A stretch of DNA of 64,000 nucleotides from Paraphysomonas bandaiensis (taxonomy: Eukaryota > Protista > Chrysophyceae), in assembly GCA_965644295.1 (NCBI GenBank), contig CBFFRP010000426.1:186001-250000 (forward strand). Direction: 5' to 3'. Position numbers and translations under genes: made by a program. The notes below the pieces were generated by a model. It did not search any database, was not told the DNA's origin, and worked only from the letters and a program-made list of their open reading frames with translations. This document shows, piece after piece, positions 1 through 64,000 of the stretch (its first letter is position 1; every line of letters begins with the position of its first letter).

Positions 1-814
1 TAAGTTCCCGAAGGAACCCCTCATGCATACCAAATCTATCATACACAATCACCATCCATCCAAGAACTAAGTGAAAACGAGCGAACATATACATCATTGG
101 GCCTGTGAGTTCATTGTAGAATGTCTGTACAGTACATACGGCACGATAGCGTGCTTGCTTCTCGTACTGGTCATTAGAAAAGTGCAATGAGCGCACCATC
201 ATTTGCGCTAGCAATGGAGGGGAACAACCTTGGAATACACTAGTGAACTTCAAGAGTGATGGTTTATTTCTAATTAATTCTGAATAACATTTTGGGTATA
301 CTCGGATCTGAGTGTCACTTCTGTTTACTTGATCACTATTCAACGCACATATGTTCATTTTCTCTGATTCAAAATCAACAAAGCATAGAATAGCAATGGA
401 TAATGTAAACGGAACATCCTGTAAAAGACGGAATGAGAAGTTTATACTGACCCCTATGTATTGACTACTCACCGTTGGGTTTCCAGGCATCACACCATCA
501 TGTGTCATGTAGAGACATGTATGTATATCGGATGCATATCTTAAGGCTCCATAGCCATGCTCCCATATAGCAGAGTCCTCTGCAGGTAGCTTTAACACAC
601 CCGTGTAAAGTATTTCACACTGATATGTATCTGGTATTAACAAGCGAAGTGATTCAGGTATTAACCATCTACTTGCTTTGGAAGTATGAGATAAGGGGAT
701 CAGTGACTGGCTCGTAACGTATAGATCAGTATGTGTATTGCTACATACATGTATATATGTGATTGATAATACAGACCACCATAACCCGATTACTGTATAT
801 TGTAATCGAACCAT
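1..814 (-). CDS. 5' part of a type II membrane protein running off the window edge; possibly glycosyltransferase family 92 (DUF23)-like
   Basis: ATG at 814 (MVRLQYTVIGLWWSVLSITYIHV, N-terminal hydrophobic anchor). The frame stays open to base 1, so it is absent from the ORF track. Probable in-frame intron 472-419 (GTGAGT..CAG). Segment AVCTVQTFYNELTGPMMYMFARFHLVLGWMVIVYDRFG loosely recalls GT92; product is tentative. Confidence 0.65.
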   Translation of the reverse strand, partial: MVRLQYTVIGLWWSVLSITYIHVCSNTHTDLYVTSQSLIPLSHTSKASRWLIPESLRLLIPDTYQCEILYTGVLKLPAEDSAIWEHGYGALRYASDIHTCLYMTHDGVMPGNPTVSSQYIGVSINFSFRLLQDVPFTLSIAILCFVDFESEKMNICALNSDQVNRSDTQIRVYPKCYSELIRNKPSLLKFTSVFQGCSPPLLAQMMVRSLHFSNDQYEKQARYRAVCTVQTFYNELTGPMMYMFARFHLVLGWMVIVYDRFGMHEGFLREL

Positions 815-1344
815 TGATATTTGATACCACCTTATTGAAAGGGAATATCATATGGAGAACAACTGCATGTGAATGAGTGATATGGATGACTCTATCTATG
901 TACTGTATATATATTTAAGAGACACAGAGGTGTGTGTTGATATTTCATAGATTTTTAGTTTCCAAGGACTAGATTTCAGTATTTTGGTAGAAATTCCCTA
1001 TATATGGGGCATAATTTTCTGGTTTATGAATATACCATAATATATATACGTATGTGCCGATTATGTACTAGCCTACAGGTGTATGAGTACATATACACTA
1101 TCCATGTGATGACTTAAATATATATATATGATACATCCCTAACCTTAACAAGATGATTACACTCTACTTGACTCCTTGTATCATATCCCTATAATTCCTT
1201 GGAAGACAATGACACTTCCAATACATTACTGTATCAATTAGTTGATTCTATATGTCATAACACACATAGAAGTGTCCATTACTGTCCTGTTATCTATATA
1301 TACATATATATCTATATATACACATATATTTCATATATTTATAC

Positions 1345-4164
1345 ATGAATACATCAAATACTTTGATTCTCACCCCATCATATCAACCTCCACCACCGTC
1401 CTCTATGGTAAATACGAGTATTCAGCAAGATATTAAGATAATGAGGAGATGTGTCAGTATACATACATATAACAGTAATCATCACTCTACTCTCGATAAA
1501 CTATATAAGAATTCACATATTCCATCAAAGTCTTCATCAGAAAACAAAATTAATACTGATATGTCGCATTCACTGCAGCTGTTTGAGGGCGATATATCTC
1601 TAGACCTGAGACAAGAGCTCACGCAGAACATGCAGTCACAACCTCCATCTGTAGTTACCCGCAAAGGTCCAAGTTGCGAAAAGTTAATCCGGTCATTCTC
1701 AAGTAAACCATCAACTTGTGACAGCTCATCGTCGCTGGAGGCTCCTCAGCAGAGTATTATATCGTTCTTGGCGCCATCAGAGTCCTCAAAGAGACCATCT
1801 ACAACACCACACTCTCCCACTCGTGTTAGAAAGCGCAAGAAAGCTCCCATTCCAGCCGACACGTCCGTTCAACAGCGTATTGATAATTCCTCTAAAGCTT
1901 TTCATGGAATAGAGAAGTTCTGTCGTAATGCCGGTTCATGCGAAAAGGGACTGAATCTCCTTGTGAATAAGTGTCAAGCTACTTCAACTGTTGCTGTGGC
2001 TGTTGTCTGGACGGATGGTACATCTTCCCATGCTGATACTTCGCGTAGACTTTGTGTCCCATCTCGACCTTGTCCCTCCTGGAACTGCACTTGTGATCGA
2101 CACATTCGCAGTCAGCAGGCCGTCCGCCCTCTCCTTGGTGCTGTTTTTTGTCTTTCTTCCGAACCTGCTGTGGCCTATTTCCTACCTCTCAAGAACCCAT
2201 CACAAGTATCAGTGGATCGTATGGCAACAAAGTGTTGGGTTGCTCTATGGGAAATAATGGCATGTGCATCTGTGAAGGTGATGTATAATTCTCAACTTGC
2301 CCTCATTCCGCTTCACGCCCAAGCCAGTTGCTGTGATAAAGGCCCGTTAAAATTTAACTCCCTCTTTGATCCTCGAGTGGCTGAGTACTTGTGTGATACC
2401 ACGGCATCAGAGCAAGATCTAGAACTTCGAAGGATATGTGACCGGTAGCCACTATTTGTATCCCGTCATATATCGTTTTCACAACATTTTTTTGCTTAGA
2501 CTAAAGTTGAAGCCTTCTGTCACAATTCCCTCATCTGCTACCGTCGGTCCTGCTGCCAAAGTTGTGGGGAATGTGTTCGAAGATCTTCAGTGCCTTGTGC
2601 ACGCTTATTCAATTCTCAACACAAAACTATCTAATATGGGACTTTTACGAGTTTTTTCTAGTATAGAGATGCCTCTTGCCAGCTTACTGGCCGAGATGGA
2701 ACTGAGAGGACTCAGCGTATCTCTCCACGGTGTGAATGACTTGTCACATGCGCTGAAGGAAGAGATCACTGAATTAGAATCCACAGCACACAACATGGTG
2801 CAACAGCAGTTCAATTTATCTTCTCCTGATCAAGTGAGTGACGGTATTTCATGGTATCGTATGAATCAATAAATTTTGGCTGTAGGTTGCTAATTTATTG
2901 TACGATCGTCTTCAACTCTCCACTGGCACAGATGGTAACAGCGGAAGAGATGGCAAGAAGCATGCATCAACGTCTGAAGAAGCTTTACTTCGAATAAAAG
3001 AAAAACACCCAGTAGTAGAGATTATTCTTAATCACAGGTTTTACGTCATGTTGTATGTGATGTAATTTTAAAACGTAACCACAGATATATGACTAAAATA
3101 CTCGGCACATTTGTAGAAGGTATTCGGCCTTTCATTGTATCTGCGAGTAGCGGGAAGAGTCGCATACATGCCTACTGGAACCAAACTACAGTTCGCACGG
3201 GACGCCTCAGTTGTACCCGTCCGAATCTTCAGAACATCCCCAACGGTCGCACAGTGAGGGGCATTGCAGCCAACCCTCGGGCGCTATTCACTGCATCTGA
3301 CGGGAGGATATTGGTTAGTGCAGATTATTCTCAGATCGAGATGCGTGTACTGGCACATGTTTGTGGGGATTCTGGAATGGTGAAACTTTTCAGACATTCA
3401 GGAGACATATACCAGACCCTGGCCAGCATAATTCTTGATCGTCCCCCAGCTAATGTTACTCCGCTGGAGCGCGAGCGGGCTAAAGTTGTCTGTCTAGGTA
3501 AAATTCTACAATCTGTGTTATATGTTACATGCGTGATGTAAATTATATCGCAGGAGTCATATATGGTATGGGACCACAAGCTGCTGCTGCGAGGCTTAAT
3601 ATCGACGTACCAACAGTAAATTCTATCATCAGGTCTTTTTATGGGAAATTTAACACCGTCAAGCAGTGGATCAGCAATACGAAGAACACAGCACGTCAGC
3701 AGGGCTTGGTTCGAACTATTTTAGGTCGGATACGAAGCCTCCCAGATATGTCATCTACCTGTGCAGAAAAAAGAAGCCAAGCTGAACGACAGGCTGTTAA
3801 CAGTATCATTCAGGGATCTGCTAGTGATATTATAAAGTACGCTATGCTTAGAGTAGAAAGGGAACTGAGTGAACAAAAGCACCCTTTTGGGCGTCCAGAA
3901 GTTGTAATGCAGATCCATGATGAGCTCATATATGATGTCCCAGAGAGAAGCTGCGAGAGTTTTGTTGGTATTCTACGTACGTGCATGGAAAATCAAGTGC
4001 GGGAGGCACTTGGGATAGTCGTGCCTCTCATTGTGAATATACGTACAGGTAAGAACTGGGGAAGCTTGACACCTATTAATATCCGAAATCTGGAAAATGA
4101 GGCAATGTCTTCGTGTACTAATGCCACTTCGGCAATCGAAGCACCCAAGAGATCGATTGATTAG
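1345..4164 (+). CDS. Family A DNA polymerase, Pol theta/Pol nu-like polymerase domain without helicase (5 exons)
   Basis: Introns 2445-2499, 2834-2885, 3038-3084 and 3498-3553 join the frames. Motifs TGRLSCTRPNLQNIP, motif A SADYSQIEMRVLAH, motif B RERAKVVCLGVIYGMG, AERQAVNSIIQGSASD, motif C QIHDEL. Confidence 0.93.
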
Positions 4165-4487
4165 TTAGTTCTGTATATATATATTTCCTTGTGCGGTATT
4201 AGATGTATCATGCATCATACATTTATGCTATTCGCTACATTAGCAAATCGTAGTGTTTGTGAAATCAGAACTATTACGTCGTTTACCCGATATATTTTCT
4301 TACTTTTTGTTATAATTTAAATACTTACTCCTTTACATATAACTGCGTTTCAAACCGTACTGTTAATGTTTGTAAGTTCACTAGGGAGGTACATTTCGAA
4401 CTCCATATGAAATTGTTGAATATCGAGCTATGTATTTCATGTGAGGTGTGAGACATACACCATTGAAGCAGGCTTGCATAATATTTG

Positions 4488-7400
4488 ATTTTATAATTAC
4501 AGAGTGCAAGCATTTGCTTGTCCTATAATAAGAATAATTGGATATTAAACCAAGATCATTCCAAGAAGAAATATACAATCACAAACACATATGCAAACAT
4601 ACACTATGATGCAGTACTTGAGAAAACAGTAAGCTATCAAATATACAAGTGTCTTTCTCTTGACCGTTGCTTTGGATGAAACCAGGAAGTAGTAAGTGTC
4701 GTGTTATATGATTGAAAGTTGAATCCATACGATCATGTTTCGTACTGGTGAGACTATTCTGCATATTACAAGATGATTATAAGATGGTTCATGTCCGCCA
4801 ATCAATCCGATTTACTGTTTGAATATGCTGACTATGTTACACTTCTGAGGCTATTCTGCTTGCAGAGATGAGATGAGCCATATATCGAGAGGTGAATGTG
4901 ATGATACACTAACAACGACATCCTTCATGGATATGCATCGTATTGGCATCCTCTGTGTATTTTTGTGTAAAGATGCCTCTAATATTGAGACAACAATTAT
5001 CTGTATACTAGCCGTAGTTTTATATCAGTAATATAGAGAATATTTGCTTCAATTTATTACCGAAAAATAAGATGCGGACTGCCGATACGATGCACTGCAT
5101 CAAGATGAAATTTCCCAGAGAAATTCGGTTATTTAGGGCTGTTGTAACACCTAAAACTCACCCTTTTGTTTGTAAAGTCTGACTTTTAGGTTTTTCAGCA
5201 TACACATGTGTATTAATATGCTTGCATATAAACCAGTAGCACACGATATCCAATCAATTTTAACACTTCTATGTGTGAGGTATATGATTGGTATAGAAGG
5301 GTGACTTTTCGATAGGATTGTCCAATTATATCACCATAATAAGGTGTGTGGATAATTCATTGAGTAGTTTTGAAGGAAGGTGAACCATTCGTCTTCTGGA
5401 AGTGAGCTCATACTATCTCGAAGGATTCGCTTATATATACCTACACGGATATAAATATCAAGTCAGCTCATAATTTTACAAGAGTTAGCAACGTCATAAT
5501 ATCACTGCCTTTGAGTTCCAACACTTCACCGCGCTTCAATATGCAAACATCCAAAGCATCTGAAGGACTATTTACGGTAAGAGATATGATGCATATGTAT
5601 GACTATGTATCTTATAAAGATATGCAGGTCAACAGCCCGAATGTCACCTACACTGATGGGGCTATCCTCTCCCGCTACAACCATGTCTTTACTAAGGTGG
5701 AAGGGAATGTGGTGACTCCTGTAAGCAGAGAGATGGTCTTTAAGACAGAGACGAGGGTCCCTAAGTTGGGAGTAATGCTTGTGGGGTGGGGTGGTAACAA
5801 TGGAAGCACCTACACTGCAGGTGTTCTTGCTAACAGACTCAAGTTGTCGTGGAATACGAAAGAAGGAGTTCGTCGTGCAAACTATCTTGGGTCTCTCACT
5901 CAGAGTTCCACTGTGCGTCTTGGTGAGGATGCCACTGGCAAGTCTATTTACATCCCCTTTAAGGACATGCTACCCATGGTGGACCCTAATGACATCGTCA
6001 TTGGCGGCTGGGATATCAACTCGAGTGACCTGGGGACCTGTATGGCTCGTAGTCAGGTTGTCATGTAACGAAGAGAGTTTTTGCTGTGTTCATGAATCTT
6101 CCACAGGTATTGGACTATGACCTTCAACGTCAACTCAAGGATGAAATGTCAAAACTGTCCCCTTTACCTAGTGTCTACTACCCTGAATTCATTGCAGCAA
6201 ACCAGAGCGACCGTGCCGATAACGTCCTTCCTGGTACCAAGCAGGAGCACTTGGATACCGTCCGGCGCAACATCCGCGAATTCAAGGAGAGCAATGGATT
6301 GGACAAAGTCATTGTTTTGTGGACTGCTAACACAGAGCGCTTCTGTGATATCATTGCTGGCGTAAATGACACTGCAGATAACCTCCTTTCTTCTATTCAG
6401 GTTGGTATTGGTGACATTTTTAATGCTTTCGTATTATAACCCTTTGTCTCAGCGCGGAGAAGCGGAGGTATCTCCTTCCACAGTATTTGCAACAGCGAGT
6501 ATCTTGGAGGGGTGCTCTTATATCAACGGGTCTCCGCAAAACACATTCGTGCCGGTAAGTGAATGGGAAATTTTATTACGTCTTTAACTGCTGCTTAGGG
6601 AGTCATCGAACTTGCTGAAAGTCGTGGTGTATTTATTGGCGGTGATGATTTCAAGTCAGGCCAAACTAAAATGAAGAGCGTATTGGTTGACTTCCTTGTG
6701 TCTGCTGGCATCAAGCCTCGCTCCATTGTGTCATACAATCATCTTGGAAATAACGATGGTAAAAACTTATCTGCTCCGGAGCAGTTCCGGTCGAAGGAAA
6801 TATCGAAGAGCAATGTGGTGGACGATATGGTAGCGTCGAATCGTGTTCTGTATGCGGAGGGTGAGCATCCAGACCACGTCGTTGTGATCAAGTGAGTGCC
6901 ACGCTTTTCGATTATGATGTATATGCTAACAATGGGGCGACTTATGTGTAGGTATGTTCCTCACGTTGGTGACTCGAAACGTGCAATGGATGAATATACA
7001 TCTGAAATATTCATGGGGGGATCTGTAAGTTGGCATACGAATGTAGAATTATGCTAATACCTTTTCAGAACACTATTGTGATGCATAATACATGCGAAGA
7101 CTCTCTCCTTGCAACCCCACTTATTTTGGACCTTGTCGTATTAACCGAACTCTGCGAAAGAATCACGGTCTGCACGAATCCTGTATCAGGCGATATTCTT
7201 GCGGACGATGTAGAAGAATGGAAGGGTTCGCTTGATTCTATTTGTGGGAAGTTCGAAAAATTCCACTCGGTCCTTTCCTTGCTTTCTTATATGCTCAAGG
7301 CTCCACTTGTTCCACCAGGAACTCCTGTTGTTAATGCTTTGGCTGCACAGAGGCAATGCATTATTAATGTATTCCGAGCTTGTTTAGGACTTCCCGCCGA

Positions 7401-7523
7401 GGACTTCATGCACCTTGAGCACAAGATTCCGTCCTTAATGAAAGAGATACAACAAAACATGAAAATTGCCGCCGCATTAGAGGGTACTGCTAATATTGCA
7501 GCATCTGTTTAATTATGATATTT
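4488..7523. repeat. ~3-kb segmental duplication unit (MIPS gene plus ~1 kb upstream), inverted relative to copies at ~36370-39250 and ~39830-42710
   Basis: Near-identical reverse-complement sequence. Homology breaks at ATAAAATCA upstream and ~11 bp after the stop codon. Confidence 0.93.
5541..7512 (+). CDS. INO1: Myo-inositol-1-phosphate synthase, copy 1 (7 exons)
   Basis: Canonical MIPS motifs [36 protein letters not shown] and [10 protein letters not shown]; six short GT-AG introns. Confidence 0.97.
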
Positions 7524-7804
7524 ATGGCTAATTACGGTGCAGTCGTGTGCTGAACATGTCTGTTGTGAGATATTGTTACGCTAACTTGTTTTCACTGATA
7601 AATCCTATTTCGAAATGATACTCAACACCTTGCAAGTATTACTTCTGTTAATAATATAAATCTTACACACTGATATAATATGAAGCTATATTCTATATAC
7701 TTCTAATATTACAGTTTACAGTCTAAGTACACATTGTTTAAATATTCACAGAATGTTAAATGGTGGCCGCATTTTACTTTATCTACGAATAGATCGTACT
7801 TATA

Positions 7805-7923
7805 ACGCAGGCTGTAGTCAATTGTAATGCAATTATTACTTGCTGTCTCAATTTCAATAATTGCAATTAACTGCGATTATTTAGTACTAAAATACACTAG
7901 CTGCCAATATAGCTACCTCAACT
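7805..7923 (+). repeat. Truncated copy of a dispersed MITE-like repeat (family also at 20022 and 43329)
   Basis: High similarity to 20056-20175 (ACGCAGG.TGTAGTCAATT ... GCTGCCAATATAGCTACCTCAACT). Confidence 0.8.
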
Positions 7924-8029
7924 GTCATTTCATTCCAGAGGCGACGATTCGTGCGTAAAAACAAAAGTAGCTCAGATGACGCTCAACGATCGGGTGCCTT
8001 ATGATGAGTTCGTCAAATAATGTACAAAC

Positions 8030-8704
8030 GTCGTAGAGGTCAGGCTGGTGTTAACCTCACTACTATTGCGCATTCGGACGCCACATATCCAACTCACTTC
8101 TCGAACATAAAACCCCCTCGAAAAATCCACCACCTCTATCCTGCTCCCCCTATATAATGGAGGGTTCCGCATGCTTCGCAATAGGGGACTCAGACACCAC
8201 AACGCAGACACAACATCAGTAACTCTGGTCGCGACACTGACACACTCACAGCAACGCCAGCCACAGGATACTCACCCGACACCAAAAATACTCCAGCTAC
8301 TCCAGGCGACATCCACCCCTAGAATTCTATCCTCTACAAGAGTCCGAACCCGACAGAGGCAAGCGCAACCACTCCGGAAACAACTCACCCTTACTTGTGG
8401 CCGAAACCCCACCACGACAACCAGCACCATTTCCACCACCGACTTACACTCTCATCTACATATCGCCCCATCCACTCCTCACATAATCCGTGGCACAGGT
8501 CAAACACATTGCCTAAAGGTAGATAGATCCCCCGACTAACCTCACTACAAGGGAAGGTTGCACCATGGTGCTCGCAGCGATGCACAAGCAGTCCCGAGAC
8601 GGTTGCCCGCCACTAGAAATATATAGCAAGTTCGGTTATTAGTCAGTCTATAGATGTAAAACTCGTTTCTGTACACGGCATTCTCATATAAGAATCAGAC
8701 ATTC
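8030..8704 (+). mobile_element. Degenerate 3' fragment of a non-LTR retrotransposon, paralogous to the element at 8721-10116
   Basis: GC-rich island. Frameshifted peptides AFGRHISNSL / LEKSTTSILLPLYNGGFRMLRNR ... DRSPD* align with VFGDHIHESL / IESAIIKLLLPLFAVAKLMIQDR ... GRPPD of the neighbouring element. Ends in AGACATTC. Confidence 0.7.
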
Positions 8705-8720
8705 TTATAAAATATATTAT
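8701..8720. repeat. Target-site duplication (partner at 10117-10136)
   Basis: ATTCTTATAAAATATATTAT vs ATTCTTATAATATATATTAT, 19/20 identical, bounding the GC-rich element. Confidence 0.8.
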
Positions 8721-10116
8721 ATTGAATGTCTTTTTATTTAGCAATAGGCGTTAAAAACTCGTTCCGATATAGTGGCTAGTTGAATGCTAGATCTACTAGT
8801 TAGACCTCTACCCATAACTAATCAGCACAAATTCTATTATCCTACTATTTAACGCTACAGAAGCTGCTTGTGCGTCGCCGCAAGCACCAAGGTGCAACCA
8901 CTTCCGTTCTTGATGTTGTGTGTGAGTTCGCCCTGCTCGTGTGTCTGAGGACTCACTGGCGCGTGTTGTCCGGGGGTCTCCCCTTGGGATAAGGTTCCGC
9001 CTGGCTCTGAGGTACCGGGTTCTGTATTAAGGTCCTGAGTGTACCGAGCACTAGATGTGTGGATTGAAAGGTTGATGGTGTGGTGGAGTGTTGCGGTGTC
9101 ACCATGCACCGTCTGGGCGTTGGGCATAGGAGGAGTTGCCGGAGACGTCGTCGCCGTTGTCTAGGGCCTGTTGGTTTCATACGGTCCGGTGCTATGGTCC
9201 TTTGTGTATGGTTGAGAGGGTTCATAGGTGCGGTGGGCGGTGTTCCAGTCTTGGTTCGTCTGTGGATTCCTAGTAATCTTAGCACCCTTGGGCGTTTCCG
9301 TTTCTGTCTTTGTTGGGGACTCGGCCGCGGTAGTAGCCTTGGGGGACCTTTCCGTAGGGTCACGTATCTTCTACTTCGATCTTGGATCATGAGCTTTGCT
9401 ACAGCGAAAAGCGGTAGAAGTAATTTGATGATCGCTGATTCGATGCTGCGCAGTCCTTGGGATGTCAGTGACTCATGGATGTGATCTCCAAAAACCATTT
9501 CAATCTGTGTAGTTGTGATGGTACCCGTCCAGAATCGCTCCACCTGTGGCACGGAAGGGTTCCAGGCCCTGCTGGAGAGTCGCTGTAGTACAGTGGTGGT
9601 CCATTGGGGTAGTTCCGGATTTCTCATTTCTTCTAGAAGCGCGTTTTTGTGGCTGTGAAATGCAGACTCCCTTATCTGCGCTAAGGTGTCGTTTGTACAG
9701 TCTAAACACATATGCTTGAGTGAGTCTAGCCTAAATCCGCAGTCAGAGCATACAGCTTTAGCCATGTCGAGTCCGTGTTTGGTTTTCGCCCGGTTTCTTC
9801 CTATGCTGAAGGATTTGTCCCATGTCAGTGCTGCATTGAGTACTCGTTGGCTCAGGTGGGAGCTCACTTTGTCCTTTGATGGTCCACCATCTGCTTGTGC
9901 CAGTTTGCGCGGAAGTAGTGCTCCGCTATCTTTCCAGTATCCAGGAGCCCGGTCGGGATTGTGACCGTAGCGTTGGTCTCGGAGAGCTGTGTAGGCCTCC
10001 AGCGCCCGTTGATTACGGAGGGATTGGAAATCCGTGAGCAGGGGGCTAGTGCGATACGGCCGTCGGTCCCCAGTTAGGCGCCAGTGCCATAAACCCTCGG
10101 TGAGTATTCTCTCGAT
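8721..10116 (-). mobile_element. 5'-truncated non-LTR retrotransposon (C-terminal CCHC/zf-RVT-like region plus 3' UTR)
   Basis: Frame open from the junction at 10116 (IERILTEGLWHW...) to stop at 8953, containing CSDCGFRLDSLKHMCLDC. GC-rich. 3' end AAATAAAAAGACATTCAAT. Flanked by a 20-bp direct repeat. Confidence 0.85.
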
Positions 10117-10736
10117 ATTCTTATAATATATATTATCTCACTTCTGTAATTTTAAGGACACTAGTAGTTGAAACAATTCCTATTCCTCCCGTATTGCAAG
10201 AGTTTAGCATGCTCCTTTTCACTTGGTATTAGACTTAACACGTCGGAACTATACTCGAATGATCTCGTATGATTAGATAGAAGCAAGTAGCGGTCATTCA
10301 TGGAAAATGTGAAGCCCCTTTTCCTACAGGACAAATCTCTATTTTGCAGTCTCTTGGTTATTATCATATCATTTAAATTTTACTTTCTCAAATAACGCTC
10401 GTGCAATGACTTCTGGTGCCAGTTTGTCGCTCATATCGCTAATTACGTTAAATGAATTACTACGTTACGTTTAATGAATTACTATGTGAGATAATCCTAT
10501 TAATATTATATAGTCTTTCACCAATCTTCGATTTTTATCCTACTTCATTTCAATTTTCCTAACAAGTCAACAGAATAGTTCATTTGCATTAAAATTAATC
10601 AACAAAACTCAAAAATTTTGAACTGTACGTTCATATAATTGTTCATACGACATGCCACAATACAACAATCTATATATACATGCTCTCTCCTATAGTATAC
10701 TTTCACTCCAGATCACATCCTACAAGCGTTGTAGAA

Positions 10737-12990
10737 CTATGAAAGCCACTTCGATCGCTTATTTTTCATAGGCGAGCTATTAGTCAATATATTACTAAAT
10801 GAAGGAATGAGTGGGTTGCGCTTTATATCTGTTGTACTCTTTCTACCGTAGCTCTGATATAGGTCTTCATCACCATACCCTGAAAGATCAATTGATAACT
10901 CTTCGCTCGGAGATAGTAGGCCCTTGTCATCATTTGTACTTCCAGAACGATCGCGAGGACTGTCGCCACTTTTTTCTCTACGCGGAGACAAGCGAATTCC
11001 AGATATATCAGTGTAATTTTCCTTCGTGTATACACTATGCAAGGGAGAGAGAAACCCGAGACCAGATTCTCCGTTCTCAGCATCATCGACCAAACAATCC
11101 TCTACGAATGATGAATTACCCAATAGTAAAAGTCCAGTATCTGCACCCTCCTTACTGTCTTTCCGACTCTCATTTACTGGTATGTCGTGCGCACTGGAGT
11201 ACAGTCTCACAACTTCTGATAACATATCCACCATCTGCTCCGAACTCGCCCTACTTTCTTCATCACTCCATCCCTTGGTGATGGCTTCTACCAATCCCTC
11301 CGGAGCACCAATTGGCAGATCCGGTCGAATTCCACTAACAATCATATCATACAAGGTGAAGGTGTCACATCCGTCAAATGGATCCCGGCCAGTCCATATC
11401 TGCCATATCGTTACTGCTAGGGCATACACGTCCACGGCCTCGGTATAGAAGCTCTTACTGCTAACCAATTCAGGTGCCATATAGGCTACTGTACCTAGAA
11501 CTGTCATTCGCCCACCATTTTCGTCAACCACAGCCTTCTCTCTAATGACAGTCGACTCCCCGAAGTCACCAAGTTTAACATTCCATTTATAGGTAACAAA
11601 TAGGTTCTCAGCCTTTATATCCCCTTCACAAAACATACATAAGAGAGAGTGTTAACGCATACACAGCCATACTAACAACAAGTGAATTCGAAAAGTACAT
11701 CATATACAACAATCATAATAACAGACACGTACTGTGCATAAATCCCTTAGAATGGAGATAGGCAACTGCCCGGGCAGCGTCATGTATAGCCCTGAGCCGT
11801 CTAACTGGAGTCCATTCAGCAGCATCCCTCTCAAGGCTCTGCTTCATGTTCCCGTGATCACAATACTCCACTACCAGCCCTATTTGCGGCGGGCGTATAC
11901 AAATACCGTAAAACTTTACTATACACGGGTGACATAGGTTCGAATTAAGCAGGGCCTCGTTCCGAATCCGCAGAAGCTCATCCGCTGTCACTTCAGGGGG
12001 GGTTGAGACCTTGATAGCAACATCTGTCTGCCGTAACGAACCCTTGTAAACATCTGCCGAGGCACCAGACCCCACCAACGGGCCAACTTTCACGAAAGCG
12101 AAATCAATAAACCAGTCTTTCACATCAGCTAGTAGACCCTGGAATTCCTTCGCAGCCACCTTAGTGGTAAGACCAGGTAGAGCTTTATCGTGCTCCTGTC
12201 CATTGGAAAACACGATACCTCCTTTATTGTGCTTTCCCAAACCTCGCCAAAACTTCGTGTCCGCCAGCAGAGTACGATAAAGGGCGAGCGGGAATATCTG
12301 ACTGGACAGAAATATACATGTCGCAAGACCTACCACCGAGCCGAAGAATCGCCCACCCGGGGCGTGTCTGCGCACTGTGTAGCTTGCAGACAGACACATC
12401 AGTATAGTATAAAAGACGCAATAAACAAGCAGAAATTCTACACACGAGCGATTAGAGCGACTTCCCAGGCGCACGCGAGAGGGAATTAGGCCAGTAATAA
12501 TGCCAACACCATAGACAGTTGGAGGAGCTGCAGTTGACAGTATGAAAAGCACTGACCATACAAGCGGATAGAACTTGACTGCTGTCCATATTGACCATAT
12601 CAATGTGCAAAACAACCACCACGGAAAAAGTAAGTAGAGTGTACGCCTGAAACCCGAGAGAGAAACAGAAGGTTGCAACAGCAGCACAATCGGGATGCAA
12701 TACAAAATCATACAGCACATTGCGCAGTACTCAACAATATGTCCATTAATATATGCATCAGAAGTAACTGAATAGACTATCAGTACAAGTAGTACAAGAA
12801 TAATGAATGCTACACATATTCCACGAATAAGAGGCTTGTAGCATGGCAATATCAGGTGTCGGGCGGCATTCTTATCTCCAAAGTAAGCCAAATGCTGTTT
12901 CTGAGTCATCATATAGAGCATATATGAGCTCACGAGACATCCAAGAAACAAACCAATAGCAGTAATCCATACAGATATACTAACTAGCAT
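10737..12990 (-). CDS. Seven-transmembrane domain fused to a TKL-family protein kinase (GPCR-TKL-like), 2 exons
   Basis: About 7 hydrophobic segments in the first ~240 aa, then GSGASADVY, VAIK, HRDIKAEN (rebuilt across intron 11732-11624), DFG and GTVAYMAPE. Confidence 0.9.
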
Positions 12991-13198
12991 GATAATCTAT
13001 CACTTTATACGGGAGATAGACGCTGATCTCTATATAGACTACTAGAGAGCTCTCAATAGCTTATAATTTAAGTTATATGTCGTGATACTATTCAAAACAT
13101 CCATCTATCTGATGTCAGATAGATGCGGGATGATATAAAAATCCATCTCTATGATCTCTACTTCAGCATGTCACTTATTTAAAGTGTGGGTCTCTATG

Positions 13199-13200
13199 TC

Positions 13201-13236
<36 letters not shown>

Positions 13237-13442
13237 TGTATGTATGTATGTATGTATGTATGTATGTATGTATGTATGTATGTATGTATGTATGTATGTA
13301 TGTATGTATGTATGTATGTATGTATGTATGTATGTATGTATGTATGTATGTATGTATGTATGTATGTATGTATGTATGTATGTATGTATGTATGTATGTA
13401 TGTATGTATGTATGTATGTATGTATGTATGTATGTATGTATG

Positions 13443-13476
<34 letters not shown>

Positions 13477-13532
13477 TGTATGTATGTATGTATGTATGTA
13501 TGTATGTATGTATGTATGTATGTATGTATGTC

Positions 13533-13568
<36 letters not shown>

Positions 13569-13974
13569 TGTATGTATGTATGTATGTATGTATGTATGTA
13601 TGTATGTATGTATGTATGTATGTATGTATGTATGTATGTATGTATGTATGTATGTATGTATGTATGTATGTATGTATGTATGTATGTATGTATGTATGTA
13701 TGTATGTATGTATGTATGTATGTATGTATGTACGTATGTATGTATGTATGTATGTATGTATGTATGTATGTATGTATGTATGTATGTATGTATGTATGTA
13801 TGTATGTATGTATGTATGTATGTATGTATGTATGTATGTATGTATGTATGTATGTATGTATGTATGTATGTATGTATGTATGTATGTATGTATGTATGTA
13901 TGTATGTATGTATGTATGTATGTATGTATGTATGTATGTATGTATGTATGTATGTATGTATGTATGTATGTATG

Positions 13975-14008
<34 letters not shown>

Positions 14009-14072
14009 TGTATGTATGTATGTATGTATGTATGTATGTATGTATGTATGTATGTATGTATGTATGTATGTC

Positions 14073-14108
<36 letters not shown>

Positions 14109-14406
14109 TGTATGTATGTATGTATGTATGTATGTATGTATGTATGTATGTATGTATGTATGTATGTATGTATGTATGTATGTATGTATGTATGTATGTA
14201 TGTATGTATGTATGTATGTATGTATGTATGTATGTATGTATGTATGTATGTACGTATGTATGTATGTATGTATGTATGTATGTATGTATGTATGTATGTA
14301 TGTATGTATGTATGTATGTATGTATGTATGTATGTATGTATGTATGTATGTATGTATGTATGTATGTATGTATGTATGTATGTATGTATGTATGTATGTA
14401 TGTATG

Positions 14407-14440
<34 letters not shown>

Positions 14441-14510
14441 TGTATGTATGTATGTATGTATGTATGTATGTATGTATGTATGTATGTATGTATGTATGTA
14501 TGTGTATGGG

Positions 14511-14546
<36 letters not shown>

Positions 14547-14862
14547 TGTATGTATGTATGTATGTATGTATGTATGTATGTATGTATGTATGTATGTATG
14601 TATGTATGTATGTATGTATGTATGTATGTATGTATGTATGTATGTATGTATGTACGTATGTATGTATGTATGTATGTATGTATGTATGTATGTATGTATG
14701 TATGTATGTATGTATGTATGTATGTATGTATGTATGTATGTATGTATGTATGTATGTATGTATGTATGTATGTATGTATGTAGTCTAAAATATATATATG
14801 TATGTAGTCTAAATATATACATGTATATACATACATACATACATACATACATACATACATAC
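13199..14862. repeat. ~1.6-kb (TATG)n microsatellite with higher-order structure, followed by a short opposite-polarity (CATA)n run
   Basis: Directly visible; variant units recur in a fixed order. Confidence 0.99.
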
Positions 14863-15162
14863 ACTGTACAGCGGTACGGAGTCCTTGTACATGTAGAGTG
14901 TATAAATACCGTGTGGTGTACAAGCATTTATACAACAGTATTCAAGGAACGGATTTGTTTATGTACTGCTGGATATAGTACCTGTGCACGAATATGTACA
15001 ATATAGCAGTACTCGTATAATGACCCTGTATACAACAGTACATCATATACGCATCCTCTGTAGCATAGCATACAGCAGCAGTGTGGTAATCTGAGACATT
15101 GCCATCATAATGCACTGCATACACCTTACCAATTCATTTCTATATATACTATCACAACTCAC

Positions 15163-16050
15163 ATGTTCAAACCAACAAGACGTGTAGAGGGTGCACACAG
15201 AGACGGCATCTGGTGTGTCACATGGCATGATAATACTATATACACAGGCTCATTGGATGGGACATCGAAAACATGGTCCGATGAGCTCTCTCCTCATGCA
15301 GTATCATCCCAACAAAAGTTGGGTATTACATCTGTATCAATATGCAAGAATAGCAGTACACTTGTAACATGTTCTCAAGATTCAACCATATCATTCTTTA
15401 ATAATGAAATGAATGAAAATGGACGTATCGATGCTGGGTTTTTAGAAGCATTTAAAACAACTGTATCTCCTAATGAGGAAATTGTTGCTGCAGGATCCCA
15501 CTCTGGTGCTGTTAATCTGTGGTCTATGACTAGTAAATCTAAAACCGGGTCTTTACAAACGAAAAATAACAAGTTTGTATTGAGTACTGCATTCAGTCCA
15601 GATGGGTCGCAACTTTCGTGCACTGGAATTGATGGAACCTTGAGTATTTTCGACCTAGGTTCATCTGAGTTAGTCTATAGTACAGATGCGCATGCACTTC
15701 CTGCTCGCTGTGTGAAATATTCTCATGGGGGTGACTTATTATTCACTGCCTCAGACGACCGCCATGTGTGCGTATTCGACCGTCGCTCGGGCACCCCGAT
15801 CAATTCTTTTTCCCACACGGGAATGGTGCTCAGTCTTGACACTGCTGCGGATGACAGACACTTTGTGGTCGGCTGTGCTAATCATTTAGTTGGGTATTGG
15901 GACTTGGGCATGCAGCGGTGTGTCCAGTCCTTTGACTCTCAACACAATGACCAGGTATGGGGTGTGAGCTTCAACGCTACTGGAGACAGATTTGTATCTG
16001 TGGGCGACGATGCCCTGGTACAATTATACGAAAGTACCTCGTCAAAGTGA
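15163..16050 (+). CDS. WDR61: WD40-repeat protein, WDR61/SKI8 homolog
   Basis: 295 aa, about 7 WD40 repeats. N-terminal AHRDGIWCVTW, TASDDRHV and C-terminal HNDQVWGVSFN..FVSVGDD match the WDR61/Ski8 pattern. Confidence 0.85.
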   Translation: MFKPTRRVEGAHRDGIWCVTWHDNTIYTGSLDGTSKTWSDELSPHAVSSQQKLGITSVSICKNSSTLVTCSQDSTISFFNNEMNENGRIDAGFLEAFKTTVSPNEEIVAAGSHSGAVNLWSMTSKSKTGSLQTKNNKFVLSTAFSPDGSQLSCTGIDGTLSIFDLGSSELVYSTDAHALPARCVKYSHGGDLLFTASDDRHVCVFDRRSGTPINSFSHTGMVLSLDTAADDRHFVVGCANHLVGYWDLGMQRCVQSFDSQHNDQVWGVSFNATGDRFVSVGDDALVQLYESTSSK

Positions 16051-17018
16051 GATTCGAGATAGTAGACATATCTTATTAAGTTACAACACAGCTCAATGTG
16101 GGATAAGAAATATTAGTTAGCTGATACGCTTACGTAACAACAACTTAGCCCTTATTGTAATTAATATATCAATTTATCCTTCATGACTTTCTGATAACTA
16201 GTACTTGTTTAACGCATTTTTATTTTAATTATATGGTTGATACGTACCGCGAACTTTTATATGTGATGCTGAGTTCTGCTGTAAAATAAGATTTATAGCT
16301 TTCACTAGTATTAAATGACAGATACACCTCGTATTCTTTAAAGGTGAGGATAATTAATATAAGCTTCACATGAAGGATAAAGCCAAATAGTATTACAGCA
16401 AGATACGCTTGAACAGCACACAGCACCACACATATTTACGTATCTTCTACAGTCGCGTATCTGAATCAGTCTAGGTAATATGTAATGTGTAATGTAGTCG
16501 TTGATTACTACAGGTCATAGTACTTCATTGCATATTATCTGCTATCATTATAACGTAAAATATATAATGTATTAGTAATGGATTAGCTGAAAAGCAATAT
16601 ATTTATATATCTTAAAACATATGTTCACCAATGTATTACATGAATATGTCGAGAAGTGTATAGATCAATAGTTATGATTCTTTGTTGAAAGGTCGTGTAT
16701 ATTTGAGGTTTACGCGTAGAGCACGTTAACTTCAGTGAAATGACCAATTCTAACAATGATGTGCATTTTAAACTCCAGTGTAATGTCCATATATAACATG
16801 TGACTCAAAACAGATATTCTCAGTACGTATACTTTCTAAGTGTTTCCTTTGCTTATTATGCCAGTTCAAATGATATTGATAAGTTCTCGCTCAAATTATT
16901 ACGAGGTATAACAAATCTGTAACTCAGGCAGCTTATTAAAGCATTGAGTACATTAATTCTTATGTCATCATAAAATAAATATTTTGAAATAAATTACACC
17001 AATACTAATTCACTAACA

Positions 17019-17994
17019 CTATTTGACATATTCATTTCTCAGAATGTCCAAAATAGTAGTATTGGATGTGAGATCGAATGCCGATTTCTCATTCTGTCGA
17101 GAACAAAACATATCAATGTGTATTTACAATCATACAAATTGAACTTACTCTGGTTGTGAGATTTCTATCTGCTCCAGCTCGCACAAGAATTAGAACCGCA
17201 TCTTCATCCCCAACTAAGCAGCTCTGCATAAGTGCAGTAAATCCGTTCTAAAGTATACAATCAGGTATTTAGTAGGAAACACCAGTTCTAAATTTACTAC
17301 GCATACTTTGTCTTGTATATTTAAATTTGCCCCAGCGATAGTCAATATGTGCAATATTTCCGTATATCCACTCATAGCGGCTAACATCAAGGCAGAACAA
17401 TACTGTGGTGTGTTCAATTCATGGATTTCGGATACACATCATACTTACATTATCGTCGATGCTATCTATTTCAGCACCACTATCAATAAGTATACGTGCC
17501 ACAGAGCAGTTGTTATTGATGGAACTCAGCATCAGTGCTGTTAATCCATGCTGGTTGTTTACGTTATGCAGTTTCTTTGAAAAAGTATTTTTACGTATAC
17601 ACCTCGTCCCGAGCATCGAGTGTCGCACCATGTGTGACAAGGTACTCTGTAATATCAATAAATCCGTGAATAGAAGCCAATGACAATGCCGTTCGTCCAA
17701 GCTACTATTGAGTAAATATCAATTTTGAAAGCGAACAATACCCATACCGGTCCACAGACATTGCAGTCAGCTCCTCTTGATACCAACAATCGAACAACAT
17801 CGATTCTATTTTTTATAGTTGCCGCAATCAGTGGAGTTCGTCCCCACTAAATATCAACAATAATTGGTTCAAATGGTGTATTGAACTATGCATACTTCAT
17901 CCATTGAATTCAGTGTATCTGTAGACAACTCTCTTAAGGAGTCACGTAACACATCAACATTTCCGTGTGATGCTAATTCAATTATATCTGTCAT
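17019..17994 (-). CDS. Ankyrin-repeat protein (7 exons, about one repeat per exon)
   Basis: Hand-spliced exons begin MTDIIELASHG, WGRTPLIAA, LGRTALSLA, HGLTALMLS, YCSALMLAA, NGFTALMQS and NEKSAFDL; all introns are phase-0 GT-AG. Confidence 0.9.
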
Positions 17995-18582
17995 CTGAAC
18001 AGGATTAACGTGTCAAAATATAATTAGAGTAGAGTAACAATTGTATATGGGCCCAGACTGTGACTCTATGGCAGCATATTATGCATGTATGTCGTTAGTT
18101 TAGTTCCAGTAGACAATGATGCGGTGGGATATGCAGCAGGAGTATTACTACAACGGTATGGATGGAGAAGGTTGCATTGACGATATTGCCACTGAAGAAT
18201 TTGCTACACCATGTTCTCAACTGCAAACTGCAAGATGAAGATACTCACATACTGTACTGCTATATACTGCTGCTCTATATACAGCAGTACATCTACTGCT
18301 GTACACAAGTACACAACTATACGGGTACCTAAGTACATAGGTTTCCAAGCACACAGGTATATAAGTACACCTACATTGACAGCTGTATGAACTGATGTAC
18401 TTATGCACTGTATTGGTTTGAGTACCTTCTGGAGCTGTTGAGTGTTGCATATATAAACAAACATCTCACTCATTCGAGTCATTCATTCTTCATTGTGATA
18501 ACACTACACACACCAGTCGCATTGCAGTACATTCATTGTCTCTGACAATTCTATGACAAAGAAGTGATAGTGTAGGTATAGT

Positions 18583-19869
18583 ATGGAACATAGTAATGAA
18601 GATCAAAATACGAAGTCAAAAGTCACTATATTTTCTAAGAAAAATCCGAAGAGAAAACATTTACGACGTAAATTAGATGACAATGAAGACGAAGAAGATT
18701 CTGATATTCTAAAGAAACTTCAAGAAATTCGCTCGGAACAATTATATAGAAAAAGGTCTTTATATGTATAGTTAACATCACATATGTGTGTGTATGTATG
18801 TATATGTGCATGCATGTATATGTATGTGTATGTATGTATGTATGTATGTATGTATGTATGTATGTATGTATGTATGTATGTATGTATGTATGTATGTGTA
18901 TGTATGTATGTATGTATGTATGTATGTATGTATGTACGTATGTAACATATATATATATATAGACAGAAAGGCATTGATGCACTTAATGAAGGGAAAACTA
19001 AAATATCAGAGTCAAAAACAGTTGCTGATAAGTCTATTAAACAAATGATGGGAACCCAGTTTTCTATCCAGGTACTTATGCTGTACTTATACATACCTAT
19101 ACAAAAATACGTATACATACACACATATGCGTACATATACATACATACACCTTCATATAAATTAGTGACGTAGTTATTATATGCTGAGTTGATTGATAAG
19201 ACATGCGAGAACAGGAAAGTGGAGAGTTTGGTGGAACTCTCAGTCACGAGAAGTTAATGGAGCAGTACATAGAGGAGAAAATCAAACATTTGACGAAACA
19301 AAAGTAATAGATGTGCTAATGTTTGATACCTGACATTACACTGTATAATGGTTTGATATCTGTGTAGAGATAATCCTGCAAAGGAATTAACTGAAGAAGA
19401 CAAGTTATTTATCGTTCCAGATGACATTAAGGTATAACAATGCATCCCGTATGGCATTTAGAGCCTTATAAACTTGAAGTATCACTCACTCATGGTGCTT
19501 ATGTCGCGTTTGTTTATTTTATAGGCACTGGAAGGACGGGAGATTAAAGAGTCAAGCACGGAAGGTGGGGGTCTATCTTGGAGTACGGGAATTGCTGAAG
19601 TTTCTCTCCCTATTGATTACAAAATCAAAAACATTGAAGCTACTGAGGAAGCCAAGCGACTGCGGCAGCAAGAGCTTGAGATGGCACGTGCAAAGGATGC
19701 AGTTGGTGATAAAAAGTATACGTTAAGTTTAGGAAATAAAACTGCAAGTTATATTCAAGAAATCGATAGGACTAACGGAGGAAATCGTAGTGAAGGTTTT
19801 GAGCACAGCACAGACGATGCTGCTGTAGGTAGATTTATAAAGAGTCAGCAGCGCTACAATAAAAGTTAA
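18583..19869 (+). CDS. C9orf78: Splicing factor C9orf78/Tls1 homolog (Hep_59 domain), multi-exon
   Basis: Spliced peptides HEKLMEQYIEEKI, EEDKLFIVPDDIK, SWSTGIAEVSLPIDYKIKNIEATEEAK and STDDAAVGRF. Confidence 0.85.
18785..18960. repeat. (TATG)n microsatellite in intron 1 of the C9orf78-like gene
   Basis: Directly visible, between the donor near 18757 and the acceptor at 18962. Confidence 0.95.
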
Positions 19870-20021
19870 TAAAACATCGAAATTCCGACTAATTCAGTGG
19901 AATACATTGATGTGTATTCGCTTTTAGGGTAGTAGATGTCAATCGACTTATATTACTCTTAAGGAGGGCAATCAGATGAGTCAAGGTTCATCGTATCGCA
20001 GTGATTCTGTGTTCTAGTTAC

Positions 20022-20175
20022 CAGGGCTGCGTATCAATTAATTGTCAATTAATTGACGCAGGTTGTAGTCAATTATAATTGCAATTATTACTTGCTGTTT
20101 CAATTTCAACTATTGCAATTAATTGCAATTATTTCATACTAGACTACATTAGCTGCCAATATAGCTACCTCAACT
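20022..20175 (+). mobile_element. MITE-like repeat starting with a hAT-like terminus CAGGGCTGCGTA
   Basis: Shares its body with 7805-7923 and its terminus with the inverted copy ending at 43329. Confidence 0.6.
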
Positions 20176-20647
20176 AGTAGTTACGAGGTCTGCGTATCAA
20201 GTAATTGGGACACAAGAATAATGACTACACATTTTCGATGTGTACAGAATAGAATAATTCATTTGTAGGTGGAAAACTATTAGTTAATGAACCATCAGAA
20301 AATGTGAACAATGATGAGGCAGGTGTGCTGTTTTCTGATCTCCAATAGGCTCACTAAGATCCAAGATCACCTACCATATGCAGAATTCCTCGTAGCTACC
20401 TGGTAGCTTACTTTGCACGTTCTATTACGTCCGTACCGCTACTCGCTACTAATTTTTAGTATAATTTTCTAATACTGCAAAATTTAGTTGGATCAAAAAG
20501 TGGCAATGATATTAATATACAACACCGGTGTAATATTATTTATAAATAGCGCTGCAGCTAAAAACCTGGTGTCACACCATATAATTTCCACGACAATAAT
20601 TCAATTTAAGTCTAAAACAGATCAATTACAAATACGTTTAAGGCGTC

Positions 20648-22437
20648 TTAGTTTTCCCCTGCGCTTCTCGAAGATCGCGACTCAGGATTTTCTGATGTCC
20701 TCGACTTTCTTCTTGACGACTTGCCTTTTCCTGGTGTATCTTTCCTGCTCTTCTTTCTACGTGTGCGCTTATTCATCTCCTGCACTTCCTTCTCCTGTTT
20801 CTCAATCTCCAATATGAAGTTCTATATATATTACTAAGTTAGGAGTATTTGGTATGATCCTTCAACTTACCTTAGTATCGTCAGATGTATTAGGATAAAC
20901 AACAGTAAGTGAATTATCTTTCATTAGCTCTAACTCTGCGCGGTTCGGATTGATCGAGTCTATTACGCTCGGTTTTCGGATCATGCGTCTGGAAGTGCTA
21001 GCCGATGATCCCTGTCTCTCGTAGCTCATGTTGGTCGAGAGCGTACTGCCAACCAATATATCATCGTCTTCGTTAATAGAAGGCATTGATGTGAAAGAAG
21101 GACTCAATGATGGTAATTGTGGAATTTGTGGCCACTCCACGGCGGTTACCTTCCGACTCAAACACTCACTCACTAAATCGTCCTCAAACTTCTTGCGCTG
21201 CTTCGATAGGCGATGATCTATTTGTAACTTTTTCATCATTCGTCGCTCTTTTTCGGCCTTTCCAGCATGGAAAAAAGAAGACAAAAACAATCCACAATCT
21301 ATTTCGCCATCAGATGTACCATACATCTCCAACAAAGCCGACATTTCTGCAGAGTTCACGTGAATATAAAACACCTGCCTCAATACTTCCCGAAAGTCTG
21401 TAGGACCCAATGAAGCAGAATTAAAAGCAGAAAGTGCGTCCCCCCACTGTTCGCGGCGCTCATAATCCGCAGCAACTGTGGTAATCTTTGTTTTCACACT
21501 CTCTATATCCTTTTCAGTGTGGGGTTTCAATTCCAACTCAACACGCTTGGCGTAATACTCTTCACGTGCAGCGACACGTTTCTTTTCAGCTTCCTGAATC
21601 CTCTCGTTAATTCGCTGGTGCTTGGCACGAAATTTCTCTCTCTCTTCATATCCAATGCGAAAGAAGTGCTGCAGAAATTCATGACAGTCTATCTGCCCAT
21701 CACCGTTGCTATCAAACGTGTGTACCAGGGCGGCAACTTCACCAGGTTCCAGATACAAATGAAAGTTTCTCTTCAACTGTTCTTTGAATTGTACTGGGGT
21801 CATAGAACTACTACTTGCAAAACCCTAGAAAGCATGAATCAAATACACAAATAATAGCTACGGCGGTGACTTACCTGAAGGGCAATGGCATTGAAAGAGT
21901 CATGGCTCAGTGCTAGCATTGCAAACTTGCTTATGGCAGATTTTTTATCTTCTTCTGTAAACGATTTTGGAACATTATAGCGACATAAACGTGCAAGAAC
22001 TTTTTCTCGTTCCTCCAAACGCTTGAGTTTCTTCTTTTCAATTTTAATTTCGCTTTCTTTTTGACGCTCGAGTATTTTTTTGCGCTCAATATTTCCAAGT
22101 CGAAGGAACTCATAAATAAAAGCAGCACAATTAACTCTTCCATTATTATCCTGTGTTTATAAAGTCATACAAAGTGTTACATATACTCAATGTAACATAC
22201 CCTATCCAAATACTTCACCAGTGCTCCAAGTTCAGCATTTGTTACTAGCAAAAGAAAATTTCGTCGAAGTTGCTCTCTAAACTCTGTGGGGTCCAATGAG
22301 TAACTATCAAACCCTTTGAGAGAAACTTTCTGTGGATCATAATCAACAGAAGCAAGAGCTAATTTCTTCTTGGCTGATAATAGCTCAGGTAACGTCAACA
22401 GATGGAGGTTTTCGCTACCCTTACTTAATATAGACAT
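20648..22437 (-). CDS. EF-hand protein with three repeated EF-hand/coiled-coil modules (4 exons)
   Basis: Three copies of PxxFREqLrrnF..ElgALv..D...G.IdC..Fl..Ff..G..Er; canonical loop DSNGDGQIDCHE. Confidence 0.85.
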
Positions 22438-23071
22438 AGTGACTGTGATAACTCACGAATACAATTCAATACATGACCACAATAACTTAACGGTAATAGT
22501 ATATCATGCACGATAAGTATAAGGGTTGTAATCGTAAGTATGCTATTGGTGTGTTATAGCATGAATATGATGGAGAGTCATCTAGTAGCAGAGGATTAGC
22601 AGGATCTCTGTGTGTATGTATGTATATATGTGTGTATATATTATATATATGTATAGGGTAGGGTGAAACGTTCAGGACCTGTATACGGCTGTATAAATCG
22701 AACTACAGTATGTATGTCGGATGGTTGTATATACAGCAGTATACTGCTGGTGACAGTATGTATGAGGTGTTTGGACAATATTTATTTTTGACATCGTTTT
22801 TACATATTTCTGCTATGTTACGTCCCTTTCCTCCTACAAAAAATACATACAAAATTTTTTACATCAAATATTTCTACTCATTTTTACTACATATCTCCTG
22901 CATATATACATAGGGGCATACCACTTTAGTAGCCTACATACATATACATACCACACACATATATACACACGTACATAGCAATCATGCATCTATCTAGAGA
23001 GCATCTCCTCATAATAACATAACAACCATCATCCATATCCCTCTTACCAAATATATATACATACCATACAA

Positions 23072-24564
23072 ATGGCTAACAGACAAAGACCTAAAAATCC
23101 CACATATTCAGTACGACATGAGCATATTTTACAAGTTAAAAACCCCAAGAAACCCCCTTCATCTCATAGCAATCTATCCAAACCCTCTATAAGCCATAAT
23201 ACTGTGATACCAAAGAAAATCAATTCATCTCAATCTATTGAATCGAAAAGAATAAGACAAGCTTCATCTGGTAAGCCCATACAGGCTCCAATAGGGAATA
23301 AAATGGAAGAAAATGCTGGGAAAATGACGAAATTTAAAAGTTTAGATGAAATTCCTGATCTTGGAGAGAACTATGAGCCTACATGGAATGATGATGATGA
23401 TCATTATGAATCTCCTGAGCCTGATGATGATGACAATGATTATGATTATTCATACCAATCACATGGTAATCAAAGTTATCAACCAGATGCTTATGCACCT
23501 CCTCCTTTACCAGCAGAATGCAATCGAGGAGTTAGATTCGCCTCTCCAGATAGCTATTCTCCTCACCGTAATGCACAGTATCAACATAGATCAAACGACG
23601 TACCGCGGCAGGAACATGTTGAAAGCTCAAGGAACTATAGACAAAGCTACGATGGGGACTATAGTGATTTTAGTGACAATAGCGACGATGACGACGAACC
23701 ACCTCAAGTGCCATCCGTTGGGCGGAAGCAGCTTCGTAATGTGAGTAGAAATGTGTGTTTGGTGGATATTGACAGTCACGCAATTTTCAGAACCATCACC
23801 ATTCCCCACAGAAAGTGTCCAATCCTCGGAATGGTCGGGCGAAGAATGTAGTGAACAGAGGTATGCCAACATGTGATCCATCGCCAATACGTTACGAGGC
23901 GCCGGAAAGGAGCGTCAGATCAAGTGAAGAACAACTTTACTTTGAGCGGCAGCCACGCGATGTCAACTACAAGTACGTCTATTATTCGACTATATATGCG
24001 GCTTAATCCCCCAACATTATTTTCTCGTTTTTTTGGTCTTCTGATGAAAAGCCTCTTCTAATATAATGTGATAGGCCATATACCCTTCAGGATTACAAGA
24101 AAATTAAACCTCAAAACTATGTAGAGTTGGGGAAATTGAAGCCAGGTGCAATATGATAAATGTTTACATTGTATTCACTCAACGTTCTCTGCTCTGTGTG
24201 AATAGATCTAAACACCGAAGAGCTGGTAGCTAAGCGAGCCAATGCAGAACGCATAAAGGAATTTTCAAAGAATTTACATCATTATAATAAGCAAGCTATG
24301 CCTCGTCGTGACCAGTCTGCTGAGGATAAAAAGAAGAAAGAAGTGAGTAGACGTGAAAAGGCTTTGCAATTTGCTCAGAATATCCCGAAACCTAAAGTCA
24401 AACCTAATGCACAACTTGAAAGTGGTGGAAGCGCTAAGGGTGCCAGCAATGTCGGAATGGGTACTCAGGCAGCTGTGGAATCCAGTAGGTTAGAAGAACT
24501 GACATCGAAACACTTGCAGAGTAAAAAACAAGTTGATGCTATCAAAAAATCGTTAGGGTTGTAG
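23072..24564 (+). CDS. JHY (C11orf63)-like ciliary protein, multi-exon
   Basis: Low-complexity N-terminus. Spliced C-terminus YKPYTLQDYKK..ELGKLKPDL..IKEFSKNL..SRREKALQFAQNIPKPK..LEELTSKHLQSKKQVDAIK fits the JHY domain pattern. Confidence 0.7.
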
Positions 24565-24862
24565 CTGTTGTATATGTCACTCTAGGCGAATTATGATATT
24601 ATTAGTGTATCTTATATATATGAATAACTAATTCTCGTTGATAGAATAAAAGCTGTATCTAATTGTTATGTCACGATGTTTAATCACCATAAATTCAAGT
24701 GCACAATAGAATTTACTTACACCACAAACGAGATAACTGTATTTTGTTTAGAAATTGGTGCTAGGCGGTCATGAGTCATGACTCAGCGCAAAAATAGTTA
24801 ATTGTTGCATTTCTAATACTATTAATTTGGGAAACCATGAAAAAAGTAATGTAGCCATGCAT

Positions 24863-25371
24863 CAGGGCTCGGTAATCGGTAATAGTATATTGATTGGGGA
24901 CCGCCCAAAAATTCCATCAATATGGTTTTTGTTAAAGTAGTCATATACCGAGAGCTTATTTTGTGTAGGGTGCCAAATACAAGTCCAAAGATATAGATAT
25001 CAGTCCATGTTCTGACAGTAATTTCAACGATACTGAGGCTGATAAAGCGGTGAAGCTGATGTTGGATATATGAGGAAAATTTTCTTCAGTCAGCTCAAAA
25101 ATGAAGAAACGAAAAGTTTAAAAATATATAAGTACAGGTGTACTTCCAATACAGATGAAGGCCTGCTCAGCGCAGCAAAACTGATTTTATCAGTGTTCCG
25201 TACATGCTGTTGTTTCTGAAAGCAAATCAACAGTGGTGGCCGAATGCATGCATATGTCAATTACTTTTGAATGAATATGGTAATGCTGGCGTCACTGATG
25301 ATGAACCAGAGGATGAGGAAAATTGTGATGAGCTAAGCAGTAGCCAGCAAATGGGTTTCTTTACCATGTAA
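24863..25371 (+). mobile_element. Decayed hAT-like DNA transposon remnant (transposase C-terminal dimerisation region)
   Basis: Starts CAGGGCTCGGTAATCGGTAAT. Disrupted peptides KMKKRKV*KYIST / TSNTDEGLLSAAKLILSVFR / MLLFLKANQQWW resemble the hAT motif (S..ER.FS.a..i....R ... l.fl..N..w). Confidence 0.6.
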
Positions 25372-26541
25372 ACTTAGTGACTAGTACTAAAAATGGAATA
25401 TATGGATCAATGATACAGCTATATATAGCTATAGTATTGTTGGGTCACCTCCAATCTCCATTTACAGTATTGATGGAACGCTATCTAACAGTAGTAGTGC
25501 AATATATTGTTTCATTTACATAACTCCAACTATTTTTAACCTGCTGTTGAGTAGTGCATTCATACTCATGTTAATATTACTTTAGTTTTCTTCTTTAAAG
25601 TCGGACTCGCTCCTTTTCGTGGTATTCTGGGGGATAAGTACCAGAGATATTTCTCCGGGAAATAAGCTTGAGCCGTATATATAATAGTCAGCAGTGGCTC
25701 AGCAGATATTGTTCTGCCTACACATGTGTAGCCAACTGGTTGTGTAGACATCTTTGGGCCTTGACAAATAAATAGGCATCCAGGAATAGACCCATCTCAA
25801 GTCTCAAGGGCATCCGGGGTATTGGGCTACCTGCTGAAGTCAAGCATCCGGGCTGTTCACCTCATGGACACATAAATCCTGAAGTCAGCTGATGTCAGGT
25901 ATATCAAATTTCTGCTTGCTCACTTCGTTTGCTTTGAGTGATAGAGCGAAAGTGGTTTCACCACGCCAAGGTGGGCTGCAAAGACAGTGCAACAGGTCAT
26001 CGATGATGGACTGTTCAATCATAAGAGTGAGAACGACAGTGACGAAGTGTTGGAACACTTAGAGTCTAGTATTGTTGTAACCTCTACTATGTAATAACTA
26101 GTTTCTACCGATCGAGCTCATTACTTCTTCTTAGCGCCCAATACATATCAATATATTGCAACATATTTAATAACTATTATTGGTCTTGAAAATATTATTG
26201 TTGTTATTTTTGCTTGGTGCTTGCGGTGACGTAGAATCACTTTCGTAGTGTTAAATAGTAGGATAATATCAGAGTTAAGCACTAACTCTCAAACACCTAT
26301 TGCTACTAATTAGACATTCACAACTTACTCTTACAAGTAGTAATAATCCAGTTGAATTATAAAATATACACCCAGTACAGTTATACAGAGACAGTTATAG
26401 TAACACCATTCCTCTCTCAATTGTCTATGATAACATTTACTTCACACCAACCATGTCTATGATCATTAATACTTCAGAAAATACAAACGAGTTCAAAAAT
26501 GTATTCCGTATATCATACAATATACTGGAGGCTACAACTAT

Positions 26542-28624
26542 TCATTTTTGAGGAGTCAGCATTTTATCGCTCGATTTTTTCAGTTGTTCTACAACCATGG
26601 CTGGTTCACTCAAATATTTCTGACTATTTATCAGCACAGTTTCATAGAATGCTTTGAACTCTTCAAAGTCAATCGTCCCCGTTTTATTAGTGTCGATAAC
26701 ATCAAATAGGTGTTGAATATCTTCAGACGTGGGTTCCAACTGACTGGCATCCATATATAATGGATTCGACTCATCAGCTACAATACAGCTCAATACAAGT
26801 GCCAACTCGTGAATGTTAATACTTCCGGTGCCATCAATGTCAAACATGTTAAAATAAAACCTACAGTGAGATATTATACCCCGTTTGATCAAATATATTC
26901 GTAGTTTACGTACAACATACAGTGACCAACTGCAAACACATACCTCACAGCTGCATCTGTGTCGCTTTCTTCTACTTCATCTGTATCTTTAAAAGCAACC
27001 ATCGTCACCAAGAAATCCTTCAAATCAATTGTGCCTGTTCTTCCAATATCAAATATTTTAAAAACTTGAGGAGTCGCCAGCTCAGGCAGGTTGCACTGCA
27101 GTAAAATCGTCACGAAGGCTGGGAAGTCAATTTCACCGTCATTCGCGTCATCCGAATCCTTCACTGCCATGGAGCTCACGACCATAGACTTAAGCGCCTT
27201 CATCTTATTTTCATAGGCTGCGTAGTCGAGAGCTGCAGTGGGATCACACTCAATGTTGTTGAGGCTGAGGGTTCGCCGTGCTTCCAGAAGTATAGAGGGC
27301 ACCTCGATGCAACTCATGGATTCCAGCTTCATTGGGCTCGCCGTAATTTTATTCTCTGGTGACAGGAAAGGCAATGCGCCTTTGAGTTTTTCCTTACGAA
27401 GACTATTTCCTGCCAACAAATTCTTGTCCAGAAAGAAAGTTTTCATTTTCTGGCGGAGAGCAAGGTTCTTGATACGGGTGTAGTATGCCTTGCCCATGTC
27501 CGCGTCAGACGCCTCGCCCTTAATCCACGGGTGCTCAAGCACCTCCACCGCAGAATATCTTTTAGCAGGGTCACGCTCCAGTAGCTTCGAGACCAAGTCT
27601 TTTGCATCATCAGAAATATTATTCCAAGCCACCCCAGTCATGGGGAAATAGGTGCCTTCTGTAGTCTGTTCCAACTTGTGTGGGCTGAAGGCCCCATTGC
27701 CGCTAAGCAAAGAGTACAGTGTACACCCTGCCTGCCACAAATCACTTTTGGGCGAATACTGAAAGTTTAACAGTGATTCAGGCGCAACATAGCCTCGTGT
27801 GCCCTGTGTATTTTCCGATTGATATACACATGTACCCTCGTCCATTCGCACCATCATGCCAACATCTATAATCTTTACAGGCGAGTTATCCTCAAGACTA
27901 ACCAGCATAAGGTTTTCCAACTTCAAATCACTATGTATGAATGAATAAGTATTAATATACATAAGTACAAATAGGCATACCGATGCAAGAAGCGGCGTTC
28001 ATGTAGTCCATTCAGAGCAACAACAATGCCACGGAAAATATTGGCGATGTATTTCTCAGAAACCGTTTTCCTCTCTTGAATTCGGTCGAACATATCTCCC
28101 CCTAAAATAAAACATATCAAAATGTAATTGATATGGTGTGTGAGCTACATACCTTCTAAAAGCTCCATACATATCACGGGATAACTTGTATGATCATTCT
28201 TATATTCTGCATATCCAGAAGAAGAATCCATGAATACACCGTATAATTGCACCATACCATCAATACCAGCAACCTTTGATAAAATATCAATTTCACGATA
28301 TATATCCTCAAGGATCACTTTAGTTTCATTATATCCAAAAAATTTGAATGCAACTTTATGATTCTTATTTTTTTGTATTGCTGAATAAACGACCCCCATC
28401 CCCCCCTCTGCTATATACTTCTCAATCTCATAATCATCTGGATCTAATACAGGGATGTGTTTATCTATTCCAGGTATTGTATTAGTTGATTGTATGATAT
28501 CAGGTTTAGTATGTATATGTTTGTTTAGATGATTATCTGTAGGGGGATGAGAAGATCTTCGACATCCAAAACATCCTACAGGGTTTGATGTGGATTGGTT
28601 TATTTTCGAGACCTTTTGGCCCAT
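26542..28624 (-). CDS. Calcium-dependent protein kinase-like (CAMK kinase domain plus EF hands), 4 exons
   Basis: MGQKVSK N-myristoylation-type start; IAEGGMGVVY, VAFK, HRDLKLEN (across intron), DVG, GTRGYVAPE; EF loops DIGRTGTIDLKD, DIDGTGSINIHE and DTNKTGTIDFEE. Confidence 0.92.
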
Positions 28625-28816
28625 ATCTATAGAGGTATATGTATGTTCATATGGAGTATGTATGTGTGTGTTGGGTTATACGAATCTAATATGAGAGAGT
28701 TACTATGAACATGTGTGTATATTCTACACCACTTCGAGGGGATGATTCCATATGATCATACACAGTGTGTCATACTTCTTTTGTACGCCATATGTACACT
28801 GTGTACTCCACTACCT

Positions 28817-29063
28817 ACATACATACATGCATACATACATACATACATACATACATACATACATACATACATACATACATACATACATACATACATACAT
28901 ACATACATACATACATACATACATACATACATACATACATACATACATACATACATACATGCATACATACATACATACATACATACATACATACATACAT
29001 ACATACATACATACATACATACATACATACATACATACATACATACATACATACATACATACA
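28817..29063. repeat. (CATA)n microsatellite in a divergent intergenic spacer
   Basis: Directly visible. Confidence 0.99.
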
Positions 29064-29319
29064 TGATACATGCTCTGTATATGTATATGTCTACAGTGGT
29101 ACATACGTAGCAGAATGTATTTGATTGTCCCATATAGGGGATATAATTTGGCGACAAGAAGTTGTGAAACTGTTTTCTGTTGGTGGTATCATATGCAGTG
29201 TGCCATCTGGCAATACAAGAACTTCATGCATTGCATTACACATACATACAGACAGTGTGCAGTCAAAGTAATAATAATAAGCCTAACGTAAACAATATAC
29301 AATCCACATACACAGTATA

Positions 29320-30459
29320 ATGGGAGCAGCAAGCAGCTTTCATACAAATTTAGTGCAAAAGAGCTTTGCAACCCCTGATTCCAGCAAGAGTCCTGATAAG
29401 TGCCAGTTGGACACAGTAGACCTTGGTGGTGGTATATCAGTCACGAAAACTACGTTTCAACCAGGATGGAAATGGTCAGAATGCATCAAACCCAGTGTTG
29501 GAACTGAAACATGTGGAAACTATCATGTTGGTGTTTGCATTTCTGGTAAACTCGCTGTTTCGTTTCCTGATGGCACTGAGTTCGAAGTTGGACCTGGTGA
29601 TGGTTTCGTCATCCCTCCAGGCCATGATGGCTGGGTGGTCGGTGATGATCCTGCAGTAATGTATGAGATCAAAGCCGAGCCAATCGCACCTGGGACAGTT
29701 TGGGTGAAAAAAAGTTTTGAAGCAGCTGATTCGAGCAAAAATTTTGAGAAGTGTGCCCTTGCTACTCTCGACCTCGGTGCTGGAATATCCGTGACAAGAG
29801 CAACTTACCAACCTGGATGGAAGTGGTCCGAGTGTATTAAGCCTGTAGCAGAGACAGACCTATGCGGAAAGTGTCACGTGGGTGTGTGTGGATCCGGCGT
29901 GGTGCACGTCGTCAGTGGCGAAACTGAAGTAGATATAAAGGCTGATGATGGATACGTTATTCCTCCCAATCACGATGGATGGGTTGTGGGTGAAGAAGCC
30001 TGTGTTACTTTTGATTTTGAAGTATTTGAGGTGCCCGCAATTGAGGCTGCTGAACCTCCAGCTGCTGGCGAAGGAGAGAGTGGTGTGGTAGCGACAGAGG
30101 GCGAGACACCTGCAGCAGACCAGAGTACTCCTGCTGAAGAAGCAGCACCAGCATCCTCCGATGTCACTTCCTCGCCAGAGGAAGCTAAAGTTGATGTTAA
30201 TGAACCTAAGGCCGATGAATCAAAAGAAGGCGAACCTAAGATCGAAGAATCAAAAGAAGGTGAAGTGAAGACTGAAGAGTCAAAAGAAGGTGAAGCCAAG
30301 ACTGAAGAATCAAAAGAAGGTGAAGTCAAAGCTGAGGAGTCAAAAGAAGGTGAAGCCAAGACTGAGGAGTCAAAGCCAGAGGAAGCGGCAGCAGTAACAT
30401 CTGAGGAAACTGTAGCTGCAGATGAGCCCGCAGCTGCTCCGGCGACATCTGAAGGATAA
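29320..30459 (+). CDS. Tandem cupin-domain protein with acidic repetitive tail
   Basis: Two copies of QPGWKWSECIKP..C...HVGVC.SG ... vIPP.HDGWVVG; MGAASS start; Glu/Ala-rich tail; intronless. Confidence 0.88.
   Translation: MGAASSFHTNLVQKSFATPDSSKSPDKCQLDTVDLGGGISVTKTTFQPGWKWSECIKPSVGTETCGNYHVGVCISGKLAVSFPDGTEFEVGPGDGFVIPPGHDGWVVGDDPAVMYEIKAEPIAPGTVWVKKSFEAADSSKNFEKCALATLDLGAGISVTRATYQPGWKWSECIKPVAETDLCGKCHVGVCGSGVVHVVSGETEVDIKADDGYVIPPNHDGWVVGEEACVTFDFEVFEVPAIEAAEPPAAGEGESGVVATEGETPAADQSTPAEEAAPASSDVTSSPEEAKVDVNEPKADESKEGEPKIEESKEGEVKTEESKEGEAKTEESKEGEVKAEESKEGEAKTEESKPEEAAAVTSEETVAADEPAAAPATSEG
30202..30375 (+). repeat. 30-bp coding minisatellite (~5.5 units, KxEESKEGEx)
   Basis: Directly visible. 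Confidence 0.95.
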
Positions 30460-30949
30460 AAGAAACAATTAAAATATATCTCTTTGTGTGCAGTATTTTT
30501 ATACGCGGGAACGCATGAAATTGAACTCTGTGAGACAATTCACATTGTTGCAAATACATAAAATACAGCATATGTACTAAAAAGTAAGCATGAGTAATAA
30601 TAACTATGGTTTTAATCCTATTTTGAAATTCCAACGAACAACAAGTAAACGAGGAAGTATATTCACGAATTCCTCTTTTCATTAGCCTCACTGTTTGAAG
30701 AATATATATGAATGAATCCGGTGCACGAATATGAACTAATGTTGGACTTGATCTTGTTCTATTAGATGATGATTACAATTTACAATCATTGCATTGATAT
30801 GATATAGATAGTTTTCTCGTAGGCAGCACTTCCTCGTTATATACTATACTGATTTTAATAGTGAAATCAATGTACACATTTTCCGGATATTTGTATACAT
30901 GGACTTATACTTTTACCCTACAGTTAAGGATCTTCTCTTATATGACTAT

Positions 30950-31108
30950 CATAATATTGATTGCAATATATCGCAATATATTGTGCGCCACTTTAACAGA
31001 AACAATATTGATGGGATTTTTGGCCGGTCCAACAATCAATATATTTTACAATATATTGCAATATATTGTACAATGTATTGCAATTCAATATATTGTTTCC
31101 TAGCCCTG
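30950..31108. mobile_element. MITE-like remnant with CAATATATTG subrepeats ending in TAGCCCTG
   Basis: Multiple palindromic CAATATATTG units; the right end is the reverse complement of CAGGGCTA; left terminus not found. Confidence 0.5.
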
Positions 31109-31383
31109 ATGTACACTGTAAATTTATATAAGCTAGCTTGTTTGTTGAGCCCTTTCTACAATTGCGTTCTAAACCAAGAAGCGAGTGATGTAGTGTTGTA
31201 ATGTTACACAACATGTGATTGTGTAGCTTGAATCGTTATAAGTAAATTGATTCACACCTGTTATATAGGGTTGACTGAAACCTTGTTTACTAAGTAACAA
31301 AAATAATGAGTGACTAGCGCCTCTCTTCTTTTCCAACTATTTTTATAGATGTAAATTAAAGTAAACGTTATATCAAAAGTTCT

Positions 31384-33386
31384 TTACTTAATAATAATAT
31401 CGCATGCACCATCTAGTGGTAATGCCATAGCCGTATCATAGAGCTGCTTCCATGTCACACAGCAATTTCCCTTACATTTCCACAATGCATCCCAATTTCC
31501 AACATGTATCATATTCAAAAGCATGGAAGCATTTACCTGCTGATTTAGGGAGTCATTATGATTCAATTTGTTCAGTGGTAAGGAGACAGAGGTACTTTTA
31601 CAAACACTTTTGAGTCGAATAATAAGCTCTAGAAAGCTGTCCAATTGTTGTTGACTAATATCCTGACATGGAGCCAACTCCACATAAGTCAAAATACGAG
31701 CAATTCTAGAACTCTTATATATGCCACTGTCACCATTATCGTGCCGCAGAAAACAAGTGCCATCCATGCATTGACGTTCAACTGTACTCCATATGGCTGC
31801 ATGTTTGTTCAAAGCCACTCGGTCACCTTTGACGAATTTCTTTCCTGGAGCAGGTTGTTGAATGATTCGTCCGAGTAAAGTACTACCCTCAATCGGAGAG
31901 GGCTGTAATGATACAATGCGATGACCAAACAGGCACAGAAATTGTATTGCTTTACTACTGCTCATAATCGAAACTTGTCGTCGGATATCATCTTTATCAG
32001 ATGCAAGTTTTGCCCATTTCGCTCCTCTATCACAAATCCATCTCTTCTCCAAAGAATTCATACCTGGCCACATCTTTTCCAGTCTTATAATACTTGATGA
32101 TGACAGCCTTATAGCTTCCTGTGCTAAGACAACTTTATCGAATACTGTAGGAAAAAAAGTATCAAACAGAGAAGCTACCGATATATCTCTCTGCTGTTCC
32201 AAAAGTAATGCTTTATTTGAATTAGCATTTCTCCACATTTGGCATACATGAGCACCCTCCTCCGTGTTTAGACTCAGAAAGGATATTCCGCGAGCATCAC
32301 ACGATTCCTGGAGTGGAACAGATAAGCAGCACTGCGTAGGGCATAGCGGAAATTGCCGTTGCCACCATAGAATTGATGCTGCAGTATAGTTAGATGATTA
32401 GATATTGATATAAAATATAAACCTATGTCGTATTGCAATGTATTCTGTCGTTTCCAGGAATGTGCGGCACGTGTAACATTTACATCCGTACTTTCAGCTG
32501 TTGTCAATACGTCAACACATACTGAAGCAGTGTTATGTGAATAAAGTGTAACAAACTCTGATGCCCATGTCATTTCCTTCTTCTCCTTGTTCCAGTGGAA
32601 TGAGCAGCCACACACACAGGTTATAGCGTTACACCCATCTCCCTTGACAAGTTGCACTCCACATTGAGGACAGGGAATAATGTCATTCAGCATCGCAGCA
32701 GATGCCACTTCACAAGATTTACCATCGTGAAATCTGCCGGTTTTGCAGCGGAAACACATAGAAGTATTACAGCAAGGTGTCCATATCCTTGTACGTAGAC
32801 GAAGATACCTCAGCTGAAGGTTCGCACGCCGTTCAGGGTTGATAATATGCCGTAAAACTTCTACCATTTGCCTCCATACACCTTCGTCGGATTTACAAGA
32901 AAGAATATCAGAGAAATAAGTTGACGTTAGTTTCTCAAAGTAACAATTTAAGCTAATATGACCACTTTCAAATCTTCTAGTTTCTTCACGAAAAGTTGAG
33001 TAAAGGTCACCCAATAAGTTCATTAAAAACTCGCTAATTGATGTCGTCTCATTGCCATATTGGAATGGAACTAATAGGCTTCTGCGAGTATCACATCCGG
33101 GACACAGTAGTGATAAGAGTGACTCAGCACGCTTTGTATAGAGCTGTGTGAGGATCCCCATATCCAACTGCTGAAGATATGTATAGGATAGAATACATTT
33201 CTCTTCACCTGAATTATCACACAATGGACAGTAGAGTATAGGACACGATCCATTGAATGAGTTCTGTACTTTATTTTGAATATATTGATATAAACATGCT
33301 GTACAACACACTGTGTGTTGAGTGGGTCTATTACAGGGATTGATAGTGTGATTGACTGTCTCTAGACAGATCGCACATTGTTGCAT
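31384..33386 (-). CDS. RBR (RING-IBR-RING) E3 ubiquitin ligase-like protein, 2 exons
   Basis: RING1 CAIC..C..H..CCTAC..CPLC; IBR-like CPGC ... CCNTSMCFRC..H..C; RING2 CPQCGVQLVKGDGCNAITCVCG. An intron near 32380-32422 joins the two ORFs in frame. Confidence 0.85.
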
Positions 33387-33523
33387 TCTTCTCTCGTAAT
33401 GTGAGTGAGAATACTGTAACTTCTTTCATTGGTAGTTGAGATGAGAGGAAAGACTTCTTACTCATACTCTTCTCATATCTTTCTGAACACTTCTTTCATG
33501 TTTCCAGCTGCTTCCTTCCTCCG

Positions 33524-34090
33524 TACATACATACAGTACATACATACATACATACATACATACATACATACATACATACATACATACATACATACATACA
33601 TACATACATACATACATACATACATACATACATACATACATACATACATACATACATACATACATACATACATACATACATACATACATACATACATACA
33701 TACATACATACATACATACATACATACATACATACATACATACATACATACATACATACATACATACATACATACATACATACATACATACATACATACA
33801 TACATACATACATACATACATACATACATACATACATACATACATACATACATACATACATACATACATACATACATACATACATACAGACATACATACA
33901 TACATACATACATACATACATACATACATACATACATACATACATACATACATACATACATACATACATACATACATACATACATACATACATACATACA
34001 TACATACATACATACATACATACATACATACATACATACATACATACATACATACATACATACATACATACATACATACATACATACATA
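33524..34090. repeat. (CATA)n microsatellite in a divergent intergenic spacer
   Basis: Directly visible, ~570 bp, nearly pure. Confidence 0.99.
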
Positions 34091-34281
34091 GAACAGTATT
34101 CTGCGTATTATGTGTACAGAAGAAACGGTCTGTGTGTGTATTTAAAGTGTTCATTGTAGAGGTGCATGTGCCAGTAGATGATAACGGCGAACCATATCAT
34201 TCTTCAATACAAATGTCTTGCAGGCTGTATGATGTAATAATGTTATAGTACTGTCATTGTTTATAGCATTAGCTCTTTATC

Positions 34282-35654
34282 ATGTGTACTATCGATACCA
34301 TAAGATTGGCTATTACAGCAGTTGTGGCTGTACGAGTGATAATTGGATTATATTTAATGATAGTAGGAGGATTATTTGCAACAACAGATGCTATTATTCA
34401 AGGCTATGGCGTATATTTTATTGAGGCCGGGGCTGGAATAACGATGATGGGCTTCACTATTCTATTAATATCATATCCTATGATGTTTGCTGTAAAGAGA
34501 CATAATAGATTTGTACTGTTACTATGTTTCGTTATTGAGAGTGTTGTGTTTGCCCAATTGGTGTCTGTCGGTCTGAATTGTTATACGCCTACAGTGCCTA
34601 TCTTTCCTGCGGCGATGAAGGAGGACTGCGCTAGCAATATTCCCAAAGACCACACCGAGGAAGAATGTGCTGTATACTGGGAATCGGATCGTACGGCAGG
34701 TTTTCGGTTAGTATGGTCTGCAATGTTTACTAAGATTGGAAACGAGGACTTCTACCAGATAATGAGCACCTTGGAGGACGATAACCTGTGTTGTGGCTTT
34801 GGCCCACCCCTAAGATGCGTCAATGACACTCGCCCGTATCCCTCTGATCGACCTGTCGATGGACTTCGTAGTCGTATGCAAGACAATCGACTGATATGCG
34901 GTCAAGTAGATGGTTATTATCGACATCAAAAAAATTGCATCGATTTTTTTGATGAAAACACCGTTCCGAAGATATTGGGTGGGTGCGAGTATGACCTAGG
35001 TGCAGGATCCTGTCTAGACTTTGAAGTAATAGGAGATAGTATTGGATGTGCCGCCTATGTCGAAGAGTATGTCGCTAGCCAGGTACTATCTAATGCCCTA
35101 GTGGTGATGGGATCATCATTCATAGTATTTCTGAGGTAAGACATGTCAAAACCGGCTTTGGAATTATCACTTACACTTTGACTTTGTACTCTAGCTTGCT
35201 CATAGATTGCTGCATGTATTGGAAACGAAAGGAATCCGACGTATTCCCAGACTTTATCCACGTAGAAAAAAAGGTGGCTTTCTAATGCTCTTGTATTTTC
35301 TGTTATTAAACAGTTGCACTGCAGAAATCTAAATGGTCCAATTATCACAGAATTAAGGATAATGTAGTTGTTGTGCCGACCAAAGATTACCTGTACAAGA
35401 GGGGTTTCCTTCCGGAACAAAATATGAGACCAGTGCTTATACAAGATGAGGAGGAGAAGATCGGAGATCTAGATAATGTTACAGCATCGGAAGTGAATAG
35501 AACTAGGAATAGTGTTACGGGACCGAACAGGACGCATGAAAGTGTACAGGGTCATGTCAAGACAAATGCATCGGTGCCCGATGTGAATAGAACAAAAGGG
35601 TCTGTTGATGTGAATAGAACAAAAGGGTCTGTTGCTGATGTTGACAGGACATAA
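34282..35654 (+). CDS. Tetraspanin-like four-TM protein, 3 exons
   Basis: Three N-terminal TM segments, a large Cys-rich loop with a CCG motif, a fourth TM spanning intron 1, and a C-tail with DVNRTKGSV repeats. Confidence 0.7.
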
Positions 35655-35853
35655 TGAATTGCATCTATGATGTTCCGAATAGATGACTTATGAAGTGTTA
35701 CATTAGTCTGGCCTATACCTTTAATTTTTTAAACAGAGTGTATGTATTTATAACAATCTAGACATACGAATAATTAATTGCAATGCCAATAATTGGATGC
35801 TTGATTAATATTTGCGATTATAATTGTTGGATACCTCTCACCAATTACTTGTT

Positions 35854-36370
35854 ATCATTACATAAATGGTTCTAAGAATCCGAAACTCCGACTCGGTGGT
35901 GTTATTGGCATTACGTCACATTCAATCACACTTCTTGTAGTATTGTCATAGGTCAATTTAATTTCAATATAAATTTAAGTTTAGATATCAATATAATGTG
36001 CATTTCAGTTATAAAGATACTACACCCAAGAAAATCTCTACGGATATAGCTCGCAGTTATCCTATGCATTTAATGATAAGTGTACTTAAATATCATTAAT
36101 TATAAGCTGTAGCAAATCGAAAGAATCTTACTCTTCATCTATAATCATTAGGTAACCTCTTCTTTTATAAATAAATATTCCGGGGTCACAGAAGGCTCAC
36201 AGTTATACTTCTGCATTGCATCATAATTACTCTGCTTGGTGTTGCTGTAACACATTAACGTTGTTGAAATGCAGTGTTTCGAAATTATTTTATAATAACT
36301 AGTCCATTTTAAAATACAGTATACAGCTGACTGCTATCTAGTCAAGCTCTCTCTCCAATAACAAGCAATC
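35854..36370. repeat. ~500-bp spacer repeat bracketing the tandem MIPS cassettes (copies at 39340-39830 and, shortened, 42707-43078)
   Basis: Shared blocks ATCATTACATAA.TGGTTCTAA, CTCCGACTC.GTGGT, ATCACACTTCTTGT, GGTCACAG.AGGC.CACAGTTA and AGTATACAGCTGA.TGCT in all three. Confidence 0.85.
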
Positions 36371-36382
36371 AAAATATCATAA

Positions 36383-38356
36383 TTAAACAGATGCTGCAAG
36401 ATTAGCAGTACCCTCTAATGCGGCGGCAATTTTCATGTTTTGTTGTATCTCTTTCATTAAGGACGGAATCTTGTGCTCAAGGTGCATGAAGTCCTCGGCG
36501 GGAAGTCCTAAACAAGCTCGGAATACATTAATAATGCATTGCCTCTGTGCAGCCAAAGCATTGACAACAGGAGTTCCCGGTGGAACCAATGGAGCCTTGA
36601 GCATATAAGAAAGCAAGGAAAGGACCGAGTGGAATTTTTCGAACTTCCCACAAATAGAATCAAGCGAACCCTTCCATTCTTCTACATCGTCCGCAAGAAT
36701 ATCGCCTGATACAGGATTCGTGCAGACCGTGATTCTTTCGCAGAGTTCAGTTAATACAACAAGGTCCAAAATAAGTGGGGTTGCAAGGAGAGAGTCTTCG
36801 CATGTATTATGCATCACAATAGTGTTCTGAAAAGGTATTAGCATAATTCTACATTCGTATGCCAACTTACAGATCCCCCCATGAATATTTCAGATGTATA
36901 TTCATCCATTGCACGTTTCGAGTCACCAACGTGAGGAACATACCTACACATAAGTCGCCCCATTGTTAGCATATACATCATAATCGAAAAGCGTGGCACT
37001 CACTTGATCACAACGACGTGGTCTGGATGCTCACCCTCCGCATACAGAACACGATTCGACGCTACCATATCGTCCACCACATTGCTCTTCGATATTTCCT
37101 TCGACCGAAACTGCTCCGGAGCAGATAAGTTTTTACCGTCGTTATTTCCAAGATGATTGTATGACACAATGGAGCGAGGCTTGATGCCAGCAGACACAAG
37201 GAAGTCAACCAATACGCTCTTCATTTTAGTTTGGCCTGACTTGAAATCATCACCGCCAATAAATACACCACGACTTTCCGCAAGTTCAATAACTCCCTAC
37301 GTAAGTGACAATTAAAGACGTAATAAAAGTCGCCATTCACTTACCGGCACGAATGTGTTTTGCGGAGACCCGTTGATATAAGAGCACCCCTCCAAGATAC
37401 TTGCTGTTGCAAAAACTGTGGAAGGAGATACTTCCGCTTCTCCGCGCTGAGACAAAGGGTTATAATACGAAAGCATTATAAATGCCACCAATACCAACCT
37501 GAATAGAAGAAAGGAGGTTATCTGCAGTGTCATTTACGCCAGCAATGATATCACAGAAGCGCTCTGTGTTAGCAGTCCACAAAACAATGACTTTGTCCAA
37601 TCCATTGTTCTCCTTGAATTCGCGGATATTGCGTCGGACGGTATCCAAGTGCTCCTGCTTGGTGCCAGGAAGGACGTTATCGGCACGGTCGCTCTGGTTT
37701 GCTGCAATGAATTCAGGGTAGTAGACACTAGGTAAAGGGGACAGTTTTGACATTTCATCCTTCAGTTGACGTTGGAGGTCATAGTCCAATACCTGTGGAA
37801 GAGTCATGAACACAGCCAAAACTCTTAGTTACATGACAACCTGACTACGAGCCATACAGGTCCCCAGGTCACTCGAGTTGATATCCCAGCCGCCAATGAC
37901 GATGTCATTAGGGTCCACCATGGGTAGCATGTCCTTAAAGGGGATGTAAATAGACTTGCCAGTGGCATCCTCACCAAGACGCACAGTGGAACTCTGAGTG
38001 AGAGACCCAAGATAGTTTGCACGACGAACTCCTTCTTTCGTATTCCACGACAACTTGAGTCTGTTAGCAAGAACACCTGCAGTGTAGGTGCTTCCATTGT
38101 TACCACCCCACCCCACAAGCATTACTCCCAACTTAGGGACCCTCGTCTCTGTCTTAAAGACCATCTCTCTGCTTACAGGAGTCACCACATTCCCTTCCAC
38201 CTTAGTAAAGACATGGTTGTAGCGGGAGAGGATAGCCCCATCAGTGTAGGTGACATTCGGGCTGTTGACCTGCATATCTTTATAAGATACATAGTCATAC
38301 ATATGCATCATATCTCTTACCGTAAATAGTCCTTCAGATGCTTTGGATGTTTGCAT
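36383..38356 (-). CDS. INO1: Myo-inositol-1-phosphate synthase, copy 2
   Basis: Same exons and motifs as copy 1; only two amino-acid differences seen (ESNG/ENNG, NIAASV/NLAASV). Confidence 0.97.
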
Positions 38357-39170
38357 ATTGAAGCGCGGTGAAGTGTTGGAACTCAAAGGCAGTGATATTA
38401 TGACGTTGCTAACTCTTGTAAAATTATGAGCTGACTTGATATTTATATCCGTGTAGGTATATATAAGCGAATCCTTCGAGATAGTATGAGCTCACTTCCA
38501 GAAGACGAATGGTTCACCTTCCTTCAAAACTACTCAATGAATTACCCACACACCTTATTATGGTGATATAATTGGACAATCCTATCGAAAAGTCACCCTT
38601 CTATACCAATCATATACCTCATACATAGAAGTACTATAATTGATTGGATCATTCTCATGTGTATGCTGAAAAACCTAAAAGTCAGACTTTATAAAAAACT
38701 AGGCAATTTTAGGTGTTACAACAACCCTAAATAACCGAATTTCTCTATGAAATTTCATTGTGATCCTGTAAACATGCAGCAATCAATCTAGCATCTTGAT
38801 CCAGTGCACATCATTCAAGTTGTTAGTGTATCGTCACATTCACCTCTCGATATATGGCTCATCTCATCTCTGCAAACAGAATAGCCTCAGAAGTGTAACA
38901 TAGTCAGCATATTCAAACAGTAAATCGGATTGATTGGCGGACATGAACCATCTTATAATCATCTTGTAATATGCAGAATACTCTCACCAGTACGAAACAT
39001 GATCGAATGGATTCAACTTTCAATCATATAACACGACACTTACTACTTCCTGGTTTCATCCAAAGCAACGGTCAAGAGAAAGACACTTGTATATTTGATA
39101 GCTTACTGTTTTCTCAAGTACTGCATCATAGTGTATGTTTGCATATGTGTTTGTGATTGTATATTTCTTC

Positions 39171-39358
39171 TTGGAATGATCTTGGTTTAATATCCAATTA
39201 TTCTAATTATAGGACAAGCAAATGCTTGCACTCTGTAATTATAAAATCATTACATAAGTGGTTCGTTGGAATGATCTGGTTTAATATCCAATTATTCTAA
39301 TTATAGGACAAGCAAATGCTTGCACTCTGTAATTATAAAATCATTACATAAGTGGTTC
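39171..39358. repeat. ~94-bp tandem duplication at the junction between MIPS cassettes
   Basis: TTGGAATGATC...TACATAAGTGGTTC occurs twice here but once in the equivalent region at 42632-42725. Confidence 0.92.
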
Positions 39359-39838
39359 TAACTTCTAACAATCCGAAACTCCGACTCAGTGGTTTGATTG
39401 GGTTAATTGGCAGACGTCACATTCGAATCACACTTCTTGTCGTATTTTCATGGGTAACAACATAAACTAAAGAGTAGATATCAATATGATGTGCATTTCA
39501 GCTATATAGATATTACACCCAAGAAAATCTCTATGCATTTAATGGTAAGGTTGCTTAAATATTAAGTATCAGTAGTAATAAGCTGTAGCTATAGAAAAGG
39601 TACTTGTCATTCATCAACAATCATTAGGTCACAGAAGGCGCACAGTTATACTTCTGCACTGCACCATAATAACTCTGCTTGGCGTTGCTGTAACACATTA
39701 ACGTTGTTGAATAGCAGTGTTTCGAAATTATTTTTATATATAATTATAATAACTAGTAGTCCATTTTAAAATACAGTATACAGCTGACTGCTATCTAGTC
39801 AAGCTCTCTCTCCAATAACAAGCAATCAAATATCATAA

Positions 39839-41814
<1,976 letters not shown>

Positions 41815-43199
41815 ATTGAAGCGCGGTGAAGTGTTGGAACTCAAAGGCAGTGATATTATGACGTTGCTAACTCTTGTAAAATTATGAGCTGACTTGATAT
41901 TTATATCCGTGTAGGTATATATATAAGCGAATCCTTCGAGATAGTATGAGCTCACTTCCAGAAGACGAATGGTTCACCTTCCTTCAAAACTACTCAATGA
42001 ATTATCCACACACCTTATTATGGTGATATAATTGGACAATCCTATCGAAAAGTCACCCTTCTATACCAATCATATACCTCATACATAGAAGTACTATAAT
42101 TGATTGGATCATTCTCATGTGTGTGCTGAAAAACCTAAAAGTCAGACTTTATAAACAAAACGGTGAATTTTAGGTGTTACAACAGCCCTAAATAACCGAA
42201 TTTCTCTATGAAATTTCATTGTGATCCTGTAAACATGCAGCAATCGATGTAGCATCTTGATCCAGTGCACATCATTCAAGTTGTTAGTGTATCGTCACAT
42301 TCACCTCTCGATATATGGCTCATCTCATCTCTGCAAACAGAATAGCCTCAGAAGTGTAACATAGTCAGCATATTCAAACAGTAAATCGGATTGATTGGCG
42401 GACATGAACCATCTTATAATCATCTTGTAATATGCAGAATAGTCTCACCAGTACGAAACATGATCGTATGGATTCAACTTTCAATCATACAACACGACAC
42501 TTACTACTTCCTGGTTTCATCCAAAGCAACGGTCAAGAGAAAGACACTTGTATATTTGATAGCTTCCTGTTTTCTCAAGTACTGCATCATAGTGTATGTT
42601 TGCATATGTGTTTGTGATTGTATATTTCTTCTTGGAATGATCTTGGTTTAATATCCAATTATTCTAATTATAGGACAAGCAAATGCTTGCACTCTGTAAT
42701 TATAAAATCATTACATAAGTGGTTCTAACAATCAGAACCTCCGACTCAGTGGTTTGATTGGGTTAATTGGCAGACGTCACATTCGAATCACACTTCTTGT
42801 CGTATTATCATAGGCAACAATATAAATTAAAGTGTATATAGCAGCATAATGCTCAGTTCCAGAGGCACAGTAGATACTTACTCTTCATCAATAAACATTT
42901 GGTAATCCCTTCTTTATTTAATAAAGATTCCAGGTTCCATTCCAGGGTCACAGGAGGCGCACAGTTACTTCCGCACTGCTTATACCTCTGCTGGCCGTGA
43001 CAGATGAATGCTGTTGAATAGCAGAGCTTTGAAATTACTTTATAATATCCAGTATACAGCTGAATGCTTTCTTTCTAGGAGCAAGCGCGCAATATCTTAC
43101 TGTACGGGAATATCCGCAATACCAAGAAAGGGAAAGGAAATGATATGTTGTGTGGCACTATATTTTAGATTGTAAAATATATCGGTCGACTATTAGTTA

Positions 43200-43329
43200 C
43201 TCTAGTAAATGCAATTATATATTGATTGCTTTAGAGCAGGCATGTGTAAAAACAGCAAACAAAAATTCTAATAATATCTGCAATTATTACTGGCTACAAC
43301 CTGCTTCAGTTTATTGTTACGCAGCCCTG
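43200..43329 (-). mobile_element. Diverged inverted copy of the CAGGGCTGCGTA MITE-like family
   Basis: Reverse complement reads CAGGGCTGCGTAACAATAAACTGAAGCAGGTTGTAGCCAGTAATAATTGCA, matching 20022 onward. Confidence 0.6.
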
Positions 43330-43781
43330 CTTCACAGCAACAATATTGATGGATACATGGATACTACATACATTTATATTCCTGTTTACAGAAGTCGCAA
43401 GTATGATGCAGTATCTGACTACCTGATATCAGAGTGTCAAGGTCACTATGTCTCATATATCCCTTGATGGTGATTGGTCGAGTCTATATGTTTATGCAGA
43501 AGTTTTGTGAGAATATACTGTAGACTATTAAACCTAATTGAGCGAAAAATGGAGGCCTCATATGATAGAGGAAGTACAATGAAATTGTTAAGGGCCGCAT
43601 GATACGGAGGTTGGCATAACGAACAATAACTAGAGCGCATTGTATACAAACAGCATAACGCCTATTTCCTGCTAGTATTTACAGTACTTGAGTCAACAAT
43701 ATTACATGTTTCATCGCATATCACATCTGCTCTGTAAAACACTTGGCCACATATGTTGGCCTCTAACAGAAAACTGAGGGG

Positions 43782-44585
43782 CTAAAGCTTAGGCGGAGGG
43801 CAATACCTGCTGTAGTTCCTGGAGTAACCTTCCAGTCCCATTCGTTCGAAATTTACATAATCCCATCGATAGAGGTTGAATATTTTTTTTGCCGTTGCTT
43901 CGTCAAGAAATCGACAAAGATTCTCGTTGGAATGACGGTGATAAGACTGTTTGTCATGTCTGGAATGCAAGCTTTCGTACAATGCTTTATATTCTGTGAA
44001 GTTGGGCATATTGGCGTAGGCATCTTCAACGTGATCACGTTCCAATTGAAGTACTCGCGTATAATTTACACGGCCCAAATTGCAGTTCTGTACTTGTGAC
44101 ATAAGATGAGGGTCTCTAGCCGCTATGGTACCGTCACTGCGTGTTGCAAGTATAGATATAAAATATTTAAAGTTATTTTTTGAAGGATTGGTATCCGTAA
44201 TACTTTGCCATGTGACCTTTGGATTGTTGAAATTTCCTTCTAACTTGTAGCTATTGAAAGGGTTACTGGGATCGTTGTACTTGTCCATGTAGGCTGACAA
44301 TACCCTTGTCAGGGGGTCTCTTACCATAACATAGAATGCGTAATCGGGATTCATCATAAGACCATTGATTCGTTTCGTCAAATCTATATGAAGAGGGTGT
44401 TGCTTGTATCCAGTTACATGTTCCACAAAATCAACCGCTTCACGACTTCCACATTTCGGAGACCAACAAAAGAATAGTTTAGCATAAGGATCAACCATAA
44501 CATTAGGCTGATAATTCACAGAAAATGAGTTGGCAAAGAAAACATAAATTCCAAATAAGAGCATTAAAAAGGATAAGCGATTCAT
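43782..44585 (-). CDS. Golgi-type carbohydrate sulfotransferase (Sulfotransfer_2 family)
   Basis: N-terminal anchor; 5'-PSB FCWSPKCGS; 3'-PB VRDPLTRVLSAYMDK; DPHLMSQVQNC; LYRWDY. Confidence 0.9.
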   Translation of the reverse strand: MNRLSFLMLLFGIYVFFANSFSVNYQPNVMVDPYAKLFFCWSPKCGSREAVDFVEHVTGYKQHPLHIDLTKRINGLMMNPDYAFYVMVRDPLTRVLSAYMDKYNDPSNPFNSYKLEGNFNNPKVTWQSITDTNPSKNNFKYFISILATRSDGTIAARDPHLMSQVQNCNLGRVNYTRVLQLERDHVEDAYANMPNFTEYKALYESLHSRHDKQSYHRHSNENLCRFLDEATAKKIFNLYRWDYVNFERMGLEGYSRNYSRYCPPPKL

Positions 44586-46386
44586 TTTATAATAACTTTA
44601 ATGGACTGTCTCACAAGTGTAGGACACAAACTACAATAACAATGAATGAATGAATGAATGTTCAGTAAGTGATTGCTGTAAAGACACACTGAACAAGTGG
44701 TACAACAGGCAACAATCAATTAGTCCGCACCAAATACTTCAATCAAACTTTAACAAGTGCATCAACAGCCACACCGAAATGTCATCAAGTATATTTGTGG
44801 TACTGCTGAATATTGTGAGCTATTTTAGGTGTATAAAAATGGCAAAAGCGTGCTAAATACCCTTCTTTTTAGCACTTAAACCCCTAAATCCATGATATTT
44901 AGCCCATGAAAATGGCCTTTATACAGCCATATGTTATTCCCACACATCGTCAACGCACGAACCATACCATACCCCACCAGCCAGATCATCAGATTTGAGA
45001 GTGAGGACAAGAAGAAGAGGATCATATCTACAACAGAAGGCGAATGTAGGCTTGTATTATGACCTAAACTGCAGATTATTGAGTCATGTTGTTGATAAGG
45101 CTGATATTACTTCACTGTATCGGAAGCGTCATGCTTTGCAATACCATCACAATCTCCTTTTTACCATTGACAACTTGAGATTCCATGGGATTAGGAAAGA
45201 AAGGGAAGTGGAAGGGGTCCATGGAGAGATACTGATTGAGCAGTCTAATTCAGAAGCTATGCCTGAGCATACTGTGCTCAGCATATTCATCATGAGAAGC
45301 TGTCCCAATCTCTTATTCAGAATGATTCCAACTACACGATTAAAAAAGAATATAAGAATTGAGTATCATTAGTGGAAGGCTTTCAAAATCGAGAAACTCT
45401 TCTTTTGTAAGTAGTTTTTCCATGGAGCAGTTCCAGCATAGTGAATGACCTTCCTCGAGAAAATCAGAGTCGGACATTCAGTTTATAGTGATGTTATTCA
45501 TTCCGGTAGTTGAAGCATATTCCGTATATGCCAGTATTGTATGTATGTGTATTTTACGACTCCAAAGACACTAGTACCAGAACCCTGTGATCGCTCATAA
45601 ATGTATTAGCTAATATACCGTCAGTATCATAAAATCGTTCTCAAAACAAGTGTTAACTAGGTAATTAGTAATTAGTGGTGATCAGCTGCTAAGAGACACT
45701 AAAGCTAGTATACTTGCGATCTACTGCCCTCGTGTAGTATTCGCTCTATCAAGTCAAGCGTTCACTAATACGACACTCCATCAATGGAACTCCGAAAAAG
45801 TACATATAGGTAGTTCGCAGTACCTAATCTCGCCCACCGATGTCAGTATTTTATACAGGGATGGCAACGGTTACTATTAACTATTAACCACTTCTATGTT
45901 TCATGTATCTCCAGAAGATAATGTACTAATAACTAATACAACCCTTCTATAGTCCGTCTGGTAGTGGTTAACTGCGAATTTGTGATATATTACCTAGTCA
46001 CACTAAAGTGGTGTAAAAGAACAGTCAAAGTAAAAATGGCTCAAACAACCTAAATTTAGTTCTTAATCTAGTCATAAATTGTACTCACACAGCAGGTAAA
46101 GTAAAACCAATGTAGCATAGATCAGGTCAAAACGAAGTTAGAGAGAACAGAGAAATAGGGATATAGAAGCATGTAATCTCTAGAGTGTCGCCTATTCTAT
46201 AACTTCTATTCTGTTTACGATATGTTGACGAAATATAATTCATTGATTGATTATAATAGTGACGCGTCCTACACTAAAACCCAGATGTAAATTAATTCGA
46301 GAATAAGCCTACTATAATAAATAACGCGATTTGTTGGTTTGAATAGTATTGCGAAGAAGAGGCATCCAGACCCAGATACACAAAAC

Positions 46387-46657
46387 TCATCCTTTAGAAC
46401 CTGATTTACCGGAACTACTTGGAGCAGAATACTTCACACTCCCAGCACCACTTGATCCAGGGTTGTAGTATGTAGATCCATTATCATTCGCATAGTAATA
46501 TGAACCATTTGAATTCGAGTAATGATAACTTGATCCACTAGAGGAGTTCGTTCCACCGGGTGTGTTATATGTGTTCCCTTGACTGTTTGTTCCGTGACCT
46601 ACAATGATAATATTAATATAGTATGAGTATAATAAAAGTAGTTCAACCTTTTGGCAT
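46387..46657 (-). CDS. 73-aa Ser/Gly/Asn/Tyr-rich microprotein (2 exons), not in the ORF track
   Basis: ATG at 46657, intron 46647-46599 (GT..TAG), stop at 46387: MPKGHGTNSQGNTYNTPGGTNSSSGSSYHYSNSNGSYYYANDNGSTYYNPGSSGAGSVKYSAPSSSGKSGSKG. Confidence 0.8.
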
Positions 46658-47013
46658 TATCGATTATAAATATTGTGATTATATTATGGGATTATGTATA
46701 TATGATAACAGGAGAGGGACTGCAAGGGATCAGTGCATAGTTCATATAGAGATATACAGATATGGATATACAGATACAGACATCTGACTGTACAAGGCAA
46801 CAGAACAATAATTTTATTTTGTATTCAATAATTCGAATACTAATAACTTCAAATGCATAAGATACCATACATATACAGTACCTACAGGCACTAGATGTTC
46901 AAAAAACAAAAGATTGTACAAGAAATTCTGTGTACTTCTGTGTGAACTTCTGTGTGTACGAACACATGTAGGAAATTCCTACCAGTATCTATAAGAAAGG
47001 TATGTCCAGAAGT

Positions 47014-47226
47014 GTATGCATGTATGTATGTATGTATGTATGTATGTATGTATGTATGTATGTATGTATGTACGTACGTATGTATGTATGTATGTATGTA
47101 TGTATGTATGTATGTATGTATGTATGTATGTATGTATGTATGTATGTATGTATGTATGTATGTATGTATGTATGTATGTATGTATGTATGTATGTATGTA
47201 TGTATGTATGTATGTATGTATGTATG
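47014..47226. repeat. (TATG)n microsatellite in a divergent intergenic spacer
   Basis: Directly visible. Confidence 0.99.
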
Positions 47227-47335
47227 TGTGCAGGTAGGTGTATGGGTACACTAAGTGGGTACTGTATGTGGACATGGGTATCAGGCGGAATGTCCTCATA
47301 GATCTCTTAAATACTCAAACACAATCCACACAGAC

Positions 47336-49630
47336 ATGAATAACTCTATACGTTATACCCCTGAAATCACTGAGCAAAGCAACGTATCTACTATCAATGG
47401 CATTGTGGAAGAACGTCAGTGTATCACATGACATCTATCAGTCTCCACCTCATACATACATATATACACAGTCATCAGCCACTGTATCAATCCAGACGTA
47501 TACGACATCAACATCACTATAGATATACCCAGATACACTCTTATTCTATCCACTATAGGTAACATTACCATACATATCAGTCTATGACACTTAAGGGGTT
47601 CATATGAGGTCAGGGAGATCAGCTCCTGTATCATCAGAGACTCTCTATGCTCTCACAGGAGTGGCTCATATTCAATCATATACTTCTCAAACTAACAATG
47701 AATGCAGTTTTAATGATATTAGAATTATGGATAGTCAGATACCTGCTGTGCAATACACTCTTATTGTTCAAGACATATTTCAACACATGAATGTCCGGAG
47801 GCAGTCGATTCGTGCTGAAATGGAATTAACTCTAATCCAAGAATTACTTGAAGAGACGGCCTTATTAAATCATAAAATAAACTTTAGGCTCGTTAATGGC
47901 AGTAACAACAGAGAGTTATGTCGGATTGAGGCGAAATCCAGTGTTTTGGAAGGTGTTTTAATGCGCTTCGGTGAAGAGGCTGTTCCGGATACTTCGGCGA
48001 TAAAGGTAAACCATACACAGCTTTCATGTTTATATTACATAGTCTCCTGTGTTAGTGGGTGTCTTATGATGTTGGAGAGGTCCGCGTGGAAGGTATTATG
48101 TCGCTTCCTATTCCCAGCGCTTGTGGCAGCAGAGGTTGCATAAACATTTATGTGAATGGTAAATGGGTTCGTGGCGGTGGACTAGTAGGTGAGGTAGTAA
48201 AGAAAATGTATGCGATATGTCTCCATCCCGTGAGTTCTTCTGGACCTTCTCCACGGCACAGCACTACCCGACCTGCCCTTCCGGTGTGCGTCCTTCGTGT
48301 CACTTGTCCGCATTCATCATATCCGCTACCACAACCTCTTATTCATTGTATACACATGATGTTAATCCACACTCTTTGTCCAAGCAGCCCCGCGGCAAGT
48401 GTTATCCCTTCCATAGACGAACTGTTTGTCGCCTTAAAGCAAGGAGGAATGGGTGACGATAGCGCCATGGTGAAAGAATGCTACCAGAAAGGATGTCCCC
48501 CTTCCAGTTCAGGAAATGATCACATATTAGTCTTGCCGGTGTCGGGATTGGAAGACAAGAAACGGGTGTTCGAAGGATCTGAGGAATTGGAGGTATTCAG
48601 CTCCAGTCGGGATTGTGATGTGCTATTTGAGGAGGCCTTTCTCTCTCAAGCGGCTCTTAATCACGAGAAGCTGTCTGGGTGCCCTATCAGCCGGGTAGAG
48701 TCTACTGATTTGAATTTAACATCAGAGAGGGTGATAGATGTCAGTCGTGTAACGGAAAGGGTGATAGAAGTAAGAAGTAGCAGGTACATTCCCGTTAATT
48801 GTGATCAAGCTGCTTGGAATGAAGATAGTGATATATTTGAAAGGGTCCATCATAAGTCAGTAAATTCTGTTGAATTAGATGAAGACTTTGGTCCTTGTGA
48901 AGACGTGGTTCCTGTAACTTCTTTTCAGACTGCGCCTCTTAGTCTCTCTAAAGAATCTCTTTTCAGTGAACTGGTACCTTTGGCGCAAGTGGATGACAAA
49001 TACATACTCGCCGTGGCTGATGGGTTGGTAATTTCTGTGGACCAGCACGCTGCAGATGAAAGAGTTCGACTAGAATCAGCCCGAAAACTGCTTAACCTTG
49101 ATAGGGAGACAGGACGGCTAATAAAGAGTTCGCGACGGATTAACGCCTTGGTCCCAATAACAGACTCGACAGTTTACCGCACCCTTGTTTCGGATTGGTG
49201 TCATGATGTGTGTACAGAATGGGGATTTTCTTACTCTATTCGCCCCAGCGAGAGCAGAACAAGTCGTACTAATTTTGTCCTGTATAACACTCCTGTAATT
49301 GAGAACGAAGTACTTACAGTGTCTGATTTTATCGAATTTGTGCGGTATATTGGAGATCAAAGATGCTTGCCACGTTCTGCCCTTGAACCCCCGGCAGTTT
49401 CACGAATCCTTGCGTCCAGTGCATGTCGACACGCAATCAAGTTTGGTGATATTCTCTCCCCACAAGAGTGTGCCGATTTGCTGAAATCGCTTTCAAAAAC
49501 ACACATGCCTTTCCAGTGTGCTCACGGAAGACCTTCTATCGTTCCATTGGTTAAATTCTGTCGAGATGGTGTCCGAAAGGACATGAATGAACGTAAACCT
49601 ATGTACTATACTATTGCAAGAGAAAGATAA
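47336..49630 (+). CDS. MLH3: MutL homolog MLH3 with degenerate N-terminal ATPase domain (4 exons)
   Basis: QVDDKYIL, DQHAADERVRLE, ACRHAIKFGD and FQCAHGRPS are MLH3-type C-terminal motifs. Introns 47415-47471, 47559-47595 and 48006-48055. Confidence 0.9.
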
Positions 49631-50063
49631 AATCTTTTAGTACGAAATTTTGTGACGTAGCCAAACTAATTTTGCTTTTGATATAATTGATATCATTTTG
49701 TCGCAATATTTATTGTTAATGGCGTAATTGGTTCCATAAATATGATATTATTTTCAATGTATCGTAAAGTTTGTCTCCATAGACCATGGTCAGTGTCGAC
49801 AATACACATTGGCTGTGAGCAGGAATAATTGGTAAAGTGCAGTGAAATTTATTGGTATATATGATAAAAATATGTTGAGACTTTGTGCTAGAGCCCTAAT
49901 GAAGAAATCAGTGGTCGCAAAGTGATTTTGGTGCTGTTTGCAGTTTGCAGAGCTAATATCATCTTGATCTGTAAAGTTATCAGCGCCTACTATTAAAATA
50001 TAAAATCACTTTTTCATCTTTATTATATAAATGTACATACATGACTAAAAAAAGGAAACGTTT

Positions 50064-53000
50064 TTAAGAAATGCCGAAAATAGAAAATAAATTTTCAAAT
50101 ATTGTAATTGTACTTCTCTTCATTCGAGGATTAAAGCTATGACCAAATACCTCGACTACTCTATCGACTGCATCCCCAACAGACACAACGCTATACCCAC
50201 GACCTTTCTTCTCATTCACAACGACTACGATGTATCCTGATTGTGCCATATCAGAAGAAGTTCGCTTTGAGCATGTACCAACACAGAGACTCGATGAAAA
50301 CACCTGCTGGAATATCTCAATTATCGAGTCGCGAAGGCATGCATTATTGGATGCTCCACCACAAACACAAAGGAGCAAGAAGTGAAACATCTCCGCCCAC
50401 TCCTTACGTCTCGTTGAGAGACTGCCATAAAATATTCCACTCACGAGGTTCACAATGAGGGAGCGCATTTGTGAAATATACGCTGGAGTGAAGTCCTCAT
50501 TAGTCATTTCGCATAGACGAGAGAAAAATGACGCCAACAACTTCAATGTTGCAATGTCAAGACTCATCTCGCCTCTTCTTGTCAGTGCTGTGACCATTTT
50601 CAGCAATTGACTCAGAATAGAGCTCTCAGGATCAACAGCGTAACACCCAATGGCGAAAAGCAAAGAAGCATTCGTGATGAGTACCTGGCGTGACAACTTG
50701 GCGCATGCACTGATCTCCTCCATAAGCCAAGCACAGTCATCCACGGCAAGGAGTGGATCACTTGCTTTGATAGTGGTCAGATGTATGCACTGCGAACACA
50801 ACCGACAAAGCGGAGCAAATGACGAATCGTCGCTGTTATCTTGTCCCTCAGTAGTACTCCAGCGCACTAAAACAGTTGTCAGTCCGATGAGCTTTGAAGA
50901 TGCCATATTCTCGATAAGCTTCATCGTTCTCTCAACAGACTGCTGAGTGTACAGATCAGCGTCGTCACATGGCGGTACACAATCATGAAACGTGCTCAGT
51001 GTGGCCACCGTCACATCATGCATCTCCCCAAGTTGTGCGACTACACCACTACCGCTACTACTTCCGTCGCCATGATGACAGTGCCCAGTATCTAAATACA
51101 CATCTACACCTGCTCCAGAGGAGCCTCCACTAGTGGCTCTCCCTCGTGCCCAAACATAAGCTTCAGTTAAGAGATCTGCAGCCCCGAATAATGCATTGCG
51201 TACCGCTGGAGCAAACTCCAAAAACACTGAGTCATTTAGCAGCGCTTTCAAAATTCCGCGCAAACGAAGTACACCACAGGACAGCGCTTCCTTGTGTTGA
51301 ACGCATATGTCCACCCGTGACAGCGCCGCACACTGTCCTCCCGCCAGTGCAACGACACCCTCCACGGGACGCAGTGCATGGATAGTGCAGCACGACACTG
51401 CCTCCCGCTTCATTCCCGCAATTTTTTCATCTCCGGGATTCGAATTGCCTATTTTCCGCACGAAGAGTCCACACACGTAAAAGAACTGTTGGCTTAACCG
51501 CTGTCCCTCCAACCCTTCCATGGTGTCGGCAAAACTTAGCAGCCAACTAGCAACACTGCCCGCTAGGTATGAGGAACTTCGCGAGCACTTAACACAAATT
51601 TCCTCCAGTGCCAGTAGAGTAGGTCGTGGGTAAAGGCACAAAGCAATCCGCAATATTTTAAGGGTACTGCTTAGCAACTGCACTTGCCTCTCTTCACAAC
51701 AATTACTTTCAAACACTTTGATGATACTAGGCACAGTAGTCCACATCATCGTAAACTGTAGTAGAATCTCAGGTGGGACTCCATATGAGATGCCAGTGGA
51801 CTCTGATAATCCCTCTCCACAAAAAGTCAGAAGGAAAGCAGTGATGCGTTCTGTGATATCACGATACATGCTCACTAGCGCATGATCATCTTTCCCTAGT
51901 GGTGCAACCTTTTGGTGATCTGGATTCTCCTCGTCAACGTCTTCGTCGTCATCCAAAGACAACCGCTCACTAGAGACCTCAAGTAAAGAAGACAGACAGA
52001 AAAGAAGTGCCTCGCAGTCGAGTCGACAGCTCTGGTCTGGGCCGCCGGCAATAGCCAGACGTCTGAAACTATCCTCAAGAGATGACGCTACGGAGAAGGG
52101 TAAAGCTGCGTCTGTGCGCATAACAGACACCCAGAGCGTACGCAAAAGATGCGAACATTCTCTCCTAACTTCGTACACGCATCTCCCATTCACCATCCCC
52201 TCGCCTTCTATATCTGCTAACCATTGGCGATACTGCGCAATACATTCAGGGCTAAATTCAGATACCTTAATATTTGGTAACAGAAGAGACAAAGGCGAAC
52301 TACTCTGTGCCACCAAAACTCCTACCAACGGTGAACCTGTCACTGGGTCTCTACCTACTCCGGAAGAAAAGTGCAGCTCAGTGACGAATGATACTTTGAG
52401 GGCGGTGTCTTTGTCCGATCCTGCTTCTGCACATTCTGAAACCATTCCAGACAACCCCTCCGCAAGAGTGATGCAGGCATCCCAACAAGGAAGAGAAAGA
52501 ATGAGGTACACCATTGATTTCAAAATAGCCCAATTATCACCACCACTAGCAGCCATCAATCCCTACATATATTCCGTCACAAGAACAATAACCAATATTA
52601 AATCGCACCAGGTGTCTATCAAGGAGAACACGCACACACTCCGCGAGGTTCATCATAAGAGCACAGCAAGCATCTCCAGCATCTGTGAACTCCGCTAAGG
52701 CTCCCCTGTTGACAGATTCTTGTATATCCCTTACTACCGCAGTTATCGCGCCGTAACCCCCACGAGCAGCAGCGGTAAGACCCTCACCTACGGCGCCCAG
52801 CTGGATTTTTTCGCCATTACCCTGTACTGGTGATAGAGAGAGCTCGCACACACGAGCCACTGCAACTAATGCTCCTTGCACTCCTGTGTCTTGTCCCCCT
52901 GTGTCCTGCAAGCACCAGAGACATATTTCCAAGCATGCCGCGAGGCACTCTCCGGCAAGTGCCCTCAGGGGACGGTCATGGGATTGGTCTAAAATGTTTT

Positions 53001-53890
53001 GTAATAAGGGCTGAACCTCCGAAAACAGGGCGTGCAGCACACTGCCTTCCCACCCCCCTTTTCCCCCAATCTGAGACGTGCTAGAGCAAAGATCCTCTAC
53101 TCCAAGCCACTGACCTCCCTGTTCCCGAGAAAGAGAAGCACACGTCCATTCACACAAGCAGCGCAAGGCCTCAAGAAGTCCTCGCAAATGCAACTGAAGG
53201 TCTGTACCACAGGAGGACGCAGCTGTCAAGGTTGCTCTAACAGAGCACAGGAAGGCGTGTCCTAAACAGCCACGAAATGAAGAAACACGACAGGAGATGA
53301 TTTCTGGAGCCTGTCCTGAACGAATCAAGAGTGCTGTTTCAGCTGGGAGTTCATATAGCGTCCTGACCACTGCGGTAAGCACTTCTGAAAAAGAGGAGTC
53401 ATATATACAGATATCGTACACACACGTACTCACCGGAGTTGGAAGCATCTAAAGAGAAAATAGCACATTGCATGTTATTCGCCTCTTCATCTGAAGTGGT
53501 GCGGCACAGACAAGAGGCGAGAGCACTACAGAGCTGATTTCTGATGACAGGACTAGAGTATAATGTCGATGATGTATTAAATACTTTTTCTGCTAAACAC
53601 TACAATATATAAGTGTAATATATCTCATATTATAATATCCATACTTGACGTATAACTCCTTGATCATGTGGCTGTAGTTGATACCATCTTGTTTGTATAT
53701 ATTGATGGAGTATATTACTAGCAAAAAACATGGAATGATAATCTGATCCATTTGTAATGATATTCATACATATCTTCCAACAATCTGTATGATATAAAAA
53801 GTTTGTAAGCCATTTATTAGCATGTATGATATTCTGTCCATGTGTGATAGCTTGACAGTGTTGGATAAAGCATTGCTCTATAGGGTTCAT
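50064..53890 (-). CDS. Importin-beta superfamily (transportin-3/importin-13-like) HEAT/ARM protein, multi-exon
   Basis: N-terminal ANKWLTNF...CWKICMNII...FFASNILHQYIQTRWYQL resembles IBN_N; long Leu-rich helical ORFs follow on the same strand. Confidence 0.7.
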
Positions 53891-54403
53891 AAGGATCTAT
53901 GAAGAGGGGAAATGAAAGGATTAGATAGGGTTATTTCAACATGATTGATATGTAAATGAGGAATTGAATGTGGTTGAATGAACAGGTCTGGTTGGTGGTA
54001 TATATATATGGATGGGTGGGTATATAGAGACGATTGTACTGCTATCTCTATATGAGTGTATATATATAGCAGTACATGCAATACATATATAGGTACTCCT
54101 AGCTTTGTACTGCTGCACTTTGTGGAGTACATAAACAGAGAGTGTCAATCCATGTAGTGTACACTGTATATGTACTGCTGTACATCCAATTGATGTCCAC
54201 TGTCCACAGGTACATACAGAAGTACAATAAATATAGCAGTGTGTGTACTGCTGTACCACATCCATGTACCATATACAACATCAGCACATCTCCACTCTAT
54301 GTACATACACGGCCAGCATCCCCCTTTGCTTCTAATCATCACATCCACAAGCATCAATTCATTCAATATGACTCATATATACACATCTCTTGGTTTTCAT
54401 TAG

Positions 54404-57400
54404 ATGATTACGTGTCGTAGGTCTCGTCGACATGGTTCAGTGCTCCTGTGGAGACTCCACATGCCCTCCTATCGATACAATGGGACAAAGACAAGTGCTT
54501 CATCTTATACCCCTAATAAACCATTATCAAACCATTTAATACAAGGAATGGGAACTCATAAGATGAAATCTGTATTAGAAGGCTATAGAAATGATCCAAA
54601 TGAGTTAAATCGTTTTATCGAACATGTTATTCGTTCCTCTAATCTGACATCTGTGTCGAGTTTATTGTATTCGAGTAGTAAACTTGGAATTAATTTATCT
54701 CCCGAACACGTACACAATATTGCCACATCTTTTGGTGATAGCAAGAAAATTATGGGTACCATGGATCTTGATAAGTCTTTTTGTGGCTTACGAATCATGC
54801 AGAGCGAAAATACAGATGCCAGAATATTTCTGCGTGCTCTGACTAATATGGCTGTCAAGAGTGGCACTTTATCATCAAGAAACGTTGGTTCGATTGTTTT
54901 TTCACTGAAAAATATGAACAGTGGATATTCAGATGTGCGAAACTTGTTATCTGTTCTTATTACTAAAGTAGCACAATGTGAGGACAGTTTCACTGGCCAG
55001 GAGATTGGCAATGCATTGTATGGCATGCAAGCGATGTCCAGTGATCATACAGTTGTTCGTCGACTGCTAATGACGATATGTGATAAGATTGTGTCTTCTC
55101 CACACTCCATGAGTGGCTCAGAGATCGGTAGTGCACTGTATGGAATGCAGGGGCTGTCGTCGGACAAATTAGAGGTTCGGTCTGTGCTTGCTGCATTGGG
55201 TAGAAAGACAAAGCTATGTCAGGGAGTATTTAGCTCTCAGAACGTTGCTAATAGCCTTTATGGCTTGCAGGGAATGTCAACCACCCATCAGGAAGTGCGA
55301 GACTTACTATCTGCTCTCATTCCTAAAATATCAACATGTCGGGAGATGTTCACCCCTCAGGAGATGAGTATGTGTTTATATGGTTTACAACGAACATCAT
55401 CCGAATGTTGGGAAGCACGGGAGGTGTTAGTTCATCTCGCAAGCAATTTTCGTCGGTCACAGGCACGTTTTAATGCCCAGGGGTGTGGCAACAGTCTTTA
55501 CGGTATGAACGGTATGTCTTCTGCACACAAGGAGGTTAGAAGTATGCTGAAAGTAATCAGTAGCAAGATATCCGATTGCAATGACGAGTTTCGCGGGCAG
55601 GATATGGGAAATGCGCTGTACGGCCTTCGGAATATGCGTAATACTGATGAAGGGGTCGAAGAGTTGTTGCATGCCTTGAAGGACAAAATAGAAGTAAGCA
55701 GCCGTACTTTAAGTGCGCAAGAAATTTCCAATGCACTCTACGGTTTACAAGGAATGAGTAGTGAGAGCCCTATTGTGGTAAGCCTTCTGTCTGCGTTATC
55801 AGTAAAGTTTGAGAAGTGTCCCGATCGTCTTAGTGCTCAAGAAATTTCGAATGCTTTGTATGGTCTTCAAAACATGACTCCAGCGTCTCCGGAAGCAAGG
55901 AATATTCTTAGTATATTAACTTGCAAAGTTCAACAGTGTTCTGAGATGTTTTCCACTCAGTGTATGGGCACATCTCTATATGGCCTGCAGGGAATGTCTA
56001 GTGAGGTTCCTGAGGTGCAAAACTTAATATGTGAGTTAACGGCGAAAATTGCTGCAAGTAATGATAAGTTCACCGCCCAGACTGTGGGTATGACTATGTA
56101 CGCGCTTAAAAGCATGTCAAGTGAGACCGGAGTTGTGCTGCAGCTTGTCCGCGAACTTACTCGTAAAATACGGTTATGTGAAGAGGATTTTGATTCTCAG
56201 GCACTGGCGAATGCTGTGTTAGGTCTGCGAGGGCTGGCGTCGACAAGTGAAGAAGTCCAGGAGCTAATTCTTGTCCTCGTTGATAAAGTAAACGCCAGTG
56301 ATGCTCAGTTAACTCCCCAGGGAGTGGGAAGTGTTTTGCACGGTCTGCAAAAACTATCCAGTGATAATTCAGCCGTCAAATCTCTACTTCTTGCCCTTCT
56401 AAAAAAAGTAAAGGCTTCAAACGACCCTCTCGATCCTTACTCGATTTCATGCGGTATGTATGGTATGAGTAATCTCTCCAGCGATGACGCTGAAGTTCGT
56501 GCACTTCTTCATGTTCTCGTGCCCAAAGTTGATGAATGTAAAGATGTGTTTAATTCTCAAGAGATTGCTAATGCCCTATATGGCCTCCAGAAAATGAGTA
56601 GCACTCGCTTAGAAGTTCGAAGAATGATTTCAGCATTGCGTAAAAAACTTGAGACATGCCCTTATCCGTTCACTAACCAGGAATTAGCATGTGCCTTTTG
56701 CAGTTTGCAACGCATGTCTAGTGCACAGAAAGAAGTCCGATCATTGCTAACTGCCCTTACGAGGAAACTTAGTGACCGAAAATGCGAGCTCGATAGCCTG
56801 TCGCTAAGTTTGATGGTGTTTTCTTTGCAAGGAATGAACAGCAGTGTTGTAGAAGTGCAGAATCTCCTTTCCCATATCACTAGTGCACTGAGGGAATGTA
56901 CTTCAAGATTTCATTCAAATCAGCTGAGCAGTATACTCTTTGGTATTCAAGGATTCACCAGTGATGATGCTGGAGTGCTTGACTTTCTCTCTGCTGTAGA
57001 CGAAAAAATGTTGCATTGCGAGGATAGATATACCGCTTTTGATATTCATAGATCGTTTTATGGCCTACAGGGTATGTCTAGTGATTATCCTGAAGTGACA
57101 GATATCCTCGTCACCCTGTACAGGCATCTCCGCAATTGCGAAGAGAATTTTAATCTCTTGAATTTGACTCAGTGTTTGTACGGCTTGCATAACATGTCGT
57201 GTAGACATGGTATAGTTCAAGATGTTCTGCTGACAACGTTTCATAAGTGCGGTGGTATACATATCAATAAGTTGCTAGAGCGCCCCAATGATGTATCTGA
57301 TAGCGATTGGTATAGATGCACGTCTGATTTGTGGAGGGCGTTGGTTATATTTGAGAATAGTGTAGACTGTATTCCAAAGTTGTTAACAAACTACATAGAC

Positions 57401-57814
57401 AACTTGAAGGGTCCACTAGTAGCAGTTATGCGTAGTCAGAAGCATTTGCACGTCAACTCTGGATCAAGAGTCGAAGAACTTTTTGCCAGTGGTATAGAAG
57501 CATACATAGCTTGCAAGAAAAATGCTAGCATTGAAAGAAATGTGGTTTTTAATGGCTTTGAATGTGATATTGTAGTGTATATTGGAAGCAGTGATTCAAA
57601 TCAGTATGAGAGGATGATCAACATCGAAATTGATGGCCCATCTCATAAGTATCCAAGGCGAGTCCGGTTTTCGAATGCTCGAGATAAGGTTCTCAGAGAA
57701 GTACATGGAATAGAAGTTTATCGTATCGATTTGTCTGCATATGGAGGCGGGTATTTGTCCCGGGCAGATGTCAATAGAATAGTTGCAATAAAGCTTTGTG
57801 ATATTTTTTCATAA
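54404..57814 (+). CDS. Helical-repeat protein (20 x 40-aa repeats) with C-terminal RAP domain; putative organellar RNA-binding/processing factor
   Basis: 1136 aa, intronless; Arg-rich, acid-free N-terminus; repeat consensus FsaQeigNALYGLQgMSSd..eVr.LL.aL..Ki..c; C-terminal FECD..NIEIDGPSH..RDKVL...GIEVYRI. Confidence 0.9.
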   Translation: MITCRRSRRHGSVLLWRLHMPSYRYNGTKTSASSYTPNKPLSNHLIQGMGTHKMKSVLEGYRNDPNELNRFIEHVIRSSNLTSVSSLLYSSSKLGINLSPEHVHNIATSFGDSKKIMGTMDLDKSFCGLRIMQSENTDARIFLRALTNMAVKSGTLSSRNVGSIVFSLKNMNSGYSDVRNLLSVLITKVAQCEDSFTGQEIGNALYGMQAMSSDHTVVRRLLMTICDKIVSSPHSMSGSEIGSALYGMQGLSSDKLEVRSVLAALGRKTKLCQGVFSSQNVANSLYGLQGMSTTHQEVRDLLSALIPKISTCREMFTPQEMSMCLYGLQRTSSECWEAREVLVHLASNFRRSQARFNAQGCGNSLYGMNGMSSAHKEVRSMLKVISSKISDCNDEFRGQDMGNALYGLRNMRNTDEGVEELLHALKDKIEVSSRTLSAQEISNALYGLQGMSSESPIVVSLLSALSVKFEKCPDRLSAQEISNALYGLQNMTPASPEARNILSILTCKVQQCSEMFSTQCMGTSLYGLQGMSSEVPEVQNLICELTAKIAASNDKFTAQTVGMTMYALKSMSSETGVVLQLVRELTRKIRLCEEDFDSQALANAVLGLRGLASTSEEVQELILVLVDKVNASDAQLTPQGVGSVLHGLQKLSSDNSAVKSLLLALLKKVKASNDPLDPYSISCGMYGMSNLSSDDAEVRALLHVLVPKVDECKDVFNSQEIANALYGLQKMSSTRLEVRRMISALRKKLETCPYPFTNQELACAFCSLQRMSSAQKEVRSLLTALTRKLSDRKCELDSLSLSLMVFSLQGMNSSVVEVQNLLSHITSALRECTSRFHSNQLSSILFGIQGFTSDDAGVLDFLSAVDEKMLHCEDRYTAFDIHRSFYGLQGMSSDYPEVTDILVTLYRHLRNCEENFNLLNLTQCLYGLHNMSCRHGIVQDVLLTTFHKCGGIHINKLLERPNDVSDSDWYRCTSDLWRALVIFENSVDCIPKLLTNYIDNLKGPLVAVMRSQKHLHVNSGSRVEELFASGIEAYIACKKNASIERNVVFNGFECDIVVYIGSSDSNQYERMINIEIDGPSHKYPRRVRFSNARDKVLREVHGIEVYRIDLSAYGGGYLSRADVNRIVAIKLCDIFS

Positions 57815-58987
57815 CTCTTCTAGTATGTATGTGTTAGTATAATTAAACTTAGAAATTATAGAAATTGTGAGTGTTGCTTTGAAGTTGGAATACAGTGATT
57901 TATTTTGTTGGAATGCACACCGTATTTCGCATGTGCAGAGCAAAGGACGAAAGTATAATATTTGATCCTTCCCTATTAGCTGTTTCTTTCGGGCGCAGCT
58001 ACCTAAACTACAACTCCTCATTTAAATTTCCTTTACACCCCAAATTTAGTATATAAACCCAGCCATGGAGTTGAAAATCTAGTTATTTAATAATTCATAT
58101 TTTCTGTTTACAATGACTGGATTGCCTAGGTGTTTATGGTACTCAAAAGTTAGCTAGAGACAATTTGGCCTCCTCATTACCCGTCGCTATTTATAATTTA
58201 TAACTATACTTGGACTAGTTTTTTACAGAGTTGTAGAATGTTTGGTCAGTAGAACGAAACCGAAAATGCTCCAATAGATTGCTTTAAGATGCTTGTAGGC
58301 CGATAAGGTTATATTAACAAATTCAGTACAACGTAAGCACCTCATAATACGCATACATTTCCACAAGTACTAAAAATGGTAAAAAAAATCATTACTTAAT
58401 GCAAAAAATGAACTCTTCCGATACATAGTGCACACAGATGGTATACGTGGTCATCACCAACAATAGGCTTCATCAGGTAAACATAAGCACATCATATACA
58501 GCCCACAGCATACTCTACTGCTGTAGTGCCCCACTATACACTCCTGGACAGACTAGTGACAGTTACAGTCATTGCTACAGTGTATCACTATAATGTAAAG
58601 GGCTATATCTCTATTCAATAAGTTCAATGTATCCCATCTTATGAGCACCTGTCATTGATATATTCTGACAGGTTAAGATACATACATGCCTACTCCACTG
58701 TGTTGTTGCTCTCTGCACTGAGATGCATGATACTACATACATACATGTAGATACAGCAGAAACACAGACAGAAAACTTTAAAACCAGTTTTTTTGCCTAT
58801 AAATATGGGTTTTTAGTGTCCCTGTATAGAGTTGAAATGAAAAAACGGTTGTTGTACAGGTACGACTGCCTGTGCGGCTGTATGTCTGTATGTACAGCAG
58901 TACGTGTACATAGCTATGCTTTATTGAGACGACAGTTTAAGACACAGTGTCCCAAAGATATAACTCATAGCAACAATTTGACATACT

Positions 58988-59599
58988 ATGAAGCGTACAT
59001 TCTCATCTGTTGAGGAGTCAGACAATGAATTTCATATGGAATTTAATGAAAAACTGAAAATACTGAATGTTCAAGACATATTGCTCAATGAGAACGAAAC
59101 GATAGGATCTGACAGAGAATTGACATCAAATGAAGTAGAAGAAAGAAAATCTAAATTGAAAATATCTGAGATACCAAAACCCGTAACTGTTGCTGATTCT
59201 CTGCGGTCCAAATTTGAGATAGAACTTGCCAAATGCAAGCATTTGGATTGGACAGCGTGCTGTCAAGCCGTTATGATGGGAAGCCTCACTACACTACAAT
59301 GGCTGCGGTCCCTGTGTCCTCCAGCTCCCTGGAATGCGAGGGTGATGTCTGCGGCTGCCTCGCAAGGGCGACTAGATATCATCAAGTGGGCACGAGCTCA
59401 GAGTCCCCCTTGTCCTTGGGATCGGCGTGTGTGTGGCTATGCCTCCGCTGGGGGGCACTCTTCACTATTGAGGTGGGCCATTGATAATGGGTGTACCTAT
59501 TGCGAGAAAGAGTGCGACATTGCTGCTAAAACAGGTGAGTATTTTAATTGTATGATCGAACAAATGGAATCCGATTGCGGATTCTTTGACGAATCGTGA
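58988..59599 (+). CDS. Protein with short CPWD-type ankyrin-like repeats
   Basis: PPAPWNARVMSAAASQGRLDIIKWAR, PPCPWDRRVCGYASAGGHSSLLRWAIDNGC. Confidence 0.8.
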   Translation: MKRTFSSVEESDNEFHMEFNEKLKILNVQDILLNENETIGSDRELTSNEVEERKSKLKISEIPKPVTVADSLRSKFEIELAKCKHLDWTACCQAVMMGSLTTLQWLRSLCPPAPWNARVMSAAASQGRLDIIKWARAQSPPCPWDRRVCGYASAGGHSSLLRWAIDNGCTYCEKECDIAAKTGEYFNCMIEQMESDCGFFDES

Positions 59600-60807
59600 A
59601 CTGAACGTTGGTGTAACCATAAAGAAATGATGTCACAGCTAATATAGTGAACTATATACAATATATGTTTGTGATGCACAGCTCAGTGTGTACATGTTTA
59701 GTTGAGTGTACTGTTGAATACCGACAGAAGTGGTTTGCTTTTATATAAAATCCCAGTACTTCGAGCTACATTGTAAAGTTATACTTTGTGGTGTACTTTT
59801 TTTGTATTTTAAATTATAAATTCAGATTTGGCTTTAAATGTGAAATAGCGATTCGTTATACCAAACTTAAGTATTGTGATGCTCAACCAATTTTATAAAA
59901 CCTAGAGCTGTAAATAGACTCTCCATCAATCGGGAAAATTGGAGTGCTATATTTCTTAACTAATGTTCACATATGAAAAGAATCAAAATTTATCCGTGGT
60001 AAGAAAATGACTCAAAAATTTATGCATTTAACAGTTACGTTGAGCACATACGATAGTCGGTCTTCCCATACTATAACAAATGAACACTTCGTGTCTCATA
60101 ATTCTATGCACTATATCTCCCGTGGTTGCAATTTTGATAGGGTTTACCACTGCGAAAATTTCATCACGTCTTTGACGAATATCAAATAACATATGCACAG
60201 TTGACAGGATTTACTATTAATTCTACTAGCTTCAGAACGTCACGTTTCGGTTGGTGTCATTGTGAGTATTGGAATATAAATTCCATAATCCACTCGCTTG
60301 AAGAATTGAAGAACAGTATCACTCCTTGCGGTTTCTGGCAACTCTTCTCCCAAAGCAGAGGCCATCCATAACAAGATTAAGTTCGTTAATTTTGTTTTCT
60401 GCACAGCATACGTTCATTCTAATGTCACATAAGGATCTAAAGGCTAATGCTTCTGCATATTATTACATTTATATTCATATAAAACGTAAGAGAGACTAAA
60501 TTGTTCCAGTACAGTGTATTCTTTCTTGTTATGGCATTAATTACATCAGACAGATGAACTATGCCCTGTAGGATGGTGGATTATATCTTCTACAGTGGAT
60601 AGAGAAATGTTCACAACTGCAGCTTGCAAACCTATCATTACACATGCTATCTGTATACAGTGAATCACATGGTTGAGTATATCAAGTGGATATATGCAAA
60701 TTGTCTGATGTCTTGACCTAATATACATATGCATGTACAGTATCTGCTGCTGTCCATATAGATATCTCTGTACACATATCCAGATATGCGTCCATGTACT
60801 GCCTACT

Positions 60808-60984
60808 CTGGGGGTGGTTGTGCATATCGATTTCATCGATTTGTTCATCGTTTATTTCATCGAAAAATCATCGTTTTTTCAATAAAAAGTCTCTTTTTTT
60901 CACTTTTCACTGAAAAAACGATGATTTTTCGATGAAATAAACGATGAACAAATCGATGAAATCGATATGCACAACCACCCCCTG
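60808..60984. mobile_element. 177-bp near-perfect palindromic MITE (foldback), hAT-like CAGGGGG terminus
   Basis: Arms 60808-60890 and 60902-60984 are reverse complements with 3 mismatches; internal ATCG subrepeats. The flanking 8-mers match only 5/8. Confidence 0.85.
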
Positions 60985-61252
60985 TACGTACCTGCTATAC
61001 ACTCCAGTACATACAGCTTTCACGGCAAAAAAGGTCTATTTCCTCTAAAATATAAGCGCCTGAAAAATACATAATTTCGTATTTTATTGATCATATCGGA
61101 CTGAAAGTTGGGCATTTTATTGGAAAAACGGGCATTTAGAAACTATGATGTCCTCGCAAGGTAGTCAGTCCTCTATGCAGATACTGTACGAGAGTAGCAG
61201 TATGCTCTCACATGCTATTAACATAAAACAACTTCGTGTCTCATAGTTCTAT

Positions 61253-62058
61253 ATGATATATTACTACACTATATCTGCTGTGGTTGCAGTGTTAATAGGA
61301 TATACCTGTGCAAAATCTTTGAATGAATCATTTAAGAAACGAACCCTTCACTCATACAATACACACAGCACATCTGTCAAATCTTCTGCGCCAGCATCTC
61401 TAACAAGTGCAGAGTGTACTATTCATACTAATGTAGTAAAGTCAGTTAATACATTAAAGCGGGCTTTCATGTCTGACCCTGTATTCAATTATCTTGTTCC
61501 TGAAATGGGCGATAGAGAAATATTTATTCATAATTTCTTCACACTTCTCGTATCGCTTTTGCCAGGGCGAGTATATCAGTATATGGATTTTGGAGGTGTG
61601 ATGCTGTGGGCTAGAGGAACTGTGGAGAATGTTGATACGATGGCTTTTATTACTAATGGAGGCTTATTGAATCTGAGGTATTGTTTCATCAATCGCAGTA
61701 CTTGCTAATACTATATCGTAGGTTTCTTAAATGGAGTCGAATTTTATCAACTATTTTATTTTTTGATAGTCTAGAGAATAAAAGAAATTACCACTTGAAA
61801 GGAGCTACGGATTACTACTTCCTAATGGATATAGGAGTTGATCCCGAGAACAGAGGACAAGGTTACGGATCTACAATGCTAGATTACTTCGTAAAGAATC
61901 ATGCCGATAAGGAGGGAGTTCCTTGTTATTTGGAAGCAACAACCGACTCCTCTCGCCGCTTGTATGAGCGTCATAAGTTCGTTGTTGTAGAAACAGTTCA
62001 GGTTCCTCCTAATGGCCCTAAAATGTATCTCATGTTGCGCCAACCAGTAGCAAATTAA
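61253..62058 (+). CDS. GNAT-family N-acetyltransferase with N-terminal membrane anchor (2 exons)
   Basis: AFMSDPVFNYL; IGVDPENRGQGYGSTML; PCYLEATTDSSRRLYERHKF; intron 61678-61721. Confidence 0.9.
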
Positions 62059-62519
62059 AGGGGCTCTATTTGTGTACGGCTAATACCGTACTTGTTATTG
62101 GCTATTCAAATATTTGTTACTGGTTTTCATTGTCTAATATACAAATGAATAGCGATGCATGATTGTGTTGGTGTTGCTCGCACTCAATAAATAAGAGCAT
62201 CTGACTGTAAGTAATCAAGATCTGTTTATATATTATAGTTAATGTGATGAGCTACAAACCTACTCCATATCAATTAGCTAGTGTGCTTGTATCAATTAAT
62301 CTGAGTTGACTTGAGTATTAACTTAACAAGACATGTCAAATTCGACTACAATATACTGCATTGTATCATCCGTAGCAAGAAATATTAGATTTGGAATTTA
62401 GTAGATGCTACCTATTTCCTGCGGTGTCAACCCCAAAGCACTCTGCTTTCCAAAAAACTTTTTCACAAAATACAGTTATGATTAGAAATTAATATACACA
62501 CTATTATGTTTATTATATT

Positions 62520-63367
62520 TTAGAGTATGTATGATGCAACTAAACACAAAACAAGGACGCCAACAATGTCCATTAATACCTGGATAAAAAATATCGTTAG
62601 AAAGTAGCACGGTATATACCCCACAAATTAATCAGCATAAAGAGTATCAATATAATGTATGTAATGTCAATAAAACACGATCTACGCATACGCAAAACGA
62701 AACACAACTTATATTCGGTAGAGAATAGCTATTGACAGATGTGGCAGACCTGAACTGACGTTGCACCGTGAGCAGGATCCACTCCCATGAATAACATCAC
62801 AAAGGGTAGAACACTTCCGAGGAATATAGATATAAACAATATCAGCACTAACGCAGTTGTAATTACTCCTACGTGTTGTATTAGGCTCGTTCATTCGTTT
62901 TCGATTAGTATTGTACCTGTTTCCTTTAAGGACGATTCAGGTGATAGGAATACGCGTAAACAACCTGCTAGTCCTACAAAAACGCATATTCCGATTGCAC
63001 CACCACATTCTTGTAAAATCAACACAAATTGCCACTTGGGTTGTGTTTTTTCGAGAGCGATCTCACGTATTACTTTCACCGCAGCTTGGTTTCCAGCATT
63101 CCCACCAGCCCCAATTAACATGGTCATAAAGGCAACAAGAGTTGGATGGCGAGATAGAAGCATTTCATATTTTACAAGAATAATAGATGAAAAACTTTGA
63201 ACACAAAGAAATCCAATAAGCCAAACTGATCGCTCTAGAATAGAACTGGTTACAGTATCTACTCTTTCCACTTTGGTGTTACAGTTTTTTTCTTTGCATG
63301 TTTCATCATTACTATCAATAGATATAAAAGCTTCAATATCATCCATACTTTTCTCTAATATAACCAT
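62520..63367 (-). CDS. MgtE/SLC41-type divalent cation transporter membrane domain (3 exons)
   Basis: ERSVWLIGFL; MLIGAGGNAGNQA; GVDPAHG; last exon VLMDIVGV with the conserved Asp. Confidence 0.88.
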
Positions 63368-64000
63368 GTAGTATGATTATGTTATTAGTATAAGTAAGAT
63401 GTGACCTTATATCATCGCTACACCAATAAGACCCGAGTGTCGGATAATTCGAATGATGTGATTGGTGATTCATGAGGATTATGACTTTCTGAATTGTACG
63501 ATACAGACTTCTCTCTCGGCTCTTAGATGACTCTGTGTATCAGATATGGATATCATCTTGAATGTTTCCTATATCTATATAGATCCAAACCTTAAGTGCT
63601 GGTGTGATGGACTGGAAGATTGCGTGGAGGATATCAAGCCTCTCAAAACCCCGAGTTTTTGTATAAATATAAGCTTTCATTCGACCGCCCATCTTTCTTC
63701 TGGGTGTAGATTTTTTTCAGTTTCTAGCAAAAAGATCGGTTAAAGATTGTAATTCTCTGAGAAAGAACAATGACGTTGTGTACGTACCATACCGATACAT
63801 TTCATATCCTTCTTTTATTTTTTATAAAAAGTCGAGAAGGTTTTTCCTTCAGCCAATAGAATAACAGGAAAGTGTGGATTGTACAGGGAATTACTGTAAT
63901 AAGAGATCGATGAGTGTATATACAAGTATGTGAGGTAAGTCATACACAAGACATAGAGCAGACATATAGTAGCTGAGCACACAATAACCACCATATGTTG

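Follow-up and report, generated by a model that had tools for sequence, protein, structure and literature searches.

A chrysophyte protein with 20 strictly periodic 40-residue helical repeats belongs to an unannotated branch of the OPR/HPR/FASTK-RAP organelle RNA-binding proteins

The window analysed here, a 64,000-nucleotide stretch of a Paraphysomonas bandaiensis contig, contains a gene whose product belongs to the established OPR/HPR/FASTK-RAP organelle RNA-binding proteins, within a branch that is unannotated and has expanded in its lineage. The OPR/HPR placement is based on folds, language-model neighbours, domain architecture and a published motif, the libraries searched containing no curated OPR/HPR profile. 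We consider it likely that the protein is a nucleus-encoded, mitochondrion-targeted α-solenoid of the OPR/HPR/FASTK-RESC6 type, which would bind mitochondrial RNA and act on it through its nuclease-like end. The gene comprises the following features, given in window positions.

54404 to 57814, + strand: complete intron-free open reading frame of 1136 codons plus stop, with an in-frame TAG immediately 5' of the ATG.
54404 to 54523, + strand: presequence-like N-terminal stretch, residues 1-40, by composition only.
54752 to 54868, + strand: degenerate 39-residue unit, residues 117-155, upstream of the regular array (family HMM, i-E 3.2e-5, spacing 39).
54869 to 57268, + strand: 20 units of exactly 40 residues, residues 156-955 (40-residue cutting from residue 156, family HMM and AlphaFold2).
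57269 to 57454, + strand: helical linker from the array to the end domain, residues 956-1017 (the model covers residue 996 onward).
57455 to 57811, + strand: DUF559/Vsr/RAP-like PD-(D/E)XK domain, residues 1018-1136 (profiles, model and motif residues).

Cutting the protein every 40 residues from residue 156 (nucleotide 54869) keeps 20 units in register up to residue 955 (nucleotide 57268). A unit HMM built from 313 repeats of 30 paralogues, with the query left out, matches the query 20 times (i-E-values between 9e-9 and 6e-22), at a spacing of exactly 40 residues throughout. The cutting and the family HMM thus bear out the array described in a sequence-only reading of this DNA, namely 20 units in phase at 40 residues and one 39-residue unit upstream. 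Each unit starts with a short helix A at positions 3-11, which a G-L-Q-x-M-S-S loop (positions 12-20) connects to the longer helix B at positions 21-36; the unit consensus contains LYGLQ-x-MSS. The scaffold positions named in that reading are conserved as claimed: F or L at position 1 in 18 of the 20 units, Q4 in 13, L10 in 13, Y11 in 14, G12 in 16, L13 in 15, M16 in 14, S17 in 14, S18 in 16, V23 in 18, L27 in 16, L30 in 15 and K33 in 17. The residue pairs listed for positions 5 and 8 of the 20 units were reproduced exactly. These two positions do vary, with entropies of 2.8 and 2.5 bits across the 20 query units, but eight others (20, 21, 31, 32, 35, 36, 38 and 40) are more variable. Mean identity between units is 31% for the protein and 44.5% for the DNA (DNA maximum 58%), and identical residues share the same codon in just 37% of cases. 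These diverged codons rule out a recent DNA expansion of the array, as the earlier reading had argued. Tandem Repeats Finder reported nothing on the DNA, as expected for old repeats.

The AlphaFold2 model of units 2-11 (pLDDT 95.9, pTM 0.90) is a solenoid with two helices per unit. Comparison of this model with solved structures using VIA-align gave Z-scores of 14.2 for 7pkt_Q (over 361 residues), 13.8 for 8a22_Xd, 13.4 for RESC6 (8fn4_6), 12.1 for ASA2 (6rd4_2), 10.6 for RESC4, 9.9 for the Toxoplasma mitoribosome and 9.8 for 7pkq_P, with ARM and HEAT proteins at 7.6 or below; long helical repeats can reach a Z of about 13-14 from shape alone. The paper on the Chlamydomonas mitoribosome describes the matching chains as ASA2-like/OPR proteins whose inner groove holds the ends of single-stranded rRNA (PMC8660880). 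Foldseek placed RESC6 at rank 1 (E 3.4e-7, TMq 0.53), and the matches with a TMq of about 0.3 or more include Chlamydomonas, Polytomella and Toxoplasma mitoribosome chains and designer PPR-RNA complexes. The solved structures closest in fold are mitoribosomal OPR proteins of Chlamydomonas and Polytomella, RESC6, RESC4 and RESC8 of trypanosomes, and HPR proteins of Toxoplasma. Among Atlas clusters, those nearest by shape and by language-model features carry RAP, RESC6, FAST_1, DUF559 or DUF1601. At the sequence level, phmmer of the query against PDB sequences found nothing meaningful, and the profile retrieved designed helical repeats along with marginal RESC4, RESC8, RESC6 and mL104 matches (E 0.001 to 0.24). 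The original proposal, a solenoid of helical repeats akin to the organellar RNA binders of the OPR/HPR type, is supported by the fold searches, by the language-model neighbours and by the domain order, with the repeats first and a PD-(D/E)XK domain at the C-terminus.

Many of the top fold matches are constitutive mitoribosomal proteins, and ASA2, a component of the Polytomella ATP synthase, is among the best (Z 12.1). The protein might have a structural or scaffolding role, as a fixed part of the mitoribosome or of a different mitochondrial complex or as a protein-binding platform, lacking sequence-specific RNA reading and using its nuclease-like domain only for docking. We regard this as unlikely, since the size and the conservation pattern of the family suit many ligands better than a single role. 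The family is found chrysophyte-wide, and this genome alone encodes at least 30 diversified paralogues. Neighbouring repeats in 120 homologues are spaced by exactly 40 residues in 75% of 1500 cases; the remaining spacings listed run from 38 to 61 residues, with a few at 12, and 37 is absent. The strict 40-residue period is thus a trait of the whole family, beyond the query gene. Among 26 orthologues (74% identity), positions 2, 3, 5, 6, 14, 15, 37 and 39, several of them in helix A, are repeat-specific yet fixed in each orthologous column, and the outer helix-B positions 20, 21, 25, 28, 32, 35 and 36 drift freely. Position 8 had been put forward together with position 5 as a code residue. In a well-conserved group of orthologues this position is always Asn, and so it is in 45% of the paralogue repeats of this genome, so that such a role is not supported. 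In these alignments, positions 2 and 5 behave more like specificity residues than position 8 does, and position 2 more strongly so than position 5.

The end domain has the hallmarks of the DUF559/Vsr-like nucleases, with a conserved D ... E-x-D-G-x-x-H ... R-D motif and, in the model, an α-β-β-β-α-β core. The query carries E1024, D1055, E1075-x-D1077-G1078, H1081 and R1093-D1094, in each case the family majority residue, and the complete motif speaks against a mere docking module. One group of conserved orthologues, with P0028, P0030, P0022 and P0032 as examples, has other residues at the motif positions, which shows that the fold can persist without catalysis and is a point in favour of the scaffold reading. 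Pfam DUF559 (PF04480) matches 29 of the 58 family end domains (best 3e-10) and MTES_1575 matches 24 of the 58; the query alone scores 19.7 bits with MTES_1575, below the cut-off of 38.2. Searching the PDB with the family end-domain profile matched an 'endonuclease-like protein' (3hrl, E 0.025). Every Foldseek match of the end-domain model is weaker than E 0.001; the best by TM include the RAP module of human FASTKD4 (9gek, TMq 0.56, E 0.075) and Toxoplasma mitoribosomal proteins, and the restriction/homing endonucleases BstEII and I-Bth0305I are also found among the fold matches.

Bacterial DUF559/Vsr relatives work on DNA. The end domain resembles bacterial DUF559/MTES_1575 more closely than Pfam RAP, and this, together with the BstEII and I-Bth0305I matches, would fit a DNA-targeting nuclease that reads mitochondrial or other DNA in the manner of TALE or mTERF proteins and nicks or cuts it with its Vsr/DUF559-like domain. 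Such a role appears distinctly unlikely, because no TALE or mTERF structure ranks among the 50 best-matching structures for the array, where RNA-bound OPR, PPR and RESC proteins do appear, and because clusters carrying RAP, RESC6 and FAST_1 are the nearest language-model neighbours. The RAP proteins studied to date act on RNA (PMC5449608).

The first 30 residues of the query include 7 Arg/Lys and 0 Asp/Glu, and their composition gives no hydrophobic signal-peptide core. Among 31 family N-termini, 22 have at least four R/K and at most one D/E in the first 30 residues, nine fall outside this composition rule, and none has a hydrophobic signal core by composition. The sequence-only reading took the Arg-rich N-terminus to point to the mitochondrion; its composition does resemble that of a mitochondrial presequence, as in most paralogues, and the query is probably a mitochondrial protein. 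This assignment is drawn from composition, and the nine N-termini outside the rule would be compatible with a cytosolic or nuclear repeat protein whose basic N-terminus is incidental. We consider that very improbable, as ML(R/S)-type, Arg/Ser-rich, acid-free starts recur among the paralogues and the close structural and feature neighbours are all organellar families.

A bacterial-type 16S search of the assembly gave a single high-scoring match, which is mitochondrial (934 bits); five other matches pass the cut-off with 202-565 bits, including two of nuclear 18S length, and no plastid-type 16S was seen in the assembly. Plastid targeting was rejected on the grounds that neither signal-peptide-like N-termini nor a plastid-type 16S was found. 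The mitochondrial contig (61,647 bp) carries cox1, intact rRNAs and 23 mostly clustered tRNAs. Many green-algal and apicomplexan OPR/HPR proteins have a role that is tied to fragmented rRNA. The mitochondrial SSU and LSU rRNAs are unfragmented here, so that this role is not directly applicable, and a link to rRNA fragmentation was rejected.

If the protein is a mitochondrial RNA-binding solenoid, its approximately 21 helix-pair repeats would form a superhelix whose inner face, made of the short helix A and flanking loops, would hold a specific single-stranded stretch of mitochondrial RNA, with helix A presumably lining the concave face. The Vsr/RAP-like PD-(D/E)XK domain might then cut or process the bound transcript. 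Alternatively, the protein may form a barrier once bound, so that an RNA end is defined and stabilised there. Each of the at least 30 paralogues would probably serve a different site on the transcripts of the 61.6-kb mitochondrial genome. We infer that the ligand is RNA, not DNA or protein, and likewise infer sequence specificity, catalysis and localisation. A further idea, possible but doubtful, is that the 40-residue arrays embody a one-repeat-one-nucleotide code, read through helix-A positions 2 (S/T/N/D), 5 and 8 (Asn or variants) and coupled to an active Vsr-like endonuclease. If this were true, these would be naturally occurring, programmable RNA-cutting proteins. How OPR and HPR proteins recognise RNA has yet to be worked out, and even delimiting their repeats is difficult because the motifs are highly degenerate (PMC12691811). 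The chrysophyte branch offers the opposite, with perfect register, very confident models, many paralogues, conserved orthologue sets and just one small organelle genome in which the targets would lie. If such a code exists, the combination of indel-free arrays, dozens of paralogues with orthologues across chrysophytes and a 61.6-kb target could allow the OPR/HPR code to be worked out in this system.

Curated models capture little of this family. PPR, RAP, FAST_1 and DUF1601 are all below threshold on the query in Pfam, in libraries without an OPR/HPR profile, and the Pfam search of the whole protein returned sub-threshold, mostly spurious matches only. Genome-wide, Pfam RAP, FAST_1 and DUF1601 found no match, and RAP (PF08373), FAST_1 and FAST_2 match neither the query nor any of the 58 family end domains; the FASTK/RAP family is marked by RAP at the C-terminus, preceded by FAST_1 and FAST_2. 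The sequence-only reading had proposed a distinct repeat class, to be given up on a strong full-length match to an existing OPR/HPR model of the same period, and the curated models, which lack OPR/HPR profiles, gave no strong match. A distinct class is nevertheless not supported, and the family is a branch of a known superfamily: OPR repeats span 38-40 residues in the literature (PMC8635915, PMC6212722), bacterial relatives have periods of 40 and 38 residues, and family members reach DUF1601. Searches with the RAP model reportedly turned up few RAP proteins in heterokonts (PMC8190603), and the present family shows that they can hold a sizeable family overlooked by curated models. In the literature searched, no text was found that links chrysophytes with RAP, OPR or HPR proteins, and a full-text search found DUF1601 mentioned nowhere.

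DUF1601 scores 11 bits on the query, against a gathering cut-off of 25, and 31.3 bits, above the cut-off, on the chrysophyte homologue P0039; at E up to 1 it matches 20 of 41 family segments (best 1.2e-7). DUF1601 and bacterial LYGLQ-repeat proteins, including those of Legionella, share the AQxIGNALYGLQ helix with the query family, and in tblastn comparisons with the family alignment the E-values reach 7e-88. The 40-residue period occurs in Legionella gresilensis and in other Legionellales and Rickettsiales records, whereas some bacterial arrays have a 38-residue period. The same helix at both periods ties the query repeat to OPR-length repeats. The bacterial arrays differ in being shorter, with units that are far more alike, and the end domain of some of the proteins is of another kind (OTU in L032, for example). 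That Legionella-like bacteria share this repeat is a hint that exchange has taken place between protists and their intracellular bacteria.

PPR proteins are likewise two-helix repeat solenoids, and designer PPR-RNA complexes turn up in the Foldseek search of the query array. The few repeat-specific polar positions near the helix-A start and the unit end recall PPR positions 5 and 35. The PPR period is 35 residues, against 40 in the query, which has no Pfam PPR match at E up to 1 and whose repeats have no known code. The HPR/FASTK-RAP proteins of alveolates and animals and RESC6, RESC4 and RESC8 of trypanosomes share the array fold class, and RAP, RESC6 and FAST_1 occur in the clusters nearest the query by language model and shape. 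FASTK-RAP proteins also have repeats followed by a RAP-like nuclease fold, the likeness to the FASTKD4 module (9gek, TMq 0.56) being at fold level only, as Pfam FAST_1 and RAP match nothing in this genome. RESC4 shows marginal sequence similarity to the family profile (E 0.001). The HPR period is 37 residues, in contrast to 40 in the query. A role on mitochondrial RNA, which the query would share, is common to these proteins.

The octotricopeptide repeat (OPR) proteins of green algae, among them OPR-RAP proteins and the mitoribosomal ASA2-like/OPR proteins mL113 and mL115-118, are also close to the query in repeat length and motif. The query differs from them in having LYGLQ-x-MSS in place of PPPEW or LWAL/LWALAR, its unit consensus containing no Pro-rich or Trp motif, and in its strictly 40-residue array, almost without indels, where OPR repeats are degenerate. 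Its end domain matches DUF559/MTES_1575 rather than Pfam RAP, and its host is a chrysophyte whose assembly shows no plastid-type 16S. Both families comprise tandem antiparallel helix pairs with a period within 38-40 residues that form a solenoid, and the helix-A signature Q-x-[IV]-x-N-x-L-aromatic-small-L is shared with the OPR unit described in PMC12691811. OPR proteins of algal mitoribosomes (7pkt_Q and 8a22_Xd, with 7pkq_P lower down) give the best fold matches of the query array, a likeness to which the shape-only caveat applies. OPR-RAP proteins and the query both end in a C-terminal PD-(D/E)XK module, and both groups are expanded nuclear gene families that serve, in the query's case probably, an organelle.

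The query protein consists of a long array of helical repeats followed by a C-terminal domain, and is encoded by one open frame with an in-frame TAG immediately 5' of its ATG.

Features of the gene (window coordinates; aa, residues of the query protein)
54404-57814, + strand: uninterrupted ORF of 1136 aa, one open frame
aa 117, + strand: weaker unit, 39 aa before the array, matched by the unit HMM
54869-57268 (aa 156-955), + strand: array of 20 units x 40 aa, in register when the protein is sliced at 40-residue steps

Thirty paralogues encoded in the same genome supplied 313 in-phase repeats for a unit HMM, with the query excluded. The HMM matches the query 20 times (i-E-values 9e-9 to 6e-22), always at a spacing of exactly 40 aa. 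The slicing and the query-free HMM thus confirm the phased array of 20 units described in an earlier, sequence-only reading, whose conserved scaffold positions also hold in the query units and whose list of residue pairs at unit positions 5 and 8 was reproduced exactly on recount. That reading had further excluded a recent DNA expansion, and we reach the same conclusion because mean unit-unit identity is low (31% in protein, 44.5% in DNA), identical residues share the same codon in only 37% of cases, and Tandem Repeats Finder does not detect the array in the DNA. The upstream neighbourhood (window 53980-54330) is dense in short TATA/TACA/GTAC-type words and harbors several spurious ORFs on both strands. 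The gene's downstream neighbour, an ORF of 203 aa (58988-59599, + strand), encodes ankyrin repeats (Pfam Ank_4 at 26.7 bits, above cut-off).

When 1.84 billion cluster representatives were searched, 1909 clusters matched at E ≤1e-3 and 424 at E ≤1e-30. All homologues with an organism name come from Chrysophyceae or Synurales (Chromulina, Epipyxis, Spumella, Mallomonas, Ochromonas danica and Ochromonadaceae CCMP2298), a range consistent with a chrysophyte as the source of the window; these proteins are all unnamed, and several are transcriptome-derived. Of about 1500 spacings between neighbouring units in 120 homologues, 75% measure exactly 40 aa. The 62.6-Mb genome of the window has family matches in at least about 36 separate long open frames. 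Thirty paralogues were retrieved and confirmed, several with 14 to 29 units always spaced by 40 aa, and at least 13 paralogues carry the end domain. Some lie side by side, as a divergent pair (G000:C90:70215-77499) and a tandem pair (G000:C424:117589-120891), an arrangement that points to local duplication as a contributor to the growth of the family.

Units 2 to 11 were modelled with AlphaFold2, with 40 homologous ten-unit segments aligned as input (pLDDT 95.9, pTM 0.90). In each modelled unit, a 9-residue loop (G-L-Q-x-M-S-S-x-x) connects the short helix A (positions 3-11) to the long helix B (21-36). The model was compared with about 48,000 PDB representatives.

Top fold matches of the array model, with other solenoids for comparison (long helical repeats can attain Z of about 13 from shape alone, so these scores need other evidence alongside)
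7pkt_Q, Chlamydomonas mitoribosome: Z 14.2
8a22_Xd, Polytomella mitoribosome: Z 13.8
8fn4_6, trypanosome RESC6, a RAP-domain protein: Z 13.4
6rd4_2, ASA2: Z 12.1
8fn6_4, RESC4: Z 10.6
Toxoplasma mitoribosome chains: Z 9.9 and 9.1
8fnc_8, RESC8: Z 9.1
ARM, HEAT and importin-type solenoids: Z ≤7.6

Foldseek rows with TM-scores of at least about 0.3 are consistent with this comparison and also include designer PPR-RNA complexes; the leucine-rich-repeat rows, numerous as they are, stay below a TM-score of 0.2. The Chlamydomonas mitoribosome chains are ASA2-like/OPR proteins, several of which grip single-stranded rRNA ends in their inner groove (PMC8660880). With mitoribosome chains among the matches, the protein might also be a structural subunit that does not read RNA specifically, a reading that we consider unlikely.

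Specific reading was approached through one orthologue group (26 aligned proteins, mean identity 74%), in which variation between repeats was compared, for each position from 1 to 40, with variation within orthologous columns. Positions 2, 3, 5, 6, 14, 15, 37 and 39 are repeat-specific yet nearly fixed among orthologues, with 2.65 bits between repeats versus 0.25 within columns for position 2, and 1.72 versus 0.12 for position 5. Variation is unrestricted in both comparisons at helix-B positions 20, 21, 25, 28, 32, 35 and 36. This pattern fits a constrained, repeat-specific surface made of helix A and its flanking loops, with helix B as the free outer face. Drawn as a helical wheel, helix A would have residues 5 and 8 most opposite its hydrophobic positions 6 and 10. 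Both had been proposed as possible reading residues. Position 5, repeat-specific and orthologue-fixed, stands as a fair candidate specificity residue, whereas position 8 is Asn in 10 of 10 repeats of the orthologue group and in 45% of paralogue repeats across the genome. It resembles a conserved contact whose residue became diverse in the query paralogue. Position 2, where the query has S, T, N, D, R or H, would be at least as good a candidate as position 5; a base code read through any of these positions would be hypothetical.

The C-terminal domain is common to at least 57 of the 120 homologues listed. When 58 end domains were aligned, the query's among them, 29 matched Pfam DUF559 (best 3e-10), 24 REase MTES_1575 and none Pfam RAP. 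Their family profile matches 3hrl in the PDB, an 'endonuclease-like protein' (E 0.025). The end-domain model (pLDDT 89) has an alpha-beta-beta-beta-alpha-beta core, and its Foldseek matches, every one weak (E ≥0.01), include restriction and homing endonucleases, Toxoplasma mitoribosomal proteins and the human FASTKD4 FAST1-FAST2-RAP module (TMq 0.56). A nuclease targeting DNA, as those endonucleases might evoke, seems quite improbable. The majority motif residues are all kept in the query (E1024, D1055, E1075, D1077, G1078, H1081, R1093-D1094). In conserved homologues of 1200-1500 aa (P0028, P0050, P0030, P0022 and P0032 in the end-domain alignment A3), D1055 is replaced by G/A/V, D1077 by Q/E/V and H1081 by D/S/C/Y (query numbering); this orthologue group probably retains the fold without catalysis.

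Residues 1-30 of the query include seven Arg/Lys and no acidic residue, and a minimum of four R/K with no more than one D/E is seen in the first 30 aa of 22 among 31 family members, versus about three of each in comparison windows from protein bodies. Many members start with ML(R/S). Import into a complex plastid would need a hydrophobic signal-peptide core, which is absent from all 31 family N-termini inspected. A bacterial-type 16S search of the assembly gave a sole high-scoring match, the mitochondrial one (934 bits). Five more matches exceed the family cut-off (202-565 bits), two of them of nuclear 18S length; weaker matches are located on contigs C68, C188, C196 and C551. No plastid-type 16S was seen in this search, which used a stricter first pass. 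Because most N-termini are basic and poor in acidic residues, no signal core is present and no plastid-type 16S was seen, the mitochondrion is the likely predicted site of action, as the Arg-rich N-terminus had first indicated. A role outside the organelles appears very improbable.

The mitochondrial contig (C669, L058-L064; 61,647 bp) carries cox1, unfragmented SSU and LSU rRNAs, a group II intron domain (L062:7178-7278) and 23 tRNAs; two clusters account for 19 of these. Since most tRNAs are clustered, they cannot punctuate every gene, and site-specific processing factors would be useful. We favour, as the probable function, a mitochondrial OPR-like solenoid whose inner face would hold a specific stretch of single-stranded RNA. 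An intact Vsr/RAP-like domain would then cut near the bound RNA; alternatively, the bound solenoid may protect and define a transcript end. Dozens of paralogues would each serve a site of their own.

In the ESM Atlas, the clusters closest in shape are RAP/RESC6/FAST_1 and bacterial DUF1601, part of the latter also with RAP; judged by language-model features (0.93-0.95), every one of the closest named clusters carries RAP, RESC6, FAST_1 or DUF559. The chrysophyte homologue P0039 exceeds the Pfam DUF1601 cut-off, and this model also matches 20 of the 41 ten-unit family segments at E up to 1. The query passes no threshold of the curated models, and thus has no strong full-length match to an existing model of the same period; Pfam RAP, FAST_1 and DUF1601 have no match in the window's genome. 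A survey of RAP proteins recovered few from heterokonts (PMC8190603), and the chrysophyte family would go undetected by such a survey. In the literature searched we found no mention of DUF1601, and the papers listed by a search on chrysophytes contain no link of this group with RAP, OPR or HPR proteins.

The family alignment, scanned against bacterial and archaeal genomes, yielded 27 loci (among the bacterial relatives L035:2857-4986, L033, L032:2833-7092, L042, L047 and L039). One (L040:183-1751) lies in a Legionella gresilensis isolate genome, on a 380-kb contig beside a D-lactate dehydrogenase-like gene; other bacterial sources include Cupriavidus gilardii, a Legionella MAG, and MAGs of Legionellales and Rickettsiales, part of the MAG loci being possibly misbinned eukaryotic contigs. 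Helix A (AQxIGNALYGLQ) is common to these relatives and the query family. Records from Legionella, Legionellales and Rickettsiales keep a strict 40-aa period, C. gilardii and several MAGs have one of 38 aa, and the length difference is located in loops. OPR repeats are 38-40 aa long, and OPR proteins are reported in Coxiella (PMC8635915). The query family sits inside the known OPR/HPR/FASTK-RESC6 superfamily, not alongside it; mainly because of this 38/40-aa continuum at high sequence similarity, the distinct class that had been proposed for the 40-aa repeat is not retained. The Pseudomonadota MAG protein of locus L032 ends in an OTU deubiquitinase domain and is, in this respect, effector-like.
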